A DNA stretch of 42,972 nucleotides. It comes from Candidatus Woesearchaeota archaeon. Its GTDB lineage: Archaea > Nanobdellota > Nanobdellia > Pacearchaeales > GW2011-AR1. Shown here piece by piece: positions 1 through 42,972 of the stretch. The stretch spans positions 1 through 42,972 of the forward strand of contig CAZRJP010000002.1 of assembly GCA_964600865.1 (NCBI GenBank). Reading direction: 5' to 3'. The position numbers and the translations under genes were made by a program. The first letter of the stretch is position 1. Each line of letters begins with the position of its first letter. The notes under the pieces were generated by a model. It was given only the letters and a program-made list of their open reading frames with translations. It did not search any database and had not been told where the DNA came from.

Positions 1-22
1 TCCATACCCTAAATCAAAGATT

Positions 23-313
23 TCAGGATATGGACTTCTTTGACTGTAAGTTAAATTCTTCCTTAGTCAAGGGCCTAAATCTTACATCTCTAAATGCTGC
101 ATTAATTGAATTATCTCTAACATCTTTCCATAACTCCTGTTTTTTTCTAAAAGGCAATGTTCCAACACACCCTCTTAATTTTCCATTTAAAGTGATTGTC
201 ACAAAACTAGCACCCTTATTAGAATATTTATTTTTTATCTTAGAATCTGGCTCAAATAATTTCCCCTCAAAATGAAGTCTTATGCTTTCTTTTGCAATTT
301 TAGATAAATTCAT
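23..313 (-). CDS. amrA: AMMECR1-domain protein (AmmeMemoRadiSam system protein A); only about the N-terminal half of the family is present (96 aa)
   Basis: The translation has the AMMECR1 core 'GASFVTITLNGKLRGCVGT' and 'AAFRDVRFRPL'. Its start overlaps the stop of the upstream radical-SAM gene by 14 nt. It ends at TGA 23-25, close to the window edge. Confidence 0.65.
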   Translation of the reverse strand: MNLSKIAKESIRLHFEGKLFEPDSKIKNKYSNKGASFVTITLNGKLRGCVGTLPFRKKQELWKDVRDNSINAAFRDVRFRPLTKEEFNLQSKKSIS

Positions 314-1322
314 CTTCTTGAAACTCGCCAGTTATTTCTCTTCCACATTCAGGACATTTTCCTTCATCTAAAAAGTTTTCAACCTTTCCATTAAATCTAG
401 TTATTACTTCTTCTCCACATTTAGGACAAAGAGTGATAAGTTTATCAAAAGTATTTCCAATATAAACATGATTAAGATATTTTTCACCTATTTTTTTAGC
501 TTTTTCTAATGTTTTAATAGGTGTTTCTTTTTTATGAGACATTTTATATGCTGGAAAAAATCTTAATATATGCCAAGGAATATTTTTATCAACAGAAGCA
601 ATAAACTTTGCTACTTTTTCTATTTCCTTTTTAGAAGTATTTTGCCCAGGAAGCAACATAGTAGAAACTTCAAGATGTATCCCTTTTTCATAAGCTCTTT
701 TAATTGTTTCTAAAACAGGTTCTAATTTTGCTTTACAATTTTCCTTATAAAACTTTTTAGAAAGTGATTTTAAATCAACATTCATTGCATCAATATAAGG
801 TGAAACATACTCAAAACACTCTTTAGTCATATATCCATTTGTTACCATAACATTTTTTAGGTCCTTTTTTTGTGCTAAACTAGCAATATCCTTAACATAC
901 TCAATAAATACTGTTGGTTCATTATAAGTATAAGAAATTGACTTGCATCTATTTTTCATTGCTCTAAATATTACTTGTCTTGGAGACATTTCCTCTCCTA
1001 ATTCTCCTTCCTTAAATTCTTCTGATTCTTCAGCTTGTGATGTTTCATAATTCTGACAAAATTTACATTTAAAATTGCACCCAAATGTTCCTAATGAAAA
1101 GGAATAAGTTCCAGGTAAAAAATGAAATAATGGTTTTTTCTCTATAGCATCCACATTTTTAGATACTGCTCTACCATAAACAACAGAACGTAATTTGCCC
1201 CTTTTATTCTTTCTAACAGCACATATTCCTGTTTTTCCATTAGATATTAAGCATTTATGTTCACAAGCAGTACATCTAACTTTCTTACTTTTCTTCTTCT
1301 CATACAATTCACATTCTTTCAT
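300..1322 (-). CDS. amrS: AmmeMemoRadiSam system radical SAM enzyme
   Basis: It has the CxxxCxxC radical-SAM motif 'CNFKCKFC', an N-terminal Cys cluster 'CTACEHKC...GICAVR' and a C-terminal zinc ribbon 'CPKCGEE...CPECGRE'. It is flanked by AMMECR1 and MEMO genes. Confidence 0.85.
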   Translation of the reverse strand: MKECELYEKKKSKKVRCTACEHKCLISNGKTGICAVRKNKRGKLRSVVYGRAVSKNVDAIEKKPLFHFLPGTYSFSLGTFGCNFKCKFCQNYETSQAEESEEFKEGELGEEMSPRQVIFRAMKNRCKSISYTYNEPTVFIEYVKDIASLAQKKDLKNVMVTNGYMTKECFEYVSPYIDAMNVDLKSLSKKFYKENCKAKLEPVLETIKRAYEKGIHLEVSTMLLPGQNTSKKEIEKVAKFIASVDKNIPWHILRFFPAYKMSHKKETPIKTLEKAKKIGEKYLNHVYIGNTFDKLITLCPKCGEEVITRFNGKVENFLDEGKCPECGREITGEFQEDEFI

Positions 1323-1355
1323 AAAATTAATAAGTGTTGCTCTCTTAAATACCTT

Positions 1356-2060
1356 ATGGAATGGTTTCCAGATAAAGAGGATAAATTAAATAAAATACTA
1401 GATTATTTGCTCTCTAAAAGCCATAATACTACTAATAATAATCTTAATGGACTAATTGTTCCACATGCAGGATATGCTTATTCTGGAAAAATAGCAGGAA
1501 AGGCATATTCCCTAATAAAAAACAAATCCTTCAAAAAAGCAATTATCTTTGGGCCTTCTCATAAAACCAATCTAAAAGGCATAGCTACACTAGAAAACAT
1601 TAAAACCCCTTTAGGAGAAATAAATATAACTAAAAATCATTATAAAAAAATTTCAAATGAACACTCTATAAAAAATCAAATTCCTTTTTTGCAAAAATTA
1701 GGAATAAAAAAAGTTTTACCATTAGTTGTAGGAAAAATAAGTCATAAAAAAGCAAAAGAGATAGCAAAAGAATTTTCAGACAAAAATGCATTATTTATCT
1801 TCTCTACTGATTTAAGTCATTTTCTTCCTTATGATAATGCAACTAATAAAGACAAAAAAACAATAAAATCTATTAAAAATCTAAATACATCTTACTTAAA
1901 AAATAATCTAGATTGTGCTTGTGGCATATTTCCGTTATTAATATTATTTGAATTATGTAAATTAAAAAACTGGGAACCAAAACTAATTGAATATAAAAAT
2001 TCTGGAGATATTACAAAAGAGAAAAAATCTGTTGTAGGTTATGCTAGTTTTTATTTCTAA
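1356..2060 (+). CDS. amrB: MEMO1-family protein (AmmeMemoRadiSam system protein B)
   Basis: The motifs 'VPHAGYAYSG', 'GPSH', 'EHS', 'STDLSHF' and 'CACG' are present. I start the gene at the internal ATG at 1356 (MEWFPDK...), because the ORF-track start at 1257 lies antisense inside amrS and its translation looks like nonsense. Confidence 0.85.
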   Translation: MEWFPDKEDKLNKILDYLLSKSHNTTNNNLNGLIVPHAGYAYSGKIAGKAYSLIKNKSFKKAIIFGPSHKTNLKGIATLENIKTPLGEINITKNHYKKISNEHSIKNQIPFLQKLGIKKVLPLVVGKISHKKAKEIAKEFSDKNALFIFSTDLSHFLPYDNATNKDKKTIKSIKNLNTSYLKNNLDCACGIFPLLILFELCKLKNWEPKLIEYKNSGDITKEKKSVVGYASFYF

Positions 2061-2448
2061 AAATCAATGAAATAGCATAAAATATAAATGAACTAAAAAT
2101 CCCTATAAAATCCAAAAACACATCCTTAATACAACAACCTCTTCCAGGAACAAAATATTGATGTAATTCGTCCAACCCCGCATAACTAAATAATATTAAA
2201 AAGCCCAATGCTAAAATAATTTTACTCTTCTTATCCATTATCTTCCCTTTAAGACTTGCTATAAAAAAGAATAATCCTAAAAAGAAAAAAGAAAGAATAT
2301 GATAACTCATAGGTATTAATGAAAATCCTCCTGTTCCTTCACTAAACTCTAATGAAGAAATATAAAAAATTAAAACAAAACCTACAAAAACAATAAACCA
2401 CGTAAGTTTTCCTTCTTCTTCAAAAAACTCTAAAATATCATTTAACAT
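2044..2448 (-). CDS. VanZ-like small membrane protein
   Basis: There are four predicted TM segments and a VanZ-like motif 'LDELHQYFVPGRGCCIKDVFLDFIG'. Confidence 0.5.
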   Translation of the reverse strand: MLNDILEFFEEEGKLTWFIVFVGFVLIFYISSLEFSEGTGGFSLIPMSYHILSFFFLGLFFFIASLKGKIMDKKSKIILALGFLILFSYAGLDELHQYFVPGRGCCIKDVFLDFIGIFSSFIFYAISLIFRNKN

Positions 2449-2515
2449 AAAAAATAATATTTATTATGGATTAAAAGGATTATTGTAATTAAACCATAGA
2501 AATCTAACACTGTGC

Positions 2516-3472
2516 TTATGTTGTTGTTCCACTTGTTTCATATCCAAATCCAGGAGAATATGAACTAGAACCTAATTCTAATGTTTCACATTCTTCAGGA
2601 ACATTATCTTCAGTAAATGCTTGACAAATTATATCTAAATAAGCTTCAGGACTTCTTGAACTTGGTGAAACCTGTTTTCCATTAATAATTAATGTTGGGG
2701 AACCTCTTACTCCATAACCCTCACTTAATTCAGAATCACCAGCATAATACTCATCTGCTTTCTCTTCTAAACATGTATTTAGAGAATCACTATTAATTCC
2801 AATCTCTTCAATGCATCTTGAACTATCTCCATCTTCTAAAAAGCATTTCAAATAATCCAGATATTTATCTGACTGTTCCTCTCTTATACAAACCTGTCGA
2901 GGTGTTTCAGTTTCCTCGGGTTCATGCATAAAATAGTGGACAAATCTAATCTCAGAATCTACTAAACCTTCCAATGATTCCATAACAGGAATAAATCCTT
3001 TCTCTGCTTGAGTCCCACCAGGACAATGTGTCATAGTAAACAATTCAACCTCAGGCTTATCTGACCTTGGAATTTCCTGCTGATTTGAATCTGAATTTTC
3101 TTCTTTTTCTCCTTCATTAATAGAATCTGTTGTTAATGGTATAACTCCCTGAACAAGATTTTTTCCGTCCTTAGTCACATATAACGGCAAACTCTGTCCT
3201 TGATACTCTATTGTAACCTCATATAATTCATCCTGTTCTATTACCTTTACTAGTTCTGCTCCTTCTGCACCCTGAGAAGCAACAAATCCCATTACAAGAC
3301 CTCCGGCCTCCTTTTCAGAAACAACACTTCCAGTAATATTAAAATTACCAAATAAAACAATTAATAATACCATTCCTAAAATTATTGTAGAAAGAATCCA
3401 AGGATTTTTCCTTAATTTATCATGAACTTTTTTATGCTTTTTATCTACTTTCCTCTCTTCCTTTTCTTCCAT
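2516..3472 (-). CDS. Membrane-anchored thioredoxin/DsbA-fold protein (variant active site CPGG)
   Basis: Starting at the internal ATG 3472 (MEEKEER...), there is one TM helix 'WILSTIILGMVLLIVLF'. The thioredoxin-fold hallmarks are 'FTMTHCPGG' and a C-terminal 'GSPTLIINGKQV'. The longer ORF-track start would overlap the divergent gene. Confidence 0.5.
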   Translation of the reverse strand: MEEKEERKVDKKHKKVHDKLRKNPWILSTIILGMVLLIVLFGNFNITGSVVSEKEAGGLVMGFVASQGAEGAELVKVIEQDELYEVTIEYQGQSLPLYVTKDGKNLVQGVIPLTTDSINEGEKEENSDSNQQEIPRSDKPEVELFTMTHCPGGTQAEKGFIPVMESLEGLVDSEIRFVHYFMHEPEETETPRQVCIREEQSDKYLDYLKCFLEDGDSSRCIEEIGINSDSLNTCLEEKADEYYAGDSELSEGYGVRGSPTLIINGKQVSPSSRSPEAYLDIICQAFTEDNVPEECETLELGSSSYSPGFGYETSGTTT

Positions 3473-3593
3473 GCAATAAATATGGGATGTCCTTTTAAAA
3501 ACATTTTGGTAAAGTTGTATATAAACACCAATAATAAACATTAAAAACAATTGATTATTAATTAAATTATAAATTAACAAAAGAGGTACTAAA

Positions 3594-4907
3594 ATGTCGT
3601 ATGATATAATTGTTGGAAGAGGCAAAGATGATAGAGAAAGATTAGAAAATAAAGGACTTATTAATATAGGTAAAGGATATGTTAAAATGGGTCAATACAC
3701 TTCTCTAAGCAATAAAATTTTTATGGATGTTGCTAAAAGTCATGTTGTCCTTGTGGCTGGAAAAAGAGGTTCTGGAAAAAGTTACACATTGGGAGTCATG
3801 GCAGAAGAAATGTCTAATCTTCCAAAAGAAGTTGCACAAAATGTTGGAACCTTAATCTATGATACAATGGGAATTTATTGGACAATGAAATATGCTAATG
3901 AAAAAGATAGGAAATTATTAGAAAAATGGGATTTAAAAAGTAAGACTCTTCCAGTAAAAGTATTTGTTCCATATGGAAAACATAATGAATATACTGACAA
4001 AGGAATTCCAGTAGATGAAAAATTTGCATTAGATGTTATGGAAATGCAACCAGAAGATTGGATCTTAACATTTGGGTTAGATATTGTAAATCCAATAGCA
4101 ACTCTTATTCAAAGAGTATTAAATAAATTAACCGAATCAAATAAAAAATACTCTATTAATGAAATTATTAAAGGGATAAAAAAAGACTCTTCTTCAGAAA
4201 AGATTCATAAAAATGCTGCAATAGGATTATTTGAAGCAGCGAATACATGGGGGATATTTGCTAAAAAAGGAGAAAAACCTACTCCAATAGGTAATCTTGT
4301 TACTGCAGGAACAACATCTGTTTTAGACTTAAGTGTATATAATTCAGTGGGAGCTTTTAATGTTCGTGCATTAGTAATTAGTTTAGTATCAAGAAAGCTA
4401 TTTAATCAAAGAATGATGGCAAGAAAAAAAGAAGAAATTAAATCTATTTCTCAAGGATTTGAATTATCTGGTACTGAAGAAAAAAAAGAATATCCTTTAG
4501 TTTGGATTTTCATAGATGAGGCACATGAATTCCTACCATTAAATGAAAAAACAATCGCAACTGATGCATTAATTCAATTACTTAGAGAAGGAAGACAGCC
4601 AGGAATCTCCGTTGTATTAGCAACACAACAACCAGGAAAAATCCACACAGATGTAATGACTCAATCAGACATTGTAATCTCTCATAGAGTTACAAGTAAA
4701 CCAGATGTAGAAGCACTAAATCACATTATGCAAAGTTATTTATTGGATACTATTAAAAAATACATGGATGATTTACCTAGTTTAAAGGGTTCTGCAATAA
4801 TTCTTGATGATAATTCAGAAAGAATCTATTCCATGAGAATGCGCCCAAGATTCACATGGCATGGAGGAGAAGCTCCTACTGCTGTTAAAGTTGAAAAAAG
4901 AATATAA
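3594..4907 (+). CDS. HerA/DUF87-like P-loop ATPase
   Basis: It has Walker A 'GKRGSGKS', Walker B 'LVWIFIDEAHEF' and a HerA-type 'ATQQPGKIHTDVMTQSDIVISHRV'. A GAGGT sits 8 nt upstream of the ATG. Confidence 0.7.
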   Translation: MSYDIIVGRGKDDRERLENKGLINIGKGYVKMGQYTSLSNKIFMDVAKSHVVLVAGKRGSGKSYTLGVMAEEMSNLPKEVAQNVGTLIYDTMGIYWTMKYANEKDRKLLEKWDLKSKTLPVKVFVPYGKHNEYTDKGIPVDEKFALDVMEMQPEDWILTFGLDIVNPIATLIQRVLNKLTESNKKYSINEIIKGIKKDSSSEKIHKNAAIGLFEAANTWGIFAKKGEKPTPIGNLVTAGTTSVLDLSVYNSVGAFNVRALVISLVSRKLFNQRMMARKKEEIKSISQGFELSGTEEKKEYPLVWIFIDEAHEFLPLNEKTIATDALIQLLREGRQPGISVVLATQQPGKIHTDVMTQSDIVISHRVTSKPDVEALNHIMQSYLLDTIKKYMDDLPSLKGSAIILDDNSERIYSMRMRPRFTWHGGEAPTAVKVEKRI

Positions 4908-4908
4908 A
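4864..4908. repeat. Direct repeat copy 1 (45 bp): last 14 codons plus stop of the HerA-like gene
   Basis: The sequence is gaggagaagctcctactgctgttaaagttgaaaaaagaatataaa. It matches 4993-5037 at 44/45 positions. Confidence 0.9.
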
Positions 4909-4992
4909 TTACTTCTCTGGAATGCCTGGCATGGCGAGTAAGTTCACGAAACAAATTATATTTATCTATTAATTCTAAGTGGAGTTATGAGT

Positions 4993-5037
4993 GAGGAGAA
5001 GCTCCTACTGCTGTTAAGGTTGAAAAAAGAATATAAA
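4993..5037. repeat. Direct repeat copy 2 (45 bp): non-coding remnant of the HerA-like 3' end
   Basis: The single mismatch (5018 g versus 4889 a) falls on a third codon position (AAA to AAG, both Lys). The in-frame codon spanning the start of the copy (4992-4994) is TGA, so it is not part of an ORF. Confidence 0.9.
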
Positions 5038-5093
5038 ATGTTTAGTTTTAAAATATAAATCTTTATAAATGTAAAATATTCATTATAAATACT

Positions 5094-5318
5094 ATGAGAA
5101 AAATGAACAGAAATGTTAGTGTCGGAGGAAACTACAAAAATTTTAAAAGTGAGGGTACTAAATGCCCACATGCTAAAAAAATAACTTACTCTTCTTTTTC
5201 AGAATTAGCAGAAGAATACTTTTGTGATGAAATAGGTGAGAAATGTGATTACTCAAGCAACATGCTAGATTGTCCAAAAAATCCAAAATCAAAATTAGAA
5301 AATATTAGCTCTCAATAA
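5094..5318 (+). CDS. Hypothetical small protein with four Cys
   Basis: This is a 74-aa ORF located 3 nt upstream of the ACP-like ORF. I recognise no family. Confidence 0.35.
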   Translation: MRKMNRNVSVGGNYKNFKSEGTKCPHAKKITYSSFSELAEEYFCDEIGEKCDYSSNMLDCPKNPKSKLENISSQ

Positions 5319-5320
5319 AA

Positions 5321-5617
5321 ATGTGTCTAGATGAAAAAACAATCAACATTATTAAAGAAGATATATATGGATTCCTGGATAATAAGGTAGGAAAAATTGT
5401 CCAAGCTAATTTCGGACACCGTAAAGAATATACTCTTCAAAATGATTTTGAAAAAGACCTAAAATTTGATTCCTTAGATATAGCAGACCTAGTTATTTCT
5501 GCAGAAGATTATTTTAATTTAGAGATAAAAGAATTTGCATTCAAGAATCAAAAAGAAACATATAATTATCTATTTGATAAAATAGTTCAAAGAGAAAAAA
5601 ACTACCCAAAAATATAA
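5321..5617 (+). CDS. Acyl/peptidyl carrier protein-like protein
   Basis: The segment 'FEKDLKFDSLDIADLVISAEDYFNLEI' matches the carrier-protein phosphopantetheine-attachment pattern (DSLD followed by an acidic helix). The 98-aa size fits the family. Confidence 0.5.
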   Translation: MCLDEKTINIIKEDIYGFLDNKVGKIVQANFGHRKEYTLQNDFEKDLKFDSLDIADLVISAEDYFNLEIKEFAFKNQKETYNYLFDKIVQREKNYPKI

Positions 5618-6403
5618 TTACAAAACATTAAAATCAACCCTAAATCTCACCTTATAAGGTGCAATTTCCCCTGCTTCTTTTTTATTAAAAATCTTTATTT
5701 TTTTATTAAATTCTCTTGCTTTTGATTTTATTTCTTCCAGAATTTTATCCTTTTCTTCAACAGGAGTAAACCCATAATAATAGATTCTTGTTCCTTTTTT
5801 ACTCAACTTAAAGGCCTGTTTTAAAAAAGTATCATCTAAATTAGGTCTAGGCATTACAATAACATCAAATTTTTCTTTTCCAAATTTATTCTGTCTAACT
5901 AATCTCTTAATATCTCCCTGAATTAATTCCACTTTATCTTCTAATTTATTTAATCTAACATTTAACTTAGCATATTCATTTGCTTTTCTATTTATTTCAT
6001 TTGAAACAACCTTTTTACATTTAGAATTTTTTGCAATGACAATTGAATATGGCGCAACACCTGCAAACATTACTAAAACACTCTCTCCTTTTTTTATTTC
6101 AGAAGCAACCTCATTTCTTTCATTGCTTAATCTAGGAGAAAAATAAGTATCATCTACATTAAACCTAAAAACACATCCATTCTCTTTATACTTGACCTCT
6201 TTATTCTTCTCTCCAGCAATATGTTTTGTTCCCATAGTTCTCAATCTCCCAGAAACTTTCTTAGATTTTTCCAAAACAGTTTTAACACTTTTATGATTCT
6301 TTAAAATCTTTTTAGCAAACTTTTTTTTATACTTTTTTGTAGCACCATCCTGAAAATTAACAATAGCAATATTCCCTAAAACATTAAATGACCTTTGTTT
6401 CAT
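5618..6403 (-). CDS. trm5: tRNA (guanine37-N1)-methyltransferase Trm5 family
   Basis: It has 'FNVLGNIAIV', 'YFSPRLSNER', the SAM-binding 'LVMFAGVAPYSIVIAK' and 'VIVMPRPN'. Confidence 0.75.
   Translation of the reverse strand: MKQRSFNVLGNIAIVNFQDGATKKYKKKFAKKILKNHKSVKTVLEKSKKVSGRLRTMGTKHIAGEKNKEVKYKENGCVFRFNVDDTYFSPRLSNERNEVASEIKKGESVLVMFAGVAPYSIVIAKNSKCKKVVSNEINRKANEYAKLNVRLNKLEDKVELIQGDIKRLVRQNKFGKEKFDVIVMPRPNLDDTFLKQAFKLSKKGTRIYYYGFTPVEEKDKILEEIKSKAREFNKKIKIFNKKEAGEIAPYKVRFRVDFNVL
6372..6403. repeat. Direct repeat copy 1 (32 bp): functional 5' end of trm5
   Basis: The sequence ttccctaaaacattaaatgacctttgtttcat is identical (32/32) to 7369-7400. On the minus strand it reads ATGAAACAAAGGTCATTTAATGTTTTAGGGAA. 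Confidence 0.95.
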
Positions 6404-6813
6404 TCCAAATACTCCTTAATTAGTTTAATTCTTAATTTTCTCATATCCCTTATTAATCTTTTAGAATCCTCAATAGAAACATCTTTCCCATAATAATTTA
6501 TTGAATTTCTTATCCTTCTAAATTTATCAAAGTCAAAAGATTCTTTTTCAAGTTTTAATACTTCTTTTAAAAAACCAAAGAAACAATCATGATTATAAAT
6601 TTTAAATTCATTTTTAACAGCTATAGCTTCTAAAACTTCTCTTAAAGAATCATAATTAATAGAAACTTTTGTTGAAGCTGTATCTTTATTTAAGGGAGAA
6701 AATTTATCGGTTATAAGTTTCCTTTTACTTTGAATTAGAAGTGATTTAATAAGTTGCTTATCTGTTTTTATCTTTTTGACAAATTTTTTTAATCTACATT
6801 CTCTCCAATTCAT
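6400..6813 (-). CDS. HEPN-domain protein (partner of the upstream nucleotidyltransferase)
   Basis: It is a helical 137-aa protein with a C-terminal 'RRIRNSINYYG' (HEPN-like R-x-x-R-N-x-x-x-Y). ATGA overlaps link it to the MNT gene upstream and trm5 downstream. Confidence 0.6.
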   Translation of the reverse strand: MNWRECRLKKFVKKIKTDKQLIKSLLIQSKRKLITDKFSPLNKDTASTKVSINYDSLREVLEAIAVKNEFKIYNHDCFFGFLKEVLKLEKESFDFDKFRRIRNSINYYGKDVSIEDSKRLIRDMRKLRIKLIKEYLE

Positions 6814-7313
6814 GAAATATAACCTCCAAGAATATATCCATTAATAACATTTAACTTTAATTCTTCATTAATCTTATCTAAAGAAGAGTATTGAAAAATT
6901 TGAAGTTCTCTTTTTAATTTCCTTTCAAATTTTTTCAAATTTAAATTCTTATTAGAAATTCCTAAAACAACTATATCAATATCAGACTCCTTTTTATTTT
7001 CAAGCTTAGCCAAAGAACCAAATAAAATAATTGCACTTGGGGAAAACTTCCCTAAATAATCTACCACTTCCCTAAGTTTACTTTCCCAATAAATCCTAGA
7101 CAAATCTCTTGAAATAGAACTATCTTTATTAATCCTAAACAAAAGATAGTTTCTTTCTTTCCTACTTTTCAAAATTCCTTCAGAAACATAATTCCTTAAT
7201 AATTTAGAAGCAGTAGGAGGACTCATATCCTTTACCCTTGAGTACTCTCTTACCCCTAATTCAGTATAACTATCTTCAAAAAAAGGTTTTAAATTGTTAA
7301 TAATATCTAACAT
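6810..7313 (-). CDS. Winged-helix + minimal nucleotidyltransferase (MNT) fusion protein
   Basis: An N-terminal wHTH-like segment is followed by the NTase signature 'ILFGSLAKLENKKESDIDIVVL' (GS...D.D). Confidence 0.75.
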   Translation of the reverse strand: MLDIINNLKPFFEDSYTELGVREYSRVKDMSPPTASKLLRNYVSEGILKSRKERNYLLFRINKDSSISRDLSRIYWESKLREVVDYLGKFSPSAIILFGSLAKLENKKESDIDIVVLGISNKNLNLKKFERKLKRELQIFQYSSLDKINEELKLNVINGYILGGYIS

Positions 7314-7368
7314 GTGTTAAGATAATTTAACATACTTTATAAACTTTATCATAAAAATAATTTATTAT

Positions 7369-7400
7369 TTCCCTAAAACATTAAATGACCTTTGTTTCAT
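7369..7400. repeat. Direct repeat copy 2 (32 bp): orphaned trm5 start
   Basis: It is identical to 6372-6403. On the minus strand the ATG at 7400-7398 opens an 11-codon remnant (MKQRSFNVLGK*). Confidence 0.95.
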
Positions 7401-7423
7401 AATTCTGAAAAAATATCCAGATC

Positions 7424-7441
7424 TTTATAATATAAAATAAA
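7424..7441. promoter_or_regulatory. TATA-like AT tract in a divergent intergenic region
   Basis: The tract tttataatataaaataaa lies 24-41 nt upstream of the orphaned trm5 ATG (minus strand) and about 47-64 nt upstream of the ATG at 7488 (plus strand). The genome is so AT-rich that this call is weak. Confidence 0.25.
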
Positions 7442-7487
7442 ATCATAACATGAATAGATTTATAAAAATAAATTTCCTATTAAAAGC

Positions 7488-8855
7488 ATGAAAAAAAGAG
7501 GCTTAAACTGGCTAATTATAACCACATTTATACTTTCATTCAACTTAATTTCTGCTGCAACAGGTTTAGGAGATTTTTTAGATGCAATTGGCACAGAAAC
7601 AATTGTACTTATCTCTGGTTTTATCATATCCTTTGCACTTACTCATTATTCTCTTAATAAAGCACTTGAATGGGATTCTAAAATTTCTGCAGCAATTGCA
7701 GTAGCTATTGCATTTTTAGTGACACAAGGAATAAATAAATTTAATTTAGGATTTCAAACCCAAAGAATACTAATTGATGTTGGAATTACATCAGACTTAG
7801 GGAATATTTTAATTGGTTTAATTACTTTACTAGCAATAGTTTTATTCATAATATATCTTATTAAAAAAGGTATAGAAAAATCTAAAATACATCATAAAAA
7901 ATCTCATCCATTCAAGATACTTATTTTCTTTATTGGTTCAAGCTTGATTGCCCTAGGAATTTTCGCAGATATTTATAATTCAATTGTTATAACGGTTGTA
8001 GGTTCTATTTTAATATTATTAGCTTTATTTTCTAAGGGCGGAGATGATGATGATGATGATGATGATTATGAAAAAGAAAATATAAGAATGATGGACACCC
8101 TAAATTTAATCTTGCTTCTTACTGGAATAGGGCTAATTATTTTAGGAGTTTACGGTGCAGGAGGAATCTATACCTTAGGAATAGGATTTATTGCAATTAT
8201 ACTCCTAATATGGAGGAATTGGAAAAAATGGAAGATAAAAAGAAAAATGAAAAAGATACATCAAAAAGGCAGGGATTTTGAGAATTGGAAAGAAGAAAAA
8301 CATGAAAGAAGGAGAGAACAAAAAAGAAAAGAAGCAGAGTATAAACACCAACAAAGATTAAAAAATTTAAGAGAAGATGCTCAAAAAGATTTAAACACTG
8401 TATCTCAACACATAAGAAAAAACAGAAATCCTAAAGATATCTATGAAAAAACAAGAAAGGCCTATATTGCAAAAGGCAGGTCTAAAAGAACTACCCAAGA
8501 TGAAATGGAGATTATTGAAAAAACAATAAACAAATTAGATGAAATGTATGCTGATTGGGTAAATTCACAAAGAAAAGGACAAAAACAATTAGAGTCACGT
8601 GAAATGAAATCAAAGAGAAAAAGAAAAAAAAGACAGAAAAAATTAGAATCAGGTAAAAAACGGAAAAAAAGACAGAAAAGATTAGATAATCTAAGAAAAA
8701 GATATAAAGAATTATCAAAAGAAACAGAACAAATCTATAAGAAGGTTGGAGGACATATACCTTCAAAAAAGAAACAGAAAAAAGCATATAAAAGATATAT
8801 GGACATTAGAAACAAAATGAAAAAAATTGAAAAAATGTTAAAGAAATTTGGATAA
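7488..8855 (+). CDS. Multi-pass membrane protein with a poly-Asp run and a long, highly basic coiled-coil tail
   Basis: There are about 8 hydrophobic segments, a 'GGDDDDDDDDYEKEN' loop, and a C-terminal ~200 aa dominated by K/R/E with an internal repeat 'KRKKRQKKLES / KRKKRQKRLDN'. Confidence 0.55.
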   Translation: MKKRGLNWLIITTFILSFNLISAATGLGDFLDAIGTETIVLISGFIISFALTHYSLNKALEWDSKISAAIAVAIAFLVTQGINKFNLGFQTQRILIDVGITSDLGNILIGLITLLAIVLFIIYLIKKGIEKSKIHHKKSHPFKILIFFIGSSLIALGIFADIYNSIVITVVGSILILLALFSKGGDDDDDDDDYEKENIRMMDTLNLILLLTGIGLIILGVYGAGGIYTLGIGFIAIILLIWRNWKKWKIKRKMKKIHQKGRDFENWKEEKHERRREQKRKEAEYKHQQRLKNLREDAQKDLNTVSQHIRKNRNPKDIYEKTRKAYIAKGRSKRTTQDEMEIIEKTINKLDEMYADWVNSQRKGQKQLESREMKSKRKRKKRQKKLESGKKRKKRQKRLDNLRKRYKELSKETEQIYKKVGGHIPSKKKQKKAYKRYMDIRNKMKKIEKMLKKFG

Positions 8856-8886
8856 TAAAACCTTTAAAAAAATTAATCAAACATCC

Positions 8887-9915
8887 TCAAAACAAAGTAG
8901 TTTGCTTCTTCTCGTCCTCTAATTTTCTAAGTTTCTTAAGTTGTTTTTCAACTCTTTTTTCAGAAAAATCATGTCTTTTAACAAGTATCTCTTTAATCTT
9001 ATCTTCATCTACTTTAGGAATTTCAATATCTACATCTTTAACATTATGTTTATGAAATAACTCGAAAATCTCTTTCCAATCAAATTGATGTTTCTCTGGA
9101 AGTTCCTTTATCTTATCTTCAACTTGCTCAAAAATTAATACTGGTTTTTTATATTTTTTAACTAATGCTAAAGCCTTTTTTTGACCAATTCCAGGAATTC
9201 CCTTAGGATTATAATCTGTTCCTACTAGAATTCCTAAACAAATTAACTGATTAAGATTTATATTTAATTGATTTAAAACTTTATCTAAGGTTATTAATTC
9301 TGGTTTAACCTCTACATATCCAGAGTAGGTCTTTCTTCTTTTTGCTAATGTTAAATTTCTAATAAGTTTTGGAGCACCAAATAATAAACTATCATAATCT
9401 TGTGATACTGCTGCATAAACACCATCATAAGTACACAAATGGGCTGCTTCTGCCTCTCCCTCACTTGGGGCCTGAACAACCATAATTCCCATAGCCTCTA
9501 AAAGCTCCTTACTTTCCTTAACCATTTCATCGTCTAATCTTAATAATTGACTACTATATCTTTTCATAGCAGAAACATCTTCTCTCTTCTTAGCATTATG
9601 ATATTTTTCCTTAGCAATTTTCCTATTCTTTTTTCTTTTTTTAGCAGTTTTAGATTTTAATTCAGGTGGTTTACCATCAAATACATATACTAATCTTAAT
9701 CCCTTACATAATAATTTGATATTTCTATAAAAAATTCCAGAAAAATGACTTGTAACTCTTTTTTGAGAATCCATTAAAGGTGTTCCATCTGGTTGTCTTA
9801 TACTAGACAAAAATTGATAAATCGTATTAAAAGCATCTACACAAAGTAATTTGCCCTTTAAATCATCAATCTCAATCTCCTTACGTGGAATAATATCCTT
9901 TATACTCAGTCCCAT
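8887..9915 (-). CDS. fen: Flap endonuclease 1
   Basis: It has the XPG-N/XPG-I pattern ('MGLSIKDIIP', 'VFDGKPPELK', 'APSEGEAEAA', 'SQDYDSLLFGAP', 'GTDYNP.GIPGIG') and a C-terminal 'QTTLF' PIP-like end. Confidence 0.92.
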   Translation of the reverse strand: MGLSIKDIIPRKEIEIDDLKGKLLCVDAFNTIYQFLSSIRQPDGTPLMDSQKRVTSHFSGIFYRNIKLLCKGLRLVYVFDGKPPELKSKTAKKRKKNRKIAKEKYHNAKKREDVSAMKRYSSQLLRLDDEMVKESKELLEAMGIMVVQAPSEGEAEAAHLCTYDGVYAAVSQDYDSLLFGAPKLIRNLTLAKRRKTYSGYVEVKPELITLDKVLNQLNINLNQLICLGILVGTDYNPKGIPGIGQKKALALVKKYKKPVLIFEQVEDKIKELPEKHQFDWKEIFELFHKHNVKDVDIEIPKVDEDKIKEILVKRHDFSEKRVEKQLKKLRKLEDEKKQTTLF

Positions 9916-10005
9916 AATTTATTTTAGAAAAAGCTGTATAAATAATTAACGATAAGAATAAATAATTAATAAAAAATAATAGTGAAAAGATTTGTTTCTT
10001 TATCC

Positions 10006-10623
10006 TTAAGCCTTTTTGTCAATAGGAAGAAGATATTTTTTGCTTAATTCAAGGTCCTCATCTCGCTCTATTCTTTTATCCCAAACACGTAACCTTTTAG
10101 ATTTTTCATGAGCAGGACCGAATCTTTCACTTGGATGAATATGAGTATAATCAAAAGTAACTGGTTTAAATCTAAAAGTAGCTATTTTTTCCTCTAATCT
10201 CTCAGATTCAGGTTGATAATATTGCAATGATTCAGTATAAATTTCATCATAAACAATCTTCTCTTCAGGTCTAAACATAATCATCTTATTCATTTCTTTA
10301 TTAGTATAATTTTTAAGACTTAATCCCCTTTCTTGTCTAAAATAATTATCTTTTGCAGCATTCCTAAAATAAGTTTTTCCGTCTTTAAAGAACAATGTTC
10401 CAACTCTTGAGAAATCCCTCATAGCTTCAGAATAAATTTTATCAAAATTTTTTCCTCTAAAAATCTTATCTACTAAAAGAACAACTCCATCATCTCCCAC
10501 CTTAATATAATTAGTTTTCTTGTTATGAATACTTTTGCTACATGGCACTAAATTTTCACCAGAATCCTCTAAACAACTTAAAGTGAAATCCATCATTCTT
10601 TTCTTTTCTTTTTGACTTGTCAT
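10006..10623 (-). CDS. Hypothetical protein
   Basis: This is a 205-aa ORF with coding-like composition. I recognise no motifs. Confidence 0.45.
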   Translation of the reverse strand: MTSQKEKKRMMDFTLSCLEDSGENLVPCSKSIHNKKTNYIKVGDDGVVLLVDKIFRGKNFDKIYSEAMRDFSRVGTLFFKDGKTYFRNAAKDNYFRQERGLSLKNYTNKEMNKMIMFRPEEKIVYDEIYTESLQYYQPESERLEEKIATFRFKPVTFDYTHIHPSERFGPAHEKSKRLRVWDKRIERDEDLELSKKYLLPIDKKA

Positions 10624-10796
10624 ATTTTAAAAAAGACATTTTTATTTATAAATGTTTCTATAGTTGTTACATAAAAGTGATTACATAATAAAAAACCCTC
10701 TTACTCTGAAAATGTTACTAAAATTAATTCTAATTTAAAAACTGCATAAAAAATAAATACGGCTAAATTTAAATAAGTAGTTCTCTTTTTTTTCTT

Positions 10797-13301
10797 ATGA
10801 AAACAATAAAAACAGATTTTATTCCAATGCATTATGATTACTTTGATTATAAAGGTAGAAATTACATCAAAATAACTGGGAGAAACTCCAAAAGAAAAAG
10901 AATATGCATTATAGATGATTGTGATGTATATTTATGGGCAATTTTAAAAGAAAATACTTCTAAAAAGAAAATTAAAAAAATTATTAAAAAAATATCTAAA
11001 ATACAATTAGATACTAAGGGAAGAAATACAAAAGTAGAAAAAGTTGAACTAAAAAACAAGAATTTCCTAGGAAAAAAAGTAAAAGCATTGAAAGTTTATG
11101 CTACAAATTATAAAGATTTACATGATGTTGCAGATAAATTAGGTATGGATGAAATAGAAAAAAGAAGAGGGTATGATCTTGGATATAAAAGTCATTACAT
11201 AATTGAAAAGAACCTAACACCCTTAAAATGGCATAAAATTGAGGGAGAATTGCTAGATAATTCTCAAGAACTAGGGGGTGTTGGAATGTCATTAGATGTA
11301 GATAAATGTATTAAAGCAGAATCAATAAAACCTGTTAAAAAGCAAACAAAAAAACAAAATGATTTCAAACCAAAAGTTCTTGCATATGATATTGAAAGTG
11401 ATGAATTAGAAATTGGTGAAGGAGAGATAGTTATGGTTTCTCTTATGGATAACAATGGATTTGAAAAAGTAATAACTTATAAAAAGAATAATGAAAAAAA
11501 ATCAAAACTTCCTTATGTAGAATATGTGGAAGACGAAGCATCTCTTTTAGAGAAATTTGTTGAATATGTAAAAGAAATCTCTCCAGATATTTTAACAGGG
11601 TATTATTCAGATGGTTTTGATTTGCCTTATCTAAGAGCAAGAGCAGAAAAATTCAATGTAAAACTCTCTTTAGGATTAGATGGAAGCAAACCAAGATTTA
11701 CTCGTGGAAGGAACATGTCTGGAAAAATAAGAGGGATTGTCCATTTAGATTTAATCAAATTCATAAAAACTGCTTATGCACAATACATGAAATCTGAAAC
11801 ACTTGGATTAGATGATGTTGCAAAAGAATTTTTAGGAGAAGAAAAAAAGGAATTTGAACACAAACACTCCTCTGAATTAAACCATAAAGATTGGCAAGAA
11901 TATTATAAATATAATCTTCACGATTCCAAATTAGTAATAAAACTATTTGATAAATTCTGGCCAGATTTATTAGAATTTTCAAAAACAATTCAAGAACCAA
12001 TATTTAGTATTTCAAGAGCAGGCCTTTCAAAATATGTAGAAAATTACATACTCCATAATTTAAAAAAATTTAATGAAATACCTGAAAAAAGACCAACATA
12101 CAATGACATTAGAAAAAGAAGGTCTAGTGGAGGAGTAAAAGGGGCATTTGTCTATGAACCTTCTCCAGGATTATATAAAAACCTTGCAATGTTTGATTTT
12201 ACTTCAATGCACACCAGTATAATAATAACACATAACCTATCAAAAGGAACGCTATTAAATAAAAAAACAAAAAATGCTATTGCATCTCCTAAATTAAAAT
12301 TAAATGGGAAAGAGAAACAATTTTACTTCTCTAAAAAACAAGGATTTTTTCCTGAAGTTATGAAAGAAATCTTTGACAAAAGAAAAAAATATAAAAAACA
12401 ATATAAGAAAAATCCAGATGTTATAACCAAAGCTAGAAGTAATGCATTTAAGGTTTTATCTGCATCTGTTCATGGTTATATTGGATTCTTTGGGGCAAGA
12501 TATTATTCTATAGAATCTTCAGCATCTATACTCGCATTTGTAAGAAAATACAATAAAGATACAATAAATAAAATAAAAGAAAAAGGACATAAAATTATCT
12601 ATGGAGATACAGACAGCATAGCATTTTTAACTAAAGGGAAAAATAAAAAAGAAATAAAAAAACTTCTTAAAGAATTAAACTCCCAACTTCCAGGAATAAT
12701 GGAACTTGAATTAGAAAAAGTGTACAAAAGAGGCTTATGGGTTACTACAAGAGCAGGGAAAATAGGTGCAAAAAAGAAATATGCATTAATAGACAAAAAA
12801 GGTGAAACAAAAATAAGGGGATTTGAAACAGTTAGAAGAGACTGGTGTCAATTATCTAGGAATGTTCAAGATAAAATTATAAAATTAATTTTAAAGGAAG
12901 GTAATGAAAAAGAGGCATTAGAATATGTTAAAAAAATAGTTAAAAAAATTAAAAAAAGAAAAATAAAAATTAAAGATTTGTTAATAAAAACTCAATTAAA
13001 AAAACCAATAAAAGAATACAAATCATTACCTCCTCATGTTGCTGCAGCTAAAAAAATGAAAGAAAAAGAAATCCCTGTCAGCCAAGGAAACCTTATTGAA
13101 TATTATATAGCTGAAACTAAAAAGAAAAAGAAACTAGTCCGTGAAAAGGTTCGTTTACCTCAAGAAAAAGGAGAATATAATATTAAATATTACTTAAGCA
13201 GACAAATTCTTCCTGCTATTGAAAACATCTTTCAAGTTTTTGATGTTGATATAAAAAAAGTACTTGAGGATAGCAATCAGAAAACACTTAAGGAATTTTA
13301 A
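10797..13301 (+). CDS. polB: Family B DNA polymerase (divergent motifs A and B)
   Basis: The exonuclease motifs are Exo I 'LAYDIESDE', Exo II 'GFDLPYL' and Exo III 'YYKYNLHDSKL'. The polymerase motifs are motif A 'DFTSMHTSIIITHNLS', motif B 'KVLSASVHGYIG', motif C 'YGDTDS' and 'KKKYALID...RRDW'. The C-terminus has a PIP-like 'QKTLKEF'. Confidence 0.92.
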   Translation: MKTIKTDFIPMHYDYFDYKGRNYIKITGRNSKRKRICIIDDCDVYLWAILKENTSKKKIKKIIKKISKIQLDTKGRNTKVEKVELKNKNFLGKKVKALKVYATNYKDLHDVADKLGMDEIEKRRGYDLGYKSHYIIEKNLTPLKWHKIEGELLDNSQELGGVGMSLDVDKCIKAESIKPVKKQTKKQNDFKPKVLAYDIESDELEIGEGEIVMVSLMDNNGFEKVITYKKNNEKKSKLPYVEYVEDEASLLEKFVEYVKEISPDILTGYYSDGFDLPYLRARAEKFNVKLSLGLDGSKPRFTRGRNMSGKIRGIVHLDLIKFIKTAYAQYMKSETLGLDDVAKEFLGEEKKEFEHKHSSELNHKDWQEYYKYNLHDSKLVIKLFDKFWPDLLEFSKTIQEPIFSISRAGLSKYVENYILHNLKKFNEIPEKRPTYNDIRKRRSSGGVKGAFVYEPSPGLYKNLAMFDFTSMHTSIIITHNLSKGTLLNKKTKNAIASPKLKLNGKEKQFYFSKKQGFFPEVMKEIFDKRKKYKKQYKKNPDVITKARSNAFKVLSASVHGYIGFFGARYYSIESSASILAFVRKYNKDTINKIKEKGHKIIYGDTDSIAFLTKGKNKKEIKKLLKELNSQLPGIMELELEKVYKRGLWVTTRAGKIGAKKKYALIDKKGETKIRGFETVRRDWCQLSRNVQDKIIKLILKEGNEKEALEYVKKIVKKIKKRKIKIKDLLIKTQLKKPIKEYKSLPPHVAAAKKMKEKEIPVSQGNLIEYYIAETKKKKKLVREKVRLPQEKGEYNIKYYLSRQILPAIENIFQVFDVDIKKVLEDSNQKTLKEF

Positions 13302-13336
13302 TAAAAATTTTAAATGATTAAATAAAATATAATACC

Positions 13337-14242
13337 ATGAAAAAATCAGAAATATCCAAAACAATTAAGGCTGGAAAAATAGCCTCTAAAACAAAAGAAT
13401 ATGCAAGAGATATAATTAAACCAGGTATGCCTCTTTTAGAAATAGCAGAAAAAATTGAAAATAAAATTAAGGAATTAGGAGGGGATCCTGCATTTCCTAC
13501 TAATTTAAGCATTAATGAGATAGCTGCCCATTATACCCCTACTCCTAATGACGATACTGTTGCAAGTGGATTATTAAAGGTAGATTTTGGTGTTCACATA
13601 GATGGATGGATTGCAGATACAGCCTTTTCATTAGACATGGAAAAAAACTTTGAAAACAAAAAATTAATCCAGGTAGCAGAAGACTGTTTAAAAAATGCAG
13701 AGAAGATTATGAAAAAAGGTATATCTACAAATGAAATAGGTAAGGAAATTTACAGGACATGCATATCAAATAATGTTAATTCTATTGTTAACTTAAATGG
13801 GCATGAGATAGATAAATATGACTTACATGCAGGCATCACTATTCCTAATATAAATAATAAAAAAGATGAAAAAATAACAAATGGGATTTATGCAGTAGAA
13901 CCTTTTGTAACAAGAGGTGATGGAAAAATATATGAGGGAAAACCCTCAGAAATATATTTATTATTAAATACAAAAAATATAAGAAATCCTACTGCAAGAG
14001 AAATTTTAACATATATTACAGACCAATATGGAAATCTTCCATTTTGTAGTAGATGGGTTATTAATGAATTTGGAACAAAATCAATAAGAGCATTAAAATT
14101 ATTAAAACAACAAGGAAATATCCATCAATATCCTCAATTAGTAGAAAAATCAAAAAACAAAGTTGCTCAAGCAGAAAACACTATTTTAATACAAGATAAA
14201 GAAGTCACAATAACAACAAAAGATTCTAAAAAAGAAGAATAA
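13337..14242 (+). CDS. map: Methionine aminopeptidase, type 2 (archaeal)
   Basis: It has 'PAFPTNLSINEIAAHYTP', 'KVDFGVHIDGWIADTAF', 'NLNGHEI' and 'EPF...G' pita-bread fold motifs. Confidence 0.9.
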   Translation: MKKSEISKTIKAGKIASKTKEYARDIIKPGMPLLEIAEKIENKIKELGGDPAFPTNLSINEIAAHYTPTPNDDTVASGLLKVDFGVHIDGWIADTAFSLDMEKNFENKKLIQVAEDCLKNAEKIMKKGISTNEIGKEIYRTCISNNVNSIVNLNGHEIDKYDLHAGITIPNINNKKDEKITNGIYAVEPFVTRGDGKIYEGKPSEIYLLLNTKNIRNPTAREILTYITDQYGNLPFCSRWVINEFGTKSIRALKLLKQQGNIHQYPQLVEKSKNKVAQAENTILIQDKEVTITTKDSKKEE

Positions 14243-14253
14243 TTATCTTAAAA

Positions 14254-16554
14254 TTATCCTAAATAACTATTTTCCTGAGGAACTGCTGCTTTTGCATTCT
14301 TTAAGAAATTTTCCTCAACTTGTTTATATACCTTTATTGTGCTTGGGGTGACACTTGGTTTTATCCTATCCATTGCTTCATCAAAATTCTTTTTTGTAAC
14401 CTTATCAGATTTCATATCTTTTCTTAATGCAATCATTCCTGCTTCTCTAACAATTGCTTCAATATCTGCACCAGTATATCCTTCTGTTTTGCCTGCTAAT
14501 TTATCAAAATTAATTCCTTTTGTAAGAGGCATTTTTTTTGTATGAACCTTGAAAATTTCTTTCCTAGCTTTTTTATCTGGAGCATTAACTAATAAAATCT
14601 TATCAAATCTTCCAGGCCTTAACAATCCAGGATCCACCATATCTGGCCTATTTGTGGCACCAATAATTAAAACATCATTTAAATCTTCTAAACCATCCAT
14701 CTCTGCAAGTAATTGGTTTAATACTCTTTCAGTAACTTTTGTTCCTTGTTCCTTCCCTCTCTTACCTGCAAGAGCATCTAATTCATCAAAAAATACTACA
14801 CAAGGAGCAACTTGTCTTGCTCTTTCAAAGACCTTTCTAATACCTTGTTCACTTTCTCCTACCCATTTACTTAATAATTCTGGCCCTTTAATTTGTATAA
14901 AATTAGCTTCTGATTCTTTTGCAACTGCCTTAGCCAATAATGTTTTTCCTGTTCCAGGAGGACCATAAAGTAATATTCCTCTTGAAGGTCTTATTCCCAT
15001 TCTCTTAAAACTCTCAGGATGTTTCAAAGGCCATTCAACTGCCTCATTTAATTCTCTCTTAATCTCTTCTAATCCCCCTATTTGTTTCCATGAAATATTT
15101 GGGGCTTCAACAAATACTTCTCTCATTGCAGAAGGCCTTACAATTTTTAATGCTTCTAAAAAGTCACTATGTTTAATTAATAATTTTTCTAAGACTTCTG
15201 GGGGGATTTGTTCATCTTCATCTAATTTCATTTTAGGAAGATATTTTCTTAAAACATTCATTGCAGATTCCTTACTTAAAGATTCTAAATCTGCTCCAAC
15301 AAATCCGTGAGTTAAAGATGCAATCTTATCTATTTTAACATTTTTCAAAGGCATCCCTCTTGTATGAATTTTAAGAATCTCTTTTCTAGCTTTTTTATCT
15401 GGAACACCTACTTCTATTTCTCTATCAAATCTTCCAGGTCTACGTAAAGCAGGGTCTACAGCATTTACTCTATTTGTAGCACCAATAACAATAACTTCTC
15501 CTCTTCCTTTTAATCCGTCCATCATAGTAAGAATTTGAGAAACAACACGTCTTTCTACTTCTCCATGAACATCTTCTCTTTTAGGTGCAATAGCATCTAT
15601 TTCATCAATAAATATTATACTAGGAGCAGTTTTTTCTGCTTCATCAAAAATCTTTCTTATTTTCTTTTCTGATTCTCCATAAAACTTGCTCATAATTTCA
15701 GGTCCATTTAATAATATAAAATTAGCATCAGACTCATTTGCAACTGCCTTGGCCAATAATGTTTTTCCTGTTCCAGGAGGACCATGTAATAAAACTCCTT
15801 TAGGAGCATCAACACCTAACTTTCTAAATATCTCTGGATGTTTTATAGGTATTTCAACCATCTCTCTTATTTTCTTTATCTCATCACTTAATCCACCTAT
15901 ATCTTCATAAGTAATCTCAGGTATCTTTTCATCTGAAACCTCTACTGCTTTTGGATTTAAGACTACCTTAGTATTTTCTGTGATTATAACTGGTTTACTA
16001 GGATTTGTTGAAACAACTAAAAATTTAATCTGTGCAACTCCTCCTCCAAGGTTTCCAAAAATATTATTCAAATCTTCTCCAAAGATATCTCCAAATCCTT
16101 CTCCAAGACCCATATCTGAAAATAAATCTCTTCTTCTTTGAACACCGCCAAGAACAATCAAATCTCCTTTCATTAAAGACCTACCAAGTAATCCTTTTTG
16201 TAGACTTTTAGAATTTGCTTGAACCATGATTCCCTTTTGAGCAGGAGCAATAACTACTTTTTTTGCTTCTTGAACATTTGCCTTAGAAATCTTAACTGAA
16301 TCTCCAATACTTGTTTTTGCATTTCTTCTTAATATCCCATCAATTCTAATAATTCCTTCTCCTACATCAGCAGGATAAGCTCTATCTGCAATTGCTATTG
16401 TCTCCCTATTTCCTTTAATCTTAATAACATCTCCTCTATGAACTCCTAAATCTCTCATTATTTCAGCATCTAATCTAGCAATTCCTTTATATGCATCATC
16501 TTGTAATGCTTCTGCAACACTTAATCTTATTTCTTTATCTTTTTTCTTAGCCAT
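14254..16554 (-). CDS. cdc48: CDC48/VCP-like AAA+ ATPase
   Basis: An N-domain ('LRLSVAEA...GDVIKIKG') is followed by two AAA modules, each with '[15 protein letters not shown]' and a DE Walker B (IFIDEID, VFFDELD), plus the SRH '[16 protein letters not shown]'. Confidence 0.95.
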
Positions 16555-16555
16555 T

Positions 16556-16909
16556 TTATTGTTTTTTCTCCAATTCTTTAAATTTTAAACTTAATTTTCC
16601 AAAGTCTTCAAAACATAACTTAACCATCTCATCCATTATTTTCTTTTGTTCATTCATAAAACTTACGATTTCTTTTGGAATTGAAACAGCATAACTATTA
16701 CCTACAAGTCTCATCTTTACTTTATATTCTTTTTTCCTTAAATTTAAATATTTTTTATATTCTTGCTTATCTACTGGGTGAACTATCTTATTAGAGCATT
16801 TTGAACAAACCATTGCTCTCATTATAAAACCATTTTTAGAAACTTTCTTTTTTTGCATTTGATTATTACAATCATTACATAAGATTTTGTTGTCAAATAT
16901 ATCTGCCAT
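16556..16909 (-). CDS. Zinc-ribbon + AbrB/SpoVT-like small protein
   Basis: From the internal ATG 16909 (MADIFDN...), it has 'CNDCNN...CSKCSN' and '[14 protein letters not shown]' (SpoVT/AbrB-type). Its stop is separated from the cdc48 start by a single nucleotide on the same strand. Confidence 0.55.
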
Positions 16910-17119
16910 TTTTACTTTGTTTTGTTTTTTGTTTTTATTTATTAATATAATGACCACATCCTCCAAAAAGGCGATGTGGCCTGAGGTTGAAAAGAGGTTG
17001 CTTAATAAAAAGCATGTAAGTGTATACACACTTACGTATATACTAATAATTGTATACTATTTAAATGTTTTGGTATGGTTTATAAAACATTTTAAAAACT
17101 AAAAAGAATTATTTGGAAT

Positions 17120-17758
17120 ATGGATTTTAATAATATAAAAAAAGGTGTTAAAAAAATCTGGAAAAAGTTCTGGTTTATGTTTTGGAAGGAAGATTCTTTC
17201 AAGGGATGGATATTCTCTTTAATAGTCTTATTAATATTCTTTCAATTAATATTTTTTCCTGGATTAAGATTACTTACTGGAAGTCCACTACCTTTAGCTA
17301 TTGTTGAATCATGTAGTATGTATCACGAGCATAATTTTTTCTCCTCATTTGACTCTTGGTGGGAAAGAAATGAAGATAAATACAATGAATTAGGAATTAC
17401 TAAAGAAGAATTTGAGAAATTTCCCTTCAAAAGAGGTTTTGGAAAAGGAGATATTTTACTAACAATAAACGCAAATCCAGAGGAATTAGAAATAGGAGAA
17501 ATAATACTTTTTAATGCAAATCAAAAAAACCCTGTAATACATAGGATAATAAATATAAAAGAAACTGAAAATGGAAAAATCTTCTCTACAATTGGAGATA
17601 ATAATAATCAGCAATTATCTGTAGAAAAAGAAATAACTGAAAAGAATATAATTGCAAAGGCAAAAGTAAGAATAATACCTTATGCGGGATGGATTAAATT
17701 AATTTTCTTTGAACCATTTAGACCAGTTAGTAATAAAGGCCTATGTAATGAAAATTAA
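17120..17758 (+). CDS. Signal peptidase I, archaeal/eukaryotic (S26B) type
   Basis: It has an N-terminal TM segment, the catalytic-Ser box 'VESCSMYHE', 'PVIHRI' and 'TIGDNNN'. Confidence 0.75.
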   Translation: MDFNNIKKGVKKIWKKFWFMFWKEDSFKGWIFSLIVLLIFFQLIFFPGLRLLTGSPLPLAIVESCSMYHEHNFFSSFDSWWERNEDKYNELGITKEEFEKFPFKRGFGKGDILLTINANPEELEIGEIILFNANQKNPVIHRIINIKETENGKIFSTIGDNNNQQLSVEKEITEKNIIAKAKVRIIPYAGWIKLIFFEPFRPVSNKGLCNEN

Positions 17759-17804
17759 TTAAATCGCAAGTTTTAAAAATAAATCTATATTTTAAAGAAG
17801 GATA

Positions 17805-18113
17805 ATGGAGTTTTGTCCTAAATGTGGTGCAATGTTAGTAAAAAAAAGAACAAACCTAGGTTGTCCACGTTGTAATTATTCTTCAAGAAATAAAGGAAAA
17901 TTAAAAACTTCTGAAAAAATAGATGAAGGTAAGGAAGTTGCAGTACTTTCAGGGAAAGAATTACATACATGTCCTGTTATTAATGAAAAATGTAAAAAAT
18001 GTGGTAATGAAAAAGCATATTTTTGGACTGTCCAAACTAGGGCAAGTGATGAGGCTGAAACAAAATTCTTTAAATGTACTAAATGTGGCAATACTAGAAG
18101 AGAATATCGATAA
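17805..18113 (+). CDS. tfs: Transcription factor S / RNA polymerase subunit M
   Basis: An N-terminal Zn ribbon 'CPKCGAML...CPRC' is followed by a C-terminal TFIIS-type ribbon 'CKKCGNEKAYFWTVQTRASDEAET.FFKCTKCG'. Confidence 0.88.
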   Translation: MEFCPKCGAMLVKKRTNLGCPRCNYSSRNKGKLKTSEKIDEGKEVAVLSGKELHTCPVINEKCKKCGNEKAYFWTVQTRASDEAETKFFKCTKCGNTRREYR

Positions 18114-18256
18114 TGGATTTTAAAAAAACAATACTATCACTTATTGCAATTTCTTTAGTGTCCATATTATTTTTTCCTAAAAACCAAATAAGATTTATTT
18201 GGATACCTTTAATCCTATCTTTAATTCTAGGAATAATTTACTTAAAAGTAAAATAA
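18113..18256 (+). CDS. Possible 47-aa two-TM membrane peptide (not in the ORF track)
   Basis: Its ATG overlaps the tfs stop (TAATG). The translation is MDFKKTILSLIAISLVSILFFPKNQIRFIWIPLILSLILGIIYLKVK. The coupling is suggestive but the ORF is short. Confidence 0.25.
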   Translation: MDFKKTILSLIAISLVSILFFPKNQIRFIWIPLILSLILGIIYLKVK

Positions 18257-18317
18257 AAATCAAAAATTCTTAATTATTTTAACACTAACAAAAATATAAT
18301 AAATGTAATGTGGTGAA

Positions 18318-18372
18318 AAATAAAAAAAATAAAAGAAATAAAAGAAACAGGCTAATTAAATTAACTAGCCTG
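18318..18372 (-). terminator. Hairpin plus T-rich tract downstream of the 18383-19180 gene
   Basis: A 7-bp stem caggcta/tagcctg (18348-18354 with 18366-18372) is followed on the minus strand by a long T-rich run. Confidence 0.3.
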
Positions 18373-18382
18373 AAATTGGTCT

Positions 18383-19180
18383 TTAACCTTTAATTTTATT
18401 TCCTATATCTGAGGCTCCCTCATCTTCTTGAGATTTGTCATTAGACTCTTCATTTTCATCTTCCTGAGATTCATCTTCAGCATTTGCTTTTCCTGCTTCA
18501 ATTCTATTCTCAGCTCTTTCATTGATTCTTTCATTTATTCTTTCTTCTAAATCATCTAATTCTTCTTCAGAGCTTTCAGAAACAACCTTTAATCTAGATC
18601 TAATATTTTCTCTTTTCTGAGAAATCTTAGATTCTATCTCTCCAGCTCTTTCTTGAATTCTTCCAAATACTTCTCTAAGATGAGCAAGTTGCTCTTCGCT
18701 CATATTTTGGTCTGCTTTTCTTTCAAGAATTCTATTGTGAACTCTTGCTACTTTCTCTTTATGAAATTCTACTTTAGACCTAATATCTAAAACATCTTCA
18801 TAGGTATTTTCAGCTGATTCCTCATCACCATTAACTTCTAATTTATCCACAATTCCTTGTGTTACATTAATAAGTCTATCATGGCCTTTTTGAGCCTTTT
18901 CAGCTTCATTATCTTTTCCTTTATCTGCCATTGCTTCAGCTTCTGCTAATCTTTCTTCAGCATATCTTAATGCCTTATTAGCTTTCTTAGCCTTATTAAA
19001 TGTTAAACCTAATGAAACTCTTTCCATGGCTGTTTCTAAACCATAAAAAGCTGAATCAGGCGTAACACCTGCAGCAACGTCTAAACCATCATCTATAGTT
19101 GTAGCATCTTCAGCTGCAACTAATGGCATAACCATCAGACCGAAAATAAAAACTGTCATTAAAATTGTTCTTGTTTTCAT
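18383..19180 (-). CDS. Secreted acidic coiled-coil protein (DUF5667-like N-region)
   Basis: A signal peptide 'MKTRTILMTVFIFGLMVMPLVAA' is followed by 'PDSAFYGLETAMERVSL' and then E/D/R-rich helical sequence. Confidence 0.5.
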   Translation of the reverse strand: MKTRTILMTVFIFGLMVMPLVAAEDATTIDDGLDVAAGVTPDSAFYGLETAMERVSLGLTFNKAKKANKALRYAEERLAEAEAMADKGKDNEAEKAQKGHDRLINVTQGIVDKLEVNGDEESAENTYEDVLDIRSKVEFHKEKVARVHNRILERKADQNMSEEQLAHLREVFGRIQERAGEIESKISQKRENIRSRLKVVSESSEEELDDLEERINERINERAENRIEAGKANAEDESQEDENEESNDKSQEDEGASDIGNKIKG

Positions 19181-19304
19181 TTTGTTTGTTTTTTGCTTTA
19201 TTTATTCCTCCCGCATTTTAATTTACCTTGTAAAATATAAGAAACACTTCTTTATAATTAATCCTTGAAACAAGATGAAACAAGCTTTTGAACTATTAAG
19301 AGAA

Positions 19305-20192
19305 TTATTTTTTCTTCAATAACCTTATCCTATTCTCATTACCATAAGGTATTTTTTCTATTAATTCTTTTTGCTGAAGTTTTCTAAGTTTTCTACTTAA
19401 TCTTACCTTACTAATTCCTAAATCATTAACAATTTCTTTAGTCCATGATTCATTTTTTTTCTTGTTTAATAAATACTCTATTATTTCCTTTTGTTCTCCA
19501 TATAAATTTCTTGTTAATTTCTTCTTTAAATCTGTTTTTTTCTTAGATTTTTTACTTTTTTTAGATTTCTTCTTAGATTTCTTCTTAGATTTCTTCTTAG
19601 ATTTCTTCTTAGATTTCTTTTTTAAAATATTAATCTTCTTTTTAAGAATAACTGTTTGATAAAAAACAATAAATGCAATTAATAAAACTACAAAAACAGG
19701 CCAGAATAATTCTATTTCATTAACTGGTTCATATGAAATAAGAACATCCTTAGAATTAATATTTTCCCATTTTAAAATAACTCTCCTTCCATCTGTAATA
19801 ATATTATAATTTTCAGGAAAAATAATTTTGTTTTTAGTAAGAATAGCTTTTTCAGGAAGTCTAACAGTTAAATTAACAACTCCCTCAAATTTATCTCCTG
19901 TTAATATAAAAAAATGTTTTTCTTTTACTCCCTCAATAACACTCTCTGTAATATAACTTACAATTAACTCTTCAGAAGAATCTACTTTTAATGATTGATT
20001 TATTATTTTAAAATCTTCATTTGATTCAATTGTTCTAGCATCATATGGTAATTTATATCCAAAATTAGAAACCCTTCCAAAATTTATTTCTGCTAATGTT
20101 TTATCTTCTACAATAGTGTAATTTACAGAAACAGCACTTACTAATCCTATCATCCATATCACAAAAAGGCTAAATAATATTATCTTCTTCAT
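19305..20192 (-). CDS. Membrane-anchored protein with extracellular domain, KKS-repeat linker and C-terminal winged-helix domain
   Basis: It has a signal peptide, a ~150-aa ectodomain, the TM 'FWPVFVVLLIAFIVFY', a (KKSK)n repeat, and a wHTH-like segment 'EIIEYLLNKKKNESWTKEIVNDLGISKVRLSRKLRKLQQKELIEK'. Confidence 0.55.
   Translation of the reverse strand: MKKIILFSLFVIWMIGLVSAVSVNYTIVEDKTLAEINFGRVSNFGYKLPYDARTIESNEDFKIINQSLKVDSSEELIVSYITESVIEGVKEKHFFILTGDKFEGVVNLTVRLPEKAILTKNKIIFPENYNIITDGRRVILKWENINSKDVLISYEPVNEIELFWPVFVVLLIAFIVFYQTVILKKKINILKKKSKKKSKKKSKKKSKKKSKKSKKSKKKTDLKKKLTRNLYGEQKEIIEYLLNKKKNESWTKEIVNDLGISKVRLSRKLRKLQQKELIEKIPYGNENRIRLLKKK
19561..19620. repeat. 12-bp tandem repeat x5 (ttagatttcttc), coding
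   Basis: Four perfect units plus one unit with one change encode the KKSKKKSKKKS... linker of the 19305-20192 protein. Confidence 0.9.
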
Positions 20193-20233
20193 ATATATTA
20201 TAAGATATAGGTTTATTTTAAACTTTCTAAAAA

Positions 20234-20308
20234 TGGCCTTGAAGGGAGTTGAACCCTCGACACCCAGATTAAGAGTCTGGTGCTCTAACCAGGCTGAGCT
20301 ACAAGGCC
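20234..20308 (-). tRNA. tRNA-Lys (anticodon CUU), no encoded CCA
   Basis: The minus strand reads GGCCTTGTAGCTCAGCCTGGTTAGAGCACCAGACTCTTAATCTGGGTGTCGAGGGTTCAACTCCCTTCAAGGCCA. It folds by hand into a full cloverleaf with acceptor GGCCTTG/CAAGGCC, anticodon arm CCAGA-CTCTTAA-TCTGG and a T loop TTCAACT. Confidence 0.9.
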
Positions 20309-20437
20309 ATATTTTCTGTCTAAATAAAAGATATTTTATTTAAAAAAGTGCCTATTAACAAAAAAAAACATAAAATTCAGAATAAAAAACATTTTTAAAG
20401 ATAAAATTCATTAAATAACTATAAAAGGAGGTTGAAA

Positions 20438-20791
20438 ATGGCAAAAAAGAAAAAAAGTAAAAACAACCAACTTGGAAAGGCCGCTTTAATAATTGGTTTA
20501 ATTCTAGCAATTGTTGCAGGATTGATTCCATCAATTGAAGCTTATGCTTACACAGGATTAATCTTAGTTGTTCTAGGATTAGTTGTGGGTCTCATGAATA
20601 TTGCAGAAAAAGACACATCTAAACTATTAATAGCGATCATCGCTTTAATGGCAGTTGGAACAGCGACTATAAACGTTATTCCATTGATAAATGAATATTT
20701 ATCTGCGATGTTAAGAAATTTCCTAGCATTTGTTGGTGCTGCAGGTTTTGTTGTAGCTATTAAAGCTATTCTAGAAACTAGCAGAATATAA
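20438..20791 (+). CDS. Small membrane protein (3-4 TM), unknown function
   Basis: I chose the ATG at 20438 because AAGGAGG (20425-20431) lies just upstream. The translation is hydrophobic. Confidence 0.55.
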   Translation: MAKKKKSKNNQLGKAALIIGLILAIVAGLIPSIEAYAYTGLILVVLGLVVGLMNIAEKDTSKLLIAIIALMAVGTATINVIPLINEYLSAMLRNFLAFVGAAGFVVAIKAILETSRI

Positions 20792-20817
20792 ATTAATTTT
20801 TAATTTATTTTAAAAGA

Positions 20818-20848
20818 TAGGCATTTATTTGCCTACTCTTTATTTTTT
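20818..20848 (+). terminator. Hairpin plus T-tract after the 20438-20791 gene
   Basis: The stem taggca/tgccta (20818-20823 with 20830-20835) is followed by ctctttatttttt. Confidence 0.3.
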
Positions 20849-21017
20849 ATAATTCATTTCTTATACTTAATTTTTCTATTCTCACTTTACTCTTTTTCTA
20901 TATAATAATTAAAATTATATTGTAAAAGACATACTTACAAATAATAAAAACAGAATAAAAGATTTAAGTCTATCTAAATAAATCTTCATGTTCTTTCAAA
21001 AATAGACAGGGCGGTAG

Positions 21018-21287
21018 TTATTTCTTTAATAATTTCTGAATACCCTCAATGGCATCAGCTATTTCTCTTCCTCTCTTGGTCAAATAAATTAATTTTATTC
21101 GCCCCTTTTTTTCAAATTCAACCAATTTCATTTTTTCTAAATTCTGCAGTATCTTTACTGCATGGCTATAAGTACAATCTACTTCTTTAGCCAAAATACT
21201 ACCATACCTCGGTCTATGATCTTTCTTCAAATTTACCAACATTAAGGCTGGCTTTCTCCTAAAAAAGAGATCAAAATTGTCTTTCAT
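21018..21287 (-). CDS. Small winged-helix transcriptional regulator
   Basis: This 89-aa protein has 'YGSILAKEVDCTYSHAVKILQNLEKMKLVEFEKKGRIK', a typical HTH followed by a wing. Confidence 0.6.
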   Translation of the reverse strand: MKDNFDLFFRRKPALMLVNLKKDHRPRYGSILAKEVDCTYSHAVKILQNLEKMKLVEFEKKGRIKLIYLTKRGREIADAIEGIQKLLKK

Positions 21288-21485
21288 TTTTTTTTAAGGT
21301 ATGTTATTTAACGTATATATTCAGATGGTGATGAGCTTATAAATGTTTTGAAAAATATACAATATACCTCAGTTTTCACTCCTACCTATGGGTGAAAAAT
21401 AAAATTTTCCAAAATCCCAAATTAACTAAAATTTTATAATATCAATCATGTTATATTATATTATATATGATTATACTAAATAAAA

Positions 21486-22151
21486 ATGATAAAGAAAAAA
21501 TCTAAGAAAAGGCTAAAAAAAGAAAAGACTAAAAATAAAACAAAAGTATTTGCAGCAGGAGACATTCATGGAGATACTGGACTTGCTAAGAAACTTGCTA
21601 ACAAAGCTAAAAAATCTGAGGCAGACATGATAATTTTAGCAGGAGATATAACAATGTTTGAAGAAAATACTAAAAATCTTGTAGGTCCTTTTGCAAAATT
21701 AAAAAAACCCGTTTTATTACTACATGGAAATCATGAATCTCTTGCAACAGTAGACTTTTTAAGTAATTTATACTCTCCAGAAACCAAAAATTTACATGGG
21801 TATTCAATTATAACTAATGACAATGTAGGTATTTTTGGAACAGGTGGAGCAGATTTTGGAGTAGAGCCTATGTCAGAAAAAGATTTTTTTAAAACATTAA
21901 AAAAAGCATACAATGGACTAAAAGGAAAAAGTGTTGATAAAAAAATAATGGTCACCCATATGCATCCATTCAAAAGTCAAGCAGAATTCAGTGGATTTGA
22001 AGGAAGTAAAGGAATAAGAAAGGCAATAAAAACATTTAAACCAGATATAGTTCTTTCAGGACATATTCACGAAGCAGAAGGAATGCAAGATAAAATAGGA
22101 AAAACGAAAATATATCATATTGGAAGAGAGGGGAAAATAATAGAAATATAA
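21486..22151 (+). CDS. Calcineurin-like metallophosphoesterase
   Basis: It has the motifs 'AAGDIHGD', 'LAGDI', 'HGNHE' and 'SGHIHE'. Confidence 0.8.
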   Translation: MIKKKSKKRLKKEKTKNKTKVFAAGDIHGDTGLAKKLANKAKKSEADMIILAGDITMFEENTKNLVGPFAKLKKPVLLLHGNHESLATVDFLSNLYSPETKNLHGYSIITNDNVGIFGTGGADFGVEPMSEKDFFKTLKKAYNGLKGKSVDKKIMVTHMHPFKSQAEFSGFEGSKGIRKAIKTFKPDIVLSGHIHEAEGMQDKIGKTKIYHIGREGKIIEI

Positions 22152-22154
22152 AAA

Positions 22155-22529
22155 ATGGCAAGAACACTGATAAATAAAAGGAAAAAAGAATTCATCCAAA
22201 AAATGGAAAATGAGAATCAAAGTTGTCTCGAAAAATATGTTACAACCAAGGAAGACCAAATTAGTGTTAACTGGAAATTAATTGCTAAAGAAGAAAAAAA
22301 GATAAAAAAAGACGAAACAGATGATATTTTTAGATATTTAAGATATTATGGAATTCTAAAATACCAAAAAGCTAAAGGAAGTTTTTACTTAAGTGGGGCT
22401 GGATTAAATCTAGGGCCTATAGAAAATGGTCTTATTATTCATAATTTTGCAAAAAAAGAAGATGCAAAAGAATATCTTAATGCAAAATACAAAGGATCAA
22501 TGTACTCAATTACTATAGAAAAAGTATAA
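22155..22529 (+). CDS. Hypothetical protein
   Basis: This 124-aa ORF lies 3 nt after the phosphoesterase stop. I recognise no family. Confidence 0.4.
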   Translation: MARTLINKRKKEFIQKMENENQSCLEKYVTTKEDQISVNWKLIAKEEKKIKKDETDDIFRYLRYYGILKYQKAKGSFYLSGAGLNLGPIENGLIIHNFAKKEDAKEYLNAKYKGSMYSITIEKV

Positions 22530-22567
22530 TAAGTCAATAAAAAAGGTATAATAAGTCAATAAAAAAA
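22524..22567. repeat. 22-bp tandem duplication spanning a stop codon
   Basis: The unit gtataataagtcaataaaaaag occurs twice (21/22 identical). The first unit contains the last codon and TAA of the 22155-22529 ORF. Confidence 0.9.
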
Positions 22568-22619
22568 TCTAAAAAGATGATTAATCATATTTATATAATT
22601 AGAATCATTAATTAATATC

Positions 22620-25007
22620 ATGCCAAAAAAACCTAAAAAAAGCAGAGAAGAATCATCAGCTGAAGAATATTTCCCAGTTGATGAAGAAGACCTAAAAAAT
22701 ACAACAGAAAAACAAGTAAAAGATTCTACTCCTGAAAGACCAAAACACTCAACAGAAAAATCTGTTAAAAAGATAGAAAGTGATGTCCACTCTATAGAAA
22801 AAAAATATCATCAACCAGATAAAAAAGATATTGAAAAAGTAGAAAAAAAAGGCAAAAAATCTAAGAAAAAAAAGAAATCTAAAAGAACTACAACAAAAAC
22901 AAAAAAATATATTCCTCCTAAGATAAAATTAAAAGAAAAAGGATATGAATTAATAATAACAGAAAAACCTCAGGCAGCAGGTAAAATCGCGTCAGCATTA
23001 GGAAAACCAGTAAAAAATTCTCACCAAAAAGTTTCTTATTATGAATTAAATAGAAATGGAAAAAAAATAGTTATTGTTTCTGCCGTAGGTCATTTGCTAA
23101 CCCTTGCCCAAAATAAAAAAGGAACTGAAATCCCTATGTTTGATATAAGCTGGAAACCAAACTTTCAAGTAAGAAAAGGTGACTTTACAAAAAGATACTA
23201 TAATACAATTCTAAAATTATGTAAAAATGCAGGAAGTTTAACTGTGGCTACAGACTTTGATGTAGAAGGAGAAGTTATTGGAACAAATGTTGTAAAATAT
23301 ATCTGTAATCAATCTGATGCTAAAAGAATGAAATTCTCTACATTGACAAAAAAAGAATTAGAAGATTCATATGAAAACAAAAAACCCTCAATAGAATGGG
23401 GCCAGGCAATTGCAGGAGAAACACGACACTATTTAGACTGGTATTATGGTATAAATCTTTCACGGGCCTTAATGAATGCTATCAAAACAACTGGGAAATT
23501 CAAGATAATGTCCATTGGTCGTGTTCAAGGACCTGCATTAAATTTAATTGTAGAAAAAGAAAGAAAAATACAAAAATTTAAACCTAAACCCTACTGGCAA
23601 GTATTTATAACAATCGAAGATGGAAAAAACAAATTAGAATTAAAATATACTAAAAATATCTTTGATAAAAAACAACTAAGTAAATTCAAAAAATTAAAAG
23701 GACAAAAAATCAAGGCCTCTACAAAAAAATACAAAAGAAAAATTCCTCCAAAAAGCCCATTTAATCTATCAAGTCTTCAAAAAGAAGCATACAATCTTTA
23801 CAAAATAAAACCATCTAAAACACTAAAAATAGCTCAAAGCCTTTATTTAAATGGGTTAATATCCTATCCAAGAACATCAAGTCAAAAACTTCCTGCATCA
23901 ATAGGATATAAAAAAATATTAAAAAAATTAGCAAAAAAATACAAGGCAAAACATTTAATTAAAAAAGACAAGCCAAAAGAAGGTAAAAAATCTGATCCTG
24001 CACACCCATCAATATATCCTACAGGAGATACACAAATATTATCTGGCCAAGACGAAAAAATATATGATTTAATTGTTAAAAGATTTCTATCATTATTTTG
24101 TGAAAATGCCATCATAGAAAACAAAACAGTTACAGCTAAAAAAGAAAAAATGAAATTCAAGAAAAAGGGCAAACAGATAATAAAAAAAGCATGGATGGAA
24201 ATCTATCCTACTAGGAGGAAAATAGAAGAAATCCCTGACTTCAAGGGAAAAGTAGATATAAATGATTGTAAATTTGAAGATAAAGAAACTAAACCTCCAA
24301 GAAGATACTCTCCTGCTTCAATCTTATCTGCATTAGAAAAAAGAAATCTTGGAACAAAAGCAACTCGTTCAAATATCTTAGAAACTCTTTACAGTAGAAA
24401 CTACATAAAAGACCAAAGCATAAAAGCAACCCCTTTAGGAATGTCCTTAATATCCTCCTTAGAAAAACACTCTCCTATAATAATAAATGAAGAATTAACA
24501 AGAAAATTTGAAGAAGATATGGAAGAAATAAAAAATGCTAAAAAATCTAAATTAGAAAAAGAAGAGCAGAAAATTCTAAAAAATGCTCAGAAAAGTATAA
24601 AGGATATTGCTAAAGATTTTAAACAACATAAAAAAGAAATAGGAAAAGAACTTATGAAAGCAATAACAAAATACAGGGAACAACAAAAAAAGGAAAACAG
24701 AATAATGATTTGTCCAAAATGTAAAAAAGGCCATTTAGCAATAACTTATTCTAAAAAAACAAAAAGAAAATTCATTGCATGTGATGCTTATCCTAAATGT
24801 AAAACAACATACTCCTTGCCACCATATGGAAAAATAAAAAAATTAGGTAAAGATAAACTATGTAAAGAATGTAAATTCCCATTATTAATGTCTATAAGAA
24901 AAGGAAAAAAACCATGGATATTTTGCTTTAACCCTAAATGCCCTACAAATAAAAAAAGGATTGAAAAATATAAAAAAAGGAAAGCTAAACAAAAAAAGAA
25001 AAATTAA
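22620..25007 (+). CDS. topA: DNA topoisomerase, type IA, with a Lys-rich N-terminal extension and C-terminal zinc ribbons
   Basis: It has Toprim 'LIITEKPQAA' and 'ATDFDVEGE', the catalytic Tyr box 'LISYPRTSS', and C-terminal 'CPKCKKG...CDAYPKC' and 'CKECKFP...CFNPKC'. Confidence 0.9.
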   Translation: MPKKPKKSREESSAEEYFPVDEEDLKNTTEKQVKDSTPERPKHSTEKSVKKIESDVHSIEKKYHQPDKKDIEKVEKKGKKSKKKKKSKRTTTKTKKYIPPKIKLKEKGYELIITEKPQAAGKIASALGKPVKNSHQKVSYYELNRNGKKIVIVSAVGHLLTLAQNKKGTEIPMFDISWKPNFQVRKGDFTKRYYNTILKLCKNAGSLTVATDFDVEGEVIGTNVVKYICNQSDAKRMKFSTLTKKELEDSYENKKPSIEWGQAIAGETRHYLDWYYGINLSRALMNAIKTTGKFKIMSIGRVQGPALNLIVEKERKIQKFKPKPYWQVFITIEDGKNKLELKYTKNIFDKKQLSKFKKLKGQKIKASTKKYKRKIPPKSPFNLSSLQKEAYNLYKIKPSKTLKIAQSLYLNGLISYPRTSSQKLPASIGYKKILKKLAKKYKAKHLIKKDKPKEGKKSDPAHPSIYPTGDTQILSGQDEKIYDLIVKRFLSLFCENAIIENKTVTAKKEKMKFKKKGKQIIKKAWMEIYPTRRKIEEIPDFKGKVDINDCKFEDKETKPPRRYSPASILSALEKRNLGTKATRSNILETLYSRNYIKDQSIKATPLGMSLISSLEKHSPIIINEELTRKFEEDMEEIKNAKKSKLEKEEQKILKNAQKSIKDIAKDFKQHKKEIGKELMKAITKYREQQKKENRIMICPKCKKGHLAITYSKKTKRKFIACDAYPKCKTTYSLPPYGKIKKLGKDKLCKECKFPLLMSIRKGKKPWIFCFNPKCPTNKKRIEKYKKRKAKQKKKN

Positions 25008-25223
25008 ACAATCTTAATACTCTCGTTTTTTAATAAAAAAATCTTAAATAAAGTTTTATTATATACCAATTTACACCTTTACTAAAGTTACTAAAGGATC
25101 TAATTCTCCCTAGTGAAACAATTCTAATACCCCTTCAAATTTTCATAATAAACCTCAAAAAAATTAAGTATAATTATACTATAATAATCCTTATAAAATT
25201 GTAACAATATCCAATAATATAAA

Positions 25224-25499
25224 ATGGTAGATAGAATAAAAGAAATAAGGGAAATTTCTAGTGTATTCAATAATAGAAAAGAAAAGAATATGAATAGTCT
25301 GTTGAGAAAAATAGATGAATACTATAACTCAAAAGGTATGACTATTTATCCTGCAGGTTCTTGTTACAAAAGTTCTGATCATTTTGAAATATATTCTGGT
25401 AATTTAATCATCCCAGAAAACTTTGAAGAAATAAGAACAATAGACTCTGTTTTTGAAGACCCAAATTTTAAAGAATGGGTAAGAAAAAACGAAAATTAA
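25224..25499 (+). CDS. Hypothetical small protein
   Basis: This is a 91-aa ORF whose end overlaps the convergent gene by 4 nt. Confidence 0.3.
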   Translation: MVDRIKEIREISSVFNNRKEKNMNSLLRKIDEYYNSKGMTIYPAGSCYKSSDHFEIYSGNLIIPENFEEIRTIDSVFEDPNFKEWVRKNEN

Positions 25500-26704
25500 A
25501 ACCACTGTCTTAAATTCTTTTGTGTTTTTATCCTTTTCAATAACTTACTTTTTTCAAAGATAGGACTATACTCAAAGTCATATTTTATCTTACCTATCTT
25601 CTTGGCAGATTCCAACATCTCTCCTCTAGTTGCAAACTCCAGTCCTCTTTTACTCATAGCCTTCCTAACACTCTCTCTTACAACCCAAACACCAAGAGAT
25701 GCCCAATAAGAAGGGTTTTCGACTCTAATGACTAAAACACTTGCTTGTCTTTTTATGCTATTCAAATACTCTAAAATAGGTAGTCTGGTTGCATAATACC
25801 CTCCAGAAGTGTTTGAAGCATACTTGGTTCTACCATCAAACCATTCATAATCTGTAGAGGCCTTAATCTCCTCACTAGGATTCCAAGAACTATTAGGAAG
25901 ATATAATTCAAAAAGTTCATAGCTCCAAACCCCAGGAAATAATAAAATAATATAACTATTACCTAAAAACTCTCCCCAATGCAACTCATAATTATTTATC
26001 CATTTATAATCCTTAATCTTTTTATGAAGATACTTTCCAATCATATCATCTGTAGCAGTTATACTCCATCTAGTAGGAACAAATTTCTTATCTTTTTTTA
26101 ATCCTAAAACCCCTACGGATAAAATTTTATTTAAAGAATATTCATTAAACTTTTTCTTGTAAAGCATCTCCACAGCATCTCTTGCTTTTATCTCATCATT
26201 AATAGCTTTATCAATCTGCCTAGGAACCTTAACATTTGAAACAACCTTTGCTTTTTTTAATCCTGCTTTCATCCCATGATGAGTCAAAATCTTATCTTTT
26301 TTATTTCTCATTTTTAACTTATGCTTAAGCTCAATTTCCACATCCACTGGATTAGATGCAATAGCAATCTCCTGTGCAAGGTTAACAAATCTTTTTCTTT
26401 TACGAGTATCCTTCACCTTACTTTTAAACCTTGAATTTAAAAGAGAATTTCTTAATCTTAAAACATCCTCAATTTCAAAATTATTATCTGCCCAGTATTT
26501 TTCACTATCATAAATCCAGGCATTCTTATCTCTTTGCAAAGGACTCATAATACCAATATTTACATTTGGATATTTTAATCCAGAACCAACAAAAACACTT
26601 GGAGGGCTCGCTGTATCCAGTTTAGAGATATCCTTAATATCCTTAATCTTAAAATTAGTCTCAGCTACTTTTTTAATTGTTTCAAATTTTATTTTTTTAT
26701 TCAT
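25496..26704 (-). CDS. nreA: Nre-family (NreA-like) DNA repair protein with C-terminal PIP box
   Basis: It is about 400 aa and sits immediately downstream of radB with a 3-nt gap. The extreme C-terminus 'QKNLRQWF' fits the PCNA-interaction motif Qxx[LIM]xx[FYW][FY]. The family assignment rests on size, context and memory of the family, not on a search. Confidence 0.55.
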   Translation of the reverse strand: MNKKIKFETIKKVAETNFKIKDIKDISKLDTASPPSVFVGSGLKYPNVNIGIMSPLQRDKNAWIYDSEKYWADNNFEIEDVLRLRNSLLNSRFKSKVKDTRKRKRFVNLAQEIAIASNPVDVEIELKHKLKMRNKKDKILTHHGMKAGLKKAKVVSNVKVPRQIDKAINDEIKARDAVEMLYKKKFNEYSLNKILSVGVLGLKKDKKFVPTRWSITATDDMIGKYLHKKIKDYKWINNYELHWGEFLGNSYIILLFPGVWSYELFELYLPNSSWNPSEEIKASTDYEWFDGRTKYASNTSGGYYATRLPILEYLNSIKRQASVLVIRVENPSYWASLGVWVVRESVRKAMSKRGLEFATRGEMLESAKKIGKIKYDFEYSPIFEKSKLLKRIKTQKNLRQWF

Positions 26705-26707
26705 AAA

Positions 26708-27451
26708 CTACATCCATCCTCTTTTATACATTCCTTTATCCTTTATCACAAAACTAATTTCTTTTTTAGGTAAACTTCTATGCTTTAACAACACTGCCTT
26801 TCTTTTTCCTCTCTCATTTTTAAATTCAATAATACACTTACTCCAATATTTAAATAAATCTCCTCCAACAATATTTGTTCCAGGTTTTATTCCTTTTTGC
26901 CAATCCTCTTTTGAAATAAATTCCTTATAAACCTGATTAGTTATTAAAACAGGTATCTTTTGCTTTCTTGATATTTCTGCAAGAGTCCTCATTTGAGATG
27001 CCATCTCTCTATTAACATTTTTTATCTGAAAATCATCTTCTTTCTTAGCTCCTTCAGCTAATTTTAATCTATAAAGCATAGCCATCCCATCAACAACAAT
27101 CAATGTTGCATGAGTATTTTTTAATTTTTCAAGTAATTTAGAAAACACTTCTTTTTGTTCTTTAAAATTAGTTGGCTCTAAAAGAAATATATTTTTTAAA
27201 ACATCATTATAATTCTCTTTTCCTACTATTTGTCTTACTCTTTCTGTAGAAAATCCTCCCTCAGTGTCTATAAAAATCACTTTATTCTCTTTCTTGGCCT
27301 GACTACACGCAACAGATATAGCAAAATTTGTTTTTCCTGATCCTGCAGGCCCTGCTAACATTGTAATTATATCTTTTTCATAACCTCCATGAAGCCACTT
27401 ATTAAAATCATAGCTTCCTGTAGAAATCCTCTCTGTTTTCTTAATTGTCAT
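26708..27451 (-). CDS. radB: DNA repair and recombination protein RadB
   Basis: It is a short RecA-family protein with Walker A 'GPAGSGKTNFA' and Walker B 'TLIVVDG'. It lacks the N-terminal HhH domain found in RadA. Confidence 0.85.
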   Translation of the reverse strand: MTIKKTERISTGSYDFNKWLHGGYEKDIITMLAGPAGSGKTNFAISVACSQAKKENKVIFIDTEGGFSTERVRQIVGKENYNDVLKNIFLLEPTNFKEQKEVFSKLLEKLKNTHATLIVVDGMAMLYRLKLAEGAKKEDDFQIKNVNREMASQMRTLAEISRKQKIPVLITNQVYKEFISKEDWQKGIKPGTNIVGGDLFKYWSKCIIEFKNERGKRKAVLLKHRSLPKKEISFVIKDKGMYKRGWM

Positions 27452-27510
27452 ATAAAATAGTACTCTATAAACTTAATAAGAATTATTATACAAAAAAACC
27501 ATTAAAAGGC

Positions 27511-27768
27511 CTACTTCATCTCTTTAAATTCTGATGCAGTTTCATCCAAATCCTTAATTATTGCATCTACTGCTTTCTTAACTGCTTTCTTAGGTTTTTT
27601 ACCTTCAACTAAAAGAATAGGATTCTTATCTGGATGTTCTCTTCTCCAAACTGCAATATCTATATCTGAATTCTTATTCAAATAAACTCTAAGAATTTCA
27701 GCCATAGTAACACTGCTGATTTCAACCTTAAGTTTTCCCTTCTCTGATTCAAGTATTTTTATTTCCAT
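27511..27768 (-). CDS. rpoL: DNA-directed RNA polymerase subunit L (Rpo11)
   Basis: This 85-aa protein has 'VTMAEILRVYLNKNSDIDIAVWRREHPDKNPILLVEG', which fits the RpoL/Rpb11 pattern. Confidence 0.8.
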   Translation of the reverse strand: MEIKILESEKGKLKVEISSVTMAEILRVYLNKNSDIDIAVWRREHPDKNPILLVEGKKPKKAVKKAVDAIIKDLDETASEFKEMK

Positions 27769-27816
27769 AATATAATCTCTACAATAAGAAATCTTAAACT
27801 TAATTTATAAAGGTTT

Positions 27817-28131
27817 TTATTCTAGCTTTTTTAAAGGAATTATCTGAACGTAATTATATCCCTTCATATTTTCTTTTTCAACCCTTATTTTTCCCTTTCT
27901 AGAATAAATAACACATGCAGAAACATCCCTTATTTTCCCATTCCTACGAAGAATTTCTTGTTTTAAATTGCTAGGCCTTACCTTATCTAATCTCTGGTAA
28001 AATTTATTATCCTTAAATCCTAATAAAGATTCATCAAAACAATATCCAAAATCCTCTTCAAGAATTTCTTCAGAAACATTGCCAAAAACAACAAAATCTC
28101 TTGTTTTATTTCTCATTCTATCCTCTTCCAA
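27817..28131 (-). CDS. Hypothetical protein
   Basis: This 104-aa ORF is in the same-strand gene run. The alternative start at 28116 would remove the 14-nt overlap with the upstream gene. Confidence 0.4.
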   Translation of the reverse strand: MEEDRMRNKTRDFVVFGNVSEEILEEDFGYCFDESLLGFKDNKFYQRLDKVRPSNLKQEILRRNGKIRDVSACVIYSRKGKIRVEKENMKGYNYVQIIPLKKLE

Positions 28132-29116
28132 AAATCAGGTCATCTATTTCCTTTTGAGAAAGTTCTTCTTTCTTCTTAGATTGTTTTTTCTGAGATACTA
28201 TCTCCACACTTTTATTTGATTTAACTCCATCATCCTCTTTTTCTTCCTCTTCTTCCCCAGAAATATCCGTGCTCATTTCAAAAGAAGTATCCTCCATTTG
28301 AACTGGCATATCATCTGAATCTGCACTCTCTCTATCTGTATTTTCAACCTGACTAATATCTCCTAAGGCATCCATTTCATTAGAACTTCCAATCTCTTCA
28401 AAATAAACCCCTTTTTCTTCTTGTTCTTCTTTTTCTTTTTTATTTATTAACTTAGAAACAAATCTTCTCCAATAAGGGGTTTTTTTCTTACTAACAACCT
28501 TATCTTTTTTCATATCTTTTAAATCAGATATAGTTATTGTTTTAGCAGACATTTCATCAAAACCCAACTGCTTTTTTCTTCTCTTCAACTTTTTATCAAC
28601 CTCAGGCCTAATTATCCTTATACCTAAATAATTCTCTAATTTTTTAACAAGATCATATCCTTCTGGAACAATCCCTTTTTCTGCCATTTTAATTACTTTT
28701 TCAGGCTCATTTATCTTTTTAGCAAGTTGAGAAGTAGTCAATTTTTTATTTCTTCTTCCTCTTAAAATTACCCAATGAAAATTATCCACTAAATCTTCTC
28801 TTTTCTTTTTCTTTTTTTTCTTAACAAAACTATCAAATTTTTTATCCACTAAATTTCTTAAATTTGTTTCCTGTTCATTTAATTCTTCTTTTTCCTCTGA
28901 AACATTTTTTTTATGCTTTTTCGCATTAATCCCTGAAAGCCTAGACAACCTCTGATAATTACTCTTATCTCTTTCTGGTGCAGGACTCTTCGGCTTATTT
29001 AAATGGACATTCTCTGCAGACATACAATCATTACAAAGTTTAACGATTCCTTCTCCAGAAATAACATCAACTAATTTTTTTTCTCTTTCAGATACTCCAC
29101 AATTAGAACATTTCAT
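28118..29116 (-). CDS. MBF1-like protein: N-terminal zinc ribbon + XRE-type HTH + long charged tail
   Basis: From ATG 29116, it has 'CSNCG...LCNDC' and the HTH 'LRGRRNKKLTTSQLAKKINEPEKVIKMAEKGIVP...LVKKLENYLGIRI'. The C-terminal ~150 aa are K-rich and then strongly acidic. Confidence 0.55.
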   Translation of the reverse strand: MKCSNCGVSEREKKLVDVISGEGIVKLCNDCMSAENVHLNKPKSPAPERDKSNYQRLSRLSGINAKKHKKNVSEEKEELNEQETNLRNLVDKKFDSFVKKKKKKKREDLVDNFHWVILRGRRNKKLTTSQLAKKINEPEKVIKMAEKGIVPEGYDLVKKLENYLGIRIIRPEVDKKLKRRKKQLGFDEMSAKTITISDLKDMKKDKVVSKKKTPYWRRFVSKLINKKEKEEQEEKGVYFEEIGSSNEMDALGDISQVENTDRESADSDDMPVQMEDTSFEMSTDISGEEEEEKEDDGVKSNKSVEIVSQKKQSKKKEELSQKEIDDLIFGRG

Positions 29117-29176
29117 ATCTTTAAAATGCTCCAAGCCTTTTTTAATATTTATGTAATAAATATTATACAATAAAGA

Positions 29177-29836
29177 TTATACATAAAAAACAGGTGATTC
29201 CTTCAAAAGGGATTCAATCTCTTTTATATTCTTTGGATTTTCAATTTTCTCTCCATTAACCACTAAGGTTAAGGGTTGTTTGATATCATACTTATCTTTT
29301 AATCTATCCATTAATTCACTCTCAAGATTAACATCAAAGGAATATATTACTAATTCTTCATGCCTATTAACAACAGTATCTAGTAATCTTCCAAGCTCCT
29401 CACTTTCATCCACATAATCTCTCTCATTTGAGTAAAAAAACAAGATAGTATTGATATTATAATTACACCTTTCATTTAATGTTCTAACAAAATCAAAATG
29501 TTCTAATTCTATAAGAGTATAAAACTTTTTTCTAGAAAGAACCCTCTTATCATTCTTACCTAATTTTCTTTCTAAATCATCTATAACTCTTCCCTGAAAA
29601 CCTAATGATTCTGAAATCTCCTTAAAAGATTCTTTTGAACATAAATCAGTACTAAACATATTATATTTAATTTTATTTTCAAAAATTTCATATGCAGTAT
29701 CTTGTTGAAGATTAGTCACCCTTTCGAATTCTAAATAAGAAAGAGCATAGCTAACAAAAAAAACCCCTAAAAAAACAACTGTTCCTATAATAAATGCTAA
29801 AAAGTATCTCTTTTTACTTTGTATCTTCCTTGCCAT
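29177..29836 (-). CDS. Membrane-anchored hypothetical protein
   Basis: It has an N-terminal TM 'YFLAFIIGTVVFLGVFFVSYAL' and a soluble domain of unknown family. Confidence 0.45.
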   Translation of the reverse strand: MARKIQSKKRYFLAFIIGTVVFLGVFFVSYALSYLEFERVTNLQQDTAYEIFENKIKYNMFSTDLCSKESFKEISESLGFQGRVIDDLERKLGKNDKRVLSRKKFYTLIELEHFDFVRTLNERCNYNINTILFFYSNERDYVDESEELGRLLDTVVNRHEELVIYSFDVNLESELMDRLKDKYDIKQPLTLVVNGEKIENPKNIKEIESLLKESPVFYV

Positions 29837-29866
29837 ATTATAATTTATATTTTAAATCTTTTAAAA

Positions 29867-31111
29867 TTATCTCCAATTTACTTCTTTACTAAATAATGCA
29901 TATACAATAGAAACTATCCACCAAAAACCAAATAAAATTGCAAAAAACAAAAAGAATAAAATAAGACTCAAATACTTACCAGGAATCTTTCCAACATTCT
30001 TTTTAGCATAATGAATATAACAAAAAAGAAATATCATAAATACTCCTATAAAGATTACAACCGGGTTACTAAAAAACAAAAAGAGTGTTCTCTCTAAAGA
30101 AAATAAACTAGTATTCAATATACTAAAAAAATCAAAATCAATATTTTGAAAAAACAGAATATTCTCATAAACATTAACAAGTGTTCTAATAAATAAATAA
30201 GAGGTAGTAAAAACTGCAAAAATTATACTTATCCAGGCAATAGGCATTACAAACATCCCTAAATCACCATATTTCTTGCTAAAAATTTTTCTATAATCCA
30301 ATGTATTTTTAATCAAACCAAAATACCATCTTCTCCTTTGTACTAATAATTCCTTAAATTTAGAAGGAGCAATAGTGTAGGCAGGTGCATTCGGACAATT
30401 TTCTGTCCTATAACCTTTTGATTGTATTCTTAATGCCATTTCCAAATCCTCTGTAATATTCTCTTCATCATATCCTCCATGTTTATCAAAAAAAGATTTT
30501 CTGTAAGCAGAAAAAGCTCCAGGAGCAATATAAATAGAATCTAAATAAGCAAATGTTTTTCTCAAAAATAAACCTAATATGTACTCCATATGCTGAACTC
30601 TCTGAAGAATACTTTTAGGATCATGAATCATCATTGCAGGGGTAACAGACATAATTTTAGGGTCCTTAAAATAACGAACCATTCTTTTCATACTTTTTTC
30701 ATGGACAAAAGTATCTGCATCCATACTAAAGACAATTTTCCCTTTTGCTTTTTTTAATCCCAAATTTAAAGCTGTTGCCTTACCTCCATTCTTTTTTGTA
30801 AAAACCCTTATATTTTGCTTAAGTTTTTTAGAGGTTTTTTTAGCTATTTTTAATGTATTATCTTTACTACCATCATCTATTACAATTACCTCAAAATCAG
30901 GGTAATCAGACTTAGAAATAGACCTAATTGTTCTAGCAATTGATTTCTCCTCATTATAAGCAGGAATAATCACACTAACATTAGGTAATTCCTTATCTGT
31001 ATATAATGGTGTCTCTTTTTTTTCCCCCTGAATAAAACTCAAAACATAAAAACTAGTAGCAATCAATCCCAAATAAATAGATGTGTAAATAACAACTAAA
31101 ATAAAATCCAT
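29867..31111 (-). CDS. Processive family-2 glycosyltransferase (membrane-embedded synthase type)
   Basis: It has 'VSVIIPAYNEE', 'DDGSKDNT', 'MDADT' and 'QRRRW', flanked by TM helices. Confidence 0.8.
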   Translation of the reverse strand: MDFILVVIYTSIYLGLIATSFYVLSFIQGEKKETPLYTDKELPNVSVIIPAYNEEKSIARTIRSISKSDYPDFEVIVIDDGSKDNTLKIAKKTSKKLKQNIRVFTKKNGGKATALNLGLKKAKGKIVFSMDADTFVHEKSMKRMVRYFKDPKIMSVTPAMMIHDPKSILQRVQHMEYILGLFLRKTFAYLDSIYIAPGAFSAYRKSFFDKHGGYDEENITEDLEMALRIQSKGYRTENCPNAPAYTIAPSKFKELLVQRRRWYFGLIKNTLDYRKIFSKKYGDLGMFVMPIAWISIIFAVFTTSYLFIRTLVNVYENILFFQNIDFDFFSILNTSLFSLERTLFLFFSNPVVIFIGVFMIFLFCYIHYAKKNVGKIPGKYLSLILFFLFFAILFGFWWIVSIVYALFSKEVNWR

Positions 31112-31674
31112 TATTCCTCCTCCTTCTTATCTTCTAAATCTTCAGCCACTTGTTTCAATGGATTATCTGTTCCTACTTCAATATCAAAGTAATCATAAAA
31201 ATCATCAGTTAAAGTTAACTCAAATGTATGGCCTGTTCTTTTTTTTCTAATAAGTCCTAAATCAGCAAATTTTTTTATATGATTATAAGATTTATTTCCC
31301 CTTATTTTTGCAATAACAGATTGTTTTATTGGTTGTTTATATGCAATTATAGCAAGTGTCTCTTTTTCCGCCTTAGTAAATTCAGAAGAGCCTGCAGCAA
31401 GCCTATTCACAAGATAATGATATTCTTGCCTAACATCCATCTTCCATAAACCATTTTTTTCAACGATTTCAATTACAGAATCTATTTTAGAATACTTCTC
31501 TTGTAATTTCTCTATTAGTTCCCGTATTATAATTGGATTTAAATCACTTAAAGAAATAAGCTCTTGCATTGAAAGATACTTTCCTGAAACAAAAAATACT
31601 GCCTCAAGTGTTTTCAAATCCTCTTTTTCTTTTGCCTCATCTATTTCCTCAATGGTTTTGCTACTAACATCCAT
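31111..31674 (-). CDS. scpB: Segregation and condensation protein B
   Basis: It has 'LEAVFFVSGKYLSMQELISL' and tandem wHTH segments including 'IAYKQPIKQSVIAKIRG'. Confidence 0.7.
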   Translation of the reverse strand: MDVSSKTIEEIDEAKEKEDLKTLEAVFFVSGKYLSMQELISLSDLNPIIIRELIEKLQEKYSKIDSVIEIVEKNGLWKMDVRQEYHYLVNRLAAGSSEFTKAEKETLAIIAYKQPIKQSVIAKIRGNKSYNHIKKFADLGLIRKKRTGHTFELTLTDDFYDYFDIEVGTDNPLKQVAEDLEDKKEEE

Positions 31675-31709
31675 AGAATAAAAAATGTTTTGAGACTTAA
31701 AAAACTTAA

Positions 31710-33221
31710 TTATTTCTTATTCTGTCTCTTTCCAATCTGAAATCTTAAAATAGCTGCAATTCCACTCATATTTTTGAATTGATCTCCCTCTTCTGTTTCT
31801 GTAGAAACAACTTCCACATTGGAACTAATTGATTTTGCTTTTTTCTTTAATTCTTTTAATAATGGTTTATCTAAAGATTTAGATAAAACTAAAGTATCTA
31901 CAGCGCCATATTTTAATGCTCTTTCAACAGGTTTTTGTTTTAATGCAGAAAGTTCAGGCTTTTCTCCAAGATTTCTAAACAATTTTTCTAAAATCTTTTT
32001 TTCATATATCATTTCTTGATCTGCTAAAATCTTTTGAGATTTTTGAACTAATTCTTTTAATCCAGATTCATCTGTGTCTCCTATATCTACTCTCCCTATA
32101 ACCTTTTCCTGAAGATTTGTAACCAAATACTCTCCCTCTAAAAATTCATCTTTAGTTGGAACAGGACCTCCAAGAATAATCCCTTTTAATTTTGGATTTT
32201 TAAAAAAAGACCTTTTTGCTTCTTTTGCAATTCTCTTATAAAATTTCTTAGTTAATCCCTCAGTAATTCTATGAAATCTTTGAGCAGAATTATGAACAAC
32301 ATGAGAATTAGCAATAAAATTTTTATTTTCAACTTCCAAATCAATCAATTCTATATCAGAAATCTCGTGATTAATTAATGATATTTTACTTCTACTTCCA
32401 TCATCAAAAACTAAATCATCTCCATTAATTAATTTGCCCGCAGTCTTTTCAACTATCTTTTCATTTTCATAAACAAAAAATAAATGATTTCCAGAAGAGA
32501 TAATAGGGGGATATTTTGTTAAAGATATCTTATAATAATCTTTTTTATTAACTTTCCATTTTTTCAAAACTTTAGAATAAATTTGTTTGTTTTGATTAAA
32601 ATCAAAACCTTTAATATAATCTCCTTTTTTAATATCTTTCAATTTAATTTTACTTTTATTTTTTGTATTCACAATTGTCTCTGGAGAAAGGCACTGCCCG
32701 CCTGCCCTTACTTTAGAAGGAACACCTGAAGTCATTTTATGAATAACATTTATTCTTTTCCCTTCCAACAATCCAATAGTTGCTTCTTTTCTATCCATAA
32801 CAATTAATCCATAAACTTCCTCAACCTCTAATTGTTTTTTTAATGGCTCTAAAACAAAATCTTTGTCACATCTATATAATCTTGTTTTTAATGGGATAGG
32901 CGGTTCAATTGCCCATAATCTAATATCCTTTTGTCCTTCAGATTCAGCAACATTCCCAGAAAACAATGCTAATCCATTTTTAGGTGTTTTTTTCAAACCT
33001 TTCAAATGCCTAATAATTTTTTCCAAAGCATCAGTAACATTTTTTTTAGTTGAAGATGATTTAATGTTCTTTGCAGTAGATGTCTCTGCTTCAAGTTGCC
33101 TTTGGGCTGCATTAACATCATAACCTGCAGAAACATAAACTGAAATAAGCTCAGTATGTCTCCCTCTATATTCACTTAATTCCTCAACAATCTCTTCAAG
33201 TTCATCTTTATCTAATGGCAT
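31710..33221 (-). CDS. prf1: Peptide chain release factor aRF1, interrupted by a mini-intein
   Basis: It has NIKS ('TAKNIKSS'), YxCxxxF ('LYRCDKDF') and GGQ ('VRAGGQ'). After GGQ comes a 135-aa insert, and then 'SAQRFHRI' resumes the conserved aRF1 sequence. Confidence 0.9.
   Translation of the reverse strand: MPLDKDELEEIVEELSEYRGRHTELISVYVSAGYDVNAAQRQLEAETSTAKNIKSSSTKKNVTDALEKIIRHLKGLKKTPKNGLALFSGNVAESEGQKDIRLWAIEPPIPLKTRLYRCDKDFVLEPLKKQLEVEEVYGLIVMDRKEATIGLLEGKRINVIHKMTSGVPSKVRAGGQCLSPETIVNTKNKSKIKLKDIKKGDYIKGFDFNQNKQIYSKVLKKWKVNKKDYYKISLTKYPPIISSGNHLFFVYENEKIVEKTAGKLINGDDLVFDDGSRSKISLINHEISDIELIDLEVENKNFIANSHVVHNSAQRFHRITEGLTKKFYKRIAKEAKRSFFKNPKLKGIILGGPVPTKDEFLEGEYLVTNLQEKVIGRVDIGDTDESGLKELVQKSQKILADQEMIYEKKILEKLFRNLGEKPELSALKQKPVERALKYGAVDTLVLSKSLDKPLLKELKKKAKSISSNVEVVSTETEEGDQFKNMSGIAAILRFQIGKRQNKK
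32289..32693 (-). mobile_element. Mini-intein (135 aa, no homing-endonuclease domain) in aRF1
   Basis: The insert starts with 'CLSPETIV' (Cys1, block A) and has block B-like 'SSGNHLF'. It ends with 'DLEVENKNFIANSHVVHN' followed by Ser(+1). I verified the codons TGC at 32693-32691, CAT-AAT at 32294-32289 and TCT at 32288-32286. Confidence 0.85.
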
Positions 33222-33246
33222 TTTATATTATAAAAAGAAAACTATG

Positions 33247-35661
33247 TTATTTAAAATCTACTCTAAACTTTTTGCCTTGTTTTATTTTTATAGAATGAGT
33301 CACATTCTTTAGGTCTTCTAACAATCCCTTTTTAATAAGACTATAATCTTTCTTTGTAAGAGTCAACTCAATATCAGAATTCATGGATTTTTTTGCCTCT
33401 GTTTTCTTTTGCCTTACTTTAGTTATAATCTCTATTAATTTTTCCCAAACAGGCTTATTAAATTCCTTATCAGGTAATTTTAATTCCTTAATTTCAGGCC
33501 AAGAAGAAATGTGAATACTTTTTTCCTTTTCATGTCCTTTATCCTTAAAATGCTCTTGATAAATTTCTTCAGTAATAAATGGCATTATTGGTGCAATCAT
33601 TTTAACAACAACTAATAATGATTTATAAAGAGTATATTGTGCAGATTTTTTACTGTTTCCTTTACCTTGATAAACTCTCTTTTTAACAATCTCAAGATAA
33701 TTATCACAAAAATCACTCCAGAAAAAGTGTTCAACCTTTTGCTTGGCTTTTGAAAGTTCATACTTTTCAAAATCATTTGTCACTTTTTGTATTAGCAATC
33801 CTACCTTAGTCAAAAACAACTCATCAATTTTTTCTAATTTACTATGCTTTTTTTTATCAAAATCCTCTAAATTCATAAAAACAAATTTTGAGGCATTAAG
33901 CAATTTTCTAATTAACTTTTTTCCTGTGATTAAATCCTTATCTGAAAAAGATGTTGCCACTCCTGGACCAATTGAGGCAGAAAGATATCTTAATGCATCT
34001 GCACCATGTTCTTCAATGACCTCTGTAGGAGAGATTCCATTTCCTCTTGATTTTGACATTTTGTGCCCATCTCTTCCTAGAATCCACCCATTAATGTAAA
34101 CATTTTTCCAAGGATTTTTATTGTAATGCAACTGAGATTTTACAATAGTATTAAAATCCCAAAAAGTGATTATGTCTTGTCCGTTTCTCCTTATATCAAA
34201 AGGCTTATCTTTAATCTTATCATAGATTTTTGTCTCTTTTAATAAATCTTTAACAATCGTTGGAGTAAGTGCTGAAGTTGCCCATGTATTCATAATGTCT
34301 TTTTCAGGGACAAAATCATTAGAATCACACTTAGGATTAGGACATTCTTCAACAGGGGGTTTAGATTCAAGAGGGTCTATAGGCAAATCTTTTTCATTTG
34401 CTAAAATAACCTCATCACACTTAGCACAATACCAAACAGGAAAAGGAATACCAAAAGGTATTTGCCTAGAAATACACCAATCCCATTTTAAACCCTTAAC
34501 CCAATTATTATACCTATTAATCATATTGTCGGGAATCCATTCTATCTTTTCTCCCCATTTCAACATCTTCTCCTTTAAATCCAAATATTTAATGAACCAT
34601 TGTTTTTTGTTGATAAATTCTATTTCTGTTCCACATCTTTCACAAACATTTACTGGATGTGTAATTTTTTCCTGATTAATTAAAAGCCCTTTTTTCTTCA
34701 AGTCCTCTAAAATTGCTTTTCTCGCTTCCTTAATTTTCATTCCCTTGTACTTTCCTGCTATATCCCTCATCTCTCCTTCTGAGGTTATTGCTTCTTTTAT
34801 TGGAAGATTGTATTGTTTCTGCCATTCCATATCTGTCTGGTCCCCAAATGTAGCACAGTAAGCAATGCCTGTTCCTTTTTCCATATCTACTTCTTCATCT
34901 TCTAAAATAGGTACTTCAATATCAAACAAAGGAATTTTTGCTTTTTTTCCTTTCAAATGCTTGTATCTTTTATCTTTAGGATTGTAAAAAACAGCAACAC
35001 TTGCAGGAAATAATTCTGGTCTTGTTGTAGAAATAATTAAATCCTCTCCATCTGCTTTTATTTTAATATCATTAAAAGTACTCTGAACATCTTTATCCTC
35101 TAATTCTACTTGTGCAATTGTAGTCTGACAATTAGGGCACCATAAAGCAGGAGCATCTATTCTATATTCTCTTCCTTGATTATAAAGATCAATAAAACTT
35201 TTTTGAGAAATTCTCCTAGCTCTTTCACCAATTGTCGAATAAAATATATCAAAATCTGCAGAAATTCCTAATCTTTTAACCTGCCTTAAAAATTCTGGAA
35301 TATATTTTTCTTTAATTGTTTTTAGAGATAATTCAATAAAATCCTCTCTTTTCATTTTTTTAGAATCTACTTTATTTTCCTTTTCTACAAGTTTTAAGGT
35401 AGGCAGACCATTATTGTCAGTTCCAAACGGATTCAAAACATTAAACCCTTGCATTCTCTTAAACCTAACAAAAAAATCCTGTTGTGAGTCTCCAAAAGCA
35501 TGTCCCATGTGAAGGTCTCCACTTATTGTTGGTGGAGGAGTATCAACAGAAAAAACCTTTTTACTATCCTCTTCAGAATCAAATTTGTAAATATCATTCT
35601 TCTCCCAATACTTCATCCATTTATTTTCTATTTTCTTAAAATTAAACTTCTTTTTAGCCAT
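33247..35661 (-). CDS. valS: Valyl-tRNA synthetase
   Basis: It is a class Ia enzyme with 'PPPTISGDLHMGHA', the editing-domain 'TTRPELFPASVAVFYNPKDKRY' and 'GHKMSKSRGNG'. The 804-aa length fits ValRS rather than IleRS or LeuRS. Confidence 0.82.
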   Translation of the reverse strand: MAKKKFNFKKIENKWMKYWEKNDIYKFDSEEDSKKVFSVDTPPPTISGDLHMGHAFGDSQQDFFVRFKRMQGFNVLNPFGTDNNGLPTLKLVEKENKVDSKKMKREDFIELSLKTIKEKYIPEFLRQVKRLGISADFDIFYSTIGERARRISQKSFIDLYNQGREYRIDAPALWCPNCQTTIAQVELEDKDVQSTFNDIKIKADGEDLIISTTRPELFPASVAVFYNPKDKRYKHLKGKKAKIPLFDIEVPILEDEEVDMEKGTGIAYCATFGDQTDMEWQKQYNLPIKEAITSEGEMRDIAGKYKGMKIKEARKAILEDLKKKGLLINQEKITHPVNVCERCGTEIEFINKKQWFIKYLDLKEKMLKWGEKIEWIPDNMINRYNNWVKGLKWDWCISRQIPFGIPFPVWYCAKCDEVILANEKDLPIDPLESKPPVEECPNPKCDSNDFVPEKDIMNTWATSALTPTIVKDLLKETKIYDKIKDKPFDIRRNGQDIITFWDFNTIVKSQLHYNKNPWKNVYINGWILGRDGHKMSKSRGNGISPTEVIEEHGADALRYLSASIGPGVATSFSDKDLITGKKLIRKLLNASKFVFMNLEDFDKKKHSKLEKIDELFLTKVGLLIQKVTNDFEKYELSKAKQKVEHFFWSDFCDNYLEIVKKRVYQGKGNSKKSAQYTLYKSLLVVVKMIAPIMPFITEEIYQEHFKDKGHEKEKSIHISSWPEIKELKLPDKEFNKPVWEKLIEIITKVRQKKTEAKKSMNSDIELTLTKKDYSLIKKGLLEDLKNVTHSIKIKQGKKFRVDFK

Positions 35662-35712
35662 GAAATACCTACAATAAGAAACTTTTAAAAACTATCTGTC
35701 TCTAATAAAAAT

Positions 35713-35868
35713 ATGGCAGAAAACTCCGCTAATCTTTCAGCATTTGGGGGCTTAATGAAATATGAAGAAGAATTCCCTAGTTTATTTAATCTTAAACCAA
35801 CACATGTTATGTTATTTATTGCATTAATAATAACACTAAGAATATCTTTAGGAGTGATATTTACTTAA
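35713..35868 (+). CDS. secG: Preprotein translocase subunit Sec61-beta (archaeal SecG); not in the ORF track
   Basis: The 51-aa translation is MAENSANLSAFGGLMKYEEEFPSLFNLKPTHVMLFIALIITLRISLGVIFT. It has the 'GL.+Y' motif followed by a C-terminal tail-anchor TM. The stop lies 1 nt before the nac ATG. Confidence 0.6.
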   Translation: MAENSANLSAFGGLMKYEEEFPSLFNLKPTHVMLFIALIITLRISLGVIFT

Positions 35869-35869
35869 A

Positions 35870-36211
35870 ATGATTCCAGGACTAGGTGGTTTAGGCGGAG
35901 GTCTAAATCCAAAAAAAATGCAGGCAGTTATGAAAAAAATGGGTATTGATCAAGATGAAATTCCTGCAAAAGAAGTCATAATTAAAAAAGAAGATGGGAG
36001 TGAAATCCAAATAACAAATCCTTCTGTTACTAAAATAACTATGAAAGGGCAAGAGACATTTCAAATAGCAGGAGATATTTCTGAAAAACAAGGAATTAGC
36101 GAGGAAGACATTAAAACAATAATAGATAAAACAGGGTGTAGTGAAGAAAAAGCAAAAAAAACCCTAAAAGAAACAGAAGATTTAGCTGAATCAATCATGA
36201 AACTCTCTTAA
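35870..36211 (+). CDS. nac: Nascent polypeptide-associated complex protein (NAC)
   Basis: The NAC domain 'EVIIKKEDGSEIQITNPSVTKITMKGQETFQIAG' is followed by a C-terminal UBA-like 'DIKTIIDKTGCSEEKAKKTLKETEDLAESIMKL'. Confidence 0.85.
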   Translation: MIPGLGGLGGGLNPKKMQAVMKKMGIDQDEIPAKEVIIKKEDGSEIQITNPSVTKITMKGQETFQIAGDISEKQGISEEDIKTIIDKTGCSEEKAKKTLKETEDLAESIMKLS

Positions 36212-36277
36212 ACTGGTTTTTTAATAATTAAACTAAAACACCATAATATATTTGAATTAATAATCACTCTCTATTAT

Positions 36278-36748
36278 ATGGAAAAATTCTTAGACAACCT
36301 AATTGAGGCAGATAGAATAATTAAAAAAACAGATCATATGATATATGTGAGTTACTCTTTAGTTAAAGATAAAAAAATTCTTTTAAAAGTGCTTATAGAA
36401 ACTAAAAAAGCCATTGTTAAATGTATTAACTATATCTTACAATATGAGTATTTATACAAAAGAATCCGTTTATCAAAAGATCCAAAGGAGAATCTTAGAA
36501 CATTTAAAGTAAAATGTGCAAAGAGATATGATATTAATATAAATGAAATAAAATTAATATCTGAGTTATTTCAAATAATCGACTTACATAAGAATTCTCC
36601 AATGGAATTTAAGAAAAAAGAAGCCATTGTGATCCTTTCTGAAGAATCTAAACCAAAAAAAATAACTCTTGAAGACATAAAAGAATTTGTAGAATTATCA
36701 AAAAATATTCTTAAAAAGATAAAAAAAGCACGAGAAATATGGTTTTAA
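36278..36748 (+). CDS. Hypothetical helical protein, tandem paralog A
   Basis: It shares 'DH(M/L)(I/L)YVS' and later 'EF+K...L(E)...KE(F/Y)' segments with the next ORF. Confidence 0.45.
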   Translation: MEKFLDNLIEADRIIKKTDHMIYVSYSLVKDKKILLKVLIETKKAIVKCINYILQYEYLYKRIRLSKDPKENLRTFKVKCAKRYDININEIKLISELFQIIDLHKNSPMEFKKKEAIVILSEESKPKKITLEDIKEFVELSKNILKKIKKAREIWF

Positions 36749-36858
36749 GGTGTTTTTTTAAGTAAAAAAAGATTATTAATGCAAATTTGATTAGAAAAGT
36801 ATAAAAACCCTAATATCTTCTTAAATCGTGCATCAAAATAGGTGTTTTTTAGGTTTTT

Positions 36859-37299
36859 ATGGAAAAAATAATGCAAGAAAAAATAAGTGCAGACCACTTA
36901 CTTTACGTGAGTTTAAAATATACAAAGACATGTGATGTAATTAGAAATCTCCTTCTAAGATGGAAAAATATGATTAAAACTTCTATAAATAAAACATTAG
37001 AACATGCTAAAAAGAAAAAAAAGATATCTTCTGTCCCTACTAGTCCAGTAAAAAAAATAGAATCAATGAAAAAACTATTCAAAAAAGACAAAAACATAAT
37101 GAAAACTATCAAATTCTATGAAATGCTTAGAAAACTTGAAAATTTAAGAACAAATAGGATTGGAGAATTTAGAAAAAATGTTTGTTTAAAAATATATTAT
37201 CAAGGAAAAGAGATTAATGTTGATTTAGAACAATTAAAAGAATATGCTGACATGCTAGAAAAGTTTATAAGTAATACTAAACAATTTCTTCTATCGTAA
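36859..37299 (+). CDS. Hypothetical helical protein, tandem paralog B
   Basis: It has the same architecture as 36278-36748. Both are preceded by a ggtgttttttt-like element. Confidence 0.45.
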   Translation: MEKIMQEKISADHLLYVSLKYTKTCDVIRNLLLRWKNMIKTSINKTLEHAKKKKKISSVPTSPVKKIESMKKLFKKDKNIMKTIKFYEMLRKLENLRTNRIGEFRKNVCLKIYYQGKEINVDLEQLKEYADMLEKFISNTKQFLLS

Positions 37300-37358
37300 G
37301 AATCAAATTCTTACAAAATTAAGTAAAGAATATAAAGGCAAATAATTTTATTTATAAA

Positions 37359-38147
37359 ATGGCAAAAATAATTATAATATCATCTGGAAAAGGCGGCGTA
37401 GGAAAAACAACTACTGCTATTAATCTTGGAGCTGCAATGAATCATTTTGGTAAAGATGTTTTAATTGTTGATGGAAACCTAACAACACCAAATATTGGGG
37501 TTCATCTTGGTTCTCCAGAAGTTCCTATAAATCTAAATCATATATTAAATGGTGATGCAGAAGTTGCAGAAGGCATTTATGAACATGAATCTGGATTAAA
37601 AATAATCCCTTCATCATTATCTGTAAAAGAATTAGAAAAACTAAAACCAGAAAAATTAAAAGACCTTGAAAAAGATCTAAAAAAAGTTGCAGATTATATT
37701 ATTGTAGATAGTGCCGCAGGACTAAGTAAAGAAGCTACATCTGCCATAGAATTAGGAGATGAATTAATAATTGTATCTAATCCAGAGATGACTGCAATAA
37801 CAGATGCATTAAAAGCAGCAAAAATAGCAAATAATATGAAAAAAGATATTAAAGGCGTTATTATGACAAGGGTTAAAAAAGATCATGTTGAAATGTCTCC
37901 AGAGACAGTAAAAGAAATGTTAGAGATCCCTATCTTAGGAATGGTTCCCGAAGACATAAGAATTAAAGAAGCACTAAATGAAAAAGATGCAGTAATTCAC
38001 ACTCAACCAAAAAGTAAATCTGCTAGAGCATATAAAGAAATAGCTGCTCAAATTCTAGATGTAAATTATGATTCTTCTCAAGATAAAGAAGGATTTTTTG
38101 AAAGAATACTTAATGCATTTGGAATTAATTCAAAAAAGAACAAATAA
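37359..38147 (+). CDS. minD: MinD/ParA-family ATPase (archaeal MinD type)
   Basis: It has the deviant Walker A 'SGKGGVGKTT', 'IIVDSAAG' and 'LGMVPED'. Confidence 0.85.
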   Translation: MAKIIIISSGKGGVGKTTTAINLGAAMNHFGKDVLIVDGNLTTPNIGVHLGSPEVPINLNHILNGDAEVAEGIYEHESGLKIIPSSLSVKELEKLKPEKLKDLEKDLKKVADYIIVDSAAGLSKEATSAIELGDELIIVSNPEMTAITDALKAAKIANNMKKDIKGVIMTRVKKDHVEMSPETVKEMLEIPILGMVPEDIRIKEALNEKDAVIHTQPKSKSARAYKEIAAQILDVNYDSSQDKEGFFERILNAFGINSKKNK

Positions 38148-38152
38148 AAAAC

Positions 38153-38500
38153 TTAACTAATTTTCATTCCTGGTTCTGATTCTTTTCCGGGATTTAATAA
38201 TGAAACCTTACTATGATCATCATTACTCGCAGCTAAAAGCATTCCCTGGCTTGTTATACCCATTAATTTTCTAGGTTTTAAATTAACAATCATTACTATT
38301 TTCCTATCTTGCAAATCTTCCTTAGAATAATATTTTTTTAATCCAGCACAAAGAGTTCTTTCACCAAATTCTGGGCCTACATCTACTGTCATTTTATAAA
38401 GTTTATCAGCTCCATCTATATCTTCTACCTTTTTTATCTGAGCCACCCTTAAATCTAACTTACTCCAATCATCAAATGATACAATATTTTCTTCACTCAT
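38153..38500 (-). CDS. Stand-alone tRNA-binding domain (Trbp111 / MetRS C-terminal domain-like)
   Basis: It has 'FDDWSKLDLRVAQIKKVEDIDGADKLYKMTVDVG' and 'IVMIVNLKPRKLMGITSQGMLLAAS', an OB-fold tRNA-binding pattern. Its start overlaps the metG stop (ATGAGTGA). Confidence 0.85.
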   Translation of the reverse strand: MSEENIVSFDDWSKLDLRVAQIKKVEDIDGADKLYKMTVDVGPEFGERTLCAGLKKYYSKEDLQDRKIVMIVNLKPRKLMGITSQGMLLAASNDDHSKVSLLNPGKESEPGMKIS

Positions 38501-39950
38501 TTTTATCTTTTTTAACCTCTATCTTTTCAAAAAGAATGCTTTCTTTTTTAATCTTGTCCTTAGAAAATTGATTTATTATTTTTTCAGAAGATTCAGGTAT
38601 AAATGATTTCAAAAATTCTGCTATTTGCAAAATACTCTTTTTTAAATTAAATAAAACCTCCTTATCCTTACTCTTCCATGGTCTTTTCTCTTGAACATAC
38701 TCATTGCAAATATCAATAAAAGCAAATATCTCATTTAATGCCTTATCTATTTCATAATTCTCCATTAATCCTTCAATTTTTTTACGATTTAATTTTTCAA
38801 TTAACTCATTCTTATCTCCTTTTTCAACACCATATTTTTCTATTAAACCACTTACACGAGAGATTAAATTTCCTAACTTATTAGCTAACTCATTATTATA
38901 TCTTTCAACTAAACCTTTTTCAGAAACATCTCCATCATGCCCAAAAGGAATATTTCTTGCCATATAATATCTAACAGCATCTGCACCATATTTTTCTATA
39001 AGTTCCTTAGGATCTAAAACATTCCCTATACTTTTACTCATCTTTTTTCCGCCAACAGTAAAAAACCCATGAATAGCAAGATTTTTTGGTAAAGGCAAAT
39101 CCATTCCCATTAATAATGCAGGCCATATTGTTGCATGAACTCTAAAAATATCCTTAGCCATTAATTGAACATCTGCAGGCCAAAATTCCTCAAACTTATT
39201 ATTAATTTTTAGTCCAGTAACATAATTCCAAAAAGCATCTGGCCATACCCAACTACAATGATCCTCATCAAAAGGAAGTGTAATCCCCCAATAAACCTTT
39301 TCTTTTAATCTAGAAATAGAAATATCCTCTAATCCAGATTCAATAAATTTGATTATCTCTTTTCTTCTCTTCTTAGGAACAATATTATACTCTCCACTTT
39401 TTATTAATTCTAAAAGTTTATCTTGAAACTTAGAAAGCTTAAACATATATGCCTCTTCTTTTTTTAACTCTGGTTTCTTATTGTGCAATGGACATTTTCC
39501 GTCCTCTAAATCTTTTTCAGTTAAATACTGTTCACAACCAACACAATAATAAGATTCATAACTTCCCTTATAAATTAATTTTTTATCATATAATTTTTTA
39601 AGCATATCTTGAACGATTTTTTCGTGTTTAGGATTAGTTGTCCTAATAAAAAAGTCATTAGAAATATTCAATAATTTAAAAACTTCTTTCCATTTTTTCA
39701 CTATCTCATCAACAAATTCCTTTGGTTTCTTTTCTTTTTCTTCAGCTATATCCTGAATTTTTTGACCGTGCTCATCTGTTCCTGTTAAGAAAAAAACATC
39801 TTTTCCCTTAAACCTATTCCATCTAGCCAAAATATCTGCAAGTAATGTTGTGTAAGCTCCTCCTAAATGAGGTGCGGCATTAGTGTAATAAATTGGTGTT
39901 GTGACATAAAATTTATCTTTATTTTCCTTACTGTTTGATTTCTCCTTCAT
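38493..39950 (-). CDS. metG: Methionyl-tRNA synthetase catalytic core (no C-terminal tRNA-binding domain)
   Basis: It has 'FYVTTPIYYTNAAPHLGGAYTTLLADILARW', the zinc knuckle 'CVGCEQY...CPLH' and 'KKMSKSIGN'. Confidence 0.9.
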   Translation of the reverse strand: MKEKSNSKENKDKFYVTTPIYYTNAAPHLGGAYTTLLADILARWNRFKGKDVFFLTGTDEHGQKIQDIAEEKEKKPKEFVDEIVKKWKEVFKLLNISNDFFIRTTNPKHEKIVQDMLKKLYDKKLIYKGSYESYYCVGCEQYLTEKDLEDGKCPLHNKKPELKKEEAYMFKLSKFQDKLLELIKSGEYNIVPKKRRKEIIKFIESGLEDISISRLKEKVYWGITLPFDEDHCSWVWPDAFWNYVTGLKINNKFEEFWPADVQLMAKDIFRVHATIWPALLMGMDLPLPKNLAIHGFFTVGGKKMSKSIGNVLDPKELIEKYGADAVRYYMARNIPFGHDGDVSEKGLVERYNNELANKLGNLISRVSGLIEKYGVEKGDKNELIEKLNRKKIEGLMENYEIDKALNEIFAFIDICNEYVQEKRPWKSKDKEVLFNLKKSILQIAEFLKSFIPESSEKIINQFSKDKIKKESILFEKIEVKKDKNE

Positions 39951-40025
39951 AAAAAAGAAAAAATAAACAGGTATAAAAATCTAACTAAAACATCAAAGAA
40001 TTAAAAGAAATTATCAATTAATAAC

Positions 40026-40412
40026 TTATTCATTTAAAGACTTCTTCATTTCCTTTTGAATCTTTTTTTGAACATATGCTTCTAATCCATCTCTCCCAAT
40101 TGTTTTTCTGTCATAAAGTCTTTCATCTTTTCTTATTTTACCCTTATAAATATTAGAAAGATTTCTTTCATCAATATGTACATAAGATGAAAAACTCATC
40201 ACGCAATAATTAAGATTCGCTGCATCTCCTGTTCTTTTCTCTAATTCATCTACAGGGGATAATTCATTGATTATTCTTGAGGAGATATTTCTTATTTCCC
40301 TATTGTCATTTATTATAGAAAAATGATATTGGATGTTTTCATAGCTAGGATTAGGAATAAAATTCCACCAAAGCTGTCTCTTTATTTTATGCTTTTTTTG
40401 CTCTGATCCCAT
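40026..40412 (-). CDS. Hypothetical protein
   Basis: This is a 128-aa ORF with no recognisable motifs. Confidence 0.4.
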   Translation of the reverse strand: MGSEQKKHKIKRQLWWNFIPNPSYENIQYHFSIINDNREIRNISSRIINELSPVDELEKRTGDAANLNYCVMSFSSYVHIDERNLSNIYKGKIRKDERLYDRKTIGRDGLEAYVQKKIQKEMKKSLNE

Positions 40413-40523
40413 AGATTATCCTAATCAAAATTCTTTTATAAAAATTATTGTAGACTATTGCAATCAATAAATATAAAAGACACAAGAAACTTTCAAAAAT
40501 ATAAAATATTATAAAAAGAGGTT

Positions 40524-41915
40524 ATGGCAAAGAAAAAACCAGAAGATTCAAAGAAAGTAAAAAAACTTAAACACCAAGCCAGGCGAAGAAGCATTAGAGA
40601 AGGTATATTTGCAGCATCAGAAAATTCATTTGGTTTTAGATTTTTATCCCCTTTTGCAATTGCAATTAATGCAAGTAATTCAATGGTTGCTATGCTAGGT
40701 TCTATCACAGGTCTTCTTGGACCTTTAAGCCAATTATTTGGTTCAAAATTAATAGATAAATACTCTAGAAAGAAAATCCTCCTTAAAGCAATCTTCTGGG
40801 CAGCACTAATATGGTTACCTATGATTCTACTGGCAATTTTATATCATTATAACCTAGTAAGAGGAGTTTTACCTCTGATGTTTATTTTCTTCTTTGGAAT
40901 AAGAGTTATCTTAACTAACATAGGGGCTCCTGCATGGTTTTCATGGATGGGAGATATTGTAGATGACGAATTCAGAGGGAGATGGTTCTCTAAAAGGCAA
41001 TTAATTGTAGGATTTATATCTATAATATTAGCAATTGCCGCGTCATTCTTTTTGGATTTTGTTAAAAACTATTCTTTAACAATGGCAGGATTTGGTATAT
41101 TATTTGCATTAGCAATGATCTCTAGGTTAACTTCTTGGAAATTACTAAAAGGCCAGTATGAACCAAAACTAGAATTAAAAAAAGGAGAAGAATTTCCTTT
41201 CTTAGACTTTCTACTAAAATCTCCAAAAAATAATTTAGGAAGATTCACTCTATTTAGGGCCAGTCTTGCATTTGCACAAGCAATAGGTTCTTCTTTATTT
41301 GCAGTTTATCTATTAAGAACAATTGGATTTGATTATAAATTTTATATGTTTATAACAATAGCCGGAACAGTATTCTCATTATCTCTAATTGAATTATGGG
41401 GGAAATTCGCAGATAGATATGGAAATTATACTACACTTATAATAACATCATTCTTTATCCCTTCTATACCTATATTATGGATACTTTCAAGATCACCAAT
41501 ATATCTTATTCTTGTTCCTTCTATTATTGGAGGGATAGCATGGGCAGGATTTAATCTTGCTTCAAGTAATTTTATTTACGATAACACCTCTCCTGAGAAA
41601 AGGGGAAGAGTAGTATCTTATTATAATATGTTCCTAGGAATAGGGACATTCCTTGGAGCAGGACTAGGAGCTATTTTAATCAAATATATTCCATCATTCT
41701 TATCCTTAGAGCCAATTGTAATCATCTTTATTATATGTGGTTTAGCAAGAATGGCAGCAATAATGATGGGATTATATAATATTAAAGAAGTGAAAAAAAC
41801 AAAAAAGTTTAAGAGAAAATCCCTAAAAAATATTATCTTAAAAGAAACACCACGCACTCTACACGAAGAAGCACATCAAATAATGTCTATTAAAAAATAC
41901 CTAATAAATTCATAA
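40524..41915 (+). CDS. MFS-type transporter
   Basis: It has about 12 hydrophobic segments and a central charged loop. The loop 'GSKLIDKYSRKK' after TM2 resembles MFS motif A. Confidence 0.7.
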   Translation: MAKKKPEDSKKVKKLKHQARRRSIREGIFAASENSFGFRFLSPFAIAINASNSMVAMLGSITGLLGPLSQLFGSKLIDKYSRKKILLKAIFWAALIWLPMILLAILYHYNLVRGVLPLMFIFFFGIRVILTNIGAPAWFSWMGDIVDDEFRGRWFSKRQLIVGFISIILAIAASFFLDFVKNYSLTMAGFGILFALAMISRLTSWKLLKGQYEPKLELKKGEEFPFLDFLLKSPKNNLGRFTLFRASLAFAQAIGSSLFAVYLLRTIGFDYKFYMFITIAGTVFSLSLIELWGKFADRYGNYTTLIITSFFIPSIPILWILSRSPIYLILVPSIIGGIAWAGFNLASSNFIYDNTSPEKRGRVVSYYNMFLGIGTFLGAGLGAILIKYIPSFLSLEPIVIIFIICGLARMAAIMMGLYNIKEVKKTKKFKRKSLKNIILKETPRTLHEEAHQIMSIKKYLINS

Positions 41916-41974
41916 TAAACTAATTAAACAAAAATTATCCAAAAACTTTTAAACAAGGTAATAGTTTTCTAAAT

Positions 41975-42631
41975 ATGTTCAAAAGAAAATGTAAGAAATG
42001 TAAAAAAATCATCAATAAAAAATTTGATTTCTGCCCTTATTGTGGAACACCTGTAAAAAACAACTCAAAAGGTAAATGGGGATTTTTAGGGAAAGACGAC
42101 ACTCTTAACCAAAACATGAACTCCTCAGAAGATTTCTTTGGTTCAAAAATGTTAAACAAATTTATAGGAAATGCAATGAAAATGATTGAAAAAGAAATAC
42201 AAAAAGACTTTGCTAAACAAAATAAAAATAAAAATAAGAAAAATCTTCAAATATATATCAATGGAAAAAGAATACCTATAGGTAAAAGAAAAGTAAACAA
42301 TATTAGGAAAAGGAAACCCAATAAAAAAAGAAAGAAGAAAATTTCGCTTCCTGAAAAAAAACTAAAAAACTTTTCCAAATTACCTAAAGAAACCCCTCAA
42401 ACAAATGTTAAAAGATTATCAGATAGTATTATTTATGAAATAAATATTCCTGGAGTTAAATCTAAAAAAAGAATTTCTATAAGACAATTAGAAAACAGCA
42501 TTGAAATAAAAGCTGTTACTAATGACAAAAAAAAGGCCTATCATAAAACAATAAATGTGGGGCTTCCTATTGTAAAATATAATTTAAAAAAGAAAAAACA
42601 AAAACTAATTCTTGAACTAGCCACGAAATAA
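41975..42631 (+). CDS. Zinc-ribbon protein with Hsp20/alpha-crystallin-like C-terminal domain
   Basis: It has an N-terminal 'CKKCKK...CPYCG', a basic linker, and a C-terminal 'DSIIYEINIPGVKSKKRISIRQLENSIEIKAV' that resembles the ACD beta-strands. Confidence 0.45.
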   Translation: MFKRKCKKCKKIINKKFDFCPYCGTPVKNNSKGKWGFLGKDDTLNQNMNSSEDFFGSKMLNKFIGNAMKMIEKEIQKDFAKQNKNKNKKNLQIYINGKRIPIGKRKVNNIRKRKPNKKRKKKISLPEKKLKNFSKLPKETPQTNVKRLSDSIIYEINIPGVKSKKRISIRQLENSIEIKAVTNDKKKAYHKTINVGLPIVKYNLKKKKQKLILELATK

Positions 42632-42758
42632 ACCCAAACATCAAACAAAATATGACATTTTCCTTAATTCATAAAACTTATAAATGAATTAGACATTTAA
42701 ATTGTGAGTGAGCCTTTAAGCTCTAACCTAATCTATTGATCAGATTAAGTTGGCTTAT

Positions 42759-42869
42759 GAGCCTGTAGCTCAGTCTGGTCAGAGCACTACATTCTGTTAT
42801 AGAATAAAATCTATACAGAAGGTGATTCTGATAAGGTAGGGGTCCACGGTTCAAATCCGTGCAGGCTCA
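42759..42869 (+). tRNA. tRNA-Ile (anticodon GAU) with a 36-nt intron at non-canonical position 30/31
   Basis: The acceptor is GAGCCTG/CAGGCTC with discriminator A. The D arm is GCTC-AGTCTGGTCA-GAGC and the T arm is CACGG-TTCAAAT-CCGTG. Removing 42791-42826 gives the anticodon arm CTACT-CTGATAA-GGTAG. A BHB fold places both splice sites correctly (see finding). Confidence 0.75.
42791..42826 (+). other. tRNA intron (BHB-bounded)
   Basis: The central 4-bp helix is C42785-A-C-T42788 paired with G42821-G-T-G42824. The 3-nt bulges are A42789-C-A42791 and A42825-T-T42827. The distal helix pairs 42792-42797 with 42815-42820 and continues from 42799-42802 to 42811-42814. Confidence 0.7.
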
Positions 42870-42972
42870 TTCATATTCTATTTATATTAAAGATAATTGA
42901 ATTAAAAATAAGAATCCTGTGCTAGACCAGGACATATGTCCTAGGCAAAACCAAAAATTAGTTCTGAGATGA

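Follow-up and report, generated by a model that had tools for sequence, protein, structure and literature searches.

A two-gene MNT-HEPN cassette between direct repeats of the trm5 start in a Pacearchaeota genome: evidence for a target-duplicating insertion

Toxin–antitoxin (TA) and candidate defence pairs are highly mobile, and to our knowledge their entry into chromosomes in which no obvious mobile element is seen has rarely been documented. The question is raised by a locus of the window (i.e., the whole stretch of 42,972 nucleotides analysed here) in which a wHTH-nucleotidyltransferase gene and a HEPN-fold gene lie between two identical copies of the beginning of trm5: how did the pair come to occupy this position, and how is the displaced gene expressed? 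The answer that we consider rather probable is that a mobile cassette, having no recombinase in cis, was inserted with duplication of its target.

Architecture of the locus and the ancestral trm5 site

The sequence TTCCCTAAAACATTAAATGACCTTTGTTTCAT is present in the window in two exact copies, at 6372-6403 and 7369-7400 (32/32 identical), with no third copy at up to three mismatches; 100 dinucleotide shuffles likewise yielded 0 matches to the 32-mer. Since the bases flanking the two copies differ on either side, the repeat is exactly 32 nt long. The 965 bp between the copies contain only two genes, both on the minus strand, for the wHTH-nucleotidyltransferase (MNT) and the HEPN-fold protein, the MNT/HEPN and HEPN/trm5 junctions consisting of ATGA overlaps at 6810-6813 and 6400-6403, respectively. 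The perfect repeat with its only two copies, the gene content and the chaining to trm5 agree, coordinates included, with what the initial annotation had described, as does the distal copy, which keeps the ATG and stops after 11 codons: ATG, 10 further codons and a TAA (7400-7365) made at the repeat/cassette junction (Table 1).

Table 1. Coordinates of the features of the locus in the window
Feature	Position	Strand	Remarks
Trm5-family tRNA (m1G37) methyltransferase gene	5618..6403	-	Pfam TRM5-TYW2_MTfase and TYW2_N_2
Proximal 32-mer copy, working trm5 start	6372..6403	-	ATG overlaps the HEPN stop (ATGA at 6400-6403)
HEPN-fold protein, 137 aa	6400..6813	-	fold search; invariant motif FDxFRxIRNSINYYG
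Shine-Dalgarno-like AAGGAG	6412..6417	-	8 nt before the working trm5 ATG, in the last HEPN codons (IKEYLE*)
wHTH + minimal nucleotidyltransferase (MNT) fusion, 167 aa	6810..7313	-	Pfam NTP_transf_2/Polbeta, E ~1e-8
Shine-Dalgarno-like GGAGG	6823..6827	-	9 nt before the HEPN ATG, within the MNT coding sequence
Palindrome TTAACACATGTTAG, putative operator for the wHTH	7307..7320	-	centred on the MNT start codon; consensus TTAACATATGTTAA
Cassette left end	7314..7368	-	own TATA TTTATAAAG and upstream operator half-site
Upstream operator half-site ATGTTAA	7327-7333	-	part of the cassette left end
Cassette TATA box TTTATAAAG	7335-7343	-	-30 of the MNT ATG
Relic 11-codon ORF MKQRSFNVLGK*	7365..7400	-	direct sequence reading
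Distal (upstream) 32-mer copy, duplicate of the trm5 start	7369..7400	-	exact match to 6372-6403; ancestral distance to the divergent gene
Ancestral trm5 TATA box TTATAAAG	7423..7430	-	30 nt upstream of the distal ATG (7400)
Conserved intergenic motif ATTTTTATAAATCTATTCAT	7450..7469	-	marks the ancestral trm5/divergent-gene intergenic region

The product of the interrupted gene matches PF02475 (7.2e-38) and the TYW2-type N-terminal model PF25133 (1.1e-11), both past the cut-off, its best NCBIfam match being Trm5b, below the equivalog cut-off; a total of 3020 Trm5 homologues were found, and the N-terminus of the window protein, MKQRSFNVLGNIAIVNF, agrees with that of orthologues (e.g., MKHRSFNVLGNIAV in L002).

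In relatives having the same gene order (FEN1, divergent membrane-protein gene, trm5, HerA) the cassette is lacking and the gap between the divergent gene and trm5 is 71-100 bp long. In the window, 87 bp separate the distal ATG from the divergent gene, and in front of this ATG are found both the conserved intergenic motif and, at -30, a TATA box that aligns with that of the cassette-free relatives. The motif, invariant in the window and in L001, L003 and L010 and near-invariant in L002 and L006, holds the TATA box of the divergent gene (ATG at 7488, TTTATA at -29). Across the genes of the window TATA-like hexamers peak at -30 to -27 from the ATG, a geometry of the leaderless type; the proximal trm5 ATG has no such hexamer at this distance. 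Taken together, the cassette-free relatives and the position of the distal copy behind the ancestral promoter support an insertion at the first codons of trm5, as first proposed. At strain level no empty site was found (an exact look-up of the window Trm5 in the contig index gave no match) and, because the nearest relative, L001 (Trm5 79% identical), is without cassette, either loss or horizontal transfer is needed.

The cassette carries a promoter of its own. In the alignment of 112 distinct cassettes the information content is ~0 upstream of -40 and the promoter consensus, gAAAgATTTATAAACAnnTGTTAAnnnnnnnTTAACAT with ATGTTA, is conserved, ACAyATGTTA being found in 97% and TTAACAT at -7 to -1 in 88% of them; the wHTH domain presumably binds the palindrome at the MNT start. 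The proposal that the cassette is read from the trm5 promoter needs amending accordingly, a promoter and operator of its own being conserved in the 112 cassettes. Similarly, the HEPN stop codon, thought to be formed at the junction with trm5, is probably not, members of the family commonly ending ..AAATGA or GAATGA unaided. Among ~130 cassettes no sequence conservation is found 3' of the HEPN stop. As to base composition, the GC content of the cassette (0.21-0.31) overlaps that of the flanks (0.24-0.30) and gives no sign of foreign origin.

The cassette proteins and their counterparts

The MNT has an exact GSX10DXD motif (G99 S100 ... D111 x D113; LFG-S-LAKLENKKES-D-I-D) whose residues are invariant in 30 homologues. 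Its AlphaFold2 model (pLDDT 94.7) resembles MNT antitoxins (8xeo, 7bxo) in the C-terminal half and wHTH repressors in the N-terminal half, and against the NCBIfam MntA model it scores 29.5 bits, under the 60-bit cut-off. The top Foldseek match of the HEPN model (pLDDT 97.7) is AF_0298 (2hsb; TM 0.74/0.80, probability 1.0), followed by HepT/HEPN toxins; by sequence the 137-aa protein has no match in Pfam (E ≤ 1), in a PDB profile search or in NCBIfam, and among 32 HEPN members there is no Pfam match to PF05168 at E ≤ 1, although AF_0298 is of the PF05168 type. In 32 aligned HEPN homologues no His occurs 4-6 residues after R99 or R102, i.e., there is no Rx4-6H motif, and a conserved Tyr adjoins the RN motif (RNSINYYG). 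The wHTH-MNT fusion and the HEPN fold are thus borne out by structure prediction and fold search. As for the suggested type II/VII TA-like module, the MNT motif and the gene order speak in its favor, but the HEPN RNase motif is absent; the toxin role is accordingly only putative, and so is a TA or defence activity of the pair.

Three described groups invite comparison. PDC-M05, a PADLOC candidate consisting of a nucleotidyltransferase and a HEPN protein, is matched in both subunits by the adjacent window genes (PDC-M05A vs MNT, E = 2.8e-12, residues 11-144; PDC-M05B vs HEPN, E = 2.9e-5), so that membership is probable but distant, the PADLOC models being without curated cut-off. This system is archaea-enriched, probably of archaeal origin and TA-like in architecture (PMC12988326); it has no confirmed antiviral role, and neither an insertion architecture nor flanking repeats are described for it in the literature searched. 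In type VII HepT/MntA (Class I; e.g., Shewanella SO_3166/SO_3165) the MNT gene is likewise upstream of the HEPN gene, with stop and start overlapping, and the window pair resembles it in the exact GSX10DXD motif, as defined for the MNT antitoxin (PMC7641770), in folds that match the solved complexes 7bxo, 5yep and 8xeh, and in the conserved Tyr beside the RN motif, Tyr being the residue AMPylated in HepT (PMC7641770). On the other hand, the RX4HXY RNase motif is absent from the window HEPN (RNSINYYG), the pair has no Pfam DUF86 or NTase_sub_bind match and its MNT bears an extra N-terminal wHTH domain. Class II HEPN/MNT pairs (PF05168 + PF01909), represented by AF_0298 (PDB 2hsb), the best structural match of the window HEPN, share with the window pair the lack of RX4H, the conserved Tyr, a neighbouring MNT with GSX10DXD and the archaeal distribution, but the window HEPN reaches no Pfam HEPN model by sequence. 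Pairs of this class are prevalent in archaea and have not been validated as TA systems (PMC7641770).

Target-derived repeats around related cassettes

The cassette is a member of a large family found in DPANN archaea. In two independent sets of loci, 20-25% of the cassettes are flanked by direct repeats of their own target, 17-137 nt in length. Such repeats were found at 14/59 loci of species-representative genomes (local-alignment score at least 16) vs 0/275 shifted controls and at 15/59 loci of metagenome contigs (score at least 18) vs 0/154 controls, the controls of both sets together amounting to 0/429; about 75-80% of the cassettes have no detectable flanking repeat. The 26 distinct repeat-flanked cases tabulated, which differ in targets and junctions, involve gene starts, TATA boxes, gene 3' ends and one tRNA. 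The repeat begins exactly at the ATG of other genes in L133, L121, L019 and L067, the junctions are at TATA boxes in L033 (72/72), L062 and L114, and the target is a gene 3' end in L023 and the 3' end of tRNA-Leu in L056. The initial annotation would have given up its reading had all relatives shown the identical arrangement, with neither empty sites nor other cassette copies; empty sites do exist, and other copies are flanked by duplicated starts of different genes.

The upstream copy ends between -23 and -149 from the MNT ATG, whereas most starts of the downstream copy lie at -4 to +31 from the HEPN stop. No motif is common to the junctions of all cases; some of them fall in short shared motifs (TATA vs TATA at the left, ATGA(AA) vs gene starts at the right), microhomology being clear at TATA and ATGA junctions only and the remaining junctions having no obvious shared motif. 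The two copies are between 82% and 100% identical, a spread to be expected should the unused one decay following each duplication. The new trm5 start of L006, ATGAAA, derives from the tail of the cassette, and the upstream copy at this locus begins with ATGGTT. Flanks of the same kind surround other TA-like pairs (L023, L041, L117, L143), some of which form arrays, that of L023 comprising three copies of the same gene end.

No recurring recombinase was detected among the 677 flanking ORFs of 130 distinct loci (3-4 kb flanks), nor, as already stated by the initial annotation, is there an integrase or transposase among the 39 genes scanned in the 43-kb window. The family has no members in the IMG/VR viral contigs, and no viral vehicle was thus found. 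In the literature searched, target-derived direct repeats around archaeal TA cassettes are undescribed, an absence that is no proof of novelty, and the 2009 survey in which MNT-HEPN was predicted to be a TA system makes no mention of flanking repeats.

Integron cassettes, including the TA cassettes of chromosomal integrons, are likewise compact mobile units of one or two genes, and different TA cassettes in arrays with a repeated sequence in between are seen here as well (L023, L117). However, the separators are in this case copies of the local target (e.g., a gene end) and the cassettes have promoters of their own; an integron was rejected, there being no attC-like conserved 3' sequence in ~130 cassettes and no IntI. 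An IS element, DDE transposon or MITE does not fit repeats of 17-137 nt, variable junctions, the lack of a conserved right end and the lack of a transposase.

Origin of the insertion and present working of the locus

According to the reading proposed here, a promoter-to-stop-codon cassette, made up of a BRE/TATA promoter, a palindromic operator, the wHTH-MNT gene and a HEPN-fold gene typically ending ..ATGA, would have been inserted, in a DPANN archaeon of the Pacearchaeota, into the 5' end of the Trm5 gene. The insertion would have duplicated the first 32 nt of trm5 and left the upstream copy behind the old leaderless promoter as an 11-codon relic. From the variable junctions, some with short shared motifs, and the lack of a travelling recombinase we infer short-homology or microhomology recombination; a recombinase-free, short-homology insertion as the specific route is put forward tentatively and with much less confidence than the overall picture, the three-copy array of L023 and the tRNA 3' end of L056 counting against it in that they resemble the att-site accretion of classical integrases. 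Two routes could be envisaged: template switching during replication, with a jump backwards, or illegitimate recombination in which a related donor supplies the cassette and homology the anchor. Once present, the repeats might allow host homologous recombination to pop the cassette out and back in, and only insertions by which the adjacent genes are not damaged would survive selection.

Homology-facilitated illegitimate recombination, microhomology-mediated template switching and laboratory pop-in/pop-out likewise display short shared motifs at the junctions, duplications of variable length, no dedicated recombinase and direct repeats permitting precise excision. These are general processes of DNA repair and transformation, to which the likeness is a presumed one, and we know of no description of them as a routine means of spreading TA cassettes in archaeal chromosomes. 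An RNA-mediated (retro) insertion was considered, several repeats beginning at a leaderless transcription start (ATG), and was rejected because the cassette includes its promoter, located 5' of the site at which its transcription begins.

How old the event may be is a separate matter. Other lineages also have related cassettes (71-78% identical) in front of trm5, the junctions being different, and the trm5-linked cassettes constitute one clade (78/71/68% identity), so that the insertion seen in the window may descend from one old event and need be neither recent nor unique. Nor is the perfect 32-mer proof of a recent insertion, since short repeats evolve in concert in these genomes. This is seen at the 3' end of HerA, whose 45-nt repeat (4864-4908, 4993-5037) was examined as a second insertion scar and rejected as such; its whole unit of 124-129 nt is preserved in L001 and L006 too, where it forms a short tandem array, the copies of which co-vary within each genome.

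These observations give some weight to the alternative of an old, vertically inherited MNT-HEPN-trm5 operon that entered one Pacearchaeota subclade a single time and is now immobile in this genome, the 32-mer being the remainder of a duplication once longer (as in L006), the copies of which gene conversion has held identical, and the cassette-free relatives having lost the cassette by recombination between the repeats. Indeed, the trm5-linked cassettes are mutually closest, their divergence (71-78%) is similar to that of the host Trm5 and HerA (66-79%), concerted evolution of short direct repeats is exemplified by HerA, and precise loss across the repeats would restore an empty site. We nevertheless hold this alternative to be unlikely. 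The three closest cassettes have three left and two right junctions; to maintain 32/32 identity over a neutral relic, a 32-nt tract would have to be converted repeatedly from a distance of 965 bp; and, with left-end homology to L010 extending to ~-50 and the repeat ending at -55, there is no trace of a longer, decayed copy. Moreover, an old operon concerns the age of the event in the window only and leaves unexplained the repeats that the family shows at other targets.

A still less probable alternative is that an integrase encoded elsewhere acted in trans, or that a larger integrated element has been lost save for its addictive TA pair, the repeats being attL/attR identity blocks. Archaeal att sites are known to share identity blocks some tens of nucleotides long. 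The positions of the repeats, at 5' and 3' ends of genes and at the 3' end of a tRNA-Leu, are classic ones for att sites, and the tandem array of L023 around one repeated gene end looks like accretion at a single attB. Integrase-mediated islands and cis-mobilisable elements also have direct repeats derived from a host gene, at its 5' or its 3' end, or from a tRNA, regenerate an intact target gene and accrete in tandem at one site. The cassettes described here differ in that only two genes (~1 kb) lie between the repeats and in that junction positions and, for the same target, repeat lengths vary: at trm5 the repeat measures 32, about 112 and about 20 nt, and none is seen in L010. In addition, no integrase is found within 3-4 kb of 130 distinct loci or in the 43-kb window, at least a dozen unrelated targets share no motif at the junctions, and the left junction shifts by >100 nt, sometimes cutting into the cassette promoter. 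Finally, perfect repeats of 55-72 nt, suggestive of recent events, enclose the 1-kb cassette only, leaving no time for the decay of a larger element, and relatives of the family on viral contigs are lacking.

With regard to the assembly, a 1025-bp unitig (L005; Logan, run SRR7048220) extends from position 3 of one repeat copy across the entire cassette as far as position 30 of the second, the pattern expected of a k=31 graph at a 32-nt repeat; both inner junctions are therefore present in the read data. The same unitig would fit equally well a small circle (cassette plus one 32-mer) joined in silico to an empty site, but such an artefact is hardly credible given that the contig runs through both copies, that 32 nt are less than a normal read and than the final k of common assemblers, that the same arrangement is also found between copies that are not identical (93%, 88%, 82%), which cannot collapse or mis-join, and that for the L006 lineage it was recovered independently in three assemblies (ENA and two JGI samples).

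Returning to the inserted cassette, trm5, devoid of its own TATA at -30, most likely depends for its expression on the cassette operon, of which it forms the third cistron. Its transcription would come from the cassette promoter and from read-through of the old one, its translation from the ATGA stop/start overlap together with the AAGGAG near the end of the HEPN gene. GGAG or GAGG stands at the equivalent place before the downstream start in 15/36 tightly coupled members of the family, and GGAGG-like motifs are also used by other internal operon genes of the window. The wHTH-MNT probably represses the cassette promoter (autoregulation), and trm5 would in this manner have become dependent on the cassette. 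Only ~5/130 distinct cassettes lie near trm5, and a functional connection of Trm5 with a tRNA-targeting HEPN was rejected for this reason.

If the proposed insertion is true, the operon of a selfish cassette can take over an essential tRNA-modification gene from its leaderless promoter and leave the reading frame of the gene unimpaired. The scars, i.e., target duplications of variable length, shifting left junctions and target-separated arrays with no recombinase nearby, are readable and would supply a sequence signature by which gene gain could be dated and counted in uncultivated, genome-reduced archaea, as well as pointing to a possible integrase-free route for horizontal transfer. The cassette itself would constitute a natural plug-in expression unit, with promoter and operator in front and a Shine-Dalgarno sequence and ATGA coupler behind.

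More speculatively still, and rather doubtful at present, DPANN archaea may host an undescribed class of recombinase-free mobile cassettes, promoter-to-stop units that insert by short-homology recombination and whose repeats act as "att" sites for host recombination. Their targets would be leaderless gene starts, TATA boxes or gene ends, of which 17-137 nt are duplicated, the repeats would serve excision, re-insertion and the growth of integron-like arrays, and addiction would be reinforced at a second level where essential genes, such as trm5, come to lie downstream. The Shine-Dalgarno sequence and ATGA with which the cassette ends would be a built-in translational coupler.

The repeat-bounded cassette at the trm5 start

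The 32-mer TTCCCTAAAACATTAAATGACCTTTGTTTCAT occurs in exactly two copies in the window, where no near match at ≤3 mismatches is present (0 in 100 shuffles), and its minus-strand reading corresponds to the trm5 ATG and the codons that follow; since the flanking bases differ on either side of the copies, the repeat is exactly 32 nt long. The two ORFs enclosed, encoding a minimal nucleotidyltransferase with a winged helix (MNT) and a HEPN-fold protein, are linked with each other and with trm5 in a chain of ATGA overlaps. The window is a contig from a metagenome-assembled genome of Pacearchaeota (DPANN). An independent Logan unitig from run SRR7048220 (L005, 1025 bp) extends from repeat position 3 through the whole cassette to repeat position 30; these ends are those expected for a k=31 graph with a 32-nt repeat and therefore both inner cassette junctions exist in the reads of that run. 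The exact 32-bp repeat around a two-gene cassette, described in the initial annotation, is thus borne out by both the sequence search and the unitig.

Insertion at the trm5 start, also proposed there, is supported by the existence of four loci (L001–L004) having trm5 without the cassette. The gene order FEN1, divergent membrane gene, trm5, small ORFs, HerA is kept in L002 and L003/L004, in which Trm5 is 70% identical to that of the window and 71–77 bp separate the divergent gene from trm5; in the nearest relative, L001, whose Trm5 is 79% identical, the membrane gene, trm5 and HerA are retained and 100 bp precede the annotated trm5 start. In the window, 87 bp lie between the distal ATG (7400) and the ATG of the divergent gene (7488). 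TATA-like hexamers display a sharp peak at −30 to −27 of the ATG of the window's genes, the geometry of leaderless-type promoters, and the internal operon genes have GGAGG-like motifs instead. The ancestral spacing, the conserved motif ATTTTTATAAATCTATTCAT and the TATA box at −30 indicate that the distal copy is the original trm5 start behind its own promoter. Eight consecutive Asp residues occur in the divergent membrane protein, whose long tail is rich in Lys and Arg and contains a 39-nt tandem repeat; the orthologues of this protein are only 28–37% identical despite the kept gene order.

Among 112 distinct cassettes the 45 nt ahead of the MNT ATG are strongly conserved (consensus gAAAgATTTATAAACAnnTGTTAAnnnnnnnTTAACAT followed by ATGTTA), with a TATA box at −30 of this ATG and a 14-bp palindrome, TTAACATATGTTAA, centred on the start codon; the information content falls to zero upstream of about −40, and no conserved sequence is found among the cassettes 3′ of the HEPN stop. 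The palindrome is naturally read as a putative operator to which the winged helix would bind, autoregulating the operon. The HEPN stop overlaps the ATG of the next gene in 28 of the 112 cassettes and lies ≤15 nt from it in 8 more, GGAG/GAGG being present within the last HEPN codons in 15 of the 36 tightly coupled cassettes. AAGGAG precedes the proximal trm5 ATG and no TATA-like hexamer is found at −30 to −27 of it, so that trm5 is most probably no longer a leaderless gene but a coupled third cistron. Of the promoter capture proposed initially, one part stands, in that the distal copy sits behind the original trm5 promoter, but the cassette carries its own conserved promoter/operator.

Positions of the features discussed in the window
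Feature	Position	Strand	Remark
HerA 3′ repeat	4864–5037		
trm5 (Trm5-family methyltransferase)	5618–6403	−	Pfam TRM5-TYW2, E = 7e-38
32-mer, proximal copy	6372–6403		
137-aa ORF (HEPN)	6400–6813	−	inside the 965 bp separating the repeat copies
AAGGAG	6412–6417	−	8 nt ahead of trm5 ATG, in last HEPN codons
167-aa ORF (MNT)	6810–7313	−	inside the 965 bp separating the repeat copies
Cassette palindrome	7307–7320	−	
Cassette upstream half-site	7327–7333	−	
Cassette TATA	7335–7343	−	
Relic 11-codon ORF	7400–7365	−	in distal copy; stop at repeat/cassette junction
32-mer, distal copy	7369–7400		
TATA box of distal ATG	7423–7430		at −30
Conserved motif	7450–7469		ahead of distal ATG
Divergent membrane protein gene	7488–8855	+	
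39-nt tandem repeat in its tail	8608–8685		
12-nt tandem array	19558–19622		within or adjoining gene 19305–20192
eRF1 gene	31710–33221	−	
111-nt tRNA	42759–42869	+	

The two cassette proteins

In the 167-aa protein the GSX10DXD nucleotidyltransferase motif is exact and does not vary among 30 homologues. The AlphaFold2 model of this protein (pLDDT 94.7) matches MNT antitoxins (8xeo, 7bxo, 8xeh, 2rff) in the C-terminal half and winged-helix repressors of the SmtB/ArsR, MarR and Sso10a kinds in the N-terminal half. For the 137-aa protein no sequence match was obtained in Pfam, NCBIfam or PDB; the best match of its model (pLDDT 97.7) is the HEPN protein AF_0298 (2hsb; TM 0.74/0.80), followed by HepT/HEPN toxins from solved HEPN-MNT complexes. 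It lacks an Rx4-6H motif, while FDxFRxIRNSINYYG is invariant and the conserved tyrosines are present. Similarly, the "Class II" HEPN/MNT pairs, common in archaea, are without RNase motif and keep the tyrosine, no such pair having been validated as a toxin-antitoxin (TA) system (PMC7641770); the window pair fits this description in motif, tyrosine and archaeal host. Furthermore, both subunits of the PADLOC candidate system PDC-M05, an archaea-enriched pair of NTase and HEPN without confirmed antiviral role (PMC12988326), are matched by the window proteins (2.8e-12 and 2.9e-5). In view of these two resemblances the gene pair is of a known kind; the toxin label for the HEPN protein is unproven.

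Flanking repeats across the cassette family and at trm5

Flanking repeats were sought at each locus by aligning the 350-nt stretch that precedes the MNT ATG with the 350-nt stretch that follows the HEPN stop, windows shifted by 1.3–3 kb in the same loci with the spacing kept serving as control. In 68 species-representative genomes (score ≥16) repeats were found at 14/59 cassette loci vs 0/275 shifted controls, and in 80 metagenome contigs (score ≥18) at 15/59 vs 0/154. After removal of duplicate loci 26 distinct cases are left, with repeats of 17–137 nt and 82–100% identity, and the 32-mer of the window is one case of this family-wide feature. Within the literature searched, no description seems to exist of this insertion architecture or of its recurrence across DPANN genomes.

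The targets are of several kinds. In L133, L121, L019 and L067 the repeats are starts of other genes, beginning exactly at the ATG, with the upstream copy behind the target gene's own TATA at −30; in L033 (72/72), L062 and L114 the targets are promoters and the repeats, ending within the TATA box, have 7–10 nt in common with the cassette's own BRE/TATA; the 3′ end of the upstream gene (L023, 137 nt at 88% identity) and that of a tRNA-Leu gene (L056) are targets as well. In the 26 cases the upstream copy ends at −23 to −149 of the MNT ATG and the downstream copy usually starts at −4 to +31 of the HEPN stop, no common motif emerging from comparison of the junctions. Two side observations concern single loci: in Pacearchaeota UBA73 (L026, 2699–3920) the cassette is preceded by a CRISPR array (37-nt repeat GTTTCATATTCAGAACAAAGGGATTAAGGAATGCAAC, period about 74) whose end is about 80 nt away from it, CRISPR being reported rare among DPANN archaea, and in L120 (21–5700) a segmental direct duplication of about 1.8 kb (3849-nt spacing, exact stretches up to 125 nt) brackets the cassette-holding segment.

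An unbiased scan for exact repeats ≥18 nt over 130 loci (733 kb) revealed further repeat pairs flanking other TA-like units. In three loci such units are bracketed by 33–50-nt copies of the local target in direct orientation: a 47-nt repeat surrounds a different NTase + small-protein pair inserted directly after the HEPN stop of a family cassette (L041, 3708–4910), a 40-nt repeat encloses an extra gene and the MNT-HEPN cassette (L143, 191–2217), and partial copies of a split 50-nt target lie around a 3.9-kb island made up of four TA-like pairs (L117, 426–4415). In L023 (3821–5790) three copies of the last 85–137 nt of a 1300-aa surface-protein gene stand between successive units, namely the gene itself, the MNT-HEPN cassette, a RelE-like pair (96 + 107 aa) and a MazE/MazF-like pair, a layout like that of an integron, but with target copies as separators.

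At trm5 itself, the closest cassettes to that of the window (78%, 71% and 64% identity in both proteins) are also directly upstream of this gene. The trm5-start repeat, 32 nt and 100% identical in the window, is 112 nt and 93% identical in three independent assemblies (L006/7/8) and about 20 nt in L082, each with the HEPN/trm5 ATGA overlap; in L010 no such repeat is seen and 40 nt separate HEPN from trm5. In L006/7/8 the new trm5 start, ATGAAA, derives from the cassette tail, and the relic begins ATGGTT; in L010, 49 nt separate the MNT ATG from the divergent-promoter motif, a spacing equal to that of the window's ancestral trm5 ATG, which places the left junction at the TATA box. The stored calls of L010 (Logan SRR21285564) for proteins P0122 and P0242 exceed the standard-code ORFs, the HEPN call ending ..KYLKWK and the standard-code end being AAATGA; apparently the gene caller read TGA as a sense codon. 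Another lineage has a TA island upstream of trm5 (L085, 139–3637), ordered as HicB/HicA-like pair, MNT-HEPN cassette, canonical MntA/HepT pair (RNILVH, opposite strand), small membrane ORF and trm5.

By Trm5/HerA identity the cassette-free L001–L004 interleave with cassette-bearing hosts. The data fit one old trm5 insertion with later remodelling of the junctions, gene conversion and losses, and they fit repeated re-insertion from related donors anchored on trm5 homology. The perfect 32-mer is no proof of a recent event, because the HerA 3′ repeat shows concerted evolution of short repeats in these genomes. In the window the 3′-terminal 45 nt of the HerA-like gene recur 129 nt downstream (44/45 identical), and a conserved core, CTCTGGAATGCCTGGCATGGCGAGT, lies in the 84 nt that separate the two copies; this 124–129-nt unit is also found in L001 (4448–4625) and L006 (2837–3040) (2–3 units) and is absent from L002 and L003. 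Its copies co-vary within each genome, which points either to a short tandem array evolving in concert or to a functional element. The HerA orthologue of L001 (4569–7190, 873 aa) contains an intein with a LAGLIDADG domain; that of the window (437 aa) is without intein.

Possible routes of insertion and other features of the window

Each TA-like unit has its own BRE/TATA at the start and a stop codon at the end, from which it follows that the agent making the duplications is not encoded by the MNT-HEPN cassette family. What is inserted is a promoter-to-stop unit between target duplications of variable length, with variable junction positions, and no recombinase is found in cis, either among the window genes or in the flanking ORFs of 130 loci. 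Indeed, the 39 window genes scanned are all housekeeping, confirming the earlier remark that integrases and transposases are absent from the window, no recurrent recombinase is present among 677 clustered flanking ORFs (130 distinct loci), and the family has no members in IMG/VR viral contigs.

Insertion might have occurred via short-homology or microhomology recombination, a route that we favour tentatively, as possible rather than probable. It could consist of replicative template switching, with exit from the target and return 17–137 nt upstream, a range encompassed by the length of archaeal Okazaki fragments, or of homology-facilitated illegitimate recombination; selection would remove the events that break the neighbouring gene. 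Once the repeats exist, host homologous recombination could delete the cassette precisely and could re-insert a circle of cassette and one repeat, which would account for the arrays and for the persistent association of one cassette clade with trm5. The main rival is an integrase acting in trans. The tRNA-Leu 3′-end case and the arrays of TA-like units speak for it, whereas the diversity of the targets, the varying repeat length at one and the same target, the variable junctions and the perfect repeats enclosing just 1 kb speak against such an enzyme.

Elsewhere in the window, the eRF1 gene contains an intein (Pfam Intein_splicing and Hint matches, residues 173–271) and a 12-nt unit, TTCTTAGATTTC, is present in 4–5 tandem copies. 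Finally, a 111-nt tRNA detected by Rfam (51 bits) and absent from the ARAGORN output is probably an intron-containing archaeal tRNA.

Follow-up and report, generated by a model that had tools for sequence, protein, structure and literature searches.

Known inteins reside mostly in proteins of replication, repair and nucleotide metabolism; they are rare in core translation factors. Several class 1 mini-inteins of solved structure, above all gp41-1 (6qaz, 6riz), and also NpuDnaB, the Ssp DnaB mini-intein and TvoVMA, share the HINT fold, have a length of ~125-140 aa and carry no endonuclease; all follow the same junction logic, with Cys1 at the start, His-Asn at the end and Ser or Cys at position +1. 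We saw these features in an insert encoded in a 42,972-nt stretch of DNA from a Candidatus Woesearchaeota archaeon (assembly GCA_964600865.1, contig CAZRJP010000002.1, positions 1 to 42,972 of the forward strand; this whole stretch is called the window). The gp41-1 intein is 31-33% identical to the window intein; the block F/G motif F-x-AN-x-x-L/V-x-HN is common to gp41-1-type mini-inteins and the window intein, and related viral inteins have NF(F/I)ANxxLVHN, as do gp41-1 and the window intein. The differences lie in host and architecture: gp41-1 is naturally split and belongs to a phage-like DnaB-type helicase, whereas the window intein is contiguous and interrupts a translation termination factor; in addition, block B is of the SxxH type in the window intein and of the TxxH type in the solved mini-inteins.

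Our reading of the locus is that a class 1 mini-intein very probably interrupts the precursor of archaeal release factor aRF1 after Gln176, the Q of GGQ, and before Ser312. This intein would be removed by canonical four-step splicing and represents a mobile intein in a form lacking the endonuclease, and the precursor should be inactive.

The interrupted aRF1 gene and its insert

The aRF1 precursor gene, made of N-extein, mini-intein and C-extein, occupies positions 31710..33221 on the minus strand and encodes 503 aa plus stop. Its product was identified as aRF1 by the equivalog-level model TIGR03676 aRF1_eRF1 (381.7 bits, cut-off 234.7); all three eRF1 domains of Pfam were matched (PF03463, PF03464 and PF03465, eRF1_1/2/3), and the aRF1 motifs NIKS (in TAKNIKS), YxCxxxF (in LYRCDKDF) and GGQ are readable in the translation. 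The N-extein (aa 1-176; 32694..33221, minus strand), delimited by translation and alignment A2, has the catalytic Gly-Gly-Gln at its C-terminal end (GGQ codons at 32694..32702, minus strand). The C-extein (aa 312-503 plus stop; 31710..32288, minus strand) supplies domain C and what remains of domain M; Pfam placed eRF1_2 at 311-401 and eRF1_3 at 405-496, and the alignment with Halobacterium aRF1 4af1 was colinear. Residues A173, G174, G175 and Q176, together with S312, do not vary among the 54 sequences of alignment A2.

A preceding sequence-only reading had placed a 135-aa insert at 32289..32693, right after the GGQ of aRF1. Retranslation reproduced this exactly and assigned the insert to the minus strand, which had been left unstated. 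Across the two junctions (marked here by slashes) the precursor reads ...PSKVRAGGQ/CLSPETIV...FIANSHVVHN/SAQRFHRITEG. Deletion of the insert in silico gives a 368-aa protein with the loop GGQSAQRF, which aligns with aRF1 4af1 without gaps; the earlier claim that this loop is restored without the insert is matched by intein-free homologues, in which an ungapped GGQSSQRF or GGQSAQRF stands at this place.

The catalytic residues could be located one by one. Cys1, the nucleophile of the first step (precursor aa 177; codon at 32691..32693, minus strand), is a Cys also in 117 homologous inteins and in 40/40 species-representative loci; it is the single Cys of the window intein. Block B, S67-G-N-H70 (32484..32495, minus strand), is contained in SSGNHLF (intein residues 66-72); alignment A1 shows both S67 and H70 to be invariant, under the numbers S70 and H73 because its first row starts with three extein residues. 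This block is the Ser variant of TxxH; Ser for Thr is a conservative substitution and a known tolerated variant. Blocks F and G, D118-L-E-V-E-N-K-N-F-I-A-N-S-H-V-V-H134-N135 (32289..32342, minus strand), contain five residues invariant in A1: D118 (the block F Asp), F126, V133, H134 and N135. The terminal Asn135 (precursor aa 311 by translation; codon at 32289..32291, minus strand) is followed by Ser+1 (aa 312; codon TCT at 32286..32288, minus strand), the first residue of the C-extein and the presumed transesterification nucleophile, invariant in A2; once spliced, it would be the S of GGQS. The residue at -1 is Gln. All the hallmarks named from sequence at the outset, the initial Cys, the block-B-like SSGNHLF, the His-Asn end and the Ser next to it, were thus confirmed, and the key residues are kept in all 157 further copies.

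Searches for Hint/intein profiles, proposed earlier as a check, returned two families above curated cut-offs, a match that goes far beyond chance: Pfam PF14890 Intein_splicing gave 52.2 bits on the insert alone (cut-off 35.8, E = 7.6e-14), and TIGR01445 intein_Nterm gave 29.3 bits (cut-off 24.5). By sequence, the insert is matched by the gp41-1 intein 6qaz (E = 3.9e-5). The AF2 model of the intein is all-beta and confident (pLDDT 95.5, pTM 0.87); Foldseek found 65 PDB matches to it at E <= 1e-3, and among the 50 matches listed nearly all were inteins or other HINT domains (TM 0.75-0.91), with TM 0.83-0.91 to the gp41-1, NpuDnaB, TvoVMA and Ssp DnaB inteins. In the model of the precursor the intein stands apart as a confidently predicted domain (pLDDT about 90), attached to GGQ flanks of low confidence. 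With profiles, predicted fold, catalytic residues and colinear empty homologues in agreement, we characterized the insert (32289..32693, minus strand; precursor aa 177-311) as a class 1 mini-intein of 135 aa, predicted to splice.

Pfam gave no endonuclease match to these 135 aa, and alignment with the 430-511-aa copies at the aRF1 GGQ site showed the endonuclease segment to be wholly missing from the window copy, in line with the initial remark that the insert is too small for a homing endonuclease (135 aa versus 430-511 aa in the LAGLIDADG copies at the same site). A full-length homing intein was rejected for the window copy, as no LAGLIDADG or HNH domain lies between blocks B and F. A class 3 intein (Trp-Cys-Thr triad, with a block F Cys initiating) was rejected as well, Cys1 being the sole Cys with none in block F; so was a split intein, the window intein being contiguous.

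The mini-intein HMM had no match in the six-frame translation of the window besides the aRF1 copy, and PolB, Cdc48, TopA, ValRS and MetRS, usual hosts of inteins that are encoded in the window, had no Hint match. An intron-containing tRNA is located at 42759..42869 of the window.

Occupied and empty GGQ sites in other archaea

Of the 120 best database homologues, 117 carry an insert at the identical GGQ/S site, as do 40 of the best 80 of 393 species-representative loci; the C...HN/S pattern is present in all 157 of these further copies (117 proteins plus 40 loci). The hosts are Woesearchaeota, Pacearchaeota and Nanoarchaeota MAGs; among ten divergent aRF1-intein clusters, the one with a source name came from Aenigmatarchaeota. 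The aRF1 GGQ/S intein is therefore common in DPANN archaeal metagenomes and not unique to the window. It occurs in two size classes, mini-inteins of 131-149 aa and LAGLIDADG-bearing inteins of 430-511 aa; 57 copies have 430-431 aa with two LAGLIDADG motifs and three have 511 aa. The mini-inteins are ~46% identical to each other, yet their catalytic residues are invariant, which argues for selection on splicing; at this level of amino acid identity synonymous sites should be saturated. Alignment with intein-free aRF1, also suggested beforehand, ruled out a lineage-specific loop lacking conservation of Cys1, His-Asn and Ser+1, these residues being invariant.

NCBI labels the LAGLIDADG copies at GGQ/S 'hypothetical protein' or 'LAGLIDADG family homing endonuclease', while the JGI auto-annotation of some copies reads 'eRF1/intein/homing endonuclease'. 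Such labels, which many of these essential release factors bear at NCBI, can make genomes appear to have no aRF1.

Empty alleles, with an ungapped GGQS(S/A)QRF, made up 35 of the best 80 of the 393 species-representative loci; P0099, P0114 and P0115 are intein-free homologues of this kind. Intein-free homologues with 75-76% identity across the exteins as aligned (81-84% within the top local BLAST segment) have GGQSSQRF. The codon of Ser+1 was TCN in 41/41 intein-bearing alleles; the empty alleles had 16 TCN and 19 AGY. The restriction of occupied alleles to TCN, against the frequent AGY of empty ones, may reflect a recognition/immunity polymorphism for the homing endonuclease in the GGQS-coding DNA. 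We consider this reading of the codon polymorphism more likely than the reading of conditional splicing discussed below, though of lesser novelty.

When alleles were ordered by extein similarity, mini, full-length and empty alleles were interleaved. In a Mantel-type test, in which extein similarity is a poor proxy for host phylogeny, identity of inteins was only weakly related to identity of exteins, with rho 0.12 (p = 0.08) for mini-inteins and rho 0.29 (p = 0.001) for full-length ones. We read the window copy as a form, lacking the endonuclease, of a mobile intein whose target is the highly conserved GGQ-coding DNA; in related DPANN archaea, copies at this site still have the LAGLIDADG endonuclease. 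The ancestor of the window copy might have arrived by homing and later lost the endonuclease. Having no endonuclease, the window copy cannot home by itself.

Predicted splicing and its possible consequences

We expect the folded HINT domain to carry out splicing after translation, in four steps. Cys1 would attack the Gln176-Cys177 bond (N-S acyl shift) to form a thioester, assisted by His70 of block B and Asp118 of block F; Ser+1 would then attack the thioester to give a branched ester; Asn135, with assistance of His134, would cyclize to succinimide and free the 135-aa intein; finally, an O-N acyl shift would join Gln and Ser by an ordinary peptide bond. The resulting 368-aa aRF1 would have its GGQSAQRF loop intact.

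Since the GGQ loop has to enter the peptidyl-transferase centre, peptide release should be blocked by a 15-kDa domain on the tip of this loop, and with the unspliced precursor blocked, the supply of active release factor, and with it termination, should depend on splicing. A second, uninterrupted aRF1 gene outside the 43-kb window would remove this dependence.

A rival reading is co-option of the intein as a conditional switch, with slow or environment-dependent splicing (sensitive to redox, temperature, salt or a ligand) tuning the pool of active aRF1. The precursor, with domain N (which reads the stop codon) and domain C intact, could compete as a catalytically dead factor and cause pausing or read-through; in solved structures (5lzv, 6hcf) eRF1 with GGQ changed to AAQ serves to trap termination complexes, which shows that loss of GGQ function does not keep a factor off the ribosome. 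Mini-inteins without an endonuclease, their splicing residues all intact, are kept in many divergent hosts; this persistence fits either a benefit to the host or the plain inability to delete the intein precisely, and the lethality of imprecise deletion at a catalytic site explains it more simply. Empty alleles are frequent in close relatives (35 of the best 80 species genomes) and show the intein to be dispensable, and redox control by a disulfide trap within the intein is ruled out, as Cys1 is the sole Cys. We find co-option as a switch improbable. It is likewise unlikely that splicing of the GGQ intein is rate-limiting or condition-dependent and that the precursor, whose domains for stop-codon reading and partner binding are intact but whose GGQ tip would be blocked, competes with mature aRF1 at stop codons, which would give the small-genome DPANN archaea a post-translational control of termination or read-through.

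Non-splicing HINT domains exist, and the insert could be a degenerate one, either cleaving only, like a BIL domain, or staying as a permanent extra domain of the release factor. The top Foldseek match by E-value was indeed Tetrahymena BIL2 (6y75, E = 4.4e-10), and the closest non-aRF1 relatives of the intein are proteins with 3-6 tandem HINT domains; however, gp41-1, NpuDnaB and TvoVMA match the insert as well as BIL2 or better in TM-score and sequence identity. All residues for both junction reactions, including the +1 nucleophile, are present and invariant in the 157 further copies. The insert interrupts the motif that is best conserved in an essential, conserved protein, and BIL domains are not known from such a setting; a permanent 15-kDa domain on the GGQ tip is also hard to square with entry into the peptidyl-transferase centre. 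A BIL domain was rejected on account of the conserved essential host, the GGQ site and the invariant Ser+1, and we regard a non-splicing domain of any kind as very improbable.

An artefact (chimeric metagenome assembly, pseudogene or RNA-level intron misread as coding) is scarcely credible: the window is probably a metagenome-assembled contig and the intein DNA is more AT-rich than the whole gene (22.7% versus 28.8% GC), but the 503 codons run in a continuous frame with no stop or frameshift, the insert encodes a domain that folds confidently in the AF2 model, Rfam has no intron family at the insert, and this architecture recurs in independent assemblies, well over a hundred in number, that stem from different projects.

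The aRF1 intein among known systems

The preferred reading, a splicing class 1 mini-intein in aRF1, adds this factor to the list of intein hosts. No aRF1 or eRF1 intein was found in the full-text literature covered, which included texts on Bodo saltans virus and Anaeramoeba and the main text of the survey by Novikova et al. 2016; the GGQ of aRF1 is likely an insertion site undescribed in the literature. Core translation components 'contain few inteins' according to that survey (PMC4760082), and release factors are absent from its main text.

Interrupted by an intein, the universally conserved GGQ motif would provide a clean natural example of an essential activity made possible only by protein splicing. 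The element is also widespread in DPANN archaea, where each of the three stages of the homing cycle (endonuclease-bearing, mini, empty) is represented. The diverse natural family of compact inteins of 131-149 aa, with Gln at -1 and Ser at +1, could interest protein engineers.

The nearest comparison is with the LAGLIDADG inteins at aRF1 GGQ/S from Pacearchaeota, Woesearchaeota, Nanoarchaeota and Aenigmatarchaeota MAGs (such as P0020, P0043, P0035 and P0168), which exist as database entries only. These have the same insertion point, host gene and C...HN/S junctions as the window copy and related splicing blocks, CLSPDT... and NF(I/F)ANGL(I/V)VHN; they differ by the addition of an endonuclease domain of roughly 300 aa, accompanied in three of them by an HTH domain. 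Identity between their splicing domains and the mini-intein clade is only ~32%, and each type makes up a clade of its own.

BIL and other HINT domains (Tetrahymena BIL2 6y75, Clostridium BIL 2lwy, Hedgehog 1at0) share the HINT fold with the window intein. Unlike the window intein, BIL and Hog domains occur at C-termini or in proteins that are variable or secreted, with neither insertion at a conserved site nor the ligation-competent +1 nucleophile pattern of the window intein.

A wider parallel is offered by archaeal inteins of aIF2/IF2, RFC, PolB, RNR and MCM which, as surveyed in PMC4760082, likewise occupy the most conserved catalytic motif of an essential protein and show the alternation of full-length, mini and empty alleles seen at the aRF1 GGQ. 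Accepted views on the workings of inteins and release factors are unchanged by this finding; as an element the aRF1 intein is of an ordinary kind, and its insertion site is one that seems undescribed.

The aRF1 gene and its insert

The aRF1 precursor is encoded on the minus strand at 31710..33221 (503 codons), with the ValRS gene on one side and the ScpB gene on the other. Its translation, ...MTSGVPSKVRAGGQ|CLSPETIVNTKNK...NKNFIANSHVVHN|SAQRFHRITEGL... (bars mark the insert borders), scored 381.7 bits with the aRF1 equivalog model TIGR03676 (cut-off 234.7) and matched Pfam eRF1 domains 1, 2 and 3, the domain 2 match being interrupted where the insert sits; the stop-codon-recognition motifs NIKS and YxCxxxF were both found. 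The sequence-only reading had placed a mini-intein at 32289-32693, and rightly so: the 135-aa segment Cys177-Asn311 maps by translation exactly to 32289..32693 (minus strand), followed by the TCT codon of Ser312 (Ser+1) at 32286..32288 (minus strand). GC content was 22.7% in the intein DNA, 28.8% in the aRF1 gene overall and 28.3% in the window.

Two checks proposed in that reading, comparison with intein-free aRF1 and an intein-domain HMM search, both bore it out. Removal of the insert leaves a 368-aa protein with the expected GGQSAQRF, and this in-silico spliced product aligned gap-free across the junction with Halobacterium aRF1 (4af1, ...RKGGQSAQRFARL...) as well as with Aeropyrum aRF1 and eukaryotic eRF1 structures. 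The insert alone scored above cut-off with both Pfam Intein_splicing (52.2 bits; cut-off 35.8) and TIGR01445 intein_Nterm (29.3 bits; cut-off 24.5). The catalytic set of class 1 inteins is complete: Cys1, S67-x-x-H70 (block B), D118 (block F), H134-N135 (block G) and Ser+1.

An AlphaFold2 model of the insert, built from 23 mini-intein sequences, was all-beta (mean pLDDT 95.5, pTM 0.87). A Foldseek search of the PDB with this model gave 65 matches with E <= 1e-3; among the 50 matches listed nearly all were inteins or other HINT domains, including TvoVMA (TM 0.91), NpuDnaB (0.88), Ssp DnaB (0.86-0.87) and gp41-1 (0.82-0.90, identity 31-33%), with BIL2 and Hedgehog domains likewise present. Judged by its residues and modelled fold, the insert is a textbook class 1 mini-intein. 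A split intein is ruled out by the contiguous chain, and a class 3 intein by Cys1 being the only Cys of the insert.

The window is a region of archaeal housekeeping genes, among them those for PolB, Cdc48, topoisomerase IA, ValRS, MetRS, ScpB, Nre and an MFS transporter. Three of these products, family B DNA polymerase, Cdc48 and topoisomerase IA, classically host inteins in archaea; here all three, at 10797..13301 (+), 14254..16554 (-) and 22620..25007 (+), lack one, and no intein besides the aRF1 copy was detected in the 43-kb window. A second tRNA, matched by Rfam at 42759..42869 (+) with 51.4 bits and missing from the ARAGORN output, is probably an archaeal intron-containing tRNA, its 111-nt match span being due to an insertion of ~40 nt in the anticodon-arm region. 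The predicted protein at 19305..20192 (-) has a hydrophobic segment at its N-terminus, then an extended repeat of lysine and serine (KKKSKKKSKKKS...) and, towards the C-terminus, a stretch with the look of a winged-helix DNA-binding region.

Relatives with an intein at the same site

A search with the precursor of a collection of 5.8 billion proteins yielded 3088 aRF1 relatives, of which the best 120 were classified. In 117 of them an insert was situated exactly at GGQ|S, and all 117 inserts start with Cys, end with His-Asn and are followed by Ser; the other three proteins (361-366 aa) are intein-free and read GGQSSQRF. The inserts fell into mini-inteins of 131-149 aa (55/117), inserts of 430-431 aa that match Pfam PF14528 and hold two LAGLIDADG motifs (57/117, proteins P0020 and P0043 among them), and 511-aa inserts with an additional HTH domain (3/117); the last two, in P0063 and P0067, were confirmed separately, and the protein lengths (519 and 498 aa) fit mini-inteins. 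The double-motif LAGLIDADG endonuclease of the 430-431-aa inteins appears intact, and the extra HTH of the 511-aa inteins (PF01381; P0035, P0084, P0108 and genome locus L027) is inserted ahead of the endonuclease.

Across the mini-intein alignment, identity to the window intein was 33-53%, with only C1, W46, S67, H70, D118, F126, V133, H134 and N135 invariant; such exact conservation of splicing residues amid divergence is what selection for splicing predicts.

Scanning one genome per GTDB species gave 393 loci with relatives; the best 80 comprised 22 with a mini-intein, 17 with a 431-aa and one with a 511-aa intein, 35 empty and 5 unparsed, under record titles of Woesearchaeota, Pacearchaeota, Nanoarchaeota, Nanoarchaeia or archaeon MAG. 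A mini-intein profile run against 1.84 billion cluster representatives found 9528 HINT-domain proteins (E <= 1e-3), and 31 of the best 149 were aRF1. Many of these 31 have quite different flanks (GKTRAGGQ|C...HN|SAQRFA), thus coming from more distant aRF1 lineages; P0135, P0141, P0150, P0152, P0154, P0168, P0172, P0180, P0198, P0264 and others carry a mini- or endonuclease-bearing intein at the GGQ site. One such distant protein, labelled by NCBI only as 'LAGLIDADG family homing endonuclease', comes from Candidatus Aenigmatarchaeota. The GGQ site is therefore used well outside the window's clade, at least across DPANN archaea. The closest non-aRF1 relatives among cluster representatives (P0122-P0130) are large and contain 3-6 HINT/PT-HINT domains in tandem, partnered, for example, with subtilase and PKD domains, Tim44-like domains, or a radical SAM/B12-binding enzyme with several inteins.

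Predicted splicing and possible history of the intein

The canonical class 1 pathway is the best-supported mechanism. An N-S acyl shift at the Gln176-Cys177 bond would be followed by transesterification onto Ser312, cyclisation of Asn311 and an O-N shift giving the GGQ-SAQRF product.

The GGQ loop, at the tip of release factor domain M, goes into the peptidyl-transferase centre; GGQ mutants such as AAQ keep binding and lose release, and such mutants are present among the solved complexes matched by the spliced aRF1. When the whole precursor was modelled with AlphaFold2 (mean pLDDT 83), the intein came out confidently as a domain of its own (pLDDT about 90), joined through GGQ flanks of low confidence. 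A 15-kDa globular domain at this position should block catalysis and, with domains N and C intact, the unspliced precursor could even compete with the mature factor. If so, selection for fast and efficient splicing would be strong.

A neighbour-joining tree built on the splicing columns common to both types separated mini-inteins from endonuclease-bearing ones as two clean clades. Mean identity was 46% within the mini-intein class, 73% within the full-length class and 32% across the classes; host extein identity was equal within and between classes (71-72%; about 72% for the hosts of the full-length inteins). The window intein falls in the mini-intein clade, which is old and diverse; closest to it are the inteins of P0003, P0002 and P0004 (51-55% identity). 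Ordered by extein similarity, mini, full-length and empty alleles were intermixed, and extein similarity correlated weakly with intein similarity. Two clades, interleaved alleles and weak correlation are together what a homing cycle should produce, a history we hold loosely, extein similarity being a weak proxy for genome phylogeny. An endonuclease-bearing intein would have invaded empty aRF1 alleles and then lost its endonuclease; the mini-intein left in place would persist, since excising it imprecisely from the GGQ loop would be lethal.

The Ser+1 codon was TCN in all 41 occupied alleles, mini and full-length, of the window and the best 80 species loci (L001-L080), versus 16 TCN and 19 AGY in the empty ones (Fisher p = 1e-8); AGY alleles were dispersed among the others when ordered by extein similarity. 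The bias may reflect target preference of the endonuclease, co-conversion of flanks in homing, or immunity of resistant empty alleles.

Relation to known inteins

Viral contigs of IMG/VR (loci L081-L096) carry related mini- and endonuclease-bearing inteins (identity 24-40%) with the common ending NFFANxxLVHN, in portal-, terminase- and ribonucleotide-reductase-like ORFs; none of these inteins has a release factor as host. This suggests movement of the family between viruses and DPANN hosts.

No paper that we found describes an intein in either aRF1 or eRF1. A survey of prokaryotic inteins from 2016 (PMC4760082) describes inteins as few in core translation components, and release factors go unmentioned in its main text. 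Intein-bearing aRF1 sequences are already public and numerous; JGI labels some of them 'eRF1/intein/homing endonuclease', and at NCBI they go under 'hypothetical protein' or 'LAGLIDADG family homing endonuclease'. The novelty seems to lie in the host, aRF1, and in the insertion site; the intein is real, tidy and moderately interesting, its mechanism unsurprising. Its closest characterised relative is gp41-1, the top solved structure by sequence (6qaz, E = 3.9e-5), with an alignment extending to the common C-terminal end ...F(Y/I)AN..(L/V).HN.
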